A stretch of DNA of 64,000 nt from Planctomycetota bacterium (GCA_045863855.1 BTVV01000013.1:18834-82833); one strand, 5' to 3'; positions 1-64,000 are shown, numbered from the stretch's first letter. Made by a program: numbers and translations. Notes: generated by a model not told the origin, from the letters alone.

Positions 1-72
1 GGTCTAACGGTTGCAATTCCAGCGCAAGCGCGCACATTAACGGGGTCAGCCGATTCGTCTGAGGAGCCGCAG

Positions 73-1506
73 ATGGTACGCAGAAGTCGGAATTGGATCC
101 TGGCCGGTTTCTTGCTGACGTGTTCCATCGCGTTTCGCGCGCACGCGGGCGCGGCCGAAACGCCGGCGCCAGTCTTTCAGCCGGTCCCTTTCTCCGCATT
201 GCCGGATTTCTCGAAGGAAGTCGAAGAGCGCGCCACGAAGAAGGGATTGGTGCACAACCACGGCTTGGTGGCCACGATCAACTACAAGGAATTCGAAAAA
301 CGCAAGCTGAGTATGCAGAAATGGAAGCTCCCGGTTTCGGCGACGGGCTTCAAGGAAGATGTGAACGTACAGATCGCGCTGCAGCCGGGCCGGGCGCCGC
401 TGGCGGTGGCCCTGCTGGGTTTTGCGATGAAACCCGACGGTAAGGTCGCGCAGGCTTGGGCGCACGACCTGCACAACGCCGGCTGCCACGTGCTCACCTT
501 CGATTCGGTTTTTTGCCCCGAATTGAATTGCTGTGTTGGGCACGGCGTGGCGGGACATCTGCACGCGGAGGCCGAGATCGTTGCCAAGCTGGTCGATGCG
601 GCGCTGATTCAGAAAATCGAAGTCGCGGAACGGTTGCGCGATCGGGTCAGCAGCATTCGGATTCTGGGCGGCAGCTACGGCGGCGCGCTGGCGTTGAACG
701 TGCTCAAGTTGCCGCGCGCCCAGGAGTGGCCGGTGGACCGCACGTTGCTGCTTTCGCCTCCCGTGCGCATGCGCACCGCCGCAAGCACCCTCGACCGTTA
801 TTTTCGTGACGACCTGCCGCTCTTTGGCCCGTCACTCATGAAGCTCCTCGACGGGTATACGCCCGAGGGCGCTCGGCCCACGCCACGGGAAGAGTCCTTG
901 ATGCGGGCCGGAATTGCCTACGACTTCCTCGGCACGCTCACCGAGATCCTCAAGGATAACGAGAAGCGTTATCTGCCGGGCACCTTGGCGCAGTTTGCGG
1001 AATCCGACTCGAACGCCAATGCCGAGCAGCGCCGCAAGATTGAAGAGGAGATTCTCAAAGGCCGACATAAGCGCCAAATCGAGGACCTGAAACTTCAGTT
1101 CCCCGGCTTCGACAACGACAAGGCGGTGAAGGATGCCTACGAGCAGGCGCGCAAGTACATGGAAGACCGCCATAAAGCCGAAAAGGAATCCGTGCGCCGC
1201 ACCTTGGCCAAACCCGACCACTGGGGCTTTCAAGACTACGTGAATTATCTCTGCGCCCCGGCTTGGAAAAAGGATGCCGAAGGTATCTGGATCTGTGGAG
1301 ACTTAGACAAGCACCTCGGCGAAGCGCCACCCTTTGTCCAGGTGGTGATGGCGCAGGACGATCCGTTAAACGATCCGGAAGAACTGGCTAACCTGCGTAA
1401 GCTGGTTGCCGAGCCCGCGCTGCTGGTGCTGCCTCACGGCGGGCATTTGGGCTACTGCGGCACGAAGTGGTTCCAGGAACTGATCAAGAAAACCTTCCAG
1501 CCGTAA
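73..1506 (+). CDS. Secreted alpha/beta-hydrolase fold protein
   Basis: Signal peptide (AxA), nucleophile elbow GGSYGG, Asp in QDDP, His in HGGHLG. Confidence 0.7.
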   Translation: MVRRSRNWILAGFLLTCSIAFRAHAGAAETPAPVFQPVPFSALPDFSKEVEERATKKGLVHNHGLVATINYKEFEKRKLSMQKWKLPVSATGFKEDVNVQIALQPGRAPLAVALLGFAMKPDGKVAQAWAHDLHNAGCHVLTFDSVFCPELNCCVGHGVAGHLHAEAEIVAKLVDAALIQKIEVAERLRDRVSSIRILGGSYGGALALNVLKLPRAQEWPVDRTLLLSPPVRMRTAASTLDRYFRDDLPLFGPSLMKLLDGYTPEGARPTPREESLMRAGIAYDFLGTLTEILKDNEKRYLPGTLAQFAESDSNANAEQRRKIEEEILKGRHKRQIEDLKLQFPGFDNDKAVKDAYEQARKYMEDRHKAEKESVRRTLAKPDHWGFQDYVNYLCAPAWKKDAEGIWICGDLDKHLGEAPPFVQVVMAQDDPLNDPEELANLRKLVAEPALLVLPHGGHLGYCGTKWFQELIKKTFQP

Positions 1507-1525
1507 CGTGTGTCCGCTGGTATGC

Positions 1526-3418
1526 CTACTCACCAAATGGGTTGGGCGCTTTGTACGACGCATCCAAAGCCATCAGAATTTCCGTGCTGCGGCGATGCCG
1601 GTCGCAAAGCGCGCGGAACGCATCGCGGTCCAGTAATTCATCCACATAAAGTTCGGCGCTAACCGGAGTTGGGATGCGTGCGTAGCGGCCCTCCCACTGC
1701 ACGTCCACTTGATCCGTGACATCTTTGCCCGCACGGTCGTAGACCGCGAATCGCGGTTGGTCCTTGAAGTACACGGCCAGCGTCTGCGCTTCCCAGCCCA
1801 GGAAAACCCACACCTTTGTCTTTTTGCGCTGCGTATCGAAGAACACGGGAACCATCATGCGAGCATCGCACGCGAGGTCGGGATCGTCGGCGCGGGCCGC
1901 CCAAGTCTCGAATCGGCCGATCGCGGACTCGAGGGCCGGGGCGTCGAACATCCGATCCAGATCCGCTTGCGGGAGTCGCCCCAAGACCTGTGGAAGCGCG
2001 AAATCGGCCGCGCGTGGCGCGGGAAGGCCCAACTGCCGTAGCGCCAATCCCGCCGCGCCAAGATGCAGGTCCATCACTTCCTGCAGTTCGGCAGCCACAT
2101 CCATCTCGACGGGTCCGGCTGCCGTTAGCCTATGCATCGAACGAAGCGCGTCGTCTCCGAAGGCTTCTCTGAGTGTACTTCGAACGGCCGCATACCCCAG
2201 CACTCGCCGCAAATAGTGCGTAGGCAGCGGCTCGATATCCAGCCGCGGCCGGATGGTGACCTTGGGCCGGTCGTTCGGCTCGGGCATGCCGCAGCCCGCC
2301 GCGGGAATTTCAAGCTGCTTGATCTGCGTCTCGCGCGCCAGCGCCATGAGGCTCTTGAATAGCTTCTCAAGATGCTTCGCGTAACGCGGCGAAGCCTCCG
2401 CGCGTTGGTGCTCCGGCAGTCGAGCGTAGGCGACCAGCGGTTCCAGGGACCACGCCACCCAGTCGTACCAGCCGCCATCCGGCTGCAGCGCCAATTTCCC
2501 GTTGCGAACGCGGGCGATCAGTTCGTCGATGAGGCTGAAGCCGTCCGGTATCGGGCGGTTCCCGTAGAGCTTTTTGACTAAATCCGTCTCATACGCGCGG
2601 GACGGCGGCAAGAACCGGTACATCGGAGATTCGGGTGCGAAGCGTCCCGCATCGAGTTGCCGCAGTAGTCCGCGCAAGTCGGGCGCGTCGGCCGAGAACG
2701 GATTGACCAGCCACTCCACCATGCTCAGGTAGCGTTCGTAAGTCGCCCGCACTTCGGGTTTGGCGTGCAGCGCCCGTGCGAGCGCCTCGACGCCGGCGAT
2801 CTCCTTCAGGTCGCTCTGCAGCATGCGATCCTGGCGGAAGATCCCGCGCAGTTCGTCGGACCACGTATAAAAGGAAATGGGCTTGGAACGAAGTTCGTCG
2901 CCGAGGAACTCTTCTTTAACCTGCTCGGAGCGTTCGCGAAGAGGCAGAGGGAGGTCCAGTCGCTGTCCGCCTAATTGCGCTGCGGCGGCCAGCGTGGCGG
3001 TTGTGGGCCCGGCGATTGTATTCAGATCGGAGACGAGTTCGCGCAAGACCCGCGCTTTGCCCGAAAACGTTCCGCAGCTGCCTTGTGCGGCAAGTTCGAC
3101 GGCCGCCACTAAGCCGTCGTCGAACTGCTTCGCTTTTTGCGCCAGTTCTGCAGCCGAAACGAACCGCTCGGCGCATTCGGACGCTTGAAGCGCTGCCGGG
3201 GCTGGGAAAAGCGCGCTAGAACCATATTCAGGCGGCAGGTCGATGCGGAGAGTCTGGGTAGTGGGATCGATCTGAGCGCGATAGTCATCGGCCTCGGTGC
3301 TGCCGCCCGCAGGCAGGCCTGCGCCCGGCGCGAGGGCAGGCGAAGCGCCGAACCAGCCTTTTATGCGATCCGCCCAAGAAGCCACGCGCCGTTCTCCAGG
3401 TAGCTTGGATGGAAGCAT
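1526..3418 (-). CDS. Hypothetical protein, distantly DUF3160-like
   Basis: ORF 1526..3784 overlaps the upstream gene, so the start is placed at ATG 3418; motifs PISFYTWSDEL and RETQIKQ...IEPLPTHY resemble DUF3160 motifs by eye. Confidence 0.5.
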   Translation of the reverse strand: MLPSKLPGERRVASWADRIKGWFGASPALAPGAGLPAGGSTEADDYRAQIDPTTQTLRIDLPPEYGSSALFPAPAALQASECAERFVSAAELAQKAKQFDDGLVAAVELAAQGSCGTFSGKARVLRELVSDLNTIAGPTTATLAAAAQLGGQRLDLPLPLRERSEQVKEEFLGDELRSKPISFYTWSDELRGIFRQDRMLQSDLKEIAGVEALARALHAKPEVRATYERYLSMVEWLVNPFSADAPDLRGLLRQLDAGRFAPESPMYRFLPPSRAYETDLVKKLYGNRPIPDGFSLIDELIARVRNGKLALQPDGGWYDWVAWSLEPLVAYARLPEHQRAEASPRYAKHLEKLFKSLMALARETQIKQLEIPAAGCGMPEPNDRPKVTIRPRLDIEPLPTHYLRRVLGYAAVRSTLREAFGDDALRSMHRLTAAGPVEMDVAAELQEVMDLHLGAAGLALRQLGLPAPRAADFALPQVLGRLPQADLDRMFDAPALESAIGRFETWAARADDPDLACDARMMVPVFFDTQRKKTKVWVFLGWEAQTLAVYFKDQPRFAVYDRAGKDVTDQVDVQWEGRYARIPTPVSAELYVDELLDRDAFRALCDRHRRSTEILMALDASYKAPNPFGE

Positions 3419-3456
3419 GCTACCAGCGGGGCAGTCCGATGGAAGACGGGTGGCCG

Positions 3457-5100
3457 CTACTTTTTCTCCGCGCCGCCTTGGCCGTAGCGCTCCTGCATGG
3501 CTTTGCGAATCGCCTCCGTCTGGCCTTCGGCGCCCTCTTTGAACCACTTGTGCTCGGGTCGCGCCAGCAAGGAGTCGATCACTTCGTTGACGGCTTTGGC
3601 TTGATCCGCCTTCCCGTGTTCGGCGGCGTGCTTGGTGATCTCGCGCGCCTGCGGAATCAGGTGGATGTAAAAGCGTTCGGCTACTTCGAACATGCCGTGC
3701 CAGTGTGTGTAGTCCGGCGCCATCATAGAGGCGCCGTGACGCGCTCGCCGGCCTTCGTGATGCCACAAGTAAAACCAGGTCCACTCGATCTCTTCGTCGA
3801 AGTCCGTCTTTGTACGCAAGCCTTGCTTGAGCAGTTCATTCATGATCTGCATGCCGGGCTTGGCGAACTTCTCGTTGTAGAGCACGACCAAGTCATCGTA
3901 CTGCTTATAGAAACCGTTGATGTAATCCGAGGTATGGCAGTGGCTGCAGCCGTTCTTCATGCGCTGGCGCTTCTGGTCGGCCGTATCGGCGATGAGTTTC
4001 TTGCGCTCCTCTGGATCCGTCGATGTCACGATCTGGTGGTTGGCGTCGGTATCCATGCGCAAGCTGATGGGCGGACGATTGGTCCACGAAATGCGCTCGC
4101 CCGGATCGTGCGTGGCCGGCTCGCGCGTATTGGCGGACATGTGGCACGTCGCGCACGTCGGCGCGGCGTTGTAGTCTTTGCCCAGAACCCAGGAATCCGC
4201 GTCGAGGTTCATTTGCTCGCGCAGGTCGCGGTAGGCCACGCCGTGTTTGGACTCCTCGTAGATCTCTTTTTGAGGGTGATCCGGCCCCAGGTGGCACTTG
4301 CCGCAATTCTCGGGCTGCCTGGCGCGCCGCGGCGAGAAATCGTGACGGCTGTGGCATGCGCTGCACGAACCGCGGCTGCCGTCCACATTGAGCCGTCCGA
4401 TACCCGTATTGGGCCAAGTGGAGGCATGGAAAAGCGGTTTGCCGTCATCGTTCTTAACGATCTTCGCCATGGCTTCGTGGTTGGTCGGCTTACCGTCGGG
4501 TCCGGGTTTCAGATCGTCGACATTGATCATCCCGCCATCGGAACTTTGAAACGCCACTTTGCTGCCGTGGCACTGCTGGCATCCGCTGAAGGCGCTCGCC
4601 ATGCCGTTTACCGAAGTCACGTCGAACCCCGGCGTGGGCCCGTGCGGATTAAAGGTCGCGCGGTGGCCTTCGACGGTCTCGGCGAGGAAGTTATCGAGCG
4701 ACGCAAGAATATTCCCGCCCTTGGAATGATGACTATGCGCGAATTCCAGCGCTTCCTTCTGATGGCATTTACCGCAGTCGCGCGGCGTGACAACCGTGGC
4801 AAGCGTCTGGCCGAAATGCGCGAACGCGTCGGCATCGCCGGATTCCGCCTGGTGGCATTCCACGCAGCCGACACCTTTGCGTGCATGGGTGCTGCCTTCC
4901 CAGTGAGCCACGATGCCCGGCTGGGCTTGCTTATGGCAATCGACGCAGGTTTGTGACGAGGCCGGAATCGCGATGTGCGGCTTAGCCAGCCCCGCTTCCT
5001 CTTGCTTGCGCACGACTTCCATCCATTGAACGAAGATCAGCGAAACCAGGAACAGAATGCCCAGGATCCCGATGATCGAGCGCTTGGTGGTCAGTTGCAT
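3457..5100 (-). CDS. Octaheme cytochrome c, hydroxylamine oxidoreductase (HAO) family, N-terminal membrane anchor
   Basis: Eight CxxCH motifs (CVDCH, CVECH, CGKCH, CQQCH, CSACH, CGKCH, CATCH, CSHCH); HAO-type RHxFS, CHLGPDHPQ.EIY.ESKHG and APTCATCHM; C-terminal MMAPDYTHWHG. Confidence 0.92.
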   Translation of the reverse strand: MQLTTKRSIIGILGILFLVSLIFVQWMEVVRKQEEAGLAKPHIAIPASSQTCVDCHKQAQPGIVAHWEGSTHARKGVGCVECHQAESGDADAFAHFGQTLATVVTPRDCGKCHQKEALEFAHSHHSKGGNILASLDNFLAETVEGHRATFNPHGPTPGFDVTSVNGMASAFSGCQQCHGSKVAFQSSDGGMINVDDLKPGPDGKPTNHEAMAKIVKNDDGKPLFHASTWPNTGIGRLNVDGSRGSCSACHSRHDFSPRRARQPENCGKCHLGPDHPQKEIYEESKHGVAYRDLREQMNLDADSWVLGKDYNAAPTCATCHMSANTREPATHDPGERISWTNRPPISLRMDTDANHQIVTSTDPEERKKLIADTADQKRQRMKNGCSHCHTSDYINGFYKQYDDLVVLYNEKFAKPGMQIMNELLKQGLRTKTDFDEEIEWTWFYLWHHEGRRARHGASMMAPDYTHWHGMFEVAERFYIHLIPQAREITKHAAEHGKADQAKAVNEVIDSLLARPEHKWFKEGAEGQTEAIRKAMQERYGQGGAEKK

Positions 5101-5118
5101 GAAAAGTGACTCCCTGAA

Positions 5119-6168
5119 TTAGTGCGCAACGGCGCCTTCCCATACGGTTAGCCCCACGATGGCCAGCACGGCCACGACACCTACCCACACGCTGAATTCC
5201 GACTTCGGCCAGAAACGCCGAATCCAACCGTCCAGCAGCGGCCACATGAACATCGTGAAGAGGATAAAGCCCATGCTCAGCACCGCGGCGGTGCCCGGGA
5301 AAAGTTTCAGCCAGCGGAACGTAACGTAGAAAAACCATTCAGGTTTGATCACTTCGGGCGTGATGAGCGGATCGGCTTTAGGTCCCAGCTCGGCAGGAAA
5401 AACCGTAGCCAGAACGCTCAGCACAATCATCAGCACTAAGCCGATCATCAGCTCGGTATACAGATGGTCGGGAAAGAAATTGAAATGCTTGGGCTCGTTC
5501 GGCTTCTCGTCCTCAAATTGGAACTCCGTCACGCCCTGCAGGCGGAGCAAGGTGATATGTACGCCCAAGAGTCCGACGATCGCCACCGGTAGAGCCGCGG
5601 CATGCAGGATGAAGAAGCGTGGCAGGGTCTGCTGATTGTAAACCTCCCCGGCCAACAGGAGGCGTTTCATCAACGGACCGATCAGCGGGACCGTTTCGTT
5701 GATGTTCGCGCCGACGGTCGCGCCCCAGTAGCTGAGTTGTTCGTAGACGAGGCTGTAGCCGGTGAATCCCGTCATCAAGGTGCAGACGAGCAGGCACATG
5801 CCCACCATCCAGTTTAATTCGCGTGGCTTGCGGTAAGCGCCGGTGAAAAAGACGCGCATCTGATGCAGGATCACCGCCGCGATCATCAGCGTCGCGGCCC
5901 ATTTGTGAATGCTTCGGATATACCAGCCAAAGGCAACCTCGTGCGTGATATGGCGAACGGACTCATAGGCCCGGTCGGGCGACGATTCGTAATACAAGGC
6001 CAGCAGGATACCGGTGACGATCTGGACCACGAAGAGGTAAGCGGGTGTTCCGCCCAAGCAAAACCACCAGCGCCTCAAGTGATTCGGCACCGGCTCGTTG
6101 GTCATTTCACGGAGCTGTTCGCCGCGGATTGGGATACGCTCTTTGAACCAAGCGTTTATGCCGAACAT
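5119..6168 (-). CDS. Cytochrome b of a Rieske/cytb complex (b6 + subunit IV fused)
   Basis: Four heme-b His ligands (SIHKW..ILHQMRVF; ILHAA..GVH), WFCLGG, SYWGATVG, KPEWFF. Confidence 0.93.
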   Translation of the reverse strand: MFGINAWFKERIPIRGEQLREMTNEPVPNHLRRWWFCLGGTPAYLFVVQIVTGILLALYYESSPDRAYESVRHITHEVAFGWYIRSIHKWAATLMIAAVILHQMRVFFTGAYRKPRELNWMVGMCLLVCTLMTGFTGYSLVYEQLSYWGATVGANINETVPLIGPLMKRLLLAGEVYNQQTLPRFFILHAAALPVAIVGLLGVHITLLRLQGVTEFQFEDEKPNEPKHFNFFPDHLYTELMIGLVLMIVLSVLATVFPAELGPKADPLITPEVIKPEWFFYVTFRWLKLFPGTAAVLSMGFILFTMFMWPLLDGWIRRFWPKSEFSVWVGVVAVLAIVGLTVWEGAVAH

Positions 6169-6169
6169 G

Positions 6170-6742
6170 TCAGGATAACTCCTGGGGGCCGGCCACTTCG
6201 CTTGCCGACAGGCCTTCTAGTTCCACTTCGATGAATAGCAGTCCGTTCTCTATAAGGAGCGGATAGCGCCCCAATGACTGTCCTTTGGGCGGGCCTTCGG
6301 TACCCAGTCCGGACGGGTTGAAGACGCCATTGTGGCAGGGACAATAGAAGCGGTCGTTTTGAGCTTACCAGTGAACCTTGCAGCCCAGATGAGGACAGAC
6401 GCTGGAAAGCGCGATGAAATCCTCGACGGAGCCCTGCGCCTGCTGGCGGGCGATCGTCACGCCGGCGCCGGTTGGCGTGCGGAATTCCTTGGCGCTGCCC
6501 ATCGGAAAATCTTGTACGGTGGATACGAACATCCATCCTTTTGCGGTAGCACCTGACGGATAAAGGTAACGGGCAGCGAACGACGCGAAGGTTCCATAGC
6601 CGGCGACCAATCCGCCAGCCATGGCTAAGGCCGAAAGCTTGGCCAGAAAGTCTCGGCGCTCTGGTGCTTCAGGCTCTGCGTTCGAGTGAGAGGTCGTATT
6701 CACGTGATGGGCTATGCTCCAGCTCATGGCATCGGAAGGCAT
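6170..6742 (-). pseudogene. Rieske [2Fe-2S] subunit interrupted by in-frame TAA at 6365-6367 (nonsense mutation or sequencing error)
   Basis: Tat motif RRDFL plus TM helix, box I CPHLGC; after TAA the same frame reads AQNDRFYCPCHNGVF..GPP..LGRYPL to TGA at 6170-6172, 1 nt from the cytochrome b ATG. Confidence 0.88.
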
Positions 6743-6967
6743 TCTTGCTAAGAGGACCTATATGTCTACTATAAAAGTCGGATTTTCACCATGCCGCTCA
6801 TATTTGGACACCAGAGGGTCGATTTTGTGGTGCCTTCGTTCGAATGCCGCAGCATCGGGAACGTGTGCATACGAGTGAATCTGGAGCACATTTCGTTCAG
6901 GTTCGACTTCAATGCACTCGAACTCATAAAGGGGGGGCTATTCTCACGCCCAAATTCAGTCAATCGA

Positions 6968-8416
6968 TCATATTCGCGTCAACGCGGCAAAGGCAGCCAG
7001 TGCTGCATCGCGCGCGTTCGCGTGATCGACTAGCGGGTGCGGGTAGGTCATGCCTAAATGCACGCCGGCCGCGCTTCGTTCCAGTCCCGGGCATTCCCAA
7101 GGACGATGTACATATCGATCGGGAAGCGACTTCAATTCGGGCGCCCAGCGCCGCACGTATTGACCCTGAGGATCAAACTTCTCGCCTTGGCTGACCGGAT
7201 TGAAGATGCGGAAAAACGGAGCCGCGTCCGCGCCGCAGCCGGCCGTCCATTGCCAGCCAAGCGTATTGTTGGCCAGATCCGCATCGACCAGTGTATCCCA
7301 AAACCAGCGCGCTCCTTCGCGCCAGGAAATCAGCAGGTCTTTCACCAGGAACGAGGCCACGATCATGCGTACGCGATTGTGCATCCAGCCGGTGTGCCAG
7401 AGTTCGCGCAGCCCCGCGTCTACGATCGGAAATCCAGTCGCTCCGCGCTGCCACGCGTCCAAGGCAGGCCGATTCCTGCGCCAAGGGAAGGATTGGAAGG
7501 ATGCTCGCAAGGGTTTGTGCGGCGTGTGCGGAAAATGGAACAGCAGATGATGCGCGAACTCGCGCCAGCCGATCTCGCGCAAGTACGTCTCCTCGGCGCG
7601 CACCCAGCCACCGCCGGAAGTTCGCTCCGCCGAAGCCCGCACCGCGTGCCAGACCTCGCGTGGGCCGATCTCGCCAAAATGCAGGTGCGGCGAAAGCCGC
7701 GAGGTCCCTGCTTGATCGGGCCGGTCGCGGCCGGCAGGATAATCCGCGAGGATGCCAGTCGTAAATCGCTTGAGGGCCGTTCGTGCACCTTTTGCGCCGG
7801 GGGTCCAATGCGCGTGAAAGCCGTCCGCCCAATCCCGGCTTGGCAGAAGCCCCAGCGAGTCCAGGGATACGCTTTGCGGCCAGCGGCTGGGAGCGGGCAG
7901 CGTACGCGGGCGCGCCAGCGGCTCCGGCGGCTCAGGTAGTTTCAAGCAGGCTTTCCAGAACGGGGTGAAGACCTGATAGGGCGCCCCGCCGCCCGTTTGC
8001 ACCGTCCAGGGCTCGAAAAGCAGCGCCGCGTTATGGCTTTCAGCCTCCCAGCCTTCTGATTTGAGCGCGCGCTTGAGCTTCGCATCGCGCCGAATCGCCG
8101 CAGGCTCATAACGCCGGTTCCAATACACCGCATGCGCGCCGGTGGCTTGCGCCACCGAACGTAGTTCGGCCAAACTTTCGCCGCGCCGAAGGATCAGGCG
8201 GGAGCCCTGCTTGGCCAGTTCGGCGTGCAGCGCCGCCAAGGAATGATGCAGCCACCATCTGCTGGCGGCTCCGGGCGCCCACGGTGCTTCCTCTTCGGGC
8301 GCCCAGATGTATACCGGCACGATAGGACCGCCGCGAGCCAACGCCGCACGCAATGCAGGCTGGTCGTCGAGTCGCAGATCCTGGCGAAACCAAACTAGGG
8401 TGGGCGATGCGGGCAT
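6968..8416 (-). CDS. phrB: Deoxyribodipyrimidine (CPD) photolyase
   Basis: WFRQDLRLDDQPAL, TSRLSPHLHFGEIGPR, GWMHNRVRMIVASFL, GWQWTAGCGADAAPFFRIFNP. Confidence 0.95.
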   Translation of the reverse strand: MPASPTLVWFRQDLRLDDQPALRAALARGGPIVPVYIWAPEEEAPWAPGAASRWWLHHSLAALHAELAKQGSRLILRRGESLAELRSVAQATGAHAVYWNRRYEPAAIRRDAKLKRALKSEGWEAESHNAALLFEPWTVQTGGGAPYQVFTPFWKACLKLPEPPEPLARPRTLPAPSRWPQSVSLDSLGLLPSRDWADGFHAHWTPGAKGARTALKRFTTGILADYPAGRDRPDQAGTSRLSPHLHFGEIGPREVWHAVRASAERTSGGGWVRAEETYLREIGWREFAHHLLFHFPHTPHKPLRASFQSFPWRRNRPALDAWQRGATGFPIVDAGLRELWHTGWMHNRVRMIVASFLVKDLLISWREGARWFWDTLVDADLANNTLGWQWTAGCGADAAPFFRIFNPVSQGEKFDPQGQYVRRWAPELKSLPDRYVHRPWECPGLERSAAGVHLGMTYPHPLVDHANARDAALAAFAALTRI

Positions 8417-8756
8417 CGATCGGCTTTCGAATGGTCAGGCGGTAAATCCTCTGCGCCTGTTGAACCTTGGGGTAGCCGCTGAAAGTAGGGTGCATCTTAC
8501 CGGCCTCGGCGTCACACGCCAATGGCCACCCTCAAGTTTGACAGAAGGCCTCGCCGAGGGGTATGAATAATTCGCCTTGGGAGGACGTTCCGATGTACGC
8601 ATGCTTTTCGATGTGACCGCCCCGCTTGCCTCCATCGCGCCATCCGGCGCGCCGGCTGTCCTGTTTTGAAATCAGAGTATATCGCCGCACCTGAGGTTGG
8701 CGCATTCGCGCGAGCCGGTACGATGCTTATACGGACTTAAAGCAAGGAGTCTTACC

Positions 8757-10466
8757 GTGAGCAAGGTTCTGGTAACGAGCGCGCTTCCGTACGCCAACGG
8801 CCGCGTGCATCTGGGTCACTTGGCCGGCGCCTACTTGCCTGCCGATATCTACGTTCGCTGGCGGCGGTTGAAAGGCGATGACGTGGTCTTCGTCTGCGGG
8901 AGCGACGAGCACGGCGTCCCGATTACCTTAAGTGCGCTGAAGCAAAATACAACGCCGCAGGCAGTGGTGGACGAGTATCATATCTCCAATGGAGCCGCCT
9001 TTGCCGCCGCCGACATCCGCTTCGATATCTGGAGCCGTACCAGTTCGCCCGAGCACCACGCGCTTGCCCAGCATTTCTTCAAAAAACTTCTGAGTAAAGG
9101 CTTCATCGATAAGCGCACGACCCAGCAATACTACAGCGAGCAGTCGAAGCTCTTTCTGCCAGACCGGTATGTGGAAGGGATCTGCCCGCGTTGCGGCAAG
9201 GACGGCGCGCGCGGAGACCAGTGCGACGCCTGCGGCGAGACCTACGACGTCACCGAACTAAAGGAACCGCGCTGCGCCTTGCCCGGCGACCGTTCCACGC
9301 CGGTGCTGAAGAACACCGACCATTGGTTCCTGAAGCTCGACGCATTTCAGAGCCGGCTCGAAGCGTACGTGGCGGAGCACGCCGAGGCAGGCGCGGAACC
9401 TTGGCGCCTGGGCACGCTGCGCGGTGCGCAAGGCTGGCTCAAGCAAGGTCTGCGCGCGCGCTGCATTACGCGGGACACCGAATGGGGCGTCAAAATTCCG
9501 CTGGCCGAGGCCGATGCCGCGGGGAAACGCCTGTACGTTTGGTTCGACGCGCCCATCGGGTACGTCACTTTTACGCAGCAACTTTTCGCGAGGCGCGGCG
9601 ATCCCGAAGGCTGGCGCGCGTATTGGCAGGATCCCGAGTGCGCCATTTACAACTTCATCGGCAAAGACAACATTCCCTTCCATACAGTGATCTGGCCAGC
9701 CATGGAACTGGGCTACAACGACGAGCCGGATCCGGGCGAGCGTCCTTACAATCTGGCCGCGCAGGTGGTGGCGAATGAGTTTTTAAATTTCGGCGGCGAA
9801 AAGGGAAGCAAATCGAAAGGCAACGCGGTGGAGATCGCCGAGTTCGTCGATTTGTTCGGTGCCGATCCGCTCCGGTATTACCTGACTTCCATCGCCCCCG
9901 AAGAGAACGACAGCAACTTTACCTGGACCGATTTCGCGCAGCGTTACAACGGCGAATTGGCCGACGTCCTCGGGAATTTCGCGCACCGCACGCTGACCTT
10001 CACGCATAAATATTTTGACGGCCGCGTGCCGGAAGGAAGGCCGCCGGGAGAGGCCGAGGAGCGACTGCGCGCCGCCACCGATCACGCTTGCAAGGTATCC
10101 GCAGAGAGCCTGGACCGGTTACGCTTCAAGCAAGCGCTGGCCGCGGCCATCGACCTCGCGCGCGAAGGGAATCGCTATTTCGACGAAAGGGCGCCTTGGA
10201 AGCAGCGCAAGGACGACCTCGATGGCTGCGGCACGACCTTGCGCGTCTGCCTGAAAACCGCCGCCGCGCTGGGTCTGCTGCTGCGTCCGTTCCTGCCGGA
10301 GAGTTCGGCAAGATTACTAAGCTGTTTCGGCCTCGACCGCAACGCCGTGCACGCTCCGGGAACTGCGGCGCGCAACGCGCGGGAACTGGTTCTGCCCGGC
10401 CAGACGCTGGGCAAGCCCGAGGTATTGTTCAAAAAAGTGGAGCCCGACCAGCTTCCCGCGCACTAG
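8757..10466 (+). CDS. metG: Methionyl-tRNA synthetase, without C-terminal tRNA-binding domain
   Basis: TSALPYANG..HLGH, GSDEHG, Zn knuckle CPRC..GDQCDAC, YVWFDA, IGKDNIPFH, KGSKS; GTG start with AGGAG RBS. Confidence 0.96.
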   Translation: MSKVLVTSALPYANGRVHLGHLAGAYLPADIYVRWRRLKGDDVVFVCGSDEHGVPITLSALKQNTTPQAVVDEYHISNGAAFAAADIRFDIWSRTSSPEHHALAQHFFKKLLSKGFIDKRTTQQYYSEQSKLFLPDRYVEGICPRCGKDGARGDQCDACGETYDVTELKEPRCALPGDRSTPVLKNTDHWFLKLDAFQSRLEAYVAEHAEAGAEPWRLGTLRGAQGWLKQGLRARCITRDTEWGVKIPLAEADAAGKRLYVWFDAPIGYVTFTQQLFARRGDPEGWRAYWQDPECAIYNFIGKDNIPFHTVIWPAMELGYNDEPDPGERPYNLAAQVVANEFLNFGGEKGSKSKGNAVEIAEFVDLFGADPLRYYLTSIAPEENDSNFTWTDFAQRYNGELADVLGNFAHRTLTFTHKYFDGRVPEGRPPGEAEERLRAATDHACKVSAESLDRLRFKQALAAAIDLAREGNRYFDERAPWKQRKDDLDGCGTTLRVCLKTAAALGLLLRPFLPESSARLLSCFGLDRNAVHAPGTAARNARELVLPGQTLGKPEVLFKKVEPDQLPAH

Positions 10467-10472
10467 CGGCCC

Positions 10473-11825
10473 TTAAAGCTTCCCGGCTTCGGTCTTCGCC
10501 TTCTTGCCGATCGCCGTATCGGGGTACTTTTCGGCGACTTGCATGTAAAGCTGCTTCGCCATATCGGGCGCGTTGTTGCGCAGGTAATTCTCCGCGCGCT
10601 TGAAGAGTTTCTCGGCTTCCGCCAACGACTGCGCGGCATTCACGCTGGGGTCCTGAGCCATGCGCGTGGCCGCGGCTTCGGCCGGCGCTTTGGCTGGCGT
10701 ATCGGCATACTCGTGCGCCACGCGCTTGTACGCTTCGAGCGCTAAGGTCAGCTTGCCGGATTTCTCCAGCGCCTGCGCATCGGCCAGCGCCTTTTGCCCT
10801 TCGACGTTGCGTCCTTCCTGTTTGCGCTGCCGCGTCAACTCCGCCGTCTTGGGATCGTCCGCGATCTTCTGCGCTTCTTGCTTGGCCAACGCTTCGAAGC
10901 TCGTGCCGCGATAATCCCGCGCAAAGGCATGTAGCGCCTCCAGCGCATCGGGCCCCGCCTGGCCTTTGGCCTCGGCAAGTTTCGCGCCCAAGTCAGCCTT
11001 CAGCGTCTCCAGTAACTTCGCCGCTTCCTGGGCCGAAGCGCCGATTCCGCCGGAAGCCTCCTGCAAAGCTTGCTCGGCCGCTCCCCATTGCCTGCCTTCA
11101 AGGAGCCGCTTCGCCGCGGTGAGCTTCTCCGCGCCGCCACGGTCGCAGGCCGCGTCGAAGTGCTGCAGCATGCTCTCGATCTGGGCAGGCACGATCGTGT
11201 GCCCAATGTCCGGCTCTTCGTGTTTCAGGAAGACGTTCGCGGCTTTCAGAATTTCGACGGTGGAAGCGTAAATCCGGTGGTTCGGATCCTGCTTGCCGAC
11301 CGAGTAGTAGATGGCCGTGGTCTTGGACGCCGGTTCGTAGACCGCAGGCTTGGTCCCGGGCGACAAGCCATGTGCCGTGCCGCCGAAGCAGGTGAAGTGC
11401 GCATGCTCTTTCTCCAGCGTCATGAAGCCGATCGCACAGCCTGCGGAATGCCCGGTCAGGAGCACGCGCGCGGCATCCACGTTGAAGTTTTTCTTCACGT
11501 CCTCCAAGGTCGCCACGATGCGCGCGATGTCGTCGCTGTTCCAGGTGTATCCAGGGCCGGCCTTGCTGCTCGCCTCCGGAACCGCCAAGATGCTCCCGCG
11601 CTTCTTTGCAAACCCCGTCCAGAACCGCGCGAAGTTCTCCGCCGTATCGCCTGCTCCGTGCAGCGCCACGATCACTTCGTGCTTTTTCTCGGGCTTGTAT
11701 GGCTCGGGCAGTAACAACACATAATGTCCGCCCGCCGCCAAATCGCGCTTCTCCGCGCCTGCGGCAAACAAGTTAGCCGTAATCAAAAGCGCAAGAAGGA
11801 GTCCGCATTTCGTCCATAAACGCAT
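10473..11825 (-). CDS. Secreted esterase/depolymerase-like alpha/beta hydrolase with C-terminal TPR-like helices
   Basis: Signal peptide, LHGAG, GHSAG nucleophile, DIGH; helical repeats ending YPDT. Confidence 0.7.
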   Translation of the reverse strand: MRLWTKCGLLLALLITANLFAAGAEKRDLAAGGHYVLLLPEPYKPEKKHEVIVALHGAGDTAENFARFWTGFAKKRGSILAVPEASSKAGPGYTWNSDDIARIVATLEDVKKNFNVDAARVLLTGHSAGCAIGFMTLEKEHAHFTCFGGTAHGLSPGTKPAVYEPASKTTAIYYSVGKQDPNHRIYASTVEILKAANVFLKHEEPDIGHTIVPAQIESMLQHFDAACDRGGAEKLTAAKRLLEGRQWGAAEQALQEASGGIGASAQEAAKLLETLKADLGAKLAEAKGQAGPDALEALHAFARDYRGTSFEALAKQEAQKIADDPKTAELTRQRKQEGRNVEGQKALADAQALEKSGKLTLALEAYKRVAHEYADTPAKAPAEAAATRMAQDPSVNAAQSLAEAEKLFKRAENYLRNNAPDMAKQLYMQVAEKYPDTAIGKKAKTEAGKL

Positions 11826-11972
11826 CGATCGATCCTCCGCTACAGGCTCGTACGATTAGACGCGCTCCCAGCGCTTTGAGCGTGGGAATTCCGCATTCAA
11901 TTAGAGCGAAGCCACCGGGAAATGCTGCCGTACGAGGGGCGGTTTGCGTTGCAATAAACTAAAGTACGGAAA

Positions 11973-12980
11973 TCAGCCGCCGATCCGGCTCATCGCCGAA
12001 GCCGGGATCTCATGCCACACTTTGTGCAGTTCGGGCTTGAGCGCCGCGGCTTGCCGGAATGCGTTCACCAAGTCTGCCGTGGAGGCGCCGCCGCGCAGCA
12101 GGCTCTTCACTTCCACTCCGCCGCCGTCAAGCAAACAACTGCGCAATTCGCCGTTGGCGGTGAGGCGCAATCGGTCGCACTTAGCGCAAAACGGCGCGCT
12201 CATGGCGCTGATGAACCCCAGCCGCCCCGCCGCGCCGGGAATCCGCCAGACTTCCGCCGGGCCGCGCATCGAGTCGCCGACTTCCAAAGGTTCCAGCGTT
12301 CCGAAGCGCCGCCTCAGCCGCTCCTTCGTGACCGTGTTGGGTACGAAGCCGAAGCTTCCGCTGCCCAACGCGCAATCCTTCGCTTCCTGGAGCGGCATGT
12401 ATTCGATGAAGCGCATATCCAGCGGACGCTCCAGCGTCATGGCCGCGAACGACTCGACTTCGTCGTCATTCAGTCCGCCCAGCACCACCATGTTGAGCTT
12501 GATCGGCGCCAAACCTGCGGATTGTGCCGCGGCGATGCCCTCCAGCACGTCCTCCAGCCGGCCGCGCCGAGCGATCTGAATGAACTTTTCAGGATTGAGC
12601 GTATCCAGCGATATGTTGATCCGCTTCAAGCCCGCCGCCTTCAGGTCCGCGGCGTATTTGCCCAGAAGCAACCCGTTGGTGGTCAGCGCCAAGTCGGTGA
12701 TGCCCGGCACCCGCGCGATCATCCCCGCCAGCGTCGAGATTTCGCGCCGCGCCAGCGGCTCGCCGCCTGTCAGCCGGACCTTGTACACCCCCACCGCCGC
12801 CGCGGCTTCTACGATGGCAGCGATCTCTTCGTAGCTGAGAATTTCGTCCTTGGGCAGCCACGCGACGCCTTCTTGGGGCATGCAGTAGACGCAGCGCAGA
12901 TTGCAGACATCCGTGACGGAGACGCGCAAATAGGTGAAGCGCCGCCCGTAAGTATCCACGACCGGAGCTGGCGAATCCAT
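11973..12980 (-). CDS. moaA: GTP 3',8-cyclase (molybdenum cofactor biosynthesis)
   Basis: YLRVSVTDVCNLRCVYCM radical-SAM motif, LTGGEP, FCAKCDRLRLT..CL, C-terminal MSRIGG. Confidence 0.96.
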   Translation of the reverse strand: MDSPAPVVDTYGRRFTYLRVSVTDVCNLRCVYCMPQEGVAWLPKDEILSYEEIAAIVEAAAAVGVYKVRLTGGEPLARREISTLAGMIARVPGITDLALTTNGLLLGKYAADLKAAGLKRINISLDTLNPEKFIQIARRGRLEDVLEGIAAAQSAGLAPIKLNMVVLGGLNDDEVESFAAMTLERPLDMRFIEYMPLQEAKDCALGSGSFGFVPNTVTKERLRRRFGTLEPLEVGDSMRGPAEVWRIPGAAGRLGFISAMSAPFCAKCDRLRLTANGELRSCLLDGGGVEVKSLLRGGASTADLVNAFRQAAALKPELHKVWHEIPASAMSRIGG

Positions 12981-13084
12981 GACGGAGACCTCGGATGACG
13001 GTGCGCGGGAGCCGGACGCGCCGCGCCGCGCACGGAACCCTGGAAGTCTACTCCCCGCATCACGCCACGCAACAGGGGCAAATC

Positions 13085-13474
13085 TCACACCGACGGGAGG
13101 GTGGTGGAGGATTCCTTGAAGACGTATTGGATCGCATTCAGCAATTCCGCGGTCTCGAAGGGCTTGCGGATGAATACGTACGCGCCGAAGTCGTGCGCGT
13201 GGGCCACATCCAGCGGCGAGAAGCGCGCCGTCATGACGATGACGGGAATCCGTGCGTATCCCAGGTCGCGCAGGCGCCTAAGCGTTTCGAAACCGTCCAT
13301 CTCCGGCATCATGACATCCAGGAGCACCAGATCCACCCAGGGATCGCGACGCAGGAACTCGAGCGCCTCCAACCCATCGGAAGCTTCGTCGACCGTGTGC
13401 CCGTGCGACGAAAGCAGCCGTGTCAGGGCTTCGCGCACGTCCGCCTCGTCGTCAACGACCAGGATGCGTTTCAT
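13085..13474 (-). CDS. Single-domain response regulator
   Basis: ILVVDDE, LLDVMMPEMDG, KPF; ATGA overlap with the upstream kinase stop. Confidence 0.9.
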   Translation of the reverse strand: MKRILVVDDEADVREALTRLLSSHGHTVDEASDGLEALEFLRRDPWVDLVLLDVMMPEMDGFETLRRLRDLGYARIPVIVMTARFSPLDVAHAHDFGAYVFIRKPFETAELLNAIQYVFKESSTTLPSV

Positions 13475-15024
13475 GGGCTGGACCCGCCTTCGTCTGGATT
13501 CCCGGAAGCGAGCGCCAGCAGCGCGGCCTGCAACGTTCCGAATCCGGGCAGCGTTTCTCCCAATCCCACTTCGTCCAGCACGCGGCGTATGCGCGGCGGC
13601 ACGTGCAGCAGCACGATGCTGCCCGAAAGCGACTGCGCGATCGCACGCCATTCCACCAGACTTCCAATGCCGCGGCTGTCGATCTTGGGGCACGATTCCA
13701 GATCGATGGCCAGGTGCGGGGACCAGTTGCGCATCACGCGGTGAGCGATCTCGGTGATGCCGTGGATCGTTTCGAGCGTCAGCGGTCCGGCCACGCAAAA
13801 GCGCACGCCAGGCCCGTAGCGGTCGGCCGAAACCTGCACCCCCGGCAGCGCCCAGGACTCGCGCTGTTCGCACTGGGGCAACAGCGCGGAGGCTTGCGCC
13901 AGCTCGAACGAAAAGACGCAACCTCCGCCGGGCTTGGTGGTCACGTTCATGCGCGACTGGTGCGCCTCCACCAGCCCTTTGGCGATGGGCAGACCCAGGC
14001 CGCTGCTGGTGCGTTGCCCGCGCGAACGCCGCCGGTTGATCTGATAATATGGAAGGAAGATCTGTTCTTGGTCTTCGGAGTCCATGCCGATCCCGTTGTC
14101 GCGGACCCAAATGCGAACACGCGAGCCTTGGGTTTCCGCGCCGATCTGCACTTCCACCCCCGGCTCGTTGTGGACCAGCGCGTTGGAAACGAGGTTCGAA
14201 AGAACCTGGCCGATCATCTGCGGGTCGCATTGCACCCACAGCACGTCGCGGCGCAGGTCCGTGGTCAGGCGCGCCTGGCGCTGCCGGGCCAGCGGCCGCA
14301 GCAAATCCAAGGTCTCGAGCGCCAGCACGCCCAGATCCGTTTCCTGCAACTCGACGCGCAAACGGCCGGACTCGATGCGCGAGATGTCCAACACGTCGTT
14401 GATCAGCGTCCGCAGACGGTCCACGTTACGCCGCACCAGCCGCAGGTTTTCGAGGTAATCTTCGGCCGGCTCCTTCGGCGGCTTGTTTTCCATGAGCGCC
14501 AGCGCCACTTCCATGGCGGTCACGGGCGTGCGCAACTGATGCGATACGAAGGATACGAACTCGTTCTTCAGCCGGTCCAATTCCTTGAGCCGCGCGTTCT
14601 GACCCAGCAACTGGCCCATCAGCTTTTTACGCTCGATCGCGTAACGCAGCGCGCGGCGCAACAGGCGAATGTTGATGCGGCCCTTTTGAAGGCAATCCTG
14701 GGCGCCACGTTCGATGGCCTTCACCGCCAACTCGTCGGCGTCCCAGCCCGTGAGCACCAGGATCGGAAGGTGCGGGGCCACTTCCTGCACCGAGGAAATG
14801 GTGTCCAGTCCGCGAGAATCGGGCAGCGAAAGATCCAGTAAAACCACGTCGAAGCCCCGCTCGCGCATCTGGCGCACGGCATCGGCCAGCGTGCGCGCGG
14901 GCGTCACCTCGAAGACATCCTCTTCGTAACCGCCCAGCATCTGCTTGTACGTCTCAAGCTGAGCCGCGTCGTCTTCGACCAGGAGGACCTGAATCGGTGG
15001 AAGTGCTTCCATAAGCAGCCTCAC
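13471..15024 (-). CDS. Hybrid histidine kinase REC-HisKA-HATPase with C-terminal STAS domain
   Basis: LLVEDD/LLDLSLPD, SHQLRTP, NLVSNAL, DNGIG, GLGL; tail AIDLESCPKIDSRGIGSL..RVLDEVGL. Confidence 0.87.
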   Translation of the reverse strand: MRLLMEALPPIQVLLVEDDAAQLETYKQMLGGYEEDVFEVTPARTLADAVRQMRERGFDVVLLDLSLPDSRGLDTISSVQEVAPHLPILVLTGWDADELAVKAIERGAQDCLQKGRINIRLLRRALRYAIERKKLMGQLLGQNARLKELDRLKNEFVSFVSHQLRTPVTAMEVALALMENKPPKEPAEDYLENLRLVRRNVDRLRTLINDVLDISRIESGRLRVELQETDLGVLALETLDLLRPLARQRQARLTTDLRRDVLWVQCDPQMIGQVLSNLVSNALVHNEPGVEVQIGAETQGSRVRIWVRDNGIGMDSEDQEQIFLPYYQINRRRSRGQRTSSGLGLPIAKGLVEAHQSRMNVTTKPGGGCVFSFELAQASALLPQCEQRESWALPGVQVSADRYGPGVRFCVAGPLTLETIHGITEIAHRVMRNWSPHLAIDLESCPKIDSRGIGSLVEWRAIAQSLSGSIVLLHVPPRIRRVLDEVGLGETLPGFGTLQAALLALASGNPDEGGSSP

Positions 15025-15235
15025 TTCAAGTCAGTTCGGTATACGATACGGCCGAATATGCTTACTCATATAACGACAGCGCGAGGCAACGATTGGCCGC
15101 GCTTGGCAAAAGAAGTAAACCACGTGGTGCGCATCGGGTCAATCCGTTCGCTCCGGCAAATTCACTCGGCGCGAAATCGATCCATTCCATCGATTGGCGG
15201 TAAACCTATTTACCGTGCGCGACACACCGCTTGCG

Positions 15236-16519
15236 TTAGCCGCCCGCGCGTTTTGCGTACAACGGAGTTCGATCGAGCAACTCCGCGCGCGACAGGTCGC
15301 GGCTGCGGCCTTTACGCCGCGTGACCTTGCGCGGCGTGCCGTCGGGGTCGGTCACCTCGACCACTTGCCCCGATTCGATAGATTCTTCCGCCGAAATGGC
15401 GATCACCGCGCCTTCGCGACCGGCCGCGAAATCCGTCAGCGGTTTGCGCCGCTCGTTGATCGCCGCGACGAATTCGCGCAGCATCGCCGGATCGCCGCCT
15501 TGGTGCCCGCCCGGATCCATCTCGACCGTCTCGCGCATGACCTTTCCCGGCCGCAGCCGGAAGCTCACCGCGATCTCGGGCGCCCGGCCGTGGGGGCAGG
15601 ACAGTTCGATCTGGCCTTTGGTGCCGATAAAGCAGAATTTCCGCTCGTAATCGGGGCTGAAATGGCATTCCGTGTACGAAAGCTTCGCGCCGCTTTCGTA
15701 CAGCACGTTCACCACCGCGTTGTCGTTCACGTCGACTTCGCGGCTGTAAGCGCAGAAATCGGGTTTGCGTTGCGGCTTCTGGACATAGTCGAGCTGCACG
15801 AACCGTTCTTGCCGCTCGCTGCAATCCGCGAATTCGTCGCACTCGTGGCAGACTTTTCCCTCCGGCTCGTCGCCGCCGTAATAGTCGAGGCCGCCGAACG
15901 AATGCACCCGCGCGGCTTTCGAGCCGATCACCCAGGAGATGAAGTCGAGCGAGTGGCACCCCTTCTGGAGCAACAGACCGACCACCTTGTTCCGGCGGCT
16001 CATCCAGTGATGGAAGTAATACGTTCCGCCCACACTCACGTGGTCGATGCAATCGGCGCACAGGATCTCGCCGATCATTCCGTTCGAGACCAATCGATGC
16101 ACGCGCTGCATCGCGTTGTTGAAGCGCATGCACAAACCCACCATCTGAACCGTCTCGCGCTCCCCGGCGAACCCGTTCACCAGCCGGTCGCAGTCGGCGA
16201 TGGAAATGGCCAGGGGCTTTTCCACGAGCAAATGTTTCTTGAACGGCTTGAGCGCCAGTGCGCAGTCGACGTGGGTGTCGTCGGTGGTCGCGATGAATGC
16301 GGCATCCACGTCCTCGCGCCGGCCTAGTTCTTCAAGACTTGCGGATGCCGTGGCCTCGGGGAATGCCTGCTTCGCGCGCTCGATTCCTGCCGTCGCCACG
16401 TCGTACAGCGCCGTTACGCGCGCCAGTTTCAGATGCTCTTGAAACTCCCGGCTGACTCCGATGCCGCGCCCGCCGCAACCCACCAACGCCAAACGCAACG
16501 GACGTGATTCGTCGATCAT
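15236..16519 (-). CDS. Gfo/Idh/MocA oxidoreductase
   Basis: LVGCGGRG, EKPLA, KGCHSLD, GGHQGGD. Confidence 0.9.
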   Translation of the reverse strand: MIDESRPLRLALVGCGGRGIGVSREFQEHLKLARVTALYDVATAGIERAKQAFPEATASASLEELGRREDVDAAFIATTDDTHVDCALALKPFKKHLLVEKPLAISIADCDRLVNGFAGERETVQMVGLCMRFNNAMQRVHRLVSNGMIGEILCADCIDHVSVGGTYYFHHWMSRRNKVVGLLLQKGCHSLDFISWVIGSKAARVHSFGGLDYYGGDEPEGKVCHECDEFADCSERQERFVQLDYVQKPQRKPDFCAYSREVDVNDNAVVNVLYESGAKLSYTECHFSPDYERKFCFIGTKGQIELSCPHGRAPEIAVSFRLRPGKVMRETVEMDPGGHQGGDPAMLREFVAAINERRKPLTDFAAGREGAVIAISAEESIESGQVVEVTDPDGTPRKVTRRKGRSRDLSRAELLDRTPLYAKRAGG

Positions 16520-16611
16520 GAACGGTCCCCTTAAGGTGTGTACTAGTGCGCTTAAGTATACCTGCTTGGCTCAACTTTCGCCAATCGAGCACGCATATGC
16601 GAGAAGGTAAT

Positions 16612-19530
16612 TTAGCGCCCCGGACCTTCGGGCATGCTGGGCGGCTTGATCGGGGCGGGACTTTCCTCCGCCGCGCCCAGATCGGGGAAGGTGATCTTGA
16701 TGATATCGCCGCCGCTGGCCGGCTTGACCTTCAGCGCGATATCGGTCACGAACTCGGGCAGATCCAGATCCAGCGCCTGACCGGGCTGCAAGTCTACGGT
16801 CAGGGTCTTGACGACCGCCCCGGAGCGCGTGTCCCAGCATTCCAGGCGGTACTTGCCTGGCGCGAGCCCCTGAACTTGCGCGCCTACGTTCTCGAACTTC
16901 GCGCGATGCGGCAGCTCCGGCAGTTCGTTCATCGCGTTGACGTCGTAAATCCAGACGTACGCCCCGTCCTTCCAGCGGTACTGCAGGCCGCCCAATCCGC
17001 CGCTGCGGCGCGTGAAACGCACTTGCTCCGTCACCGCTTCCAGCCCGCGGCGGTCTTCGCCGGCGATGTAGTTCGCGAACGCACGGAAGGTCGGATACAG
17101 CTCGCGCTTGTCGATGAAGTCGTACCACCAAAAGAGCGGCGCACCGCCCGCCTCGGTCATCCAGGTGGACCAGAGTCCGCAATGCAGATCGGCTTCCAGG
17201 CGCGGGATGCTCGTGGCGTTCCAGTTCCCGCCGAACTCGGTGATCCAATACGGCTTCTTCGCTTCGCGAAAGGCGTTCGCCCACGCTTGCGCGATGGCGT
17301 GGTAGCCCGGTTGCGCGCGATAGGCATCGCCGACGATGTAGTCCATCGCGGGCGAGAGCGCCAACTCCTTATCCACGTAGGTGTAGTCGGTGGCGTAGTG
17401 GTTGGTGACCAAGTGCCCGTAGGTATCGTATTCGCGCAGCGCTCCCAGCATTTCGCGCGCCCAATCCTGGCCTTCCGGGGTACGGAAGTAGTTGCGGCCT
17501 TTGGGATGGCTGGGTTTACCCTTGCTTCCGTCGCCGATCAGGTCGTACTCGCTCACCAGTTCCCAGCCCATAATCGTCGGATCGGCTCCCCAGCGCGCGG
17601 CGATGTAGCGCAGCCGCTTCTTATGCAGGTTCTTGGCCGCAGCCTGGGTCAGGAACTGGCTAGGCGTCGCGACCACGCCACCGGGTTCGGTGAGCCGGTT
17701 CAAGGGATTGAGGTCCCATTCCCAGTCGCACCACTGGCTGAACTTGCCGTGGTTATCGATCACCAGGTGGATGCGCATGCCGTGCTCGCGGGCCAATGCC
17801 AGCACTCGGTCGAGCTTCCATGCGTGCTCCAGGCTGTAACGCCCCGGCCCGTGGAAATGCCGCCAGCGCCGTGTCCACTCGATCGCCAGCCACCACGAGG
17901 CCATCCATACTTCGCCCACCGACTCCCCCGCCGCCGACATCTTGGGGAAGAAGTCTTTGTACATATTCAAGCCGCGGAAGAGCGGCGGATCCTTTTCGAA
18001 GATCACATCCCAGCAGCGCAGATCCACCGGCGAGTGGACGTTGTGGCCCACCGGATAAAAAAAGCTTCCGTCCTCGAACTCGAAGCAGCGCGGATCTTTG
18101 CGCGCCACGCGTACGAATCCTTTGTGCCCGGAAGGGACGGCCGTAAAGCGCACCGGGGGCGCCGCTACGCTCACTTCCTTTTCGGTGCCCGGGTACAGCG
18201 TGGCCTGAACGGCGATCGTGTGCTCGCCCAGTTCGCGCGGCGTGACGCGGACGTGCCATTCCGGCCGGCCCACCGGAGCCAGCCGTTCCTCGGCGAAGTA
18301 AGGCTCGTCCTCGAAGTCCTGATGCCAGAAGCCGAAGACCTGCAGCGTCCGCCCCGAAGGCGCGGTCACCGTCGCGCGGATATCGGCCTGTTCGGGATCG
18401 AACGGGTTGTAGACCTGTCGGTTGAGTTCGAAGCGCACCGCGCAGGTCTGGAAGAGCCCGACGCGCGGGAGTCCGCTGCCGCCTGCCTCGGCTGGCGCCG
18501 CCAGCGGATCGGTGCGCAAGTTGAGGATCTCCAGCGCCTGCTCGTCGGGATCGCGAGCGGGCGCGCGCTCCCAGAGCAGGTTCAGCTCGGCCAGCCGTTC
18601 GCGATCGGCGTCGCTCTCCGCGTGGCGCTGCTCCTGCGCAAGCACCTTCTCGAAGCGCTCCTGCCGCAGCCACCCGCGGAAGCGATCGAGGTGCAGCTTG
18701 CCCGCAAAGGGGCGGTCGCCGTAAAAGGTGATGCCGATGGTCCGGACCTGACTGGCCTGGTTCTCTTCCCAGGCGCCCAAGTGTCCCAACGGCGCGACGT
18801 CGGGGCTCCCGCCTCGCAGATCGGCCGTGACCGTCGTCCATTCGCCGGGTTGCAGCGCCGCTTTGCTGCGCGCCTGGAACCAGCGTCCATCCTTGTCCTT
18901 CAGGAAGAACAGGCAGCCCACATAGCCCCGCACTTCGGCCGGGACAAAGACGTCGTAAGCGATGAAGCGCACGCCGGACATGCCCGTGGGGCGGCGGAAA
19001 ATCGTGCAGGCATCGGGAAAGTGGACGGGAACAGACAGGCTCGCGCGGCTTTGGGGGTGGCTCACAACACCCGCATCGACCTCCAGCGGCATGCCGTCCA
19101 GGGCCGGATCGCGCGCCGTTTCGCCTTCGTCTTCGCCGGTCGGCGGTTCTTGCTCCGCCGGCGCCGGTTCCGTCGGCGGGACTTCCGGATCGGGCGTTTC
19201 GGCCGATGGTGCGACCCGCACGATCCCGTTTTCATCCAACGCCAGCGACTGCTCTTGTTCGAGCCGCCAGCTTTCCGCATCCGCATCCCAACTGAAAAGC
19301 GGCTCTTGAGGATGCGGGAACCAGCCTTGCTCGGGGGTCAACTCCGCCAGCGCAACCCGCGCCAGCGCCGCCGCCGGACGCTCCGGCGGCTCGCGCAGTG
19401 CCGTGTCTTGCACATCGCTGAAGACCAGGAAGGCGGTTCCCGCCACCAGCACCACGGCCACCAGACCCAAGATCGGGTACAGGATCTTCGAAAGCGTGGT
19501 TGCGGGCTGAACTTGCACGTGGTGCCTCAC
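16612..19530 (-). CDS. Membrane-anchored clan-A (GH5-like) glycoside hydrolase with carbohydrate-binding and DUF5060-like domains
   Basis: N-terminal TM, NPFDP..F, FEFEDGSFFYPVG, RYIAARWG..WELVSE, YWITEFG. Confidence 0.7.
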   Translation of the reverse strand: MRHHVQVQPATTLSKILYPILGLVAVVLVAGTAFLVFSDVQDTALREPPERPAAALARVALAELTPEQGWFPHPQEPLFSWDADAESWRLEQEQSLALDENGIVRVAPSAETPDPEVPPTEPAPAEQEPPTGEDEGETARDPALDGMPLEVDAGVVSHPQSRASLSVPVHFPDACTIFRRPTGMSGVRFIAYDVFVPAEVRGYVGCLFFLKDKDGRWFQARSKAALQPGEWTTVTADLRGGSPDVAPLGHLGAWEENQASQVRTIGITFYGDRPFAGKLHLDRFRGWLRQERFEKVLAQEQRHAESDADRERLAELNLLWERAPARDPDEQALEILNLRTDPLAAPAEAGGSGLPRVGLFQTCAVRFELNRQVYNPFDPEQADIRATVTAPSGRTLQVFGFWHQDFEDEPYFAEERLAPVGRPEWHVRVTPRELGEHTIAVQATLYPGTEKEVSVAAPPVRFTAVPSGHKGFVRVARKDPRCFEFEDGSFFYPVGHNVHSPVDLRCWDVIFEKDPPLFRGLNMYKDFFPKMSAAGESVGEVWMASWWLAIEWTRRWRHFHGPGRYSLEHAWKLDRVLALAREHGMRIHLVIDNHGKFSQWCDWEWDLNPLNRLTEPGGVVATPSQFLTQAAAKNLHKKRLRYIAARWGADPTIMGWELVSEYDLIGDGSKGKPSHPKGRNYFRTPEGQDWAREMLGALREYDTYGHLVTNHYATDYTYVDKELALSPAMDYIVGDAYRAQPGYHAIAQAWANAFREAKKPYWITEFGGNWNATSIPRLEADLHCGLWSTWMTEAGGAPLFWWYDFIDKRELYPTFRAFANYIAGEDRRGLEAVTEQVRFTRRSGGLGGLQYRWKDGAYVWIYDVNAMNELPELPHRAKFENVGAQVQGLAPGKYRLECWDTRSGAVVKTLTVDLQPGQALDLDLPEFVTDIALKVKPASGGDIIKITFPDLGAAEESPAPIKPPSMPEGPGR

Positions 19531-19809
19531 TCGGTGCGAGCTATACCATCAGACGCCGTAAGGTCAACTCCAGCGGCAGGTTTCCGGATTGATCCAGACA
19601 GCCGCCGACAAGCAGAAGCATGTATTCAACCTCACGAGGTGCCTTGAAGTCACTTGAAGGCTCGTCGGCCTCTGTCCTAACCCTTTACAGGGCAGATAGA
19701 TGAATCCGTTAAGCGATTTTCCCAGGAAGTTCGCTCTATCTCGGGACCGCGAGCAGGAATCCAGTGAAGTCCTTCGTCACAATCCTGGCGCTGGACTCGT
19801 CCACGAGTA

Positions 19810-20793
19810 ATGGCGCGGGGACCGACGATGATCACAGCCCAGCGGACTATTCTGACGCTTGGGGCGATGCTGGCCTTGAGCTTTGGCGCGAGTGCGGCTG
19901 AAAAGGACGAGCCCGTCTGCACCGTCGTTCGGCTCGACGACGGCCGCGAGGTTCGCGGCATTGTGCTCGAAGAAAACGAGCGCGAACTGCTCCTGCGCAC
20001 TTGGACGGGCGATAAGCGCATCATGCGCAGCCTGATCACCGATTATCGGCGCAACTTGAGTCTCGAGGAGCGCGCGTCGATCCTGCGCGGAGCAGATCCG
20101 TGGAAAGACAGCGCGGAGTGGAAGGCCCGCGACGCCGAGTTTGCGGGCGGCGCGAAGAAGGTCGAGACGCCTTCGGTCGAACGCATTCCGCCACGTGGCG
20201 GTACGCCCGGTCCGGCTGTCGCGCGGCACGCCTCGCCGTCGCCTGCTTCCGCGCCCAGCGCCGATATCGGAGCGTCTGGCCGCGCCGGATCGGACCTCCT
20301 GGGCCGGCTCGACAAGCGCGTCTCGCTCGAACTGGTCGACGACAAGCTTGAAGACGCCCTCGACATGATCGGCGTCATGACGGGCATCAACATCATCCTG
20401 CACCCCAAGGTCCGCGAGGCGCAGCAGAAAGTCTCGCTCAACGTCAGCAACATGGACGCCGCGAACGTGCTCAAGTGGCTCACCCGGTTGACCGACACGC
20501 ACATCCAAGTCGACGATCAGGCGATTTTCATCACCGACAAGCCCGATGAGGGCGAAGACGACCGGGAGCGCAACGAAATCCTGATGACGCTGGCGGCCAA
20601 CGGAGTCGATTTGACCGTGATGCCTCCGGGCGGTCAGCCGCTGACGGACGCCGAGCGCATGCAGGTCGCCATGGCGATTCACGAGAAGACCAACCCGAAG
20701 CCGACGGACTTCCCCGGGCCGGAGATGGGTCTGGTAGGAGCCGAAGAGAACAGCGGCTTCGCCGCCAACCCCTTTATGGTTCCGGGCCGCTGA
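19810..20793 (+). CDS. Secreted protein with STN (secretin N-terminal-like) domain
   Basis: Signal peptide; LDKRVSLELVDDKLEDALDMI...VSLNVSNMDAANVLKWL. Confidence 0.6.
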   Translation: MARGPTMITAQRTILTLGAMLALSFGASAAEKDEPVCTVVRLDDGREVRGIVLEENERELLLRTWTGDKRIMRSLITDYRRNLSLEERASILRGADPWKDSAEWKARDAEFAGGAKKVETPSVERIPPRGGTPGPAVARHASPSPASAPSADIGASGRAGSDLLGRLDKRVSLELVDDKLEDALDMIGVMTGINIILHPKVREAQQKVSLNVSNMDAANVLKWLTRLTDTHIQVDDQAIFITDKPDEGEDDRERNEILMTLAANGVDLTVMPPGGQPLTDAERMQVAMAIHEKTNPKPTDFPGPEMGLVGAEENSGFAANPFMVPGR

Positions 20794-20845
20794 GCCTGCG
20801 GCAGCGCCTTACGGCTTGAACTTTGCAACCTCCGAGGACATAACC

Positions 20846-21280
20846 ATGGGCGAGTCGGCCGTGATTCCGGTCCGCAAAGCGGAGAAGCCGCTGGTCATGC
20901 AACGCATTCCCACCTTGGTGGGCACCTCGGGTCATTTCACGGGCGAAGTCTTCCCGCTGGAATACGGCAAGACCATCGCCGTGGGCCGCAGCCGCACCGC
21001 CGATTTCTCGCTGCGCCGCACTCAGAAATACCGCGATCAGAAGCCCGAGGACCGCGAATCCGACGCCGACGCGAAGACCGTCAGCGCCAAGCACTTCGAG
21101 ATTACGATGTACAACCTCGGCTCGATCGAGATCCGCAACCTGTCCAGCAACGGGACCTTCGTCGACGGCAAGCGCATCGATACGCTGATCGTGGACGACG
21201 TGGCCAAGAAGTCGCACGAGATTCGTTTCGGGAAGGACGAAGTCTTAAAGCTTGAGATGCGCGTCCACGAGGATCTGTAG
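20846..21280 (+). CDS. FHA domain protein
   Basis: VGRS, VSAKHFEI, NLSSNGTFVDG; GAGG RBS. Confidence 0.85.
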   Translation: MGESAVIPVRKAEKPLVMQRIPTLVGTSGHFTGEVFPLEYGKTIAVGRSRTADFSLRRTQKYRDQKPEDRESDADAKTVSAKHFEITMYNLGSIEIRNLSSNGTFVDGKRIDTLIVDDVAKKSHEIRFGKDEVLKLEMRVHEDL

Positions 21281-21336
21281 GCCGGCGCTCGATTGGGCCG
21301 CAGATGGCCGCGGCCTGGACCGCCGCAGAAAATGCG

Positions 21337-22158
21337 TTACCCCCTCCGTTTCCTTCCGCCCTTATGGCGCACCGGCTGCGGCAGCGCCTCCTGCTTCGGG
21401 CCGTTACGAAGCCCCAATCGATCCAACTCCCTTCGATTCAATTGGCATTTGGCGTAGCCGTAAACATGGCTGCGTCCGTACAGGAGCTGTAGGCGCTCCC
21501 AATTCGAGTAAAAATCTATTGTGCCCACAAACACATCCGAAACTTTATGGCTCCATTCGTGCTGCGCAAGAATTCGCAGGTCAATGCGATACCAGACATG
21601 TGCCCTGCGGTGATACTGAACCAGCGGATCGCGCGGGTCGGTGCGGCGTTCTTGCAATCCTTCCGCCAGCTTGAGTCTTTTGCGGCGCCGCGCTTTGGTG
21701 TTGTAGAGGGGATTGCGACGGAGCACCCCGGTGCGCGGATCGACGTACAATTCGCCTCGAAAGTCTTTCAACGTCCGTAAGAGTCCCCATTCGAGAACCT
21801 GGATGCGGCCCTGCCGATCCACCTGCGTATGCACGGCCACGAAATCCCTGAGGTGCTGAAAGATGTGAAGTTGCACCGCGCTGTCCAGGCGCAGATGTTC
21901 GGCGATTTCGGCATGGACTTTATTCCATGGCCGGCCCACGCGGCTGTGCAGAAAGCGCCTGAGCGGCATCAAGTTCTCGTTCAGCGACTTGCGCCTTCGA
22001 TATTCGGCCCACGGCCGCCGCATGCCTAACTGCCGGGGCAATTCGTCGGCTGCTGCTGCGGATTGCCTGCGTTGCGCGTGATCCTTAGCACGCGGAAACG
22101 AGCCGCCGGGGTTATAGCGCGGGCGCTCGACGATAATTTTGGCCATATCGGTACGCAT
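21337..22158 (-). CDS. Hypothetical, highly Arg/Lys-rich protein
   Basis: AAGGAG RBS; MRTDMAKIIVERPR..LNENLMPLRRFLHSRVGRPWNKVHAEI..LYVDPRTGVL. Confidence 0.75.
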   Translation of the reverse strand: MRTDMAKIIVERPRYNPGGSFPRAKDHAQRRQSAAAADELPRQLGMRRPWAEYRRRKSLNENLMPLRRFLHSRVGRPWNKVHAEIAEHLRLDSAVQLHIFQHLRDFVAVHTQVDRQGRIQVLEWGLLRTLKDFRGELYVDPRTGVLRRNPLYNTKARRRKRLKLAEGLQERRTDPRDPLVQYHRRAHVWYRIDLRILAQHEWSHKVSDVFVGTIDFYSNWERLQLLYGRSHVYGYAKCQLNRRELDRLGLRNGPKQEALPQPVRHKGGRKRRG

Positions 22159-22254
22159 ACGAACTCCTTGGATCGCACGACGCCAGCGCCGCGCCGCGTC
22201 ACGTTTCGCGGCATCGCACAGGCTTGCTCTAAGCCTGGAGGTACAGAGTTAGCT

Positions 22255-22285
22255 GAAAAGAATGGCCGTCCCGCGGGGGACGGCC
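22255..22285 (-). terminator. Intrinsic terminator/attenuator hairpin in the leader of 21337..22158
   Basis: Minus strand GGCCGTCCC-ccgc-GGGACGGCC followed by ATTCTTTTC. Confidence 0.65.
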
Positions 22286-22336
22286 TCGGCGAAAGGCTAG
22301 GCGGAGGTCAGACGGCTGGCGTCCCGGCGAGAGCAG

Positions 22337-22363
22337 CTACAGCTGAGGAATTCGCACCGTCAT
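22337..22363 (-). CDS. Putative leader peptide MTVRIPQL
   Basis: AAGGAG (22371-22376) 7 nt before ATG; 8 codons plus TAG; precedes the terminator hairpin. Confidence 0.55.
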   Translation of the reverse strand: MTVRIPQL

Positions 22364-22413
22364 GTTCTAACTCCTTGCTAAAACATTCACGGCCTCGTCG
22401 CCGCAGACGGGGG

Positions 22414-22443
22414 ACTAAATCACATCGACCGGCCCAGTGTCAA
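22414..22443 (-). promoter_or_regulatory. Putative sigma70 promoter for the leader
   Basis: TTGACA (22443-22438), 18 nt, TTTAGT with extended TG. Confidence 0.45.
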
Positions 22444-22477
22444 ATCGGGCGGAAACTTTTTCGCCTAAGCCGCGCGC

Positions 22478-22879
22478 CTACTTTGCCGCATCCGTGCTGT
22501 TCGTCGCGATGGTGGTTCGCTTCAAGCGGATCTTGTGCGTCTTGCCTTCGCGCTCGACCGTGAACTCGCCGCCGAACTTATCGGCTTCGTACGGCCCCCC
22601 TTGCCACGCGACGGTCTTCGTGGCCGCATCGTACGTGTACTTGCCCTCGCCGCCGGGCTTTCCGCCCGGGAGCAGCACCTTGTAGACGCCGCCGGCTTCC
22701 AGCACGAGCGAACCCAGCACAAGCGGCGGGCGGCCGATCGCTCCGTACGATTGAATGACATACGTGCCCAACCGCGGCCCGGCGCTGGTATCGCCGGCAG
22801 CCTCTTCGGCGCTCAGGGTGCCCGCCAGACCCAGCACTACGACGCAAGCCGCAGTCAATCCACTCATTACGTTCCGCAT
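22478..22879 (-). CDS. Small secreted hypothetical protein
   Basis: GAGGAG RBS, signal peptide, beta-rich mature region. Confidence 0.65.
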   Translation of the reverse strand: MRNVMSGLTAACVVVLGLAGTLSAEEAAGDTSAGPRLGTYVIQSYGAIGRPPLVLGSLVLEAGGVYKVLLPGGKPGGEGKYTYDAATKTVAWQGGPYEADKFGGEFTVEREGKTHKIRLKRTTIATNSTDAAK

Positions 22880-23010
22880 AAACGCTCCTCGAAATTGAAT
22901 CGCGCTCGATGTCCAGATCGTAAGCACCGGCCTCGCGATCGCCACGGCATTCCGTGCTGCATCCACGGTTCAGTGTAAATTCAAGGATTCCCAATCCGGC
23001 ATTCCCCACG

Positions 23011-23889
23011 CTACACGCGCTGTTGCTTCACGAAGTCCCGCACGCGCTGGCCGCTGACATCCTTAAACAGTTTCGAGAGATGAAACGGGCTGCAGAAGCC
23101 CAGCCGAGCGGCGACTTGTTTGAGCGACGCGCCGGGTTCCGCGAGCCGGCGGCGCGCTTCCTGCACGCGCAGCCAGCGCACGCGCGACATCACCGTCATC
23201 CCGGTCTTGGCCCGAAAACCGTGGGCCAGCGCCGAGACGGACATGCCCAGCGCCGCCGCGACTTCGTCCAGCGCCGGCGGGCTTCCCGAGGCGACCAGCT
23301 TGCCGGCGGCTTCGTCTACGCGCTTGAGCAGACTATCTTCGCTCCAGCCGCGGCCCGGAGCGGAGATGCGCCACGGGTCGCCCGGCAAGCCCGCGCCGCC
23401 GCCGCGAGCGGCCCGCGCCACCTCCGCCAGGATCACTTGCAAGTGCGCCGCGGCCACCGGTTCCGCGCCGGGCTCGCCGCTCTGCCGCAACGACCACATC
23501 GCACGAACGTGCGGCAAGAGACGCTCTTCGGGATCGGACAGCAGCGTGAACGGCCGTTCGCTCAGCGGCGCCCAAGCTTTGCGCAAGTCGAAGTAGAACC
23601 AGACGTGCTCGATCTGCCGCGGCGGCCGCTCGCTCATGTGCCAGTACGAGACGCCCGGGCGGTACACGTACCACGTATGCACCGGCCGCGGAAAGGCGCC
23701 GATCTCGATATCCCGGCTCTGCACCCGCAAATGGCCGCCCGGCAGCGCCACATACTCCATCAGCCACGGCTGCCATGTCCAAGGGCCGTACCACGTGCCC
23801 GGCACGTGCCGATAGGACCGCACCTCGCAGACCACCGAATGCAGCGCCGCGTCCGGAAGCTCGTGCAAGATTATGTATCTCCTTTGCAT
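23011..23889 (-). CDS. AraC family transcriptional regulator
   Basis: C-terminal double HTH (VAAALGMSVSALAHGF; VAARLGFCSPFHLSKLFK). Confidence 0.9.
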   Translation of the reverse strand: MQRRYIILHELPDAALHSVVCEVRSYRHVPGTWYGPWTWQPWLMEYVALPGGHLRVQSRDIEIGAFPRPVHTWYVYRPGVSYWHMSERPPRQIEHVWFYFDLRKAWAPLSERPFTLLSDPEERLLPHVRAMWSLRQSGEPGAEPVAAAHLQVILAEVARAARGGGAGLPGDPWRISAPGRGWSEDSLLKRVDEAAGKLVASGSPPALDEVAAALGMSVSALAHGFRAKTGMTVMSRVRWLRVQEARRRLAEPGASLKQVAARLGFCSPFHLSKLFKDVSGQRVRDFVKQQRV

Positions 23890-23899
23890 ATCGATGCAG

Positions 23900-23939
23900 A
23901 TTCGAGCAGGTAAGCTTAAATTCGAGCACTAAGCATTAC
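23900..23939. promoter_or_regulatory. Direct repeat, likely AraC half-sites
   Basis: ATTCGAGCA..TAAGC twice, starting 20 nt apart, between divergent AraC and PhyH genes. Confidence 0.45.
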
Positions 23940-23966
23940 AAGGATTTGTATTTTGGAGGCGCACCC

Positions 23967-24743
23967 ATGACCGAGCACGAACGCTACCTCTTCGACTTGC
24001 AGGGCTACGTGACCGTTCCCGGCGCCCTGGATGCCGAGCAGCTCCGCGCGCTGAACGCGATCCTTGACGAACGACTGGCCAAGCTCAGCGCCGAGAAAAC
24101 TTCGCACCGCTTCGGCGATCTGCTGAGTTGGGGGGCGCCGTATCGCGCGCTCCTCGATAACCCCGCGATCCTTCCGCACCTGGAGGCGCTGCTGGGCGAG
24201 CATCCGCGGCTCGACCATACTTACCTCGATATCATTCGCGGCGGCTTGAGCCCCATCGGCGCGACGCTGCACGGCGGGGGCACGCCTTACGATCCGGGCC
24301 AGTTTTACCAGTTCCGCGACGGGCGCATGTACAACGGGCTGGTGGTGATCGCGTACAATCTGCATGACGTGAACCCCGGCGATGGCGGCTTCGCGTGCGT
24401 GCCGGGCAGCCACAAAGCCAACTTGCCGTTGCCGAAAGAGTGGCGCGACCTGACTCAACCGCATCCGTGCGTGAAGGCCGTGACCGGGCCGGCGGGGACG
24501 GCGGTGCTCTTCACCGAAGCGCTCACCCACGGGCCGCTGCCGTGGCGCGGCGCGCACGACCGGCGCACGATCTTCTTCAAGTACAACGCGCACTGCATCA
24601 GCTACGCCGCCGGCTACTACGACCCCCAGACCTTCGCCTCGGACGAACTGACCGAGCGCCAGCGCGCGATGCTGGAAGCCCCCAACGCCCGCTACGGCGG
24701 CCGGCCCACCGCGCCGAAACCGCAGGCGGCGAAAGCGCAGTAA
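23967..24743 (+). CDS. PhyH-family Fe(II)/2-oxoglutarate oxygenase (HxG variant)
   Basis: FDLQGY, LHGG, GGFACVPGSHK, LTHG..W..RRTIFFKY; GGAGG RBS. Confidence 0.85.
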   Translation: MTEHERYLFDLQGYVTVPGALDAEQLRALNAILDERLAKLSAEKTSHRFGDLLSWGAPYRALLDNPAILPHLEALLGEHPRLDHTYLDIIRGGLSPIGATLHGGGTPYDPGQFYQFRDGRMYNGLVVIAYNLHDVNPGDGGFACVPGSHKANLPLPKEWRDLTQPHPCVKAVTGPAGTAVLFTEALTHGPLPWRGAHDRRTIFFKYNAHCISYAAGYYDPQTFASDELTERQRAMLEAPNARYGGRPTAPKPQAAKAQ

Positions 24744-24759
24744 TATCCTGGGTGAGCGG

Positions 24760-25830
24760 TTAGATCCGTGCGTACAGTTCGGCCAGCGCCGCGCCGCGCA
24801 CGGGCAGCGCGTGGACGCGTTCGGCATGCTCCCGCGCCGCGTGCCCGCGTTGCGCGAGCCGCTCCGGATCGCGCAGCCACTCGTAGAGCGCCTCCGCCCA
24901 CGCCGACGCGTCTTCGGCGGGCAGCACGCGAGCGCAAGCTGCATCCTCGCCGAACTCTCGCAAGCCCGGCTTATCGGCTAAAAGCAGCGGCACGCCGCAG
25001 GCCAGCAACTCGGCCGCAGGCCGCGAACTCCCATCGCTGCCCGTCGCGAAGACCAGCCCCGCGCGCAGCGCCGCCGCTTGCCGCGCGTAGCCCGTATCCG
25101 TCTCTTCCAGCACGATACGCTCGCGCGCCGGGTGCCGCGCGATCAGCCGCTCCAGTTCGGCGCGGTCTTCCCCGCGTCCCAGCAGCACCCCTTGCCACGG
25201 CACGCTGCGTTCGAGTTTTTCCAGCACGTTTAAAAACGCGCGCTGTCCACGGTCTTCGCCGGTCTTCCAGCGTCCGATCAAGCCCAACTTCGGCGGTCCC
25301 GGCGGCCGCTCGTGCCGCGGGCGATACGCATCCGTATCCACCGCCGACGGGAGGTACCGCGCTTCGCGCGCGCCGCCGGCCGCCAGAGTCGCGGCGTCGG
25401 CGCGGCTTGTGCAGACCAGCGCGTGGCAGCCTTGCGCCAATTCGCGCAACAGCGGGCTCGGTACGCGGCTGGGCGAACGATGCCACGTCCGCACCAGTTT
25501 GACGTGGCGCATCCGCCGCAGCGCCAGTTGCGCGAGCAACTGGTCGTCGCTGCGGTGCACGTGAACCGCGTCGAGCTTCAGGTCGTCCACCAGTGCGCGC
25601 AGCCGAGCGCCGTCGGCGGGCAGATGCAGGAGCCGCGCCGCGCCGCGGCCGAGCCGGAAGCCGCCGGCGAAGGCAACGCCCGCCTCCTGCGCGCCCTGCT
25701 CCGGATACGAGCCGCTCCGGCCGCCCAGCCACGCCGCGTGCCCCGCCGCGGAAAGCGCGCGGACGTCGTTTAACGCCGCCGCCACCGGGCCGGTCACGAT
25801 GCGTCCGTGGATCAGGTGCAGCACGTTCAA
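24760..25830 (-). CDS. Glycosyltransferase family 4
   Basis: HVHRSDD, AVDTDAY, IGR, LLGRGE, DGSSRPAAELLACGVP. Confidence 0.8.
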   Translation of the reverse strand: MNVLHLIHGRIVTGPVAAALNDVRALSAAGHAAWLGGRSGSYPEQGAQEAGVAFAGGFRLGRGAARLLHLPADGARLRALVDDLKLDAVHVHRSDDQLLAQLALRRMRHVKLVRTWHRSPSRVPSPLLRELAQGCHALVCTSRADAATLAAGGAREARYLPSAVDTDAYRPRHERPPGPPKLGLIGRWKTGEDRGQRAFLNVLEKLERSVPWQGVLLGRGEDRAELERLIARHPARERIVLEETDTGYARQAAALRAGLVFATGSDGSSRPAAELLACGVPLLLADKPGLREFGEDAACARVLPAEDASAWAEALYEWLRDPERLAQRGHAAREHAERVHALPVRGAALAELYARI

Positions 25831-25975
25831 GAGGCCGCTGTTGCTCCGATGCCGATGCGGACCAGTCTAGCGGTTGTCTGAATTCGGGCGAATGGAACTG
25901 CCGGGTTTGTAGGGGCCGTTCGTTAGCGCCAAGAGAAGGTGCGCGGGTCGGCGAGCCCTTGAAGAGGGTCCGCGC

Positions 25976-26569
25976 ATGTTTCAGGTACCGAATATTCGGA
26001 AGAACTTCATCCCCGTCGCCATATGCGTGGGGATTCTGCATCTCATACTGGCGGGCGTCGAGTTCGAGGTGTGTTGCTGGCGCCGCGCGCTCGCGGGGCT
26101 GGAATGGGTGTGGCAAGCAACCGCCTGGGAGCCGGATTGGCAGATGGGATTGAGTTTATATACATTGGCCGCGGTTTATTTGCTGTTGGTGGGATGGTTC
26201 GCGCTGCCGTTTGTACATCACTTCAAGCGAGCACCGCGCGGCGATCATGCATTGCGCCTGATGGGTCTGGCCCACGCGCTCCTGATGCTGGCCACCGGGT
26301 TGGAGATTATCCGCATCACAGAGCGGCCTTTTATGACGTGGAGCTTTGGGCCGTACACCCTCTCGCAAGGCTTGGCGCTGAATTGGTTCGAGCTCAGCAC
26401 TTACCTTTGGCTGCCGATCGCCGGCTGGCTGCTCACGCTATTGGCGCTCGGAACTCACGCGAGGCGCTATTTCACCGTGAATCGCGAACTGGCCGGGATC
26501 GTCGCCAGCGCTACGCTTAGCATCGTCGGCCTCGTGATCGGCCTCGGTTTGATGGTTAGTGTGCCGTGA
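25976..26569 (+). CDS. Integral membrane protein of unknown function
   Basis: About 5 hydrophobic segments. Confidence 0.6.
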   Translation: MFQVPNIRKNFIPVAICVGILHLILAGVEFEVCCWRRALAGLEWVWQATAWEPDWQMGLSLYTLAAVYLLLVGWFALPFVHHFKRAPRGDHALRLMGLAHALLMLATGLEIIRITERPFMTWSFGPYTLSQGLALNWFELSTYLWLPIAGWLLTLLALGTHARRYFTVNRELAGIVASATLSIVGLVIGLGLMVSVP

Positions 26570-26571
26570 AG

Positions 26572-27351
26572 CTACGCGTGTTCGACGTACAACTCCCAGA
26601 TCCGCTTGTAGCACTTCATCCCCCACACTGCGTCGGCCGGCGTTGTCGGGCCGCCGCCTTCCCAACTCGTCCAGCCCTTGTAGCCGATCCCCTTGAGCAG
26701 CGTGAAGACTTCCTGCCACGGATAGCGCTTCGTATCCCAAAGCTCCTGCATATGCACGCAGCCAATACGATGCTTGAGCAGTTCGAAGTTCGCCTTCACG
26801 CTCCCGTTCGCGTCGGGCTCGCCGGGGTTGCAGTTCCACGTCACGTACGCGTTCGAGTGGTCGGCGTGGTCCATGATCGTGCGCATCCGGTCGGGACGCT
26901 GCGTGTCTTTTCCGTGCACTTCCAGCCAGACTTGCTGGCCCAAGTCCTTGCCCGCCGCCGCAACCTCCGCGACGCTCCGCCCAATCTGCGCCAGCGTCTT
27001 CGCTTCGGGGACTTCCGCCGGCAGCCCGTTGGGCCGCACCTTGATGCCTTCGCAACCGATGTCCGCGGCGAGTTGCAGATAGCGCTTGCTCGCCTCGATA
27101 TCCGCGCGCAGCTTCGTCTGGTCCGGCGTGTGGTAATCGAAAGCCGTGCCCAGGCCATAGCACTTCACCGGGGAATCCGCGAACTTCTTGCGAACCTCGG
27201 CCCGCTGGTCCTTCGTCAGCGATTCCTCGACGCCGTGCGCGTGCGTCGTGCGCAACTCCACGCCCGCGAAGCCGGCCGCCGCGCAGTTCTTGACGATCGT
27301 TTCGATGTCCCAGTGCTGCGCGACCTGATAGGTGACGAGTCCAAGTTTCAT
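26572..27351 (-). CDS. Sugar phosphate isomerase/epimerase (xylose isomerase-like TIM barrel)
   Basis: GFAGVELR, WLEVHG, CVHMQEL, GYKGW. Confidence 0.85.
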   Translation of the reverse strand: MKLGLVTYQVAQHWDIETIVKNCAAAGFAGVELRTTHAHGVEESLTKDQRAEVRKKFADSPVKCYGLGTAFDYHTPDQTKLRADIEASKRYLQLAADIGCEGIKVRPNGLPAEVPEAKTLAQIGRSVAEVAAAGKDLGQQVWLEVHGKDTQRPDRMRTIMDHADHSNAYVTWNCNPGEPDANGSVKANFELLKHRIGCVHMQELWDTKRYPWQEVFTLLKGIGYKGWTSWEGGGPTTPADAVWGMKCYKRIWELYVEHA

Positions 27352-27471
27352 GGCAAAGTCTCCTTGAAGCCGTACATTACGTTCGGATTGCCGAACTCGA
27401 ATGGCGAATTTAGCCGTGCAAAGCGCCGCAAAATAAGCGCGACTGGGTTAAACCTCCGCAATCCGAAATCC

Positions 27472-28611
27472 CTACGCCCCCACGCCCGCCAAGGCCTTGA
27501 AGCGCCGCGCGAGCTTCCACTTGCCTGCGGCCAGCTCGTCGAAAACCTCGTCCACCTGCGAGGGATCCAGCGGCAGGCGCATCGGCTTCTGCAGGAAATG
27601 ACTCAAGACCAGCGCATTGAAGAAGTGCACGGCCTCGCGCGCGCCTTCGGGGTCCACCAGCGGCTTGCGCCCGTCGCGTACGGCGAGTACGAAATCGCGC
27701 ACCAGCGAACCCGGCTCGAACGGTTCGGCCTCGGGAAAATCCTGCCAGGTCAGCCCCGGCTTCTTGGCGAACATCTCCGCCTCGTCGCCCGCGTCGTAGA
27801 AGTCGTACACGCCTCCGTCCAGCCGCCCCAGCTTGATCGGCTTTCCGAACTGGATCGCGCCACGCTCGGTCTCGTACTCGACGACGTTCGTCGGCGAAAA
27901 GCTCGAGACATTCGCGACGAACGTTCCCGTTGCGCCGTTGGCGTACTCCAGCGCGGCCGTGCAGGTGTCTTCCACCTCGTGATCGTGGAACAGGTTATCC
28001 AGCCGCGCGCGCACTTCGGCGACCTGCCCGGTCACGTTCAGCAGCGCGTCGATGTCGTGGATTGCCTGATTGATCAGGACGCCGCCGCCTTCGTACTTCC
28101 ATGTGCCGCGCCACGCGCCGGTTCGGTAATACTTGTTGTTGCGGACGCTGTTGCTGATGTAGGTCGCGCGCACCAGCGGGCCGAGTTCGCCGTTGCGCAT
28201 CACCTGGACCACGTGGCGCTGGGTGATCCGCTTCTGGTGATGGACGGTAAGCAGCTTTCCGGCCTTTTGGGCGGCGGCGAGCATCTTGTCGCATTCGCCG
28301 ATGCGGATCGCCATCGGCTTCTCGACCAGCACGTGCAAGCCGGCTTGCAGGGCCGCGGTTCCGAGGGGCTGATGCAGGAAGTGCGGCAGATTGAGCAGCA
28401 CCGCTTCGCACTGTCCGCTGGCAAAGAGCTTCTCGGCGTCGTTGAAGGCTTGCGCATTCGGGCAGAGTTTCTGGGCGTCTTCGACCGCCTTCGCGTTCAA
28501 GTCGCAGACCGCGGTGACTTCGGCTTCCGGCGTCTCGGCCGCGTTCTTCACGCGCCCCGCGCCCACGCCGCCGACGCCTACGATGCCCAGCCGGATTTTA
28601 CGCTGCCCCAT
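27472..28611 (-). CDS. Gfo/Idh/MocA oxidoreductase
   Basis: GIVGVGGVG, HVLVEKPMA, WRGTW..EGGGVLINQAIHDID. Confidence 0.92.
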   Translation of the reverse strand: MGQRKIRLGIVGVGGVGAGRVKNAAETPEAEVTAVCDLNAKAVEDAQKLCPNAQAFNDAEKLFASGQCEAVLLNLPHFLHQPLGTAALQAGLHVLVEKPMAIRIGECDKMLAAAQKAGKLLTVHHQKRITQRHVVQVMRNGELGPLVRATYISNSVRNNKYYRTGAWRGTWKYEGGGVLINQAIHDIDALLNVTGQVAEVRARLDNLFHDHEVEDTCTAALEYANGATGTFVANVSSFSPTNVVEYETERGAIQFGKPIKLGRLDGGVYDFYDAGDEAEMFAKKPGLTWQDFPEAEPFEPGSLVRDFVLAVRDGRKPLVDPEGAREAVHFFNALVLSHFLQKPMRLPLDPSQVDEVFDELAAGKWKLARRFKALAGVGA

Positions 28612-28738
28612 GCGCGGACTCCTTAAGAGAATGCGTCGCTCGCTTCTCGATCGCTATGAAGTCACTAAACCCCGCCGGCGCACGTGTGGGCCATGGGGCG
28701 AAGGGCTGAAAGGATGTGTTTTCCTGCTGTCTGGAGCG

Positions 28739-29632
28739 TCAGGTGGGCCAGATTTTGGTCACGCGCCAGTCGCTGGGCGCCAGTCCCGTCCACTTCTTGA
28801 ACTGCGCGCTGAAGTGGTACGGGTCGCCGAATCCGGTGCGCTGCGCGATTTCCTTCACGCTCAAGCGTTCCTGCCCGGCCAGAAGCGCGCACGCGCGTTC
28901 CATGCGCTTGCGCAGCAGCAGCGTCTTTGGCGCGACGCCCATGTAACGCCGGAACTGATGCGCGAAGTGGCTGGGCGACAGATTCGCGCGCCGCGCCAGC
29001 GCTTCCACGTCCAGCGCCGGATCGTCCAGGCCGCGGTCGAGCGTCTCCAGGACCGGCCACATCCAGCCCGGGCCGGAGCGCTTGGGATCGAAGCTCAGCC
29101 GCCGGGCTTGCGCCGCCGCTTCGAGCACCCGTGCGAGGAGTTGCACCAGCAGCGCTTTTGCGCGCAGCAGATCGAACGGATCGGCCTGCTTGCCGCCGCG
29201 GCCGCGCGCGACCAGTTCCTCGAAGACGCCTTGAATTTCCGCGCGCCGCGGCAGCGCCACGGCCAGCGGCAAGTCCAGCATGCGCAGCGGATCGAAGCCG
29301 CCGCGCCCCACCTGGAAGTGCGCGAAAAGGAGTTCCACTTCGCCTTCGCCCATACTGCGCTCGTGAAACGGCGCGCCCGGCGGCAGCAGCGCCATCGTTC
29401 CCGTCCGCGCCTTCACGGTCTTGTGCGCGAAGGTGTATTCCAGGCCGCCGCGCAGAATGAAATGGAAATCGTAATCGTCGAAGGCCGGCCGGCGCACGTC
29501 GCGCCCGGCGCGGTGCGTGGAATGCCCGAGGCCGTGGGAGAGTTCCACCCGCGCATGCGCGAGTTCCTCGCAAAGCCAGCGAGCGGGGTAGGGCGAGATA
29601 CTGGCCGGAGCGGCGTCTGGAGGTCGAGGCAT
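28739..29632 (-). CDS. AraC family transcriptional regulator
   Basis: Cupin N-terminus; LARRANLSPSHF..; IAQRTGFGDPYHFSAQFKK. Confidence 0.9.
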   Translation of the reverse strand: MPRPPDAAPASISPYPARWLCEELAHARVELSHGLGHSTHRAGRDVRRPAFDDYDFHFILRGGLEYTFAHKTVKARTGTMALLPPGAPFHERSMGEGEVELLFAHFQVGRGGFDPLRMLDLPLAVALPRRAEIQGVFEELVARGRGGKQADPFDLLRAKALLVQLLARVLEAAAQARRLSFDPKRSGPGWMWPVLETLDRGLDDPALDVEALARRANLSPSHFAHQFRRYMGVAPKTLLLRKRMERACALLAGQERLSVKEIAQRTGFGDPYHFSAQFKKWTGLAPSDWRVTKIWPT

Positions 29633-29656
29633 GCCGCGATTATACGCGGCGCCCCA

Positions 29657-30907
29657 CTACTTCTTCACGTTCTTGTAGCGGTAGACCAGCATGGTGGCTT
29701 TATTGTGATTGCTGTCGCCGGCCCGGTAGAAGAAATGGGCGTTTAGCGCGGCATCGTAAAAGCCATGCCAAAGCAGGTGCTTCAAGTTTTCGCCCTTGCC
29801 TGAAATGTCCGGGGTCGAGTCGCCCATATCGGTCCAGCGGTTGGCTTCCGGATCGTACACGGCGATCGGACCGTTGCTCTGATGCCACAGGACGACTCCA
29901 TTGGCGGCATCGAAGTAAAGCTGCGCATTGTTGGTGGCGCCCAGTTGCTCCGGCTGGCCTTCGGCCTTGATTTCCGTCCACGTTCCGAGCTTCACGTCGT
30001 AGCAGGCAAAGCTATTGCCTTTGGCCACGTAGACGCGTTCGCGCTTCGAGTCGAAGCAGCCGTTGGAATCGATTTTGGATATCGAAGCAGGCACTTTGGC
30101 GCCCGCCGTCCATGTGTTGGTGGCGTAGTCGTAGAACCAAGTGGTGCCTTGGTGCGTGTACAGCGTCTTCTTGAGGGAAGGGATGTACTCTGCGACGCCT
30201 TCGAAACGCCCGCCAGGGCCGGCTCCTTCTACGTACGTGCGCTCCCATTTATTCGCCGCCACGTTCCAGAGCAGCGGATGCTTGGTCAACGGAAGGACGG
30301 CGCCGACGTTTCCGTAAGTCTGCTTCTCCTTGGGAACATCCAGCCAATCCCAGCGCTGCGGTACGGCTTTGCCCCACCAAGGGCACTGCGTCCACATGAT
30401 GTGGTAGAGCTTCAAGTCCGTGTTGTAAGTGGTGTTGTTGTAGGCGTGCGAGAGGTACGAGATGGGAATGTCCTCGCCGTCCTCGGTGACTTCGAAGCCG
30501 TGCTTATCCAGCTTGAGTTTGGTTTCCTTATTCGCGCCGGGGTACAAGCAGATCCACTTGTGCGCGAGGGCGTCGTAAAACCACAGGTCGTCCATGTAGC
30601 GGCCGTCGGATTTCACGGCTCCGTGAACGCCGGTGCCGCAGAAGAACGCGCCGCCTAAGTCCGGCGCCGCGGCCATCTTCGAACACCAGGCTCGCCCGCG
30701 AGCGATGCCTTCTTGACCCCAGCGGGTATCGGCTTCGGGGCAGCCCAGGTTCAGCCATGCGTTGTCGCCCAGGGCTCTGATCTTTTCGATGTGCGGACCG
30801 GGTTTGGACGGCAACTCGGCCAAGGGGTTGGTGGAACTGCTTTCGCCGGCGGAGAGCAGACTCGCCAGGCACCACGCCGCCAGCAACGCCATCGGAATCG
30901 ATTTCAT
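29657..30907 (-). CDS. Secreted Kelch-like beta-propeller protein
   Basis: Signal peptide; repeated YD....W motifs. Confidence 0.7.
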   Translation of the reverse strand: MKSIPMALLAAWCLASLLSAGESSSTNPLAELPSKPGPHIEKIRALGDNAWLNLGCPEADTRWGQEGIARGRAWCSKMAAAPDLGGAFFCGTGVHGAVKSDGRYMDDLWFYDALAHKWICLYPGANKETKLKLDKHGFEVTEDGEDIPISYLSHAYNNTTYNTDLKLYHIMWTQCPWWGKAVPQRWDWLDVPKEKQTYGNVGAVLPLTKHPLLWNVAANKWERTYVEGAGPGGRFEGVAEYIPSLKKTLYTHQGTTWFYDYATNTWTAGAKVPASISKIDSNGCFDSKRERVYVAKGNSFACYDVKLGTWTEIKAEGQPEQLGATNNAQLYFDAANGVVLWHQSNGPIAVYDPEANRWTDMGDSTPDISGKGENLKHLLWHGFYDAALNAHFFYRAGDSNHNKATMLVYRYKNVKK

Positions 30908-32142
30908 ACGTGCTCCTTTGCTTTCACGTTTTCGGCAAGTCCTTCGGTATGCGCAAGATACCGAGTCGGCACGCCCACGCGGACCGTAGGCCGGTGCGGT
31001 TGCTGCAAGCGCGCGAGCGCCAAGGCCGCGCCGATGCGGCCGAGTTCCACGCCGTCGATGCGGATCGCGTGGGCGGCGCCGCGCGGGAGCCGTTCGGCGG
31101 CGCCGGCGGCTTCCAGGCTAAGTCCATGATCGGCGCAGGCTTGTTGCAGCGCCTCGGCTTGATCCAGGTTGAAGCAGATTAACGCTTCGGGGCGTTCGGT
31201 ATCCGGTTGTTGCGCCCAGCTTTGCGCCAAGTTCGCGGCTTCGCGAGCGCCGACATCAAGCCGATGAATCCAATCTTCGCGCACGGGCAGGTTGAGTTCG
31301 TCCATCGCGACGCGGTAGGCGTGCTGGCGGCGGACGCTGTCGGGCTCGACGCGCGTATGGGTGCGGACAAATGCGTTTAGTGCCGCGCCGTTCAGGGTTT
31401 CGGAAGGCGCCGGCGCTCCGATGACGCCACCCACGTAGTGGATGCGCCGCAAGCCTTGTGCTGCGAACGCTTGCACCGCCGCGCGATAGCCGTCCAGCGG
31501 ATCGACGCAAACCTGATCGGCGCGACCGGCGCAGCGCGCGTCGTCGAAGTCCAGCAGGACCGTGGGAAGCTTAAGCTCCAGCAGGCTTTCCAAGTACGCC
31601 TGCTCGACGACGTTGACCGTGATCAGGGCGTCGAAGCCTCCCGCGCGCACGGCCTCCAGCGGCGGATGCCGCGGATGCACCGGCAACGCTTCGCCCAAGG
31701 CTTCAAGCGTAAGCCCGCGCGCCGGAGCGTCCCAGACGGCGCGCGTAAACGCGGCTTCGTTCGGAACGCTCCAACTGGGAGCAACATTCGACAGGTTCCA
31801 GGCTTCCAGGACGCCACGCGTAAGCGCGCCCCACCAGGATTGAACTAAGCGCTCGGGGCGCACCGAGACGGGCCAGAGCAGCCCGACGCGCAGATGCCGC
31901 CCGGGCAGCAGCGGCGGCGCTTGGCGGTCGGCGACGTACGTTCCGCTGCCGCGACGCCGGACAATCAAGCCCTCGGCGACCAACTCACGCAGCGCGCGGC
32001 TTACCGTCAGGGCGTTAACGTGAAGGCTGCGCGCGAGTTCCAACTCGGTCGGCAGGCGGCTTCCGGCGGGGTAGGCCGTACCCTTAAGGAGGCGCCGGAG
32101 ATGCTCCAGGACGCGGGCGTGTTTGGGGGCATGGGTATCCAT
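30904..32142 (-). CDS. GntR-type HTH regulator with periplasmic-binding-like domain
   Basis: LPTELELA..TVSRALREL..RRRGSGTYV. Confidence 0.85.
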   Translation of the reverse strand: MDTHAPKHARVLEHLRRLLKGTAYPAGSRLPTELELARSLHVNALTVSRALRELVAEGLIVRRRGSGTYVADRQAPPLLPGRHLRVGLLWPVSVRPERLVQSWWGALTRGVLEAWNLSNVAPSWSVPNEAAFTRAVWDAPARGLTLEALGEALPVHPRHPPLEAVRAGGFDALITVNVVEQAYLESLLELKLPTVLLDFDDARCAGRADQVCVDPLDGYRAAVQAFAAQGLRRIHYVGGVIGAPAPSETLNGAALNAFVRTHTRVEPDSVRRQHAYRVAMDELNLPVREDWIHRLDVGAREAANLAQSWAQQPDTERPEALICFNLDQAEALQQACADHGLSLEAAGAAERLPRGAAHAIRIDGVELGRIGAALALARLQQPHRPTVRVGVPTRYLAHTEGLAENVKAKEHV

Positions 32143-32171
32143 ACCTCCCTGCGTACACCGCTCAAAAGCAC

Positions 32172-32198
32172 AGTAATGTAATTATTATAAACATTACT
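32172..32198. promoter_or_regulatory. Perfect inverted repeat, candidate operator
   Basis: AGTAATGT-N11-ACATTACT in the AT-rich spacer between divergent GntR and PhyH genes. Confidence 0.55.
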
Positions 32199-32349
32199 AA
32201 AATTGAATCCGAAAGTCGGCGGCGTACGCGCAAGATATGATCGAATTATCCACCATATGATCGATGAGCCTCCTTACCATGGGTGCTTCCGAGGGGTATG
32301 CTGGTCTATCGATGATCGATTCGTCGGATTACCCGGAGCACGCGCGTCC

Positions 32350-33246
32350 ATGAAGCTCAGCACCAAGCAGGTCGAATCCTACCGCGAGAACGGTTTCCTG
32401 ATTGTCGAGGGCCTCGTTTCGCGCTCCGAACTCCAGGAACTTAAAGAAGATACGCTCAAGCTTTGCCGCGGCGAGTACCCCCATCCGGCCTTCCCGCCGC
32501 TCCCGGCGAACCTCACCGACAACGAGGTGCTCGAGCATTACCTTTGCCTGCATCAGGTTCACCGAATCAGTCCGGTGATGATGAAGTACATCGCGCATCC
32601 GGGCATGGCGCAGGTCTTGAGTCAGATCGTCGCGCCCGACGTAAAGTGCATGCAGTCCATGCTTTTCGTGAAGCCGCCGGATTTCCCCGGCCAGGCGTGG
32701 CATCAGGACGAGCTGTACATCCCGACGCGGGATCGTTCGTTGACCGGCGGCTGGATCGCCATCGACGAGGCGACGAAGGCCAACGGCTGCCTGTGGGTCG
32801 TGCCTGGAAGTCACCGCACGGGCTACCTTTGGCCGCAGAAGGCGCACGAGCAGCCGGACGAATTCGACTTCGCTCCGATGAGCTACGGGTTCGACGAGCG
32901 CGAGGAGATTCCCGTCGAGGTGCCGGCCGGGTCGGCGGTCTTCTTCAACGGCTACACGCTGCATCGCAGCCGGCGGAACCGATCGAACATCTATCGCCGC
33001 GTGCTGGTGAACCACTACATGAACGCGTATTCGCTGCTGCCGTGGAACATCCCGGTTCCGCAACAGCCGGTGCCGAAGCACGTTAGCGCCGGGCAGGCCG
33101 ATTTCCGCGACGTGATCATGGTCGCGGGGAAAGACCCGTACGAGTGGAAGGGCTACACGCGCGAGAACGGTGCGTACGCGCGGCCGTGCGAGAAGATCAA
33201 AAAGCGCCAGGCTGCGGAGAAGCAACTCGCCGGCGCCAGCAAGTAA
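32350..33246 (+). CDS. PhyH-family dioxygenase
   Basis: YRENGF, KPP..PGQAWHQD, NGCLWVVPGSH, LHRS..N.S..RR. Confidence 0.92.
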   Translation: MKLSTKQVESYRENGFLIVEGLVSRSELQELKEDTLKLCRGEYPHPAFPPLPANLTDNEVLEHYLCLHQVHRISPVMMKYIAHPGMAQVLSQIVAPDVKCMQSMLFVKPPDFPGQAWHQDELYIPTRDRSLTGGWIAIDEATKANGCLWVVPGSHRTGYLWPQKAHEQPDEFDFAPMSYGFDEREEIPVEVPAGSAVFFNGYTLHRSRRNRSNIYRRVLVNHYMNAYSLLPWNIPVPQQPVPKHVSAGQADFRDVIMVAGKDPYEWKGYTRENGAYARPCEKIKKRQAAEKQLAGASK

Positions 33247-33276
33247 ACCGAGGCCTCGCTTCAGGAGTTATACGCC

Positions 33277-34026
33277 ATGGCAAACCTCGATCCGAAAACC
33301 GTTTACGACCGCGATGGGTATTATGTCGCGCGCGGGGTCTTCACGCCTGAGGAAGCGCGGGCGCTGCGCGAGCACTTTATGCGGCGGCGCGCGGAAGGGC
33401 CGAAACCCGGCGATCTGGGCGGGAATCCCAAGAGCGGCGAGAAGGATCCGCTCAATGCGTATCCGCGCATGATCAACATGCATCCGTGGGACGAGACAAC
33501 GAACACGCTTTGGCAAGACCCGCGCCTGAAAGACCTTGCGGCGAAGCTGGTGGGCGATGCGGTGGAGTTGAAGCAGACGATGCTGTACTTCAAGCCGCCG
33601 GGCGGGCGCGGGCAGGGCTTGCACCAGGACTGCCAGTACATCCAGCAGAAGCCGCTGATCGGCGTTTGGGTGGCGCTCGACGATTGCGACGCGGCCAACG
33701 GGCAGATGGTGGTCGTGCCGGGGAGCCACAAGCTGGGTCTGCAAGAAGTGACAAGTGCCGACGAGTCCAAGAGTTTCGTTGGCGGGCAGACCGTATTGCC
33801 CGAGGGTTGCCGCGAAGCGGGCGTGCCGATGGCGGCCGGCGACGTGCTCTTTTTCGACGGCTTCACGATCCACGGGAGTTACAACAACACGACGGCCGAC
33901 CGCTTCCGGCGGAGCTTCATCGTTCATTACGTCGGGGCGCACGCGGAGAAGCTGGTCGCGGACGAGAAGCAGCACATGAGCTACGTGCGCAAGCAGGTCT
34001 TGGAGAAGCAAAAGGTAGGCGCGTAA
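33277..34026 (+). CDS. PhyH-family dioxygenase
   Basis: KPPGGRGQGLHQD, WVALDD..NGQMVVVPGSH, IHGS..N..RFRRS. Confidence 0.92.
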   Translation: MANLDPKTVYDRDGYYVARGVFTPEEARALREHFMRRRAEGPKPGDLGGNPKSGEKDPLNAYPRMINMHPWDETTNTLWQDPRLKDLAAKLVGDAVELKQTMLYFKPPGGRGQGLHQDCQYIQQKPLIGVWVALDDCDAANGQMVVVPGSHKLGLQEVTSADESKSFVGGQTVLPEGCREAGVPMAAGDVLFFDGFTIHGSYNNTTADRFRRSFIVHYVGAHAEKLVADEKQHMSYVRKQVLEKQKVGA

Positions 34027-34098
34027 GGAGTTAAGCGAAGGCGCGCAGACGGGAGCGTCCGCGGTTCGCGCAGCCGAACGCCGGGCTGCAATTAACAC

Positions 34099-34126
34099 TT
34101 GTATCCGCCTCGCTTTAAGCTATCTT
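34099..34126 (+). promoter_or_regulatory. Putative sigma70 promoter of rplC
   Basis: TTGTAT-N16-TATCTT about 130 nt upstream of the ATG. Confidence 0.5.
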
Positions 34127-34258
34127 CCCCGCTTCGTTTTGAGCACGTCCCCGCGGCCCCTGTGAGTGGCCATATGGACTGCTGCTCGGGGCTAAGGGCC
34201 GGCGCCGCGCGAGTTTAGCTTTCGCCGCCGCGATCCCACGGATGCAAGGAGTCAGACG

Positions 34259-34936
34259 ATGTCTTCCGCCACAGGTATTCTCGGCCGCAAGGTCGGCATG
34301 ACTCAGGTTTTCAACGAAGCGGGCTTGCGCGTGGGCGTGACGGTCCTGGAAGTCGGCCCGTGCAAGGTCTTGCAGGTCAAGGACGTCGAGAACGACGGCT
34401 ACTTTGCGCTGCAGTTGGGCTTCGGCGAGAAGAAGGAAAAGAACACGTCGAAGCCGTTGCAGGGGCATTTCGCGAAGGCCGGCGCAAAGCCGGCTCCGTA
34501 CGTCGGCGAGATTCGTCTCGCGGCGGCGGCCGAAGACAAGCAGGGCGAAGAGGTTACGGTTTCGATTTTCGAAGGCGTGCAGAAGGTGGACGTGACGGGC
34601 ACGAGCAAGGGCAAGGGCTTCGCCGGCACGATCAAGCGTTACAACTTCCAGCGGCAGCGTGCGACGCACGGTAACAGCAAGAACCACCGGACGTTAGGTT
34701 CGCTGGGCCGGCACATGTCGATCAACAAGGGCGTGCCGAAGGGCAAGAAGATGCCCGGGCACATGGGTAACGCGAAGGTGACGGTGCAAGGCTTGAAGGT
34801 CGTTAAGATCGATCCGGACAACCACTTACTGCTGATCGAAGGCGCGGTTCCCGGCCCGAACGGGGGCTTCGTCGTGGTGAACAAGTCGATCCAAGAGAAG
34901 GTGCGGAAGGACAAGGAAAAGCGCCCGAAGTACTAA
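34259..34936 (+). CDS. rplC: 50S ribosomal protein L3, stand-alone
   Basis: GILGRKVGMTQVF, DGY.ALQLGF, VDVTGTSKGKGFAGTIKR, KGKKMPGHMG, GAVPGP; AAGGAG RBS. Confidence 0.97.
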   Translation: MSSATGILGRKVGMTQVFNEAGLRVGVTVLEVGPCKVLQVKDVENDGYFALQLGFGEKKEKNTSKPLQGHFAKAGAKPAPYVGEIRLAAAAEDKQGEEVTVSIFEGVQKVDVTGTSKGKGFAGTIKRYNFQRQRATHGNSKNHRTLGSLGRHMSINKGVPKGKKMPGHMGNAKVTVQGLKVVKIDPDNHLLLIEGAVPGPNGGFVVVNKSIQEKVRKDKEKRPKY

Positions 34937-34963
34937 GCCAGGAATTTCCGAAGATTCTGCTCG

Positions 34964-34996
34964 AACGGGCCGGAAGAAATTCCGGCCCGTTTTTTT
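34964..34996 (+). terminator. Rho-independent terminator after rplC
   Basis: AACGGGCCGGAA-gaaa-TTCCGGCCCGTT plus T-run. Confidence 0.9.
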
Positions 34997-35092
34997 ATGC
35001 TTAAACCGCACGAGTGCTGCTCGAAGTGAGTTACGCAAAGTGTATGGCCGAGGAAGCTATACGAGGCGCTATATTTGCGCCACGTCGTGCGC

Positions 35093-35163
35093 TAAGTGTA
35101 AAAGTGTAAAGCGTAAGTGTAAAGTGTAAGGCTAACTTTACACTTAGGTTTACACTTTTTTTT
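35093..35163. repeat. AAGTGTAA array: five direct copies (one variant) then two inverted TTACACTT
   Basis: Direct copies at 35094, 35102, 35109 (AAGCGTAA), 35115, 35122; inverted copies at 35138 and 35150. Confidence 0.85.
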
Positions 35164-35244
35164 GACGCGGTTCGAGCGTGACAAAAGGCGCGAACCGGGT
35201 CGAATGGGTTCGAAAAAAGGCGCGTCCTTCCGTGACCTTCCGCG

Positions 35245-35832
35245 TCAGGGGTGCGGGGGAGGGGGTTGGGGCGCGTCGGCTCGAATGACGACCCAACGGG
35301 CGATGCGCGGGCAGCACAGAAAGACCAGCAGCAGGAGGAAGAGCTGGCCATACGGCGTAAAAAGGAAGAGCCAGAGCGGGTACCACCAGAAGACCGCATG
35401 CGCATCCACGCCTATATCCAAGTAATCGACGCCACCGCGTCGATTCAGGTACTGCCATTTCAGGTTCAACAGCATGACCCACGAGCCTCCGAAGGCGGCG
35501 GGGATTAAAACGCAAAGCGTAATAAGACGCCGGCTTGAGTCCGCCGTTCGATTACGCGCCAATAAGCGCAGGCCGATCAGCCACCAGATCGCGAGCAGCG
35601 TCCAAATAATCAGCAGTCCGATGAATAGCGGAGTATGGGCGTTCCGATCGATCAGTGGCCAAGCAAATAACCATGCGGCCGCGAACATTTCGACGGTCAA
35701 TCCGTAGAATTCGGTGACGCGAAACTGGACCTTGGCCTGAGGGGCCACAGGCTTTAGCCACATCGGCGCGAGCACGGCCGCCCCACAGACATGCGCGAGG
35801 GCCAAGGTCCACAAGAAGTCAAGGATGGGCAT
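35245..35832 (-). CDS. Integral membrane protein of unknown function
   Basis: About 5 TM segments; start uncertain. Confidence 0.55.
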   Translation of the reverse strand: MPILDFLWTLALAHVCGAAVLAPMWLKPVAPQAKVQFRVTEFYGLTVEMFAAAWLFAWPLIDRNAHTPLFIGLLIIWTLLAIWWLIGLRLLARNRTADSSRRLITLCVLIPAAFGGSWVMLLNLKWQYLNRRGGVDYLDIGVDAHAVFWWYPLWLFLFTPYGQLFLLLLVFLCCPRIARWVVIRADAPQPPPPHP

Positions 35833-35944
35833 TCCGGAGCTCCGCGAACTTCGCCGGTGCGGTCTTGTGAAGGCCGTGCAAACCCATAATATAGCGGTAG
35901 GTACATGCAGGGGAAATCCCACTACGGGGCGGCCGATTGAGCAT

Positions 35945-36706
35945 ATGGATGGAATCGTGGCGCAAAGCGATAGGCTTGGTTTCCGTCTGCTTCGAACTTT
36001 CGCATTTAGCGAATGTACGGCCTTGGTTTTTCCTGCCTTAGCATTTTCGGTTTTGGTTCTCTGTTCCTGTTCTAGTCCTAGTCAGAGGGAGCGAGAAAAA
36101 TCCGCACCGAAGGACCCCCAAGCGAAGCCCATTACAGATCAGGTAGAGGATGGGGGTGAATCTTCATTTTCAGGTGAGATCATTACGCCTGACTTGATGC
36201 AGTCGGTTCCTCCGGAAAAGCGGCATCCATTTCTTATGCCTGGCGAAGTGTATAGCGTGCCGCGCGTATTAAGCACCCCCAGCGGCTCGGTTTTAGAATT
36301 AGCCGAAAAAGGAATTAAGATCGTTAAGGGCCATTGGGAGATTAAAGGGGACTTTATTCGAGGCTCGCCCTTAGAAGGACAACCGCAGGCCATTTTGGAG
36401 TTCGATGTCGAAGATGCCTACTATGTCGGGATTTGGGCGAGAGGCGAGGCGGCGGGAGTGGGCTATTCTGTGGGCAAAAATACTATCTACGGCATTCGTC
36501 CGAACAGTACCTTAAAGTCTGTGGGACTCTATTTCCCTATTAATCGAAGTCCCGAACTCTGGTTGGACGAGAAGCGCCATCAATCCGAGTTGCCCGACTC
36601 GGATACTGTCCTTTCAGAAATTAAAGAGGGCAAGTGTTGGTTGATCGTAGAGCAGGGCACAATCGAGTTTATGAATTTTAGCATCTATATGCGTTCGAAT
36701 AATTAG
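35945..36706 (+). CDS. Hypothetical lipoprotein-like protein, lower GC
   Basis: Hydrophobic stretch ending LCSC followed by a polar linker; atypical codon use; start uncertain. Confidence 0.5.
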   Translation: MDGIVAQSDRLGFRLLRTFAFSECTALVFPALAFSVLVLCSCSSPSQREREKSAPKDPQAKPITDQVEDGGESSFSGEIITPDLMQSVPPEKRHPFLMPGEVYSVPRVLSTPSGSVLELAEKGIKIVKGHWEIKGDFIRGSPLEGQPQAILEFDVEDAYYVGIWARGEAAGVGYSVGKNTIYGIRPNSTLKSVGLYFPINRSPELWLDEKRHQSELPDSDTVLSEIKEGKCWLIVEQGTIEFMNFSIYMRSNN

Positions 36707-36711
36707 TAGCA

Positions 36712-37548
36712 TTGGGGTCGGGTGTGGTAGTTGGACTTGGAATGGATCCATCTATGGGGAAGCACGTCAACTCGCTGCAGGAAGCAGCGAAATATTCGAA
36801 TGCGCTATTTTACTTGGATTGCGAGAACGAAATACCGGTTACAAGCCCAGTACGCTTGGTTCGATGTACGGATGATGCGTTGCAGCGGTTGAGCGATGAT
36901 TTGGGTTTTTACGGACTTCTTACGGATGCCACTCAGTGCGTCTTTTTTGATATTACACCAAGCGATCCACCTTGGACGAAAGCGCAGCTTAGCGGGGATA
37001 TCTGGGTTGCTCCTAAATACGAGGCACTTCTGGGCGCTGCGATTCGGCAGGTGCTTATCGGCAAGGCCGAAGACCTATACAATAGTGCCTTTGACCCAAC
37101 GAAACCCCTTTACCCCCTTGAGTCGCGCAAAGTCGGTGCTACGCCCATGTCCCTCGCAGCGGAATCAAACGATTGGGATGGAACGTTTGTTCGAATGCTC
37201 CGACTGAACCCCAACATCAATGCCTGTAACTCGAATGGTGATACTCCACTTCATGGCGCCGCGAGAGGCGGCCACGCCGCTTTCGTTGAGCGATTAATCG
37301 CATTACGAGCTATGGTCAATGCCAAAGGCGCGCATGAAAGAACGCCTCTCCACCTTGCCATCCTGAATCAGATGAACAAATATCCTCCGTCCACAGACGC
37401 CGCAAAGCTTTTGATTCTGAACCATGCCGATGTGAATGCAAAGGATGAGAAAGGCTTAACTCCTTTGGACTACCTATTGCGGTGGTGTCCCAACGATCTT
37501 GAGTTGAAGGAAATGCTTCTGTCGAGAGGCGCAGTAAGAGGAGGCTAG
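36712..37548 (+). CDS. Ankyrin repeat protein with unknown N-terminal domain
   Basis: GDTPLHGAA, RTPLHLAI, ADVNAKDEKGLTPLDY. Confidence 0.8.
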   Translation: MGSGVVVGLGMDPSMGKHVNSLQEAAKYSNALFYLDCENEIPVTSPVRLVRCTDDALQRLSDDLGFYGLLTDATQCVFFDITPSDPPWTKAQLSGDIWVAPKYEALLGAAIRQVLIGKAEDLYNSAFDPTKPLYPLESRKVGATPMSLAAESNDWDGTFVRMLRLNPNINACNSNGDTPLHGAARGGHAAFVERLIALRAMVNAKGAHERTPLHLAILNQMNKYPPSTDAAKLLILNHADVNAKDEKGLTPLDYLLRWCPNDLELKEMLLSRGAVRGG

Positions 37549-37550
37549 TA

Positions 37551-38375
37551 GGCCGGTGGCACGGGCAGTCCCTCCCACCGATCTTGAACGCGTCGCCCTT
37601 TCTGGATTTGGTGCCACGGGATGCGGACGTTCGCAACCCGTGCACACCACCGTACGTCTCTCGATGAACGTCACGGACTCCTATAGACTGCGCGGCGCAT
37701 GGACGGTCGGCCCCCGCATCGCAAGCGCGTCCGCACGTACAACGTGCCGGGGCACGCGCAATTTCTCACCTTCTCCTGTTACCGGCGCATGCCTCTATTA
37801 AGTAACGACACATGGCGTGGTTGGTTGGGCGAAGGCGTCGCGCGCGCATGCGCTTCATTCGACTTCGCGCTGTGGGCGTATGACTTCATACCGGAGCACG
37901 TTCACCTCCTGGTGAAGCCGCGCGGGAGCGTCTACGACGTGAGCGCCTTTCGCCGGAGTCTCAAGCAGGGCGTTTCCAAACGCATCGTGAACGCGCTTAA
38001 AGAGAAGAACGCGCCGGTGCTCGCGAAACTCCGCGTCCAAGAGCGTCCGAGGAAATGGTGCTACCGCTTCTGGCAGGAAGGGCCGGGGCACGACAAGAAC
38101 ATCTGGAGCCTGGCCAAGGTGATCGAGAAGGCGGTATACTGCCATCGGAATCCGGTGGATCGCAAACTCGTGCGTTCGCCGGAACAGTGGCGTTGGTCGA
38201 GTTTTCGCTGGCTGGAGTTGGGTAACAAGGAACAAGAATCGCTGGCGGTGGACGCTTGGGACGAGCGGCTCCGCGACGATCCGGACGGTGAGGCACTGGC
38301 TGCTTACACCCGCAGCCAGTGGCACCAGTTCCTAAAGGGTACGCGGAAAGATGAGGCGTGACCGTGCCACCAGCC
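37551..38375 (+). mobile_element. RAYT locus bounded by REP-like inverted repeats
   Basis: GGCCGGTGGCACGG (37551-37564) and CCGTGCCACCAGCC (38362-38375) are 13/14 inverted; palindrome CACGGG.TGCG..CGCA.CCCGTG at 37615-37642. Confidence 0.65.
37699..38361 (+). CDS. REP-associated tyrosine (HUH/Y1) transposase, RAYT-like
   Basis: FLTFSC, PEHVHLL (HUH), FWQ.G..D, YCHRNPV (catalytic Tyr), W.WSS. Confidence 0.88.
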   Translation: MDGRPPHRKRVRTYNVPGHAQFLTFSCYRRMPLLSNDTWRGWLGEGVARACASFDFALWAYDFIPEHVHLLVKPRGSVYDVSAFRRSLKQGVSKRIVNALKEKNAPVLAKLRVQERPRKWCYRFWQEGPGHDKNIWSLAKVIEKAVYCHRNPVDRKLVRSPEQWRWSSFRWLELGNKEQESLAVDAWDERLRDDPDGEALAAYTRSQWHQFLKGTRKDEA

Positions 38376-38439
38376 ATGCGCATGAAGGTGCGCTTAAGTA
38401 CGAAGAGCAAATTCTCCTGATACTAAAGGGGCAATAGCG

Positions 38440-38775
38440 ATGGATGCGGAAGAAGCCGTCAAGGCACTCTGCCATTTAAGAAGGCGTGGAGGCATTACGG
38501 AGGATGGTTTCATTTTGGCATTGATAGCCAACGCGTCTGAATATTTTCCGGCTGACATTTGGCGTTCAATAAAAGATGACGACAAGGCGGAAGTTAAGCG
38601 CCATGTGTTCTCGATAAGGAATGGGGCTTCGGTATTTGGAGGGATTGACCGCAAGGCGGTACTGGAAGGCGTAAAAGCATTTGTTGATTTCTTTGAAAAG
38701 GACCCAGCCGCCGTCCTCCGCAAAAACTCATCGCGTGGCGGATCAGGGGATGAAGGAACCGTCGATAAAAAGTAG
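38440..38775 (+). CDS. Small hypothetical protein, lower GC
   Basis: 111-aa ORF, no recognised motif. Confidence 0.4.
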   Translation: MDAEEAVKALCHLRRRGGITEDGFILALIANASEYFPADIWRSIKDDDKAEVKRHVFSIRNGASVFGGIDRKAVLEGVKAFVDFFEKDPAAVLRKNSSRGGSGDEGTVDKK

Positions 38776-39268
38776 AAGAGCAGGGCTGAAGTAGAGTCGG
38801 AATTGGCGGCTTCAACGCAGATCCGTGCAAACGATTGCAATCCCTTCCGCCAAGTAGCCGCCAAAGTTTTGCCATCGAAACCGTAGATCAAGAGATCGAG
38901 AAGGCTTGCAACCTACCACCCTTGGTTTCCTAAACCGGAGGTCGCCCTCTGCTTGCTCCGAAGGGCGGGCTCTGCGTTGGCCTCGCCCGCCGTATGGTCT
39001 CGATGCGACGCCCTGCGGGACGCCTTGCCGTTTCAAAAGCGCCTGGCGACGCGGTGAGCACGCTTTTCAGCGAGCTGCCAGGGCGCGGGATCGATCGTTC
39101 CGGCTACGCATCTTTACGAAAGAGTGCGCGTTCTTGTGAGGGCAAAAAATTGGGTTAGGCTGAGCGGTGCATGGACGGCAAAACGCACCGGCAGCATGCG
39201 CGCACGTGCCAGCGGGATCGGCGGGCGGACGGCGTTTTGAACCGGATGCCTTGGACTTCCGCCTGCGC

Positions 39269-40435
39269 ATGTTGCGTCACGCGCCTTCATCCGTGAAATC
39301 CCGTACGCGCGTTCGCGCGTTGCTCCTGCTTTGGATCGCGCTCGTCTTCGGCGCTTTGTGGACGTACGGGATGCCGGCGGGGGCGGCGGGCGCGGGCGTG
39401 GGGTTCGCGGTGCGTCCGGCGCCGCCGGCGGGCGGCGGCAAAGCGTTCCTGCATGCGTCGATGCTCGACGGAAACAGCGTGCGTTCGGTGCACAGTTGCA
39501 CGCTGGTGGAACTCTCCGGCGGGCGCTTGCGCGCCTTCTGGTACGGGGGGAGCCGCGAGGGGGCGCTGGACGTCGCGATCTACACGGCGGTGTACGATCC
39601 GTCCGAGCGGACGTGGAGCCGCGAGCGGGCGCTGATCGACCGGGCGGTTTCGGAAGACGGACTGCAGCGCTGCGTCCAGAAGCTGGGCAATTCGTGCGCG
39701 CTGCTGGACTCGAGCGGGAAGCTGTGGCTCTTCTTCGTCACCTCGATGACGGGCTGGTCGGGGAGCAGCATCAACGTCACGACTTCGCCGGACGAAGGCG
39801 AGACGTGGACGGCGCCGCGGCGGCTGGTCACGTCGCCGTTCTTGAACCTGAGCACGCTGGTGCGCAGCCCGCCGTTTCAGTTCGCGGACGGGACGATCGG
39901 GCTTCCGGTGTACCACGAATTCCTGAGCAAATTCTGCGAGCTGTTGCGGCTGGACGGGGACGGCAACGTGCTCTCGAAGCAGCGTCTGACGCAGGACCGT
40001 CTGGCGATCCAGCCGGCGATCGTGCCGTTCGGGGCGCTGGAGGCCGTGTGCCTGATGCGGCCGACGTATTCGTCGCCCAAGCGCGTGATCGGCTCGCGGA
40101 CGACGGACGGCGGGCGGACGTGGAGCGCGGCGGCGCCGCTGGAGCTTACGAGCGACCGTTCGGGCGTGGCGGGGGTGCGGATGCCCGACGGCGGGCTGCT
40201 GGCGGCGGCGCGGGTGATGCGCAAGCTGACGCTTTCCGTATCGCGCGACGAAGGCGCGACGTGGCGGACGGTGGCGCACGCGGCGGACGGCCTGGTGGCG
40301 GAAGACCCGAACGAGCGGACCACGTATCCGTGCCTGCTGCTGACGAAGGCCGGCGAATACCACCTGGTCTTCACGTACAACCGGCGCGAGATCCGGCACA
40401 TGCACTTCAACCAAGCGTGGCTGGATCTGCCATGA
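39269..40435 (+). CDS. BNR/Asp-box (sialidase-like) beta-propeller protein
   Basis: Asp-boxes TSPDEGETW, TTDGGRTW, SRDEGATW; WYGGSREG; YP; start uncertain. Confidence 0.85.
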   Translation: MLRHAPSSVKSRTRVRALLLLWIALVFGALWTYGMPAGAAGAGVGFAVRPAPPAGGGKAFLHASMLDGNSVRSVHSCTLVELSGGRLRAFWYGGSREGALDVAIYTAVYDPSERTWSRERALIDRAVSEDGLQRCVQKLGNSCALLDSSGKLWLFFVTSMTGWSGSSINVTTSPDEGETWTAPRRLVTSPFLNLSTLVRSPPFQFADGTIGLPVYHEFLSKFCELLRLDGDGNVLSKQRLTQDRLAIQPAIVPFGALEAVCLMRPTYSSPKRVIGSRTTDGGRTWSAAAPLELTSDRSGVAGVRMPDGGLLAAARVMRKLTLSVSRDEGATWRTVAHAADGLVAEDPNERTTYPCLLLTKAGEYHLVFTYNRREIRHMHFNQAWLDLP

Positions 40436-41073
40436 CCGTTCACGCGCTGAGCGCCTGCTTCGGCCTGGGCGGCTGCTTGCTCGTGGCGCTCTTCTTTTTA
40501 ACCTCGGCGTTTCGCTTCGTGGCCGTTCCGGTCTGGGCGCGCTGGGGCTTCGCGGCGGCGGCCGTGGCGGCGTTGCTGGTTCCGCTGGACGGTATCTCCG
40601 GCGCGGAGTACGTGCGCTCGTGGACGGGCGACGTGAGTCTGACGCTGGCGGCGCTGCTGGCGCTGTGGTGCTGGGAGCAGCTTTCCGGGCGGCGCGTGCT
40701 GGAAGCGCGGAGCTTGACGCGGCTGAGCGGCGCGGTGCTGGCGTTGGCGGTCTGCTTTTATCCGTTCGCGCTGGGGTGGTCGATGTTCGATCCGTACGCT
40801 CTGGGGTACGGATCGCACGCGCTCTTCGCGAGCCTGCTGCTGCTGACGCTGGCGGCGTGGTACGCCGAAGAGCACGTGCTGGTGCTGGTCCTGACCTTCG
40901 GCGCGGCGGGCTTCGCGCTGGACGTGCTGGAATCGCGCAACCTGTGGGATTACCTGATCGATCCGGTGCTGAGTCTGCTGGCGCTGGTGTGGCTGGCGTC
41001 GCGGCTGGCGCTGCGGTGGCCGTGGCGCGCGAAGCCGGCCGCCGGCGCGGCGAGCGAAGCGGCGGCGCTCTGA
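40432..41073 (+). CDS. Integral membrane protein coupled to the BNR protein
   Basis: ATGA overlap; YPFALG..FDPYALGY, ESRNLWDYLIDP. Confidence 0.75.
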   Translation: MTVHALSACFGLGGCLLVALFFLTSAFRFVAVPVWARWGFAAAAVAALLVPLDGISGAEYVRSWTGDVSLTLAALLALWCWEQLSGRRVLEARSLTRLSGAVLALAVCFYPFALGWSMFDPYALGYGSHALFASLLLLTLAAWYAEEHVLVLVLTFGAAGFALDVLESRNLWDYLIDPVLSLLALVWLASRLALRWPWRAKPAAGAASEAAAL

Positions 41074-41097
41074 ACCTTTCTTAAAAAGTCAGGCTCT

Positions 41098-42027
41098 TCA
41101 GAAGTCCGCACCGGGTTCGGCCTCGGCGGAGGGCTCTTTGGCGTTGGGCCGGAGGTGATGCGGGAATTTGGATTCGAGGCGGGCTTTTAGTTTTTCGCGC
41201 GCGGGGCCATCGAGGGCGGCGAGGAGGCTTGCGCGGGCGGCATCAACGAGTTCGCGGGCGGCGGCGGCGGCATCCTGCATGAACTGCTGCGCGTCCTTGG
41301 CGAAGGCGGCGAGTTCGGGCGGCAGGTTCTGGGGTTCGCTCGACTGTTTGGCCAGCGCCCAGCCTTGTGCGGCGCGAGCTTCGAGTTCGCGGATGCGCGG
41401 TTCGAGCTTGGCGAGGCGAGCGGCCAGATCGGCGGCGAGCTTTTCGCGGACGGCGTCGAGCGCTTCTTTCTGGGCGCGGTCGGAGCCGGTGAGCACATCG
41501 TTGGCGCGCTTTTCGTAGCGGCGGCGCAGTTCGACGGCGCGTTCGGCGAGGCGGGCCTGTGCGGCCGTCCATTCCTGCTCCAGCTTGTCCCGTTCGGCTT
41601 GATAGGTCTCGCGCAGCCGCTGCATGGCCGTGGTGCCGGCGGGGAAGATCTCTTCGGCCGGGACGCCGCGCGCGAACGAATAGAGCAGATCGACGCCGCC
41701 GGGCGGCACCTTGAGGACGAAGGTGCGGCGCGGACCGTAATCGAGGTCGGACAGATCGGGCGCGGCGGGCAGGCCGAAGGCGAAGCGCACGCCGCGTTCG
41801 ACGCCGTTGGGGTGCAGGCCGAAGTGCATGGCTTGGCCAATGGTGCTGTAGTGCGCGGCGCCGGTGGCGAGAAACTGAAGCGAGACGGCGGCTTGCCCGC
41901 GCTCGGTTCGAGAGGCTTCCACGCGGATAACCTTGGGGCGCTCGTTCTTGGGCGCGGATTCGTCCTCGGCGCGCGCGGCGGCCGACGCGAAGAGCAGGAG
42001 CGTCAGGGTGGCGGGGGCGAGGCGCAT
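41098..42027 (-). CDS. Secreted helical protein, paralog of 42216..43247
   Basis: Signal peptide; shared motif LDYG..R.FV..VP.GGVD.L..F..G..AEEIF. Confidence 0.7.
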   Translation of the reverse strand: MRLAPATLTLLLFASAAARAEDESAPKNERPKVIRVEASRTERGQAAVSLQFLATGAAHYSTIGQAMHFGLHPNGVERGVRFAFGLPAAPDLSDLDYGPRRTFVLKVPPGGVDLLYSFARGVPAEEIFPAGTTAMQRLRETYQAERDKLEQEWTAAQARLAERAVELRRRYEKRANDVLTGSDRAQKEALDAVREKLAADLAARLAKLEPRIRELEARAAQGWALAKQSSEPQNLPPELAAFAKDAQQFMQDAAAAARELVDAARASLLAALDGPAREKLKARLESKFPHHLRPNAKEPSAEAEPGADF

Positions 42028-42059
42028 GGGGGCTCCGGTGGGGCGAAGTCCAAAATTCA

Positions 42060-42205
42060 AACGGCAAGAATCCAACCAACGGCCAACGACAGCAACGGAT
42101 CCATCAACGGAAACTTCCACAGCTACTTCAACGGCTGCGGGCGGGACGCCCGCGATACGGGGTTGCGGCCGGCCCCCGTCCGGTGGGGACGGGGGCTGAG
42201 GCCGC
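42060..42205. repeat. REP-like intergenic element
   Basis: CAACGG-rich tract, hairpin GCGGGC-GGGAC-GCCCGC (42137-42153), second hairpin 42165-42205. Confidence 0.55.
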
Positions 42206-42215
42206 GGGATGAGGG

Positions 42216-43247
42216 TTAGAAGTTCTCGCCGGGAGGAGCCGCGGGCTTTTCGGGCGCGCCTTGGGGCTCGTTGCCGCGCTCGGGTCGATTGCCACGGTCT
42301 CCACCGGGAGGTCCGCCGCGACCGCGTCCGCCGTCGCGCATCTGCTGGCGGCGCTCTTCGAGTTCCTTGAACTGCGTCTCGAGCTTGGTCTTGGCGTCTC
42401 CGGTGAGGGCCGCGAGCATCTTGGCATGGGTGTCCTGCGTGACCTTCTCGATGGCCTCGCGGAGCTTGCCTATGACTTCCTGGCCCTTCTGGTAGACGCC
42501 GGCGAGGGCGCGCCAGTCGCGGTTCTCGCGGACTTCGGCGCCTTTGGCCGTGGCTTCTTCCTTGAGCTTGGTCAAGTCTTCGTTGAAGGGCTCGTTGGCC
42601 TTGGCGCGTTCTTCGTGGTAGGCCTTGGCGAGCGCATCGAGCTGTTCTTTCTCGGCCTTCTTGTCGCCCAACTGTTCGTTGGCCTTGCCTTCGTACTGTT
42701 CGCGCAGGGCGATGACCTTGAGCGCGAAGGCTTTGTTGGCGGCGTTGAGTTCGGTCTGCAGCTTCTTGAGTTCCTCGGCGTATTCCTTGCGCAGCCCGTC
42801 GAGGGAGGCGGTCTGTTCTTCGGTGAGCGTGAAGATTTCTTCGGCCTTCAGGCCGTCGCGGAAGGCATCGAGGTTGTCAACGCCGCCGACGGGTGTATTG
42901 ACGACGAAGCGCTTCTGGACGCCGAAGTCGAGGCTTTCGACTTCGATGGGCGAGCTGCGCCCGACCATGAAATCGATCTGGCGATCGATCCAGGAGGTGG
43001 GGTTGTTTCCGCCGCCAAAACCACCGTTTCCGCGTCCGCGGAAGCCGCGCATCATTTCCGGCCCGCCGCCGGGTTGCATGCCGTCTTTGCGTTCGCCTTG
43101 CGGAGCGTTGGCGCCGGGGGTGACGGTGACAACGGCATCGCCTTCCTTTTTGGGCGCGCCTTCTTCTTCGGCCTGGGCGTGCCAAGGCAGCCAGCAGGCC
43201 AGGGCCAGGGCGAGCCCCGCTTGGACCTTCTTCGCTTCGCACAACAT
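42216..43247 (-). CDS. Secreted helical protein, Spy/CpxP-like (LTxxQ)
   Basis: GGAGG RBS, signal peptide, Gly/Arg-rich linkers, LTEEQ, coiled coil. Confidence 0.65.
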   Translation of the reverse strand: MLCEAKKVQAGLALALACWLPWHAQAEEEGAPKKEGDAVVTVTPGANAPQGERKDGMQPGGGPEMMRGFRGRGNGGFGGGNNPTSWIDRQIDFMVGRSSPIEVESLDFGVQKRFVVNTPVGGVDNLDAFRDGLKAEEIFTLTEEQTASLDGLRKEYAEELKKLQTELNAANKAFALKVIALREQYEGKANEQLGDKKAEKEQLDALAKAYHEERAKANEPFNEDLTKLKEEATAKGAEVRENRDWRALAGVYQKGQEVIGKLREAIEKVTQDTHAKMLAALTGDAKTKLETQFKELEERRQQMRDGGRGRGGPPGGDRGNRPERGNEPQGAPEKPAAPPGENF

Positions 43248-43297
43248 GGTACGTCCTCCTGTGGTTCGGCTCTTCGCAGCCGGATGAAAATCGATGT

Positions 43298-44572
43298 TTA
43301 CTTCGTTCCCGTCCACGCGTCGGGCGGGCGATAGCGTTCGCGCCCGCGGCGCACGGCGCCGGCGGCACGTTCGAGCTTGCAGGCCTGTCCGGCGGGCGTG
43401 GGCGCTTGCGCGTCGCGTTCCAACTGGCCGAGCCTGCGTTCGTGAGCTTCGAGATACTGCGCGACTCGGGCGCGGCGCTCGGTGAGTTCGCCGCGCGCCG
43501 CGGCTTCGGCTTGAGCCAGCCCGGCGTCGAGTTCCTTCAGGGTGCGGCGGTATTCGTCGACGCGGGCGGAGTAGAGCGCGCGCTGGGCATGGAGCGCTCC
43601 GGCGTCGGCGGTCTGCTTAAGCGTCTCGACGCGCTTCTCGACGGTATCGAGGAAGACCTGGACGTTCTCGCGTTCGAGGTCGGAGACGTACATTTCGCCG
43701 GCGCGGACTTCGACGGCGCCGGAGGCGTGCGCGGCGGCGACCTGGGCCGAACCGCTGAAGACCATCACGATGCCCTGGCCGCGGCGATCGGGATTGGGCG
43801 CGCCGGGCGGCGGGGCTTCTTCCTGGAAGACCATGGAGACGCCTTCGACCTTCGCGTCGAGGGCGGTGCTTTTGACCACGAGCGGTTCGGCTCCGCCGGG
43901 TTCGTAGGCGAAGAGCAGGCCGTCCTGCAGATGCAGCGCTTCGGCGGCGCCGCGCGCCTGCGGCCGGAAGCGCGTCTCTTGGAGCAGGCGCAGGCGCCCG
44001 CCGTTGGCGGTGCCGAAGACGGCTTCGCCTTCCTTACTGACTTGATAGAGCTTGCCCGGCGCGATCGCTCCGGCGGGCTTGCCGTCGGCGTCCAGCAGTG
44101 CGGCGGACCCGGGCAGCATTTCGATGCGCGCGACCGCGGCGCCGCGGTCCTGGAGCGCGCGGATGCCCAGCCAACTCAGGCCCAACGCAGCGACGCACGC
44201 GGCGGCCGCGCCGAACCGGCGCAGCCCAGGCGAGCGGCGCGCTTCGGAAATGAGGAGCGGGGCGCTGCCGGGGTCGCGCACGGGCGATGGCTGGAGCGTG
44301 GAATCATTCGCGGCGGTGTCCGACGGGAGCGCGGCCATGACACGCGCGGCGAAACGTGCGCCGGGCTGCGCTTCGCGCGAGGCGGCTACGAGTTGCGCAT
44401 CGACTTCGTCGAGCGCATCGAGAAGCGCGCGCGTGGCGTCCGACGCGCGGGCGCGCTGGAGCGCTTGCGCGGCTTGGGGCTCGAGCGTTTCGCCGTTGCG
44501 TTCGCGCACGTGCGCTTCGGCGGCGGCGAATGCTTCGGGCGTCAGCGCCTGTTCCAGATCTTCCGGCGTCAT
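43298..44572 (-). CDS. Putative anti-sigma factor (TM + FecR-like domain + coiled coil)
   Basis: FAARVMAAL, single TM, FecR-like beta region; AAGGAG RBS; downstream of ECF sigma. Confidence 0.7.
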   Translation of the reverse strand: MTPEDLEQALTPEAFAAAEAHVRERNGETLEPQAAQALQRARASDATRALLDALDEVDAQLVAASREAQPGARFAARVMAALPSDTAANDSTLQPSPVRDPGSAPLLISEARRSPGLRRFGAAAACVAALGLSWLGIRALQDRGAAVARIEMLPGSAALLDADGKPAGAIAPGKLYQVSKEGEAVFGTANGGRLRLLQETRFRPQARGAAEALHLQDGLLFAYEPGGAEPLVVKSTALDAKVEGVSMVFQEEAPPPGAPNPDRRGQGIVMVFSGSAQVAAAHASGAVEVRAGEMYVSDLERENVQVFLDTVEKRVETLKQTADAGALHAQRALYSARVDEYRRTLKELDAGLAQAEAAARGELTERRARVAQYLEAHERRLGQLERDAQAPTPAGQACKLERAAGAVRRGRERYRPPDAWTGTK

Positions 44573-44682
44573 GGCCACTCCTTCCACATCCAGCACGAGA
44601 CTCGTACCGCGGGTTTTGCTGCCGCAGGCGCGTAAATCTCTCGAACTGCGATTATTACCGGCGCGTTCACGGTGCTGCTCAT
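44569..44682 (-). CDS. 37-aa small ORF between ECF sigma and anti-sigma
   Basis: MSSTVNAPVIIAVREIYAPAAAKPAVRVSCWMWKEWP; ATGA overlaps at both ends. Confidence 0.5.
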   Translation of the reverse strand: MSSTVNAPVIIAVREIYAPAAAKPAVRVSCWMWKEWP

Positions 44683-45308
44683 GGGCGTTCGCCTTTGCCG
44701 ATGGCGTTGCGCAAAACGGCGAGTGCGCGCGTCAGGCGGCTGGTGATGGTGCCGATGGGCACGCCTTCCGCTTCCGCAATCTGCTTGCAGCTCAAGCCTT
44801 GCTGGTACTTCTGCAGCATGGTCTGGCGGTAGGGTTCGGGGAGTTCTTCGACCATCGCCAGGACATCGGCGGCGCGAGCGCGGTCGGGGTTCGGTTCGGG
44901 TTCGGGCACATCCATCTCGGGATGGAGCGCGCTTTCGGGCCGCGACGACTGGCGCCGCGCTTCGCGCGAGGCGCGGTGGCGGGCGATCTGGAGTAGCCAG
45001 GGGAGAAAACGAGCCTGTTCGCGCAACTGAGCCAAGGCCGAGAAGGCGTTGACGAACACCTCCTGGGCCAGGTCTTCGGCCCGATGCGGTTCGCGGACGT
45101 ACGGAAAGACGACGCCGTACACGACGCGCTGATAGCGTCCGACGAGTTCTCCGAAGCGTTCGCGCTGGCCGGCCAGGACGGCTTGGATGCACTCGGCATC
45201 CGCGGCAGCGGCCGCCGAAACGGGGGGCTCGGCGGAGCTGGCTGCATCCTTATTAGGGGGCACGGGCTGGGAGGCCCGGCGTGGCGAAGGCGCCGTCATC
45301 ACACACAT
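44679..45308 (-). CDS. ECF sigma-70 factor
   Basis: FGELVGRYQ, AEDLAQEVF, F.PWLLQIA, LSCKQIAE.EGVPIGTITSRLTRA. Confidence 0.93.
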   Translation of the reverse strand: MCVMTAPSPRRASQPVPPNKDAASSAEPPVSAAAAADAECIQAVLAGQRERFGELVGRYQRVVYGVVFPYVREPHRAEDLAQEVFVNAFSALAQLREQARFLPWLLQIARHRASREARRQSSRPESALHPEMDVPEPEPNPDRARAADVLAMVEELPEPYRQTMLQKYQQGLSCKQIAEAEGVPIGTITSRLTRALAVLRNAIGKGERP

Positions 45309-45531
45309 CCTACTTAGGGCTCGGAACCCTGATTCTTGCTGCCGCGAGCATCACCTTACTCTGTAACTCTTAATCCTGATAGTGTTTACCGCAAGGCATG
45401 GGGGTTGGGGCCGCGCTTTGTATATAAGCTATATTTTTTCTATGGTTAACCTTTCCGGAGCCATCGATACACTGATTGAGATCACGTAAGCACTTGTGCT
45501 TTATAGACCTGCCGGTACCGAAGGAACGCTT

Positions 45532-46818
45532 ATGTCGACGTCGCACGTCGCCATCCCAGCCCCTCCGCCGCAGGTGCTGGGCGGCTTCGAACTGATTAAA
45601 AAGCTGGGCCGCGGGGCGATGGGCACCGTGTATCTGGCGCGGCAGCAGACGCTGGACCGGCTGGTGGCGCTGAAGGTGCTGGCTCCGCACTTGGCCGAGA
45701 ACGAGCAATTGATCGGCCGCTTCCAGCGCGAAGCGCGCGCCTCGGCGCGGCTGAATCATCCGCACATCGTCCAAGGGATCGACGTCGGCCAAGACCGCGA
45801 AAGCGGGCTGTGGTACTTCGCGATGGAGTACGTGGACGGTCCGACGCTCTGGTCGGTGCTGAAGGATGCGGGCCGGATCCCGGAACGGCGTGCGGCGGCG
45901 ATCGTGCTGGCGATCGCGCAGGCGCTGGAGTGCGCCGAGAAGAACGGGATCGTGCATCGCGATATCAAGCCGGACAACATTTTGCTGACGCGGCTGGGCG
46001 AGCCGAAGCTGGCGGACTTGGGCTTGGCAAAGGTGCTGGCCGACGACGCGACGGCGACGCAGTCGGGGATCGCGGTAGGGACGCCGCATTACATGGCTCC
46101 GGAGCAGGTGCGCGGGGAGACGGACCGTCTGGACGTGCGTTGCGATATTTATGCGCTGGGCTGCACGTTTTACCATTTGCTGAGCGGGCAGACGCCGTTC
46201 GAGGGGAAAGCGGCGACGTTGATCATGACGCAGCATCTATCGGCGCAGCCGGTTCCGATCCGGCAACTCGCGCCGGAGGTGAGCGACGGGTGCGCGCGGG
46301 TGCTGGGGAAGATGATGGAGAAGAGCCGGCGCGCACGCTTCCAGAGCGCGGCGGAGCTGGTGGCGGCGCTGGAGCAGCTTCTGGCGCCGGCGGCGGAGAG
46401 TCCCGCTCAAGAGCCGCGGCGCACGCCGCCGTCGATCCGTGCGGTGCGCGGCCGGCCGGGCCGCAGCGCGATCCGGCTGGAGGCTTCATCGCGGCGGCTA
46501 CCCGAGCGCGTGGCGCGGCGGGAGCCGGAGTTTCGCCCGCCGAATCTGCTGCGCGGGATTGTGACCGATCTGGCGGTGCTGGTGGTGGTGCTTGGGGTGC
46601 TGGGCGGCGGCGCGTATTACGCGTACCGCGAAGGGCTGTTGGGATTCCTGCATCTGCCGCCGCCGAACTTGAGCAAGGACGCTCCGCGCGAGGCGCCGCC
46701 GCAAGCTCCGGAGGCGCCTGCGGCGAAGCTGCCGCTACCGCTTCCGCCGCTGGAGATCGAGCCCGAGTCGGTGCCGGCGCCGGAGCCGATCGAGTTCGAG
46801 AAGGTGGACGGGAAGTGA
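45532..46818 (+). CDS. Hanks-type Ser/Thr kinase with TM segment
   Basis: LGRGAMGTVY, VALK, HRDIKPDN, DLGLA, GTPHYMAPEQ. Confidence 0.95.
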   Translation: MSTSHVAIPAPPPQVLGGFELIKKLGRGAMGTVYLARQQTLDRLVALKVLAPHLAENEQLIGRFQREARASARLNHPHIVQGIDVGQDRESGLWYFAMEYVDGPTLWSVLKDAGRIPERRAAAIVLAIAQALECAEKNGIVHRDIKPDNILLTRLGEPKLADLGLAKVLADDATATQSGIAVGTPHYMAPEQVRGETDRLDVRCDIYALGCTFYHLLSGQTPFEGKAATLIMTQHLSAQPVPIRQLAPEVSDGCARVLGKMMEKSRRARFQSAAELVAALEQLLAPAAESPAQEPRRTPPSIRAVRGRPGRSAIRLEASSRRLPERVARREPEFRPPNLLRGIVTDLAVLVVVLGVLGGGAYYAYREGLLGFLHLPPPNLSKDAPREAPPQAPEAPAAKLPLPLPPLEIEPESVPAPEPIEFEKVDGK

Positions 46819-47004
46819 AGTTCAAAAATCGAAGTTCAAAATCTTGAACGGCCCGCCAAACGTATTGCAGTCCAACGTCCAATAATCGGCTCGGCTTCGG
46901 TATCGGCTTATTCGCATAAGAAAGGCATTCTCGTGCCCGAGGGCTGGGGTATAAAGAGTCACGTGCGCACACGAGTGAGCGAGGCAATTTCTGGAGATCG
47001 AGCG

Positions 47005-49251
47005 ATGCGGATGCGGGGCTGGGGATGGGGCCTCTGGGTGCTGGCCGCAGCGGGGGTGGCGGCTCAGGAGCGGCCGCTGGCAGACGCGGGCGCGCCGTTC
47101 GGGAAGTTGCCGCTGGTGGACGAAGTGCGCTGCGGCGAAGCGGCCGGGGCGCGGGAATTCGCCGAACATCCGAAGGATGCGAGCACGATCGAGACGCTGC
47201 TGGGGACGGCGTGCCGCGTGCTGCCCAACGCGGGCGCCGCGAAGTACTTCGCCTACAAGCTGGGGAAAGGGAAGGGGCTGAAAGCGGGACAGGCGTACGT
47301 GCTGGCGGTGGACTATCCGGAGGACCGGCCGCGGACGTGGTTCGTGCTGAACCGCGGCGCGGAGTACGGGCGCGGTTGGGCGACGGGTTCGGCCGTCGGG
47401 GACGTGCTGTACACGTACACGAACAACAACGCAGAGTCGCTGGAGTACCCGCTCGCGCAGCAGTCCCGTTCGTGGCAGACGATCTTCTGGCTGCACGACC
47501 GCTTCGCGGGCTTGAACCTCGCGCGCGACAAAGCGGTGCGCGACCAGACGCCGGCGGACGGCTTCTGGGTCGTCGTGACGCAGGCCGACGCGGTGAAGGA
47601 TCCGCTAAACGCGGGCGCGGCGGTCTCGCGTATCCGGCTCTTCGAGGTTCCCGATCCTAAGAAGTTCGACGCTCAGGTTCAGCTTCCGCCGCAGGAGTTG
47701 CCGCACCGGCGGCTCTTCTGGCGCGAGGAGATGGCCGACGGCGTGATCGGCGGCAAAGAACCGGCGGGCCGCGGGCTGGACGACGAGACGGCATGGTACC
47801 GCTACAAGGCCGAACTGATGCGCGTCCTGGGCATGAACGTCTTCGGGAAGGATCTGCTGGAGTTCGGGCACAACCAAGGCTGGGAGGCGGAGGGCTTCGG
47901 CGGAAACGACTGGTACTGGAGTTCGCACGCGCCGAAACGCTGGGAAAAAATTCTGGCGATGCTGAAGCCGTACGGTTTCGAGGCGCTGCCTTATTACGAA
48001 TGGTCGGGCGGCGTGGGCGCGAAGGGCTTGGGCAAGGAGAAGCGCGCGAAGACGCTGGGCGGGAAAGAGACGTACACGCATATCGAGTGGACCGAGAAGA
48101 GCAACGTCGATCTGACCGATCCCGACGCGCTGGCCGACGCCAAGCGGCTGCTCGACGCGACGGTGCTGAAGTTCAAGGCGCAGGCGGCGTTTGCGGGGGC
48201 TTGGTTCCGGCCGCGGCCGAGCCAGAATCCGATCGGCTTCGGCGACGCGACGCTGGCGCGCTTCGCGCAGGAAGCGCACGGGAATCAAGCGGTCACGCGG
48301 GAGGCGCTGAAGGGCGACCGGGCGCTGCTCGAGAAGTATTACGCATGGTGGTACGGGAAGCGGCGCGCGTTTCTGGCGGAGTTGCACGCGCATTTGCAGG
48401 CGGGACTGGGCGGCGAGCCGCTGCTGATCTACACGTGCGACCCGAGCGAGCCGGGTCCGTCGCTGCCGGGCGGTTTGAAGGTCGTCACCGACCGGCTCGA
48501 CGCATGGGGTCCGATCTTGAAGCAGAAGGGGCACGAGAAGCTCAAAGCTCAGGCGTACGACGAGGTGCTGAAGGACGATCTGTATCTGAAGGCGGTCTTC
48601 ACGCCGCACGGGACGTGGGCCGACTGGGAGTGGCAGCACGCGGTGCCGGTGTCCGATCCGCAGCGCTACCAGGATCTGCCGGGGGTGCTGCTGACGTACC
48701 CGTTCAACCGTTCGTACACGGTTCGTTCGGAAAAAGCGTTCGAGGCTTTCCGCGGGCCGGCGGGTCTGGCGCTGCTGCGGCATTACCCGCTCAACGAGCA
48801 CGCCATGCACGAGAGTCTGGGGTACTTCGTGAGCGATCTGGAGCGCGCGGGTCCGTTCGCGATGGAAGGCGAAGCGCTGGCGCTGGCGTACGGCGATCCG
48901 ACGAGCATCGGGTATCTGAGTGCGGCGAGCTTCAACCGCGGCTTCCCCGAATACGTGCGCGCGTTTAACCGCGCGTTCCTGGCGCTTCCGGCGCTTCCGA
49001 GCAAGCGCCTCCCGGAAGCGTGTGCCGACGCGCAGGTCGTGGTGCGGGCCATCGACGCGAAGGAGCACGGGACGTACTTGGCGGTGGTGAACGTGAGCCG
49101 GGGCGAGAAGCAGGAGATCGTCGTGAAGCTGCCGAAAGCAGGGGCGGTGAGCGACGCGGCGACGGGCGCGGCGGTTCCGAGCGAAGGGGGCGCGGTGCGG
49201 TTTTCGATGTATCCGTATGAAGTGCGGGCGTTGAGGGTGAAGGGGGAGTAG
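47005..49251 (+). CDS. Large secreted protein of unknown function, possibly glycoside-hydrolase-like
   Basis: Signal peptide, aromatic-rich alpha/beta core, C-terminal beta-sandwich. Confidence 0.65.
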   Translation: MRMRGWGWGLWVLAAAGVAAQERPLADAGAPFGKLPLVDEVRCGEAAGAREFAEHPKDASTIETLLGTACRVLPNAGAAKYFAYKLGKGKGLKAGQAYVLAVDYPEDRPRTWFVLNRGAEYGRGWATGSAVGDVLYTYTNNNAESLEYPLAQQSRSWQTIFWLHDRFAGLNLARDKAVRDQTPADGFWVVVTQADAVKDPLNAGAAVSRIRLFEVPDPKKFDAQVQLPPQELPHRRLFWREEMADGVIGGKEPAGRGLDDETAWYRYKAELMRVLGMNVFGKDLLEFGHNQGWEAEGFGGNDWYWSSHAPKRWEKILAMLKPYGFEALPYYEWSGGVGAKGLGKEKRAKTLGGKETYTHIEWTEKSNVDLTDPDALADAKRLLDATVLKFKAQAAFAGAWFRPRPSQNPIGFGDATLARFAQEAHGNQAVTREALKGDRALLEKYYAWWYGKRRAFLAELHAHLQAGLGGEPLLIYTCDPSEPGPSLPGGLKVVTDRLDAWGPILKQKGHEKLKAQAYDEVLKDDLYLKAVFTPHGTWADWEWQHAVPVSDPQRYQDLPGVLLTYPFNRSYTVRSEKAFEAFRGPAGLALLRHYPLNEHAMHESLGYFVSDLERAGPFAMEGEALALAYGDPTSIGYLSAASFNRGFPEYVRAFNRAFLALPALPSKRLPEACADAQVVVRAIDAKEHGTYLAVVNVSRGEKQEIVVKLPKAGAVSDAATGAAVPSEGGAVRFSMYPYEVRALRVKGE

Positions 49252-49309
49252 TCAGTAAAAAGTGAAAGTGATGTGCGGGACGGGCATACGCGAAAGGTGG
49301 GCGCTGCGA

Positions 49310-50047
49310 TTATTCGCGTAGGGCTTCGAGGGTGGCTTTGAGGGCGTGAAGGGCGGCGGCGTCTTCGCGTTCGCCGAGGCGGCGGTAGAGGTCCATGGTG
49401 CTGCGGGGGAAGAACCCGGTTTCGTGGACGCGGGCATCGGCTGCGGGCGGTTCGGCGGCTGCGGGCGGCGCGGGATCGGGCCTCAGCAGAGCGGCGAGGA
49501 GGGCGACGCTGCCGCGGGCGTAGGCGGCTTGGAGCGACTTCCATGCGCAGGCCATGCCAACGGTTTCGTCGAGCACCTTGGTTTCGAGGAGCGAGCTGCC
49601 GGTAAAGAGCGCGGCGGCTTCGGCGGCGCGCGGTCCGGACAGGAGCATGCGGGTCGAGCCTGGAAGGAGCGGCGGGGGCCCGTCGAGCGCGGCGTCGACG
49701 AGGGAGCCGCCGCCGGCGCGGATGGTCGCGGCGATGCGCCAGATGCGCGAGGGCGGCAGCGCATTGAGTTCGAGATACAGTCCGTTGAAGCGCAGCCGCG
49801 CGACGGCCTGGGCCACGTTTTCGGCCTCGGCGGCGGGCACGGCGCTGACGATGACCGTGCAGCGATTGACGATCGCTTCGAGGGTGCCGGCGTTGTTCAG
49901 CCGGGCGCGTTTGGCCAAGCGCGCGGTTCGCGGACTGCGGCGGTCGGAGGCCCACCATACCTGCGCGCCCAGGTCGCGCGCGAGCGCGCCCAGTTCCGAG
50001 CCCAGAGTTCCCGGACTCACGATCCCCACGGCCGTTCTGGAACCCAC
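49310..50047 (-). CDS. NAD(P)-binding 6-phosphogluconate/3-hydroxyisobutyrate dehydrogenase-like protein, short or degenerate C-terminus
   Basis: VGIVSPGTLG, LYLELNALPP, VDAALDGPPP..TRMLLSG. Confidence 0.6.
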   Translation of the reverse strand: MGSRTAVGIVSPGTLGSELGALARDLGAQVWWASDRRSPRTARLAKRARLNNAGTLEAIVNRCTVIVSAVPAAEAENVAQAVARLRFNGLYLELNALPPSRIWRIAATIRAGGGSLVDAALDGPPPLLPGSTRMLLSGPRAAEAAALFTGSSLLETKVLDETVGMACAWKSLQAAYARGSVALLAALLRPDPAPPAAAEPPAADARVHETGFFPRSTMDLYRRLGEREDAAALHALKATLEALRE

Positions 50048-50131
50048 GTGGCAAGCACCTCGGCACCGGCGCGATAGGGAGCGTTACGCGGCGCGGTAGG
50101 CTGCCCGCTCCGGGCTCGCCGGGATACACCC

Positions 50132-51169
50132 CTACAACGAAGGGCGGGGCTCGGTGTTTGCGGAATAGGCGGCGTTGGGACTTGCTTCGGCGGTGGGGGC
50201 CGGGAGTTGGCGGATTGGGAAGCGCACCTCGAAGCAGGCTCCGTTCCAGGCGGACGTGGTGAGGGCAACGCTGCCCCCGTGGAGTTCGGCGCAGGCTTTG
50301 ACGGAGAGCAGCCCCAAACCGGTGCCGTTGGTCTTGGTGGTGAAGAAGGGTTGGAAGACGGCGTGGCGCTGGGCTTCCGGGATGCCGGGCCCGTTGTCTT
50401 CGACGCGGATGAGGACGTTATCGCCGTCGAGGGCGGAGCTGACTCGGATGCGGCCCATTCCTTCCGTGGCGTCGGCGGCGTTGAGGACCAAGTTGAGAAG
50501 CATCTGGTGCAGGAGGTGCGCGTTGACGACGGTTTTGAGCTCCGGCCCGGGGAGGAATTCCATCTGGCAGTTCTTACTGCGCACGTGGATGCCCGCGAGG
50601 TCGAGGGAGTCGCGGAGCACCGTGTTGATATCGCGTTCCTGCCAAGTGCCGTGAACGCCGGTCTTGCCGACGTTCATCAGGGTGCGCGAGAGGTTGGAGA
50701 TACGGGCGATGCATTCCTGGAGCTTGGCGTGATCTGCGGCATGCGCGGCATCGGCCTGGGCCAGGCGATGGCTAATGGAGTTCATGGGCATGAGCAGGTT
50801 GTTGATATCGTGGGCGACGGAGGCGGCGAAGAGTCCGGCGGTGGCTCTTTTTTCGGCAGAGACCAGGGCCATTTGGTGGCGGACGATCTCGCGCTCCTTC
50901 AGCGTCAAGCGGCGCAGCGCGACATAGCCGACGACGAAAGTAAAGACGGACATGAGGGCGACGAAGCCGAGGCCCTTGAGCTTCTCGATGCGTTCGAGGT
51001 CTTCGACGGACGCGGCCCAGTTCGCGGCGAGGTGGGAGGAGATCCAGATATATAAGGAGGAGAGCATCAGGTAGCTCAGGGCCATCAGGCTGGCATAAAC
51101 CAACGGCGTACGACGATTCGCATCGTCCTGCGTCTGGGCATCCAGATCCGGATTCGGGGGCTTGAACAT
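50132..51169 (-). CDS. Membrane sensor histidine kinase
   Basis: 2 TM, AHDINNLL, NLVLNAADA, EDNGPG, PFFTTK..GTGLGL. Confidence 0.9.
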   Translation of the reverse strand: MFKPPNPDLDAQTQDDANRRTPLVYASLMALSYLMLSSLYIWISSHLAANWAASVEDLERIEKLKGLGFVALMSVFTFVVGYVALRRLTLKEREIVRHQMALVSAEKRATAGLFAASVAHDINNLLMPMNSISHRLAQADAAHAADHAKLQECIARISNLSRTLMNVGKTGVHGTWQERDINTVLRDSLDLAGIHVRSKNCQMEFLPGPELKTVVNAHLLHQMLLNLVLNAADATEGMGRIRVSSALDGDNVLIRVEDNGPGIPEAQRHAVFQPFFTTKTNGTGLGLLSVKACAELHGGSVALTTSAWNGACFEVRFPIRQLPAPTAEASPNAAYSANTEPRPSL

Positions 51170-51192
51170 GGCGGGCTCCGAAGGGCAACGAT

Positions 51193-52521
51193 TCAGATAT
51201 CGTCGAGCAGGTGGCCGAGCTTCTCTTTCTTGGTCCTCAGATATTTGGCGTTCTTCGGATGCGCGGGCATTTTGAGCGGGACGCGGTCCACGACTTCGAG
51301 TCCGAAGGCGTTGAGTCCGACGATTTTGCGCGGGTTGTTGGTGATGAGTTTGAGGCGTCGCAGGCCGAGGTCGTAGAGGATATGGGCGCCGAGGCCGTAG
51401 CGGCGCAGATCGGGCTTGAAGCCCAGCGCCTTGTTCGCTTCGACGGTGTCGGCGCCTTCGTCCTGGAGCTGGTAGGCGCGGAGCTTGTTGACGAGCCCGA
51501 TGCCGCGGCCTTCCTGGCGCATGTAAAGGACGACGCCCTTGCCGGCGTCTTCGATCATGGCCATGGCGGTGTGTAGCTGCGCGCCGCAGTCGCAGCGCAT
51601 GCTTCCGAAGGCGTCGCCGGTGAGGCATTCGCTGTGCACGCGGACGAGGACGGGTTCGCGCTGGAGTTTTCCGGGGCGGATGTCGCCTTTGACCAGCGCG
51701 AGGTGATGTTCGGCTCCGATGTCGGTTTCGTAGATATGGCAGCGGAAATCGCCCAGCCGGGTGGGCATGGCCACGTCGACGGTGGGTCGGATGAGCTTCT
51801 CTTTGCCGCGGCGGTATTCGATCAGGTCGGCAATGGAATAAATTTTCAAGCCGTGCTCGGCGGCGAAGAGGTCGAGGTGCGAAAGGCGCGCCATGGTGCC
51901 GTCTTCGTTCATCACTTCGCAGATGACGGCGGCGGGCTTGAGTCCGGCGAGGCGGCAGAGGTCGACGCTGCCTTCGGTCTGGCCGGTGCGCACGAGGACG
52001 CCGCCCTTGCGCGCGCGCAGCGGGAAGACGTGGCCGGGGCGTGCAAGGTCGTCGGGGCGCGAGGCCGGATCGATGGCGGTGCGGATGGTGTGGGCGCGGT
52101 CGGCGGCGCTGATGCCGGTGGTGACGCCGCGGCGCGCTTCGACGGAGACGGTGAACGCGGTGCCGAAGCGCGACGAATTCTCGACGGCCTGGAGGGGCAG
52201 GTTGAGCCGTTCGCAGTCTTCTTCGGTCATGGCGAGGCAGATCAGGCCGCTGGCCTTCTTGGCCATGAATGCGATCGACTCGGGGGTGACCATTTCGGCG
52301 GCGAGGACCAAGTCGCCTTCGTTCTCGCGGTCTTCGTCGTCGACGAGGACGATCATGCGCCCTGCGCGCAAGTCGGCGATGGCTTCTTCGATGGGGCTGA
52401 AGGGGCTGTTGGCCGGATCGGGCAGCGCGGCTCCGGCTTCGGCGACGGCCGAACCGGGTTTGGGTGCGGGTGTGCGGCGCTTGGCGGTCGCGGACGCTTT
52501 GCGCGTGGTGTGCTTAGGCAT
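51193..52521 (-). CDS. ribBA: Bifunctional DHBP synthase / GTP cyclohydrolase II
   Basis: DDEDRENEGDL, TTGISAADR, RPGHVFPL, RVHSECLTGD..RCDCG, QEGRGIGL. Confidence 0.97.
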   Translation of the reverse strand: MPKHTTRKASATAKRRTPAPKPGSAVAEAGAALPDPANSPFSPIEEAIADLRAGRMIVLVDDEDRENEGDLVLAAEMVTPESIAFMAKKASGLICLAMTEEDCERLNLPLQAVENSSRFGTAFTVSVEARRGVTTGISAADRAHTIRTAIDPASRPDDLARPGHVFPLRARKGGVLVRTGQTEGSVDLCRLAGLKPAAVICEVMNEDGTMARLSHLDLFAAEHGLKIYSIADLIEYRRGKEKLIRPTVDVAMPTRLGDFRCHIYETDIGAEHHLALVKGDIRPGKLQREPVLVRVHSECLTGDAFGSMRCDCGAQLHTAMAMIEDAGKGVVLYMRQEGRGIGLVNKLRAYQLQDEGADTVEANKALGFKPDLRRYGLGAHILYDLGLRRLKLITNNPRKIVGLNAFGLEVVDRVPLKMPAHPKNAKYLRTKKEKLGHLLDDI

Positions 52522-52673
52522 GGTGCGGTTCCCGGTCGGTATTCGTGGAGCCAGTATGGACGAACGACGCGCCATCCGCCAGTCCACGCGAACTTAAGGA
52601 GAAGCGGCGGAGGTGAGCAACGGGGATTGACGGGCGGTCCGGTCCTGGCAGCATGGAAGGGACCAGTCTTCAC

Positions 52674-52736
52674 GCGGACGGGAGCCCGGAGCGGCCGGAT
52701 GGCGGCCATAGGGGGCTCGCGCCCGCCTCTTTTTTT
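52674..52736 (+). promoter_or_regulatory. Structured leader with terminator-like T-run upstream of an oxidoreductase
   Basis: Bulged GC hairpin 52674-52726 followed by CTCTTTTTTT; TTGACG at 52627. Confidence 0.4.
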
Positions 52737-52757
52737 AGGCCCGGGAGGATTCGATCC

Positions 52758-53864
52758 GTGTCTCAACGCGTGAACATCGGCGTCATCGGCGTCGGCATGA
52801 TCGGCAAGTCGCATCTGAAGCGTTACCAGGACCTGCCCGACGCGAACGTGGTCGCGGTGGCGGACTTGAACGAAGCGGAGGCGAAGCGGGTGGCCGCGGA
52901 GTTCAAGGTGCCTGACGCGTACGCCGATTTTCGGGCGCTCCTGAAGCGCGACGACATCCAGGCGGTGGACGTCTGCCTGCACAACAATTTGCACGCTCCG
53001 GTGACGATCGCGGCGTTCGAGGCCGGCAAGCACGTCTACTGCGAGAAGCCGATGGCGGGGAGCTACGTCGACGCGAAGGCGATGTACGACGCGGCGCAGC
53101 GGACGGGCAAGAAACTGCAGATTCAGATGAACACGCTCTACGATCCCGAGCACAAGATCGCGCGTCGGCTGATCAAGGAAGGGCATCTGGGCAAGGTGTA
53201 TTACGCGCGCAGCTTCGGCTTCCGTCGGCGCGGACGGCCGTGGGTGGACGGATACGGCACTCCGGCGTTCGTGAACAAGCAGATCGCGGCGGGCGGCGCG
53301 CTCTTCGACATGGGCATCTACCACATGGCGCAGGTCATGGACCTTTTGGGTAATCCGGACGTGCTTGCGGTGAGCGGCGCGACGTACCAGGAACTGGAGA
53401 TGTACGCCGACCGGGCCAAGAGCGGGAACTTCAGCGTCGAAGAGATGGGCCTGGGCCACGTGCGGCTGAAGGGCGGGCTCACGCTGGTGGTCGAGGAATC
53501 GTGGGCGGTCCATTACGACGGGAGCGAGCACAGCAAGATCCTGGGCAGCAAGGGCGGGCTGAAGCTGAGCAAGCCTCCGGTGCTGTACTCGAAGATCGGC
53601 GACGTGGAGTACAAGGCCGAGATCGAACTGGGGCACGTGGATACGCGCTGGCGCAAGTGCGAGAGCGACTACGAGCATTACGACAGCAACGAGAAGCACT
53701 GGCTGGCGGCGCTGCTGGGGAAGGTGGAACTGTATCCGACGGCGGCGATCGCGAAGAACGTGGCGCTGATCAGCGAAGGTATCTATTTATCGCAGGAACA
53801 GAACCGCGAGCTTCAGGCCGGCGAGATCCTGGAACGCTCCAAGTCCACGGCGCTTAAGGTCTAA
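52758..53864 (+). CDS. Gfo/Idh/MocA oxidoreductase
   Basis: IGVIGVGMIG, HVYCEKPMA, GGGALFDMGIYH; GGAGG plus GTG start. Confidence 0.92.
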   Translation: MSQRVNIGVIGVGMIGKSHLKRYQDLPDANVVAVADLNEAEAKRVAAEFKVPDAYADFRALLKRDDIQAVDVCLHNNLHAPVTIAAFEAGKHVYCEKPMAGSYVDAKAMYDAAQRTGKKLQIQMNTLYDPEHKIARRLIKEGHLGKVYYARSFGFRRRGRPWVDGYGTPAFVNKQIAAGGALFDMGIYHMAQVMDLLGNPDVLAVSGATYQELEMYADRAKSGNFSVEEMGLGHVRLKGGLTLVVEESWAVHYDGSEHSKILGSKGGLKLSKPPVLYSKIGDVEYKAEIELGHVDTRWRKCESDYEHYDSNEKHWLAALLGKVELYPTAAIAKNVALISEGIYLSQEQNRELQAGEILERSKSTALKV

Positions 53865-53876
53865 GGCGTATTTCGG

Positions 53877-53909
53877 GGCTGGAGGCCGCCGGGACGGCGG
53901 TCTCCAGCC
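53877..53909. repeat. REP-like/terminator hairpin with GGGAC loop
   Basis: GGCTGGAGGCCGCC-GGGAC-GGCGGTCTCCAGCC. Confidence 0.6.
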
Positions 53910-54030
53910 TGACTTTGAATTCCCGGCCGCGATCCCCTACAATGGTTCGGCTTAATGGGATTTTCGCGCGCCTGCGTCCGGGCGCCGGCATGCGCAGAGT
54001 CGGACCTGTTGTGGTAAGGAGGCTAGGAAC

Positions 54031-54579
54031 GTGGCTGCTGTACGACGCAATGGAAACGATCATCCCTTCGCGAAGAAGGAACCGAAGCCGACTCGAGCGC
54101 GCTTGGTGAGCCTTCTGGATCCGCTGGGCCGCAAGCGTTATGGGGAAGTCGAACGCTTTCTGGCGACGGTGCCGGGCGCGACGAGCGGTTTGCATTACTA
54201 CGACACCGATTGGGGCTGGGCCGTGCGCTATATGCACGGGACCAAAGATGCGCTGTGCACGCTGCATCTGCTTCCGAATACGTTCGAAGCGACGATTCCG
54301 GTGGACGACACGATTCGCGCGAACGGGACGGCGCTGGCGCCGGAACTGCGCCGCCGTATCGGCCGCACGCGGACGGTGAACGGGAAGCGCCTGGTGCGCC
54401 TGCCGCTGCGCAGCGACGGGGACTACGCGAACTTCCAGGGCTTGGTGGGCTTGCGCGCCGAGATGCTGCGCAACAAGCCGACCAAAGCCAAGTCGGCCAA
54501 GAAGAGCGCCGAGCCGAAGGCCGCCAAGAAAGCCGAAGCCAAACCGAAGCCCAAGGCCAAAGCCACCGCCAAGCGTTAA
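54031..54579 (+). CDS. DUF3788-like protein with Lys/Ala-rich tail
   Basis: GWAVRY..ALCTL, RTVNGK.LV; AAGGAGG RBS; KAKSAKK tail. Confidence 0.55.
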   Translation: MAAVRRNGNDHPFAKKEPKPTRARLVSLLDPLGRKRYGEVERFLATVPGATSGLHYYDTDWGWAVRYMHGTKDALCTLHLLPNTFEATIPVDDTIRANGTALAPELRRRIGRTRTVNGKRLVRLPLRSDGDYANFQGLVGLRAEMLRNKPTKAKSAKKSAEPKAAKKAEAKPKPKAKATAKR

Positions 54580-54829
54580 TAGACGCGGGGCTCACAGGTG
54601 CAGCAGGAATGTTGCACCCCTATCGGTTAAACCGTGCAGCGAGAAGCCATCTTGCTTGGTCCTACCTTAACAGGTAGGCGGGGTGGCTGTTGCACGAAGT
54701 GCAACGTTGGGATATTCCGATATCAGTTCCTGCGGGTGCGTGAGGCCTCTCTTAAGGAAGCTTGGGCTGCAAGAGTCCAGGCTTGGCAGGCGAGCGCAGC
54801 GCGTTCGGAAATCCGATTGAGGTAAAAAC

Positions 54830-57800
54830 TTGGCTACGATGGTCGGCAAGCAGATCGGGAATTACGAGATCCTGGAGGAGATCGGCCGGGGCGCCATGGG
54901 GGTGGTGTTTAAGGCGCGGCAGGTCTCGATGGACCGGATCGTGGCGTTGAAGTTCCTGCCGAAGCAGATGGCGCAGGACGAGAAGCGCGTGCAGCGCTTC
55001 ATCCGCGAAGCGCACGCGGCCGGGAAACTTTCGCATCCGCATATCGTTCATGTTCACGACGTCGGGAGCCTCGAAGGCTACCACTACATCTCGATGGAGT
55101 TCGTGGACGGAACGACGGCGCACAAGAAGCTGCACTCGAAGGGGCCGTTCAGCGAAGCGGAGTGCGTGGAACTGGGCGTCCAGATCGCGGGGGCGCTGAA
55201 GGAAGCGCACAACCACGGCATCCTGCACCGCGACATCAAGCCCGACAACTTCCTGATGGACAAGCAAGGCCGCGCTCGGCTGGCGGACCTGGGGCTGGCG
55301 CGATTCGAAGACAAGAACAACGAGGAGCAGGGGCATCTGACGCAGGACGGAACGGCGCTGGGCACGCCGCATTACATGGCGCCCGAACAGGCGCGGGGCG
55401 CGGAACTCGATGCGCGCGCCGATTTGTACGGCTTGGGCGCGTCGCTTTATACCCTTTCTTCGGGCCGGACACCTTTCGAAGGCAAGACGCCGGCGGCGAT
55501 CATGGTACAGGTGATCAGCCAGGCGCCGCCGGATCTGGACGAACTGCGCGAGGATCTCTCGCCGGGGTTCGTCGCGGTGGTGATGAAGCTTTTGGAGAAA
55601 GAGCCTGCGAAGCGCTTCCAGAGTGCGCAGGAACTGATCGAGGCGCTGGAGAAGGTGAAGGCCGGCGAGTATCTGCCGAAAGGCGCGGGCACGGGCCGCG
55701 CGGGGCGGGTGACGACGGGCAAGGTGGGCCGCGTGACGACGGGGCAGGCGGCGCGGGTGCGCGCGGGGAAGCCGGCGGGCGAAGCGGTTCGCGAAGGCGG
55801 ATCGGGTGCGGGTTTGTACATCGGTTTGGGCGCGGCGGCGGTAGCGGTGGTGGGCGCGCTGGTGCTGTTCGGCGGGAAGTCGGGCGGTACGCCGCAGGCG
55901 AAGCCGCCGAAGCCGGCGGGCACGGAAGTGGTGCGCAAACCCGAAGCGGCTCCGGCCGTACCGGTGAAACCGCAGGCTCCGGCCGCGGACGCTTCGAAAC
56001 CGGCATTCGAGGCGCTGTCGGCGCGGCACGCGGATCTGCTGGCGCGGGATCCGGCGACGCTGGCCGGCGCATGGGAGCAATTTTTAGCCGCGCATCCGCA
56101 GGCGGCTTCGAAGTCGGAGGCGCAGGCGAAGCTGGCCGAGGCGCGCGACGCGGATGAACGGCAGAAAAGCGCGTGGACGCAGGCCGAACAAGCTTCGCGG
56201 GAGGCGCTGGCGGCGGGCCGGCACGCCGACGCGCACCGCGCGCTGCAAAGCTTCCTGGAGGCGCACGGATCGTCCGCGCTAGCGGCTCAGGCGAGAGCGC
56301 AGCAGGGTCAGGTGGAAGGCGCTTGGCAGCAGGTGGCGCAGGAAGAGATCGACAAGTCCCGCGCGGCGGCGCAATCGGGCGAAACGGCCGCGGCGAAGGG
56401 CATGTTGAGCGAATTGAAGGACAAGCTGCCGGCGGCGCTGGCGGAGAAGCTGGAACTCCCCGCGCGCCTGAAAGAGCTTGAGGATCAGGAAGCGGCGATT
56501 GCGGCGAAGGTCTTGCAGGGGCATGCGGCGGACAAGCAGCGTCTGGCCGCGGCGCATACGCAGGCCGAGGCGAAGGTGCGGCATCCGGAGACGCGCTTCG
56601 CGTTTGCGCTGGCGCAGGGTGTGTACCGGCAGGCGGCCGACGAGATGAAGACGCAGGAAGGCAAGTTGGAGGCCGCGCAGTGGTCGGAGCGTTACCTGCG
56701 CGCGCAGAAGGCTTGGGAGACGGCGGCGGCGGCGGTGAAGGCGGGCAAGAAGCCAAAGGTGGAATCGATCGGGCGCTTCAAGGGCGGGGTGGAGCTTCTG
56801 GGCTGGGAAGAGCGCGGCTTGCGCTGCGATCCGGCCGGGTTGCCGGCGGGGCAGATCGCGTCCTGGAAGGACGTTACGCCCGAGCAGGCCGTGCAGGTGG
56901 CCCGCACGGGGTTGCCGGATGCGCCCACGCCGGACCAGACTTTGGACGTGGGGCTCTTCGCGTTCGCGACGGGCGCGTGGAAGCCGGCGATCGAGTCGCT
57001 GGAGGCGGCGTGCCAGGCGAAGGGCGATCTGCACGCGCTGGCCGACGAGCCGATCGCGCGGGCCAAGCTGGGATGGGAGCAGGAACGCGAGGGGCTGGCG
57101 AAGGCTGCGCTGGCGGCGGCACAGGCGGCGTTCGGGAAGCAGGACGCGCCGGGCGTGAAAGCGGGTCTGGATCCGCTGACGGGCGAAGGCGAACTGTCGG
57201 GCACCGCGTACGCGAAGGAGCAGGCGGCGGAGATCAAGAAGCTTTCGGATTGGCTGGCGCAAGCCGCCGTTCCGGCCGAGGGCGCGGCCGCCGCCGGAGG
57301 CGACGCGAAGAGCATGCTGCAGCAGTTGGGCTGGGCGGTCGTGGAAGGAGAGTGGTCGCCCGATCCGAAGAAGAAAGGCAACTTCCTGACCAAAGGCGGG
57401 AAACTCGAGTTGCCGATCAAGGACGGGGCGGTGGACGTGACCGTGAACGTGAAGCCCGAGACGAAGGTAAGCGTGTGGGTGCGTTACGACGCGGAGTTTT
57501 TCAATAAACTGCCGGAGAAGCTGGAACTGCCCGAATTCATGCGCGGGGGCGGCGACCGGACGCGCGAGATGATCCGTAACGCGATCAACGGCGATCCCGG
57601 CGACGGGTATGGGGTGCGCATCACGGGCGGCGAAGCGACGATCTTCGGGGTGAACGACCGTCCGGATCAGGGCGGCGACCGCGGTCCGCGTGGCGGGCGT
57701 GGCGGGCGCTTCGGCGGCGGTCCCGGCGGCGGAGGCTTCTGGGGCCGGGTCACGGAATTGGCCAAGCAGGTGCCGGTGGAGAAGGAACGTTTTGCGGTCG

Positions 57801-57967
57801 CGCCGACGGCGTACCGGGTGCTCGTCAACGCGAAAGACGAGAAGCTGGACATCCAGGTGGGCGACAAGACCTACCGAGCTACGTCCGGCGCACGGACGGA
57901 AGGCAAGATCCTGATCCAGGTCGAAGGCGAGGCCGAGATCAGCCTGCCCAAGGTGGCCAAGCACTGA
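54830..57967 (+). CDS. Hanks-type Ser/Thr kinase with TM and large extracytoplasmic helical/beta region
   Basis: IGRGAMGVVF, HRDIKPDN, DLGLA, GTPHYMAPEQ; TM near residue 335. Confidence 0.93.
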   Translation: MATMVGKQIGNYEILEEIGRGAMGVVFKARQVSMDRIVALKFLPKQMAQDEKRVQRFIREAHAAGKLSHPHIVHVHDVGSLEGYHYISMEFVDGTTAHKKLHSKGPFSEAECVELGVQIAGALKEAHNHGILHRDIKPDNFLMDKQGRARLADLGLARFEDKNNEEQGHLTQDGTALGTPHYMAPEQARGAELDARADLYGLGASLYTLSSGRTPFEGKTPAAIMVQVISQAPPDLDELREDLSPGFVAVVMKLLEKEPAKRFQSAQELIEALEKVKAGEYLPKGAGTGRAGRVTTGKVGRVTTGQAARVRAGKPAGEAVREGGSGAGLYIGLGAAAVAVVGALVLFGGKSGGTPQAKPPKPAGTEVVRKPEAAPAVPVKPQAPAADASKPAFEALSARHADLLARDPATLAGAWEQFLAAHPQAASKSEAQAKLAEARDADERQKSAWTQAEQASREALAAGRHADAHRALQSFLEAHGSSALAAQARAQQGQVEGAWQQVAQEEIDKSRAAAQSGETAAAKGMLSELKDKLPAALAEKLELPARLKELEDQEAAIAAKVLQGHAADKQRLAAAHTQAEAKVRHPETRFAFALAQGVYRQAADEMKTQEGKLEAAQWSERYLRAQKAWETAAAAVKAGKKPKVESIGRFKGGVELLGWEERGLRCDPAGLPAGQIASWKDVTPEQAVQVARTGLPDAPTPDQTLDVGLFAFATGAWKPAIESLEAACQAKGDLHALADEPIARAKLGWEQEREGLAKAALAAAQAAFGKQDAPGVKAGLDPLTGEGELSGTAYAKEQAAEIKKLSDWLAQAAVPAEGAAAAGGDAKSMLQQLGWAVVEGEWSPDPKKKGNFLTKGGKLELPIKDGAVDVTVNVKPETKVSVWVRYDAEFFNKLPEKLELPEFMRGGGDRTREMIRNAINGDPGDGYGVRITGGEATIFGVNDRPDQGGDRGPRGGRGGRFGGGPGGGGFWGRVTELAKQVPVEKERFAVAPTAYRVLVNAKDEKLDIQVGDKTYRATSGARTEGKILIQVEGEAEISLPKVAKH

Positions 57968-58024
57968 AGCCGGCGACCGCGTTCGCGCGTGACCGCGGTG
58001 CGTTCGGCGGGTAACGTAGCTCCC

Positions 58025-58858
58025 GTGAAGACGCTGATTCTCTCCGATCTGCATCTGGGCCATCCTTCTTCGCGCCTGGACCCGGCGGGCCTGGAGGCGC
58101 TGGGCCGGTTGGCGTCGCGCTTTGACCGCGTGATCTTGAACGGCGACGCGCTGGACCGCTGGGAGCGCCCGGATCCGACGCCGGAGATGCAGGCGTGGCG
58201 GGCGCGTCTGGAGCGGACGCTGGTGGCGCGCGAAGGCCCTGCCGAGCTGTTGACGGGGAATCACGATCCTGCGATTTCCGAACGGCATTACTGCTACCTC
58301 GAAGAAGCGCAGGCGCTGGTCTTTCACGGGGACTATGTGCTGGATTGCGCGTCGCCGTGGATGTGGCACGCGGGGGTCTTCAAGCAGACGTTTCGGGCGG
58401 CGTGGTCGGAAGCCGGAGGCGGCGATCACTTCGCTCGTCGGGCGGAGGTTTTCCGGCGGGTGCAGCGGGCGTTTCTGTCGGCGCATCCCGAGGACTACGC
58501 GAAGGAAGCGCTGCGTCCGGGGCCTTATCTTTTGCGGCAGATGCTGAGCCCGCGCCGCGCGGTGCGGATCGCGCATTATCTGGTGCGGATGCCGGCGTGG
58601 GTGGCGCGGCGGGCGGCTGGATTCGACCGGCCGGTGACGCGGGCGGTGGTGGGGCACAGCCACCGGGCGGGGGTCTGGCGAGTGGGGGCGCTGGAGGTCT
58701 GCAATACGGGGAGCTTCATGCCGTTCTCGCAGCCTTGGGGCTTGGTGGTGGAAGGCGCGTCGGCTCGGCGCGAGCCGGTGGCGGCGTTGCTGGACGGGTT
58801 AGGGCGTGCGGTGGCGGTCTCGGCGGCGGGCCTGGAAGGCACTCACCCGGTGCGCTGA
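58025..58858 (+). CDS. Calcineurin-like metallophosphoesterase
   Basis: SDLHLG, NGDALD, GNHD, HGD, GHSH, NTGS. Confidence 0.9.
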   Translation: MKTLILSDLHLGHPSSRLDPAGLEALGRLASRFDRVILNGDALDRWERPDPTPEMQAWRARLERTLVAREGPAELLTGNHDPAISERHYCYLEEAQALVFHGDYVLDCASPWMWHAGVFKQTFRAAWSEAGGGDHFARRAEVFRRVQRAFLSAHPEDYAKEALRPGPYLLRQMLSPRRAVRIAHYLVRMPAWVARRAAGFDRPVTRAVVGHSHRAGVWRVGALEVCNTGSFMPFSQPWGLVVEGASARREPVAALLDGLGRAVAVSAAGLEGTHPVR

Positions 58859-59005
58859 ATTCGGTAAGCATCAAACCTAGTTGACGTTAAGGGGGCGGTA
58901 CTTAGGATGTGGGGGCCGCTTGGACGCGCCCCAGAAGACGAAGGTGGCGCATCTTTTTGTCCTCGAACGAAGTTCAGGCCTGTCGGGCACACCGGGGAGC
59001 TTCAG

Positions 59006-59377
59006 ATGAATGTACGGATCGAAGGGCGTCACCTGAAGGTGACCCCGGCCTTGCAGGAACACGTGCACAAGAAGGTCGATAATCTGAATAAGTACTTCGA
59101 CGGGGTGCAAGACCTGCATGTGATCCTGAGTCTGAAGGAACCGAAGCATCACGCGGCGGAAATCGTGGCCGAGGTGGTGCGGGGCCAGCCGCTGGTGGCC
59201 CAAGCGGCGCACGAGGACATGTACCTGGCGATCGACGAAGCGGTGCACAAGATTCGCGAGCATTTGAAGAAGTTCAAAGAGCGGATGCGTACGCGCAAGC
59301 GCAACAGCGGCCGCCTGGCTCAGCAACCTCCCACGCCGGTTGTATCGGAAGAGGTCGAGGACGAAGAAGACGCGTGA
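59006..59377 (+). CDS. hpf: Ribosome hibernation factor HPF/RaiA
   Basis: IEGRHLKVTPALQEHV..K, DMYLAID. Confidence 0.92.
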   Translation: MNVRIEGRHLKVTPALQEHVHKKVDNLNKYFDGVQDLHVILSLKEPKHHAAEIVAEVVRGQPLVAQAAHEDMYLAIDEAVHKIREHLKKFKERMRTRKRNSGRLAQQPPTPVVSEEVEDEEDA

Positions 59378-59451
59378 ACGCGAAGCAGGGGCCTCGCGAA
59401 ACGCATCACGAACTTGGACGGCACCTCAGGGACTAAGGAGCGGCAGGGCGG

Positions 59452-59928
59452 ATGAAACTCACGGACATCATCCCCGACGGCGGCATCAGCGACGATTTGC
59501 AGTCGACCGAGAAGGAGTCGGTGATTCGCGAGCTGGTGGAATTGCTGGTGAAAGCCGGGCGGGTGGATACGGAGTCCTCGAAGAAGGTGGTCAAGGCGTT
59601 GATGGACCGCGAGGAACTGGGATCGACGGGGATCGGGCAGGGCGTGGCGGTACCGCACGCGAAGCACGATTCGATCACGGATCTGGTTTGCGCGTTCGGG
59701 CGTTCGAAGCGCGGCGTGAACTTCGACGCGCTGGACGGCGAGCCGGTTTACGTGTTCTTCCTGCTGCTGTCCTCGAAGGGCGCCTCGGGTTCGCACCTGG
59801 AAGCGCTGGCCTTCATCTCCCGGCTGGTGCGCGACGAGAAGTTCGTCAAGTTCCTGCGCGACGGTAAGGACGTGAAGGATATCCGCGACGTGCTGGGCGA
59901 GGCCGACCAAGCCTTCGGCGGCGTGTAA
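59452..59928 (+). CDS. ptsN: PTS EIIA (Ntr/Fru type)
   Basis: REELGSTGIGQGVAVPHAK, FDALDGEPV. Confidence 0.9.
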   Translation: MKLTDIIPDGGISDDLQSTEKESVIRELVELLVKAGRVDTESSKKVVKALMDREELGSTGIGQGVAVPHAKHDSITDLVCAFGRSKRGVNFDALDGEPVYVFFLLLSSKGASGSHLEALAFISRLVRDEKFVKFLRDGKDVKDIRDVLGEADQAFGGV

Positions 59929-60012
59929 GCTCGGCCGTACTTTTTCGCACGCAGCTTTAGCGGACCGCTCCTCGCGGTCCGTTCCTGTTATTCATCCACG
60001 GGCAGGCAGGCC

Positions 60013-61314
60013 ATGGAGAAGATCCTGAAGTGGCTGCGGCCGGGTCTGCGCATCAAGCGCTGGATCGCGGTCATCCTCGTCGGCATTCTCTTCGCCGTAT
60101 TCGCTTCCGCCGCGCTGGTCGTTTTCGCCAATAGCACCTCTGGCTTTGAGCCGGAAGGATGGAAGCTCGTCCTGGCCGCGGTGCTGGGCTTCACACTGGC
60201 CGCGTTCTGCCTGATCACGGGCATCTACCGGCTGATCAAATCCATGTGGGGGCTGATTGACCGGCGCGGCGGCGGGAAGGGCCTGGTCGACGCGGCCTAC
60301 AAGCGCGCGGTGCTCAGCCGCGGCCCGCATGTTGTGGCCATCGGCGGCGGCACGGGGTTGTCGGTGCTGCTGTCGGGGCTGCGCGAACAGTCGGCGTACA
60401 CCACGGCGATCGTGAGCATGGCCGACGACGGGGGTTCGTCGGGCAAGCTGCGCCAGGAGCTGGGCTTGCAGCCGCCGGGCGATCTGCGCAAATGCCTGAT
60501 CGCGCTGGCCGACGAAGAGCCGCTGATGGGCGAGCTGCTCGACTACCGATTTCCCGAGCACGAACTGGGCGGGCATAACTTCGGGAACTTATTCCTCACG
60601 GTGCTGGCGCGGATTCGCGGGGATTTCGGCGCGGGCGTGCGCGAAGCGAACCGGATTCTTTCGGTGAACGGGCAGGTGCTGCCCAGCACGCTGGACCGCA
60701 TCTTCCTGGTCGCCGATCACGAGGACGGGACGAAGACGACGGGCCAGGCGCAGATCGCCAAGTCCGAGAAGCGGATCAAGCGGCTGGAACTGAAGCCCAA
60801 ACCCGAGCCGGCGGCGCCGGACATCCTGCGCGCGATCGAAGAGGCCGACCTGATCGTGCTGGGGCCGGGGAGCCTGTACACGTCGGTGCTGCCGAATCTG
60901 CTGATCGACGGGATGGCGGCGGCGCTGGCGCGGGCGAAGGCGAAAAAGGTATTCGTGATCAACATCATGACCTACGAAGGCGAGACGCGCGGGTACCAGC
61001 TTCCCGATTTCCTGCAGGCGATCGACCGGCACACGTCGCCGTACCGGGTTTACGATTACGTGCTGGTGAACAACGGGAAGATCGAGTTGAAACCTCCGGC
61101 GGGGGACAAAGCGGCGCCGGTGAAGCAAGGCCAGGCGGCGGATACGTACGTGGTTCACGACAAGGTCGCGCGGCTGGTGACGTACGACGCTCAGGCCTAC
61201 GCGGGGGAGCCGTTCAAGCTGGTGGCGGCGGACGTGGTGAACCCGGCGTATCCGATCCGGCACGATTCGGGGAAGCTGGCGGAGTCGCTGCTGACGATCT
61301 TGAAAGAGCTGTGA
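60013..61314 (+). CDS. yvcK: YvcK/GlmR (CofD-related) protein with N-terminal TM helices
   Basis: AIGGGTGLS, ADDGGSSG.LR, PPGD.R.CL, GHNFGNL, GPGSLYTS, RHD. Confidence 0.9.
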   Translation: MEKILKWLRPGLRIKRWIAVILVGILFAVFASAALVVFANSTSGFEPEGWKLVLAAVLGFTLAAFCLITGIYRLIKSMWGLIDRRGGGKGLVDAAYKRAVLSRGPHVVAIGGGTGLSVLLSGLREQSAYTTAIVSMADDGGSSGKLRQELGLQPPGDLRKCLIALADEEPLMGELLDYRFPEHELGGHNFGNLFLTVLARIRGDFGAGVREANRILSVNGQVLPSTLDRIFLVADHEDGTKTTGQAQIAKSEKRIKRLELKPKPEPAAPDILRAIEEADLIVLGPGSLYTSVLPNLLIDGMAAALARAKAKKVFVINIMTYEGETRGYQLPDFLQAIDRHTSPYRVYDYVLVNNGKIELKPPAGDKAAPVKQGQAADTYVVHDKVARLVTYDAQAYAGEPFKLVAADVVNPAYPIRHDSGKLAESLLTILKEL

Positions 61315-61438
61315 ATCCGCCTCGGCACTGGCGCTGGAGCCCCTTTCGCCGTATATGGTTAGGGATTCCGGTGCAATGCCGCCCGCGGGCCTTGGAGAAG
61401 GCGTGCGAACGGCTTGGCGGGGCGAAAGGGCAGCGGGC

Positions 61439-61738
61439 ATGAGCGACGAATGGTTGACTCGTCGCATCAGCCTGAAAAATAAGCACGGGCTGCATATGCG
61501 CCCGGCGCAGAAGATCGTCGAGACCGCGACGCGCTTTCAATCGGAAGTCCGGGCCACCAAGGACCATCTCGATTTTTCCGCCAAAAGCATCCTCGACATG
61601 ATCGAGTTTGCGGCGTACATGGTCAACGCGGCGGCGCACGAAGACAACGAGTTCACCTTCAAGGCCAAAGGCCCCGATGCTCAGGCGGCGCTGGACGAGC
61701 TGGATAAGCTCGTCAACGCGCGCTTCGGGCTCGACTGA
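61439..61738 (+). CDS. ptsH: HPr family phosphocarrier
   Basis: GLHMRPA (His15), AKSILDM (Ser46), A.GPDA..AL. Confidence 0.88.
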   Translation: MSDEWLTRRISLKNKHGLHMRPAQKIVETATRFQSEVRATKDHLDFSAKSILDMIEFAAYMVNAAAHEDNEFTFKAKGPDAQAALDELDKLVNARFGLD

Positions 61739-61768
61739 GCGCCGCGCCGGCCGGCGCCGGGGTGTCGC

Positions 61769-62563
61769 ATGCGCGTTGAAGCTCCGCTGGTCGCCGAGCT
61801 CATCAACTTCGGCAGCCACGTCTATCCATCGCAAGTTCAACGCTGGGATACGCATCTTCACGGCTTCCATCAGCTCGACGTGACCTTGGCCGGCGAGGTC
61901 TGGCTGGAGGTGGAAGGCGGGAAGCCGTTCCATTCTCGACGGGGGGATGCGGTGCTGGTGCCGCCGCTGGTGCGTCACGCGCACCGCACGCGGCGGGGCA
62001 TGACGATCGGGATGTTCAAGTTCCGCGCGGCGCCACGGTACTGGGCGCTGTTGGGGCGACGGCCGCGCGGGCTGCGCCTGCCGGAGGGACTGGTGGCGCA
62101 GGTGGAGGACGCGGGGCGCGCGATGCGGGAGCATGCGGCGTTGGCGCGGCCGCAAGCGCTGGCGGCGTTGACCTTGTGCCTGGTCGAGACGGTGCGGCGC
62201 GGGGGCGCCGCAGCGCCGGCGGCGGCCGATCCGGCGGCAGGGCGTTTCTGGCGCGTGCTGGAGCAGGTGGAGTCGGAGCCGTTCGGGACCTGGAGCGTGA
62301 CGAAGTTGGCGGGCGAGTGCCACCTGTCGCCGGATCATTTCGCGCGTTCGTTCCACGCGCTTCTGGGGCAGCCACCGAGAGAGTACTTACTCGGCTTGCG
62401 CATGCGCGCGGCGGCGCAGGTGCTTTCCGACGAGTCCGAGGTGGCGATCAAGCACCTGGCCGAGCAGGCCGGCTACGCGACGGTGCATGCGTTCGCGCGG
62501 GCTTTCCGGCGCGTGCTGGGGGCGCCGCCGGGCGCGTACCGGCGCGAGCGTTCGGAGCTGTAG
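61769..62563 (+). CDS. AraC family transcriptional regulator
   Basis: Cupin H.H; LAGECHLSPDHF; LAEQAGYA..FARAFRR. Confidence 0.9.
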   Translation: MRVEAPLVAELINFGSHVYPSQVQRWDTHLHGFHQLDVTLAGEVWLEVEGGKPFHSRRGDAVLVPPLVRHAHRTRRGMTIGMFKFRAAPRYWALLGRRPRGLRLPEGLVAQVEDAGRAMREHAALARPQALAALTLCLVETVRRGGAAAPAAADPAAGRFWRVLEQVESEPFGTWSVTKLAGECHLSPDHFARSFHALLGQPPREYLLGLRMRAAAQVLSDESEVAIKHLAEQAGYATVHAFARAFRRVLGAPPGAYRRERSEL

Positions 62564-62681
62564 CCGGGCAGATCACGGATTCGGGTAAAAACGAGCCGGG
62601 TGGGGCTACATACGTACCGGGGTAAATCGCGTAGGTTGATTCCAGCGCCGAACGGATTCGGCCCCTACGAGGAACCCCGCC

Positions 62682-63614
62682 ATGCCTGCCGCCGCCGCTT
62701 GCATCGAACCGTGCCCCGCGCAACTAAGTTCGGATCAGATCGAGCGCTTCCGCGCCGACGGATACCTGGCCTTCGACGGATTCCTGGACGCTGCGCGCGT
62801 CGCCGAAGGGCAAGCGGCGATGACGGAACTGCTGCGCACGCTGGTGGAACGCGCGCGCGGAGGCGAATTGAAGCTCGATCGCAACCCTGCTGCGATGCGG
62901 AATTATTCGGGCTACCGGATTATGGAGCCGGGCGCGGATACGGGGGTGCTCTTCGAGCCGGGGTTGGAAATCGATTTGGAGCGCATGGACTTCGCGACGC
63001 TGGAGCGGAGCTACCGGAAGTTTTCGACGCCTAGCAAAGGGCATGGGTATTTCGCGCGCTTGAGCGCCGATACGCGGCTGACGCGGCTGCTGGAGCCGCT
63101 GCTGGGTCCGGCGCCGATCCTGTACGGCGACATGGCGCTGTGCAAGCCGCCGCGGATCGGTTCGTCGAAGCCTTGGCATCAGGACAGCGCGTATTTCCTG
63201 TACGAGCCGTTCGATGCCGGAGTGGACGTGTGGATCGCGCTGGACGACGCGACGATCGAGAACGGCTGCATGTTCGTGCTGCCGGGCGCGCATCATCTGG
63301 GGCCGCGGCGGCACGAGCATCGCGACGACTGCACGGTCGCGGACGGTCGGTTGGACCTCACGCAGGCCGTGCCGGTGGAATTGAAAGCGGGCGGAGTGCT
63401 GCTTTTCTCGGTGGTGCTGCCGCATTACACGCCGCCAAACCGCTCGGAACGGCGGCGGCGCGCGATGCAGCTCTTCTACCGCGGCGCGCAAACGCGGCTG
63501 ATCGGTGCGGACGAGAAGCTGGCGAACTACCGCGAGAGCGACGGCACGCCGGCCTCGTGCGCGGCGGCGGGGCAGGCGGCGAACAAAAGGGCGCTTGGCG
63601 CGGCGGACGCGTAA
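62682..63614 (+). CDS. PhyH-family dioxygenase
   Basis: FRADGY, KPPRIGSSKPWHQD, NGCMFVLPG.H, PHYTPPNRS.RRRR. Confidence 0.92.
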   Translation: MPAAAACIEPCPAQLSSDQIERFRADGYLAFDGFLDAARVAEGQAAMTELLRTLVERARGGELKLDRNPAAMRNYSGYRIMEPGADTGVLFEPGLEIDLERMDFATLERSYRKFSTPSKGHGYFARLSADTRLTRLLEPLLGPAPILYGDMALCKPPRIGSSKPWHQDSAYFLYEPFDAGVDVWIALDDATIENGCMFVLPGAHHLGPRRHEHRDDCTVADGRLDLTQAVPVELKAGGVLLFSVVLPHYTPPNRSERRRRAMQLFYRGAQTRLIGADEKLANYRESDGTPASCAAAGQAANKRALGAADA

Positions 63615-63618
63615 TCGT

Positions 63619-64000
63619 TCATTCCGCGCGCCGCCAGCCCAGCAGCGGATCGGGATCGAAAGCCGTCAGGGCCTTGACCGTCGCTTCGGTGAGCGGTCCG
63701 AAATCGGCTTCGTACATCGCGCCCCCCGGACCCAGCAGATAGCAGTGCCTGCCGCTGCGGGGATACTGGGCGGGCCAGGCCAGCACGGCGTAGCCGCCGA
63801 TCCATTGGCCGTCCCGAACATACTCCTGGACTTTGCCCGGCGCATGCTCGCCCTGCCGCGGCAGGAGTTTGAAGAAGTACCCGCGCCTGGGGATGGCGGC
63901 GGCGCCTTCGCGCGGCGCGGCGTCGGCGAGCGGGGGGACGACGGGTCCGCGCGCGGCGCGTTCCTGCAGCGCTCCGGCGTAGGTGTGGACCGTGTCGCGA
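63619..64000 (-). CDS. 3' part of a DUF2950-like protein (5' end outside window)
   Basis: Manual translation: PRRGYFFKLLPRQG..GGYAVLAWPAQY..G..MYEADFGP..FDPD..W, stop at 63619-63621. Confidence 0.7.
   Translation of the reverse strand, partial: RDTVHTYAGALQERAARGPVVPPLADAAPREGAAAIPRRGYFFKLLPRQGEHAPGKVQEYVRDGQWIGGYAVLAWPAQYPRSGRHCYLLGPGGAMYEADFGPLTEATVKALTAFDPDPLLGWRRAE

Follow-up and report, generated by a model that had tools for sequence, protein, structure and literature searches.

What is the function of a gene cluster that encodes a Rieske protein, a cytochrome b and an octaheme cytochrome of the HAO family, with no cytochrome c1 or f? Such a cassette is found in the stretch of 64,000 nucleotides analysed here (the window) from a Planctomycetota bacterium (GCA_045863855.1 BTVV01000013.1:18834-82833). 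A preliminary description had listed three co-oriented genes with gaps of 1 nt (Rieske/cytochrome b) and 18 nt (cytochrome b/octaheme), and reading of the sequence confirms them, on the minus strand (Table 1). The lack of a c1 or f gene, also stated there, holds as well: the cassette is preceded by a photolyase-family gene and followed by an open reading frame without a Pfam match, and no c1/f gene recurs as a neighbour of the cassette among 82 loci. The strict definition of the bc1 and b6f complexes, which calls for a c1 or f subunit, thus does not cover it. The explanation preferred here, although at slightly less than an even chance, is that of a menaquinol:nitrite oxidoreductase with NO as the likely product in this organism. 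The wiring by itself, whether it ends in NO or in ammonium, is likely.

Table 1. Features of the Rieske, cytochrome b and octaheme genes, in positions of the window.
Feature	Position	Strand	Details
Rieske [2Fe-2S] gene	6170..6742	minus	190 codons from ATG; Pfam PF00355 E 8e-9 with X at the stop
Twin-arginine (Tat) motif R29-R30 (RRDFL), then membrane anchor	6653..6658	minus	RR in 63/63 relatives
Rieske box I CPHLGC, cluster Cys/His and disulfide Cys	6380..6397	minus	invariant in 63/63
In-frame TAA, codon 126, between boxes I and II	6365..6367	minus	GAA (Glu) in two other runs
Rieske box II CPCHNGVF	6320..6343	minus	Gly139 and Phe141 in 63/63
Cytochrome b gene, b6-like N-terminal part fused to subunit IV-like part	5119..6168	minus	349 aa; PF00033, PF00032
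Cys37, heme ci (cn) attachment position, CLGG motif	6058..6060	minus	Cys 29, Ala 37, gap 6 of 72
Qo-site motif PEWF	5332..5343	minus	PEW in 70/72 aligned relatives
Octaheme cytochrome c gene, predicted HAO fold	3457..5100	minus	547 aa, 8 CxxCH; PF13447 E 1e-21
N-terminal helix, residues 3-35, predicted membrane anchor	4996..5094	minus	model helix 3-35; hydropathy peak 9-27
Asp274-His275, aligned to Nitrosomonas HAO Asp267-His268	4276..4281	minus	invariant in 82/82 close relatives
Met459 to Trp467, cross-link region	3700..3726	minus	profile alignment to 1fgj; Met459, His466, Trp467 in 81/81 covered relatives

The order of the three genes is more than chance, since it is conserved in 59 of the 65 evaluable close relatives, which belong to several phyla; conserved synteny had been set beforehand as a check. 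In the remaining evaluable loci the octaheme has no adjacent Rieske/cytochrome b pair (5/65) or a partial cytochrome b only (1/65), which speaks against the preferred reading. At least 583 stretches match the cassette in one-genome-per-species data. The gene trees (built with FastTree for 48 of the 80 loci at which all three genes are intact, plus a quick cytochrome b tree) are largely congruent, with conflicts at 1/22 supported splits between cytochrome b and octaheme, and at 3/18 and 2/18 between the Rieske tree and the other two. A napA gene directly follows the cassette in 35 of 74 evaluable loci, and is missing at that place from the other 39, as it is in the window; the L064 protein exceeds the NCBIfam cut-off for NapA. 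A tetraheme gene follows in 26 of 86 loci searched. In one locus (L068) an Hcp gene lies directly upstream of the cassette, and in another (L018) the octaheme gene stands downstream of what reads as a heme-copper oxidase operon. Promoter and terminator scans of the window stayed at chance level. In the regions ahead of 62 Rieske genes, patterns of the FNR, sigma-54 and NtrC types were no more frequent than in shuffled sequence, and a CRP-like box was found in 3/62 against a shuffle maximum of 2 (mononucleotide shuffles in both cases). Three short exact contigs of an RNA library (run X15, depth 2-3.6) fall on the cytochrome b and octaheme genes, but such contigs do not show transcription.

The octaheme protein had been described as membrane-anchored, with eight hemes and of the HAO family. 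It does carry eight CxxCH motifs and one N-terminal hydrophobic segment, predicted to be a single anchor helix, and it matches PF13447 above the cut-off. Its predicted model (pLDDT 91) is closest to IhOCC (4qo5; Z 28.4, rmsd 3.1, 407 aligned), with Z values of 19-21 against HAO, HDH and HAOr structures, and no higher than 9.2 (rmsd 6-8) against ONR and NrfA. The eight motifs and the modelled fold place it among the HAO-family octaheme cytochromes. Identity with ONR or NrfA, of which CxxCK is the active-site heme motif, was rejected: all eight heme motifs end in His, the Z values are low, and PF02335 finds nothing in the genome of the window. By sequence, the closest solved proteins are IhOCC (E 2e-41) and the HAOr Kustc0458 (6h5l, E 1e-22).

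The type of HAO depends on the active site. The Asp-His pair at the active site of Nitrosomonas HAO is conserved as Asp274-His275; the His is absent from IhOCC (Val there) and from several distant relatives. The position of NeHAO His459 is occupied by Met459, a residue common to IhOCC. The preliminary description, which called for an alignment at this point, had read the PDYTHWHG motif as apparently devoid of the P460 cross-link Tyr. In a sequence-profile test, the position of NeHAO Tyr467 falls on His466 (HMMER register) or Trp467 (ungapped register), and Tyr464 of the motif, kept in 80/81 relatives, falls on NeHAO Gly464/Trp465, so that it is off the cross-link position in both registers. 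Since His466 or Trp467, not Tyr464, occupies this position, and with Asp274-His275 kept, the octaheme is, as far as its sequence can tell, a reductive-type HAO (epsilon-Hao, HAOr and IhOCC type), as initially proposed. Reductive HAOs are described with His at the cross-link site (PMC12758564), and cross-link-free HAO enzymes did not oxidise hydroxylamine. According to PMC8042395, the sole product of the cross-link-free HAOr was NO when the donor stood at +55 mV, and ammonia was formed when it stood at -440 mV; in vitro the enzyme reduced NO and hydroxylamine faster than nitrite.

Cytochrome b is a fusion of a b6-like and a subunit IV-like part, as had been noted: its best PDB match is cytochrome b6 (E 3e-51), and its C-terminal part matches subunit IV. 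The heme ligands are His88/His102 and His189/His204, the latter pair showing the 14-residue spacing of the helix-D histidines pointed out previously; the b6 counterparts are numbered Cys35, His86/187 and His100/202 (PMC7908018). The protein thus has the marks by which the cytochrome b of Rieske/cytochrome b complexes is recognized, namely four His as heme ligands and a Qo motif of the PEWY type. The Cys assigned to heme ci lies at the b6 Cys35 position in the window copy, where attachment of the heme is predicted. That part of the claim stands, but it does not extend to the family, with 29 Cys and 37 Ala among 66 covered relatives. Cys37 is found at 7 loci with napA and 19 without, Ala37 at 24 with and 11 without, a distribution that follows lineage and is not taken as a functional link.

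A profile of 48 relatives of the Rieske protein has b6f-type Rieske chains as its best match (E 1.5e-15). Translation probably starts at GTG 6703 rather than at ATG 6742, because the latter is out of frame in a 92% identical relative (L016). Only if the in-frame TAA is read through does the protein have the full set of Tat motif, both Rieske boxes and disulfide Cys pair. The motifs behind the earlier claim of a Tat-exported Rieske protein are therefore confirmed, but the gene is broken as assembled, which had been overlooked. Two other runs, X1 (depth 9.98/9.98) and X3 (5.9/5.9, the site standing 24 letters from the contig end), have C at plus-strand position 6367 and thus a GAA codon. X2 has no contig over 6334-6369, and in X15 the site lies outside the coverage. 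Codon 126 is Glu in 56, Gln in 6 and Val in 1 of 63 orthologues. Since two other runs read GAA, the TAA is probably an assembly error or a rare allele. Recoding of TAA was rejected, given the sense codon found at this place in the relatives and in other runs.

In box II, Gly and Phe replace the Ser and Tyr of high-potential clusters in all 63 relatives, and menaquinone genes are present in the genome, in agreement with the previous view of a low-potential-type motif fitting menaquinol. With the potential of a high-potential Rieske protein as the starting value, the absence of both residues would bring this donor near +100 mV. Loss of Ser or Tyr lowers the potential by ~130 and ~65 mV, respectively (PMC12954380). 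Such motif-derived values can fail, since the same source has Kustd1480, a Rieske protein without the Tyr, still titrating at +335 mV.

The proposed electron path would run as follows. Menaquinol would be oxidised at the Qo site of cytochrome b, one electron reaching the Qi site by way of both b hemes in a Q cycle, so that the cassette is probably proton-motive. The other electron would go to the low-potential Rieske cluster and from there directly to the hemes of the octaheme. Tethered to the membrane, the octaheme would stand in for cytochrome c1/f and reduce nitrite at its uncross-linked heme 4. Nitrite could be supplied by a periplasmic NXR-type enzyme run as a nitrate reductase, and qNor would remove the NO, leading from nitrate to N2O without NirK or NirS. 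In favour of NO as the product, a donor near +100 mV resembles the +55 mV condition in which HAOr stopped at NO. A fixed three-subunit complex may exist. In a complex prediction with the L016 chains (Rieske 15-165, cytochrome b and octaheme 1-495, with a 48-row alignment for each), the score was 0.50 versus 0.44 in a control with cytochrome b replaced, a result that speaks neither for nor against it. A fixed 1:1:1 assembly is not a given, since HAO proteins form trimers whereas the cores of Rieske/cytochrome b complexes are dimeric.

The genome of the window (G000, 94% complete) contains two MqnA/D-family matches for menaquinone and a Kuenenia NXR-like enzyme (1713 bits to 7b04). A C-terminal fragment at a contig start, presumably of qNor judging by its motifs, is matched with 100% identity by an open frame of 771 aa in another genome (G043). 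The check for hzs, amo and nrf suggested by the preliminary description gave none: NrfA, NirK, NosZ and HZS, including HZS alpha, have no match in this genome, nirS was not found beyond weak cytochrome d1 propeller matches, and AMO has no match either, its control query being silent everywhere too. For aerobic use the genome has a heme-copper oxidase and a second Rieske/cytochrome b set; the Rieske protein of this set keeps the Ser, and a c-type subunit with 8 hemes is encoded beside it. The organism had been called apparently heterotrophic; three carbon-fixation motifs are indeed not found in its genome, a crude test and the sole basis of this label.

Fifty cassette genomes were surveyed, 23 with an adjacent napA and 27 without. 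An NXR-type enzyme occurs in 14 of the latter, and a periplasmic nitrate/nitrite-interconverting enzyme in 37/50 overall. NrfA is found in 1 of the 50, NirK in 4 and a NirS-like match in 2; this count covers cassette genomes only, and such low numbers may be characteristic of these phyla. The genome-level link between octaheme and NXR or NapA is loose, because neither enzyme is found in three octaheme carriers (0/3; G004, G012 and G013), whereas 3/10 family members without the octaheme have one of them, these kin not being independent.

With the same wiring, nitrite might instead be reduced to ammonium, either in DNRA respiration with NapA or an NXR-type enzyme, or for assimilation as in Nitrospira. 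This is less likely than the formation of NO. A qNor match is found in 12/50 cassette genomes and is absent from 21 of the 23 linked to napA (2/23; counted with one partial query, other NO sinks lying outside the count), and Hcp occurs in 6/51 only, so that released NO or hydroxylamine would often be left without a known sink; NO thus fits poorly as a family-wide product. The single NIR_SIR-family protein of the window's genome, which by its motifs looks like a sulfite reductase, points the same way. According to PMC6606698, the Nitrospira moscoviensis genes for amtB, Rieske, cytochrome b and octaheme (NITMOv2_1278-1281) are highly expressed, and this organism grows on nitrite as sole nitrogen source without NirA; the similar cassette is tied there to nitrite assimilation, hence to ammonium. 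Caldithrix abyssi is likewise read as using Nap and epsilon-Hao to reach ammonia (PMC5317091). Against ammonium stand the estimated donor potential, which is near the HAOr condition that yields NO (PMC8042395), the qNor fragment in the genome of the window, and the recurrent neighbours at 82 loci, among which no amt or glutamine synthetase cluster is prominent, as judged from translations. Moreover, the Nitrospira octaheme (446 codons) has been likened to the window protein by gene layout, not by direct sequence comparison.

Other alternatives to the NO-forming nitrite reductase concern the octaheme itself or this strain. The octaheme could be an electron relay that replaces c1, for instance towards NapA through the tetraheme protein, or a scavenger of hydroxylamine or NO, nitrite not being its physiological substrate. 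In favour of this reading, NapA and the tetraheme protein follow in about half of the loci, the recurrent neighbours of which include no further quinol dehydrogenase; HAOr reduces NO and hydroxylamine faster than nitrite (PMC8042395), an Hcp gene lies upstream in L068, and the octaheme of L018 follows the apparent oxidase operon. What the Ignicoccus octahemes do in vivo is termed speculative (PMC4429474), and IhOCC and several distant relatives do without His275. However, the Asp-His pair is invariant among close relatives, and 39/74 loci offer no napA as recipient, which makes this reading improbable. It is just as improbable, or slightly more so, that this strain has lost the function of the cassette, with the TAA as a genuine nonsense mutation by which the Rieske protein is deprived of box II. 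The stop is present in the assembly, which also counts against the preferred reading, and run X2, marked as a possible source of the DNA, has a contig break exactly around it, as a mixed allele would give; X1, another possible source, and X3, however, read GAA at full depth and are otherwise identical to the window across the Rieske gene, no further lesion is seen in the three genes, and such a loss would concern this strain only, not the family. Finally, an oxidative HAO might deliver hydroxylamine electrons to the quinone pool by reverse flow through Rieske and cytochrome b. The HAO fold, the many database names reading 'hydroxylamine dehydrogenase' and the conserved Tyr464, with a cross-link placed by sequence profile and not by residue-level superposition, lend it some colour. 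It is nevertheless very improbable, given that no Tyr falls on Tyr467 in either register, that reductive HAOs carry His at this site (PMC12758564), that cross-link-free enzymes did not oxidise hydroxylamine, and that AMO has no match, with the silent control mentioned above.

On a broader scale, it is conceivable, though doubtful, that the cassette fills the place of the dissimilatory nitrite reductase missing from hundreds of uncultured bacteria without NirK, NirS or NrfA, among them Planctomycetota, Gemmatimonadota and Acidobacteriota. It would then be a Q-cycle enzyme of three genes in which the c-type subunit itself acts as terminal reductase. If it reduces nitrite with menaquinol, a large group is overlooked by nitrogen-cycle surveys limited to nirK, nirS and nrfA. 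The cassette, the NXR-type enzyme and qNor would then form a nir-independent route to N2O, whereas NapA, the tetraheme protein and the cassette would make periplasmic nitrate respiration proton-motive; nitrogen would be lost or kept depending on whether NO or ammonium is the product. The name 'hydroxylamine dehydrogenase', often given to such proteins, would mislead on direction, the natural Cys/Ala variants would provide a test bed for heme ci function, and the system would be a compact case of a Rieske/cytochrome b pair coupled directly to a catalytic heme protein. A literature search, with subscription papers largely outside it, found no biochemical study of the cassette, and nothing joining Gemmatimonadota hao or octaheme genes with napA and DNRA.

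Neither the layout nor the mechanism is new, as both have already been proposed for Nitrospira and Caldithrix abyssi. In the Nitrospira papers (PMC6311188, PMC6606698, PMC5767232, PMC12342949), petBC genes accompany an octaheme cytochrome c (OCC, called ONR), for example NITMOv2_1279-1281, and a quinone-pool-coupled nitrite reductase is proposed. The three genes, their order and strand are the same, without a separate c1/f gene, and cytochrome b is of similar length (1047 nt vs 1050 nt here). The octaheme gene is shorter there (1341 vs 1644 nt), the likeness being one of gene layout, not of sequence alignment, and the Nitrospira cassette belongs to a nitrogen-assimilation cluster behind amtB, read as ammonium-forming, in contrast to the photolyase gene and the unmatched reading frame around the window cassette. 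In Caldithrix abyssi, adjacent genes for Rieske (Cabys_2558), cytochrome b (2557) and a Tyr-less epsilon-Hao (2556) resemble those of the window by description rather than by alignment. They lie inside a full nap cluster with NapM and NapGH, whereas the window cassette has no adjacent nap genes; electrons are proposed to pass straight from the Rieske/cytochrome b pair into the octaheme, giving a proton-motive force (PMC5317091). No named Nitrospira or Caldithrix sequence is among the matches; a mostly Nitrospirota cluster comes second by model features (score 0.96), which is a lead only.

In Kuenenia stuttgartiensis, a b6-like cytochrome b and an HAO-like octaheme (Kuste4569-4574) are proposed for nitrite reduction to NO (PMC12954380). 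There the cluster counts six genes: b6 and subunit IV are encoded separately, and a further multiheme cytochrome and an NAD(P) oxidoreductase are present, against three genes and a fused b in the window, and its Rieske protein (+303 mV) keeps the Ser and Tyr, of which the window protein has neither. Membership in this anammox R/b-3 group was rejected, given the three genes only and no HZS alpha match in the genome. IhOCC (Ignicoccus hospitalis) and the Kuenenia HAOr lack the cross-link Tyr like the window octaheme; IhOCC has Val where the latter keeps His275, HAOr is soluble with a diheme partner while the window protein is predicted to be membrane-anchored, and no report was found in the literature searched of either being encoded with a Rieske/cytochrome b pair. 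The cytochrome b6f complex differs by its cytochrome f and by b6 and subunit IV not being fused, and more than half of the relatives of the window protein have Ala in place of the heme ci Cys. It nevertheless shares with the cassette the b6-type His spacing, a b6f-like Rieske protein and, in this copy, the Cys at the heme ci position.

The cassette's three genes are separated by gaps of 1 nt (Rieske/cytochrome b) and 18 nt (cytochrome b/octaheme), and contain every motif listed in the preliminary description. Its upstream neighbour is a photolyase-family gene. The long downstream ORF had no match in Pfam or NCBIfam and is not one of the recurrent neighbours at 82 cassette loci. An in-frame TAA, overlooked in that description, lies between the two cluster-binding boxes of the Rieske gene. 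Four public sequencing runs were compared over this site, two of which (X1 and X2) are a possible source of the window DNA. The codon is GAA at full depth in X1 and in X3, a run from a different study whose contig ends 24 letters away; in X2, a contig break spans the site, and X15 has no coverage there. Relatives carry Glu (56/63), Gln (6/63) or Val (1/63) at this residue. The TAA is likely an assembly error or a rare allele; a true knockout, leaving the cassette dead in the window's strain, looks quite doubtful beside these data, a question weighed separately from those on function.

Coordinates of the cassette and related features (window positions, unless preceded by a contig of the window's genome, G000, or by an examined locus, L)
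Feature	Location	Strand	Remarks
Rieske gene	6742-6170	minus	
In-frame TAA	6365-6367		
Cytochrome b gene	6168-5119	minus	349 aa
Octaheme gene	5100-3457	minus	547 aa
Downstream ORF	1526-3400	minus	
Periplasmic NXR-type operon	G000:C84:7271-15926 (L097)		
Second Rieske/cytochrome b set	G000:C18:9501-24139 (L099)		b6 and subunit IV-like parts in separate genes, roughly 8 kb away from Rieske gene
Multiheme proteins	G000:C7:19936-38981		two 10-heme (588 and 1456 aa) and one 3-heme, near a cytochrome c biogenesis motif gene
Hcp hydroxylamine reductase	L068:840-2531		above NCBIfam cut-off; directly upstream of octaheme, replacing Rieske/cytochrome b pair
Octaheme after apparent heme-copper oxidase subunits and porin-like gene	L018:2907-9599		Rieske/cytochrome b absent
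Cytochrome b reduced to 3' half, then octaheme and napA	L091:5907-8001		other gene in Rieske/b6 place
Tetraheme behind napA	L066:11962-12528		no family match above cut-off, as at 25 other loci
Presumed Rrf2-family regulator, by resemblance	L028:2441-2911		just upstream of Rieske gene

The Rieske protein retains its twin-arginine signal, both boxes and the disulfide pair. Its box II was described as lacking the Ser and Tyr of high-potential clusters, a reading that extends to the family, since these positions are Gly and Phe in 63/63 relatives. In yeast, the two residues contribute about 130 and 65 mV, respectively, and one Kuenenia Rieske protein departs from the Ser/Tyr potential rule (PMC12954380). 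A potential near +100 mV would be expected for the window protein. Menaquinol fits as donor, given the two MqnA/D-family genes in G000. Cytochrome b matches b6 best, its C-terminal part matching subunit IV, and its Cys37, His88/189 and His102/204 lie two positions off the b6 numbers of PMC7908018. The heme ci Cys of the CLGG motif is present here (Cys37), but is not a family trait: the position holds Cys in 29 of 72 relatives, Ala in 37 and a gap in six. Six loci (L028, L036, L039, L041, L046 and L078) encode a cytochrome b of about 490 aa, in which an insertion of some 140 mostly hydrophobic residues separates the b6 part from the subunit IV part and the heme ci site is Ala. Their Rieske protein is more distant (CPCHEG-F), while their octaheme is still 66-72% identical.

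The closest solved relatives of the octaheme by sequence are Ignicoccus IhOCC (4qo5, E 2e-41), Kuenenia reductive HAO (HAOr, 6h5l) and Nitrosomonas HAO (NeHAO). Its AlphaFold model (pLDDT 91) matches 4qo5 with Z 28.4 and rmsd 3.1 over 407 residues, compared with Z 19-21 for other HAO-family chains and 9.2 or less for ONR/NrfA. The cross-link site was placed at the level of sequence, with a 51-sequence profile aligned to NeHAO. Met459 aligns with NeHAO His459, and the cross-linking Tyr467 falls on His466 (with HMMER's gap) or Trp467 (ungapped), both kept in 81/81 relatives covering them. The Tyr of the PDY motif (Tyr464), which could have pointed to an oxidative enzyme, lies two or three positions earlier. 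Reductive enzymes are described with His at this site (PMC12758564), and Asp274-His275 is kept in 82/82 relatives. With His466/Trp467 rather than Tyr464 at that site, the octaheme is, as judged by sequence, an HAO of reductive type.

Among genomes sampled at one per species, at least 583 stretches matched. The best 80 of these, 65-93% identical, were used for synteny; their record titles name Planctomycetota, the closest among the matches listed, Gemmatimonadota, Acidobacteriota, Krumholzibacteriota, Omnitrophica, Anaerolineales and others. The proposed three-gene synteny is borne out: where at least 2.6 kb of upstream DNA was available (n=65), Rieske and cytochrome b genes precede the octaheme in 59 loci, part of cytochrome b in one and neither in five; the 15 loci with less upstream DNA show both genes (3), cytochrome b (8) or nothing (4). 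Trees of the three genes (48 loci) have few supported splits in conflict. The distribution is patchy, since 6/40 relatives of G000 carry the octaheme, all from its own family. Directly downstream, napA is found in 35/74 loci with enough DNA (36/80 overall), usually followed by a tetraheme gene and, in 10 loci, by a 190-aa gene without assigned role. CRP-like palindromes (at most one mismatch) occur upstream of the Rieske gene in 3 of 62 regions (L072, L082 and L033; shuffle maximum 2).

G000 encodes a Tat-exported Kuenenia-NXR-like enzyme, in an operon whose alpha subunit scores 1713 bits to Kuenenia NXR and which includes a diheme gamma-like subunit; it may work in the direction of nitrate reduction or of nitrite oxidation. 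Also encoded are a heme-copper oxidase, a fragment at a contig start labelled qNor-type by its motifs, and a second Rieske/cytochrome b set with a Ser-containing Rieske protein, whose gene is followed by that for the set's own 8-heme subunit (1376 aa, 8 CxxCH motifs). NrfA and HZS alpha, of concern in the preliminary description, were not found in this 94% complete genome, nor were NirK, NosZ, Hcp or NapA; cytochrome d1 matches were weak, and AMO gave no match in a search whose control was silent too. Of 50 cassette genomes (of 61 first chosen; completeness not given), 12 yielded a qNor match and 6 an Hcp match; for the nitrite reductases, counted in cassette carriers only, the numbers were 4 (NirK), 2 (NirS-like protein) and 1 (NrfA). 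An adjacent napA is present in 23, and an NXR-type enzyme in 14 of the 27 others. A tight genome-level link of the octaheme to NXR-type enzyme or NapA is disfavoured by the G000 family, in which three carriers have neither and 3/10 non-carriers have one.

Menaquinol would be oxidised at the Qo site, the b hemes handing one electron back to Qi and the Rieske protein passing the other to the membrane-tethered octaheme, which would reduce nitrite (nitrite/NO potential +380 mV, PMC8042395). Supplied by a +55 mV carrier, HAOr produced NO alone, whereas a -440 mV carrier led to ammonia (PMC8042395); a donor near +100 mV therefore favours NO, which in G000 the qNor-type gene's product could remove. 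Menaquinol-fed nitrite reduction to NO is our tentative choice, held at slightly short of even confidence. Reduction to ammonium, on balance unlikely, stays a strong competitor, since qNor was not seen in most napA-linked cassette genomes and the Nitrospira cassette is linked with assimilation. A relay or scavenger role seems improbable, and an oxidative one, for an octaheme of apparently reductive type, very improbable indeed. Since HAO is trimeric and Rieske/cytochrome b dimeric, their symmetries do not match, and collision in the membrane would be as plausible as a fixed complex.

The cassette is real, well conserved and of an already described kind, in a further planctomycete; its layout and mechanism are in print for Nitrospira and Caldithrix. 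The present analysis corrects the Rieske reading and adds that over half of the family has lost the heme ci Cys, that 63 relatives share the low-potential Rieske signature, and that the cassette occurs in two genomic settings, either linked to napA or accompanied by NXR and qNor. The putative enzyme and its product would matter for nitrogen-cycle annotation. No biochemical study of such a cassette was found in the literature searched, and one review describes the Nitrospira octaheme protein as biochemically uncharacterised. In heterotrophic Phycisphaerae, HAO-like octahemes were suggested to stand in for nirK/nirS, in passages that leave the Rieske pair unmentioned (PMC11266412). In Nitrospira, a Rieske/cytochrome b pair precedes an octaheme gene whose expression is high when nitrite is the only nitrogen source, and the octaheme is proposed to draw on the quinone pool (PMC6311188, PMC6606698, PMC5767232, PMC12342949); in a supplementary table for N. 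moscoviensis, amtB, Rieske, cytochrome b (1047 nt) and octaheme are consecutive (PMC6606698). The window shares the order of the last three genes, for which a quinone-coupled role is likewise proposed, the likeness being one of published layout. For Caldithrix abyssi, Rieske/cytochrome b was proposed to hand electrons directly to a neighbouring Tyr-less Hao, generating proton-motive force (PMC5317091); by its published description, this cassette resembles that of the window in gene adjacency.
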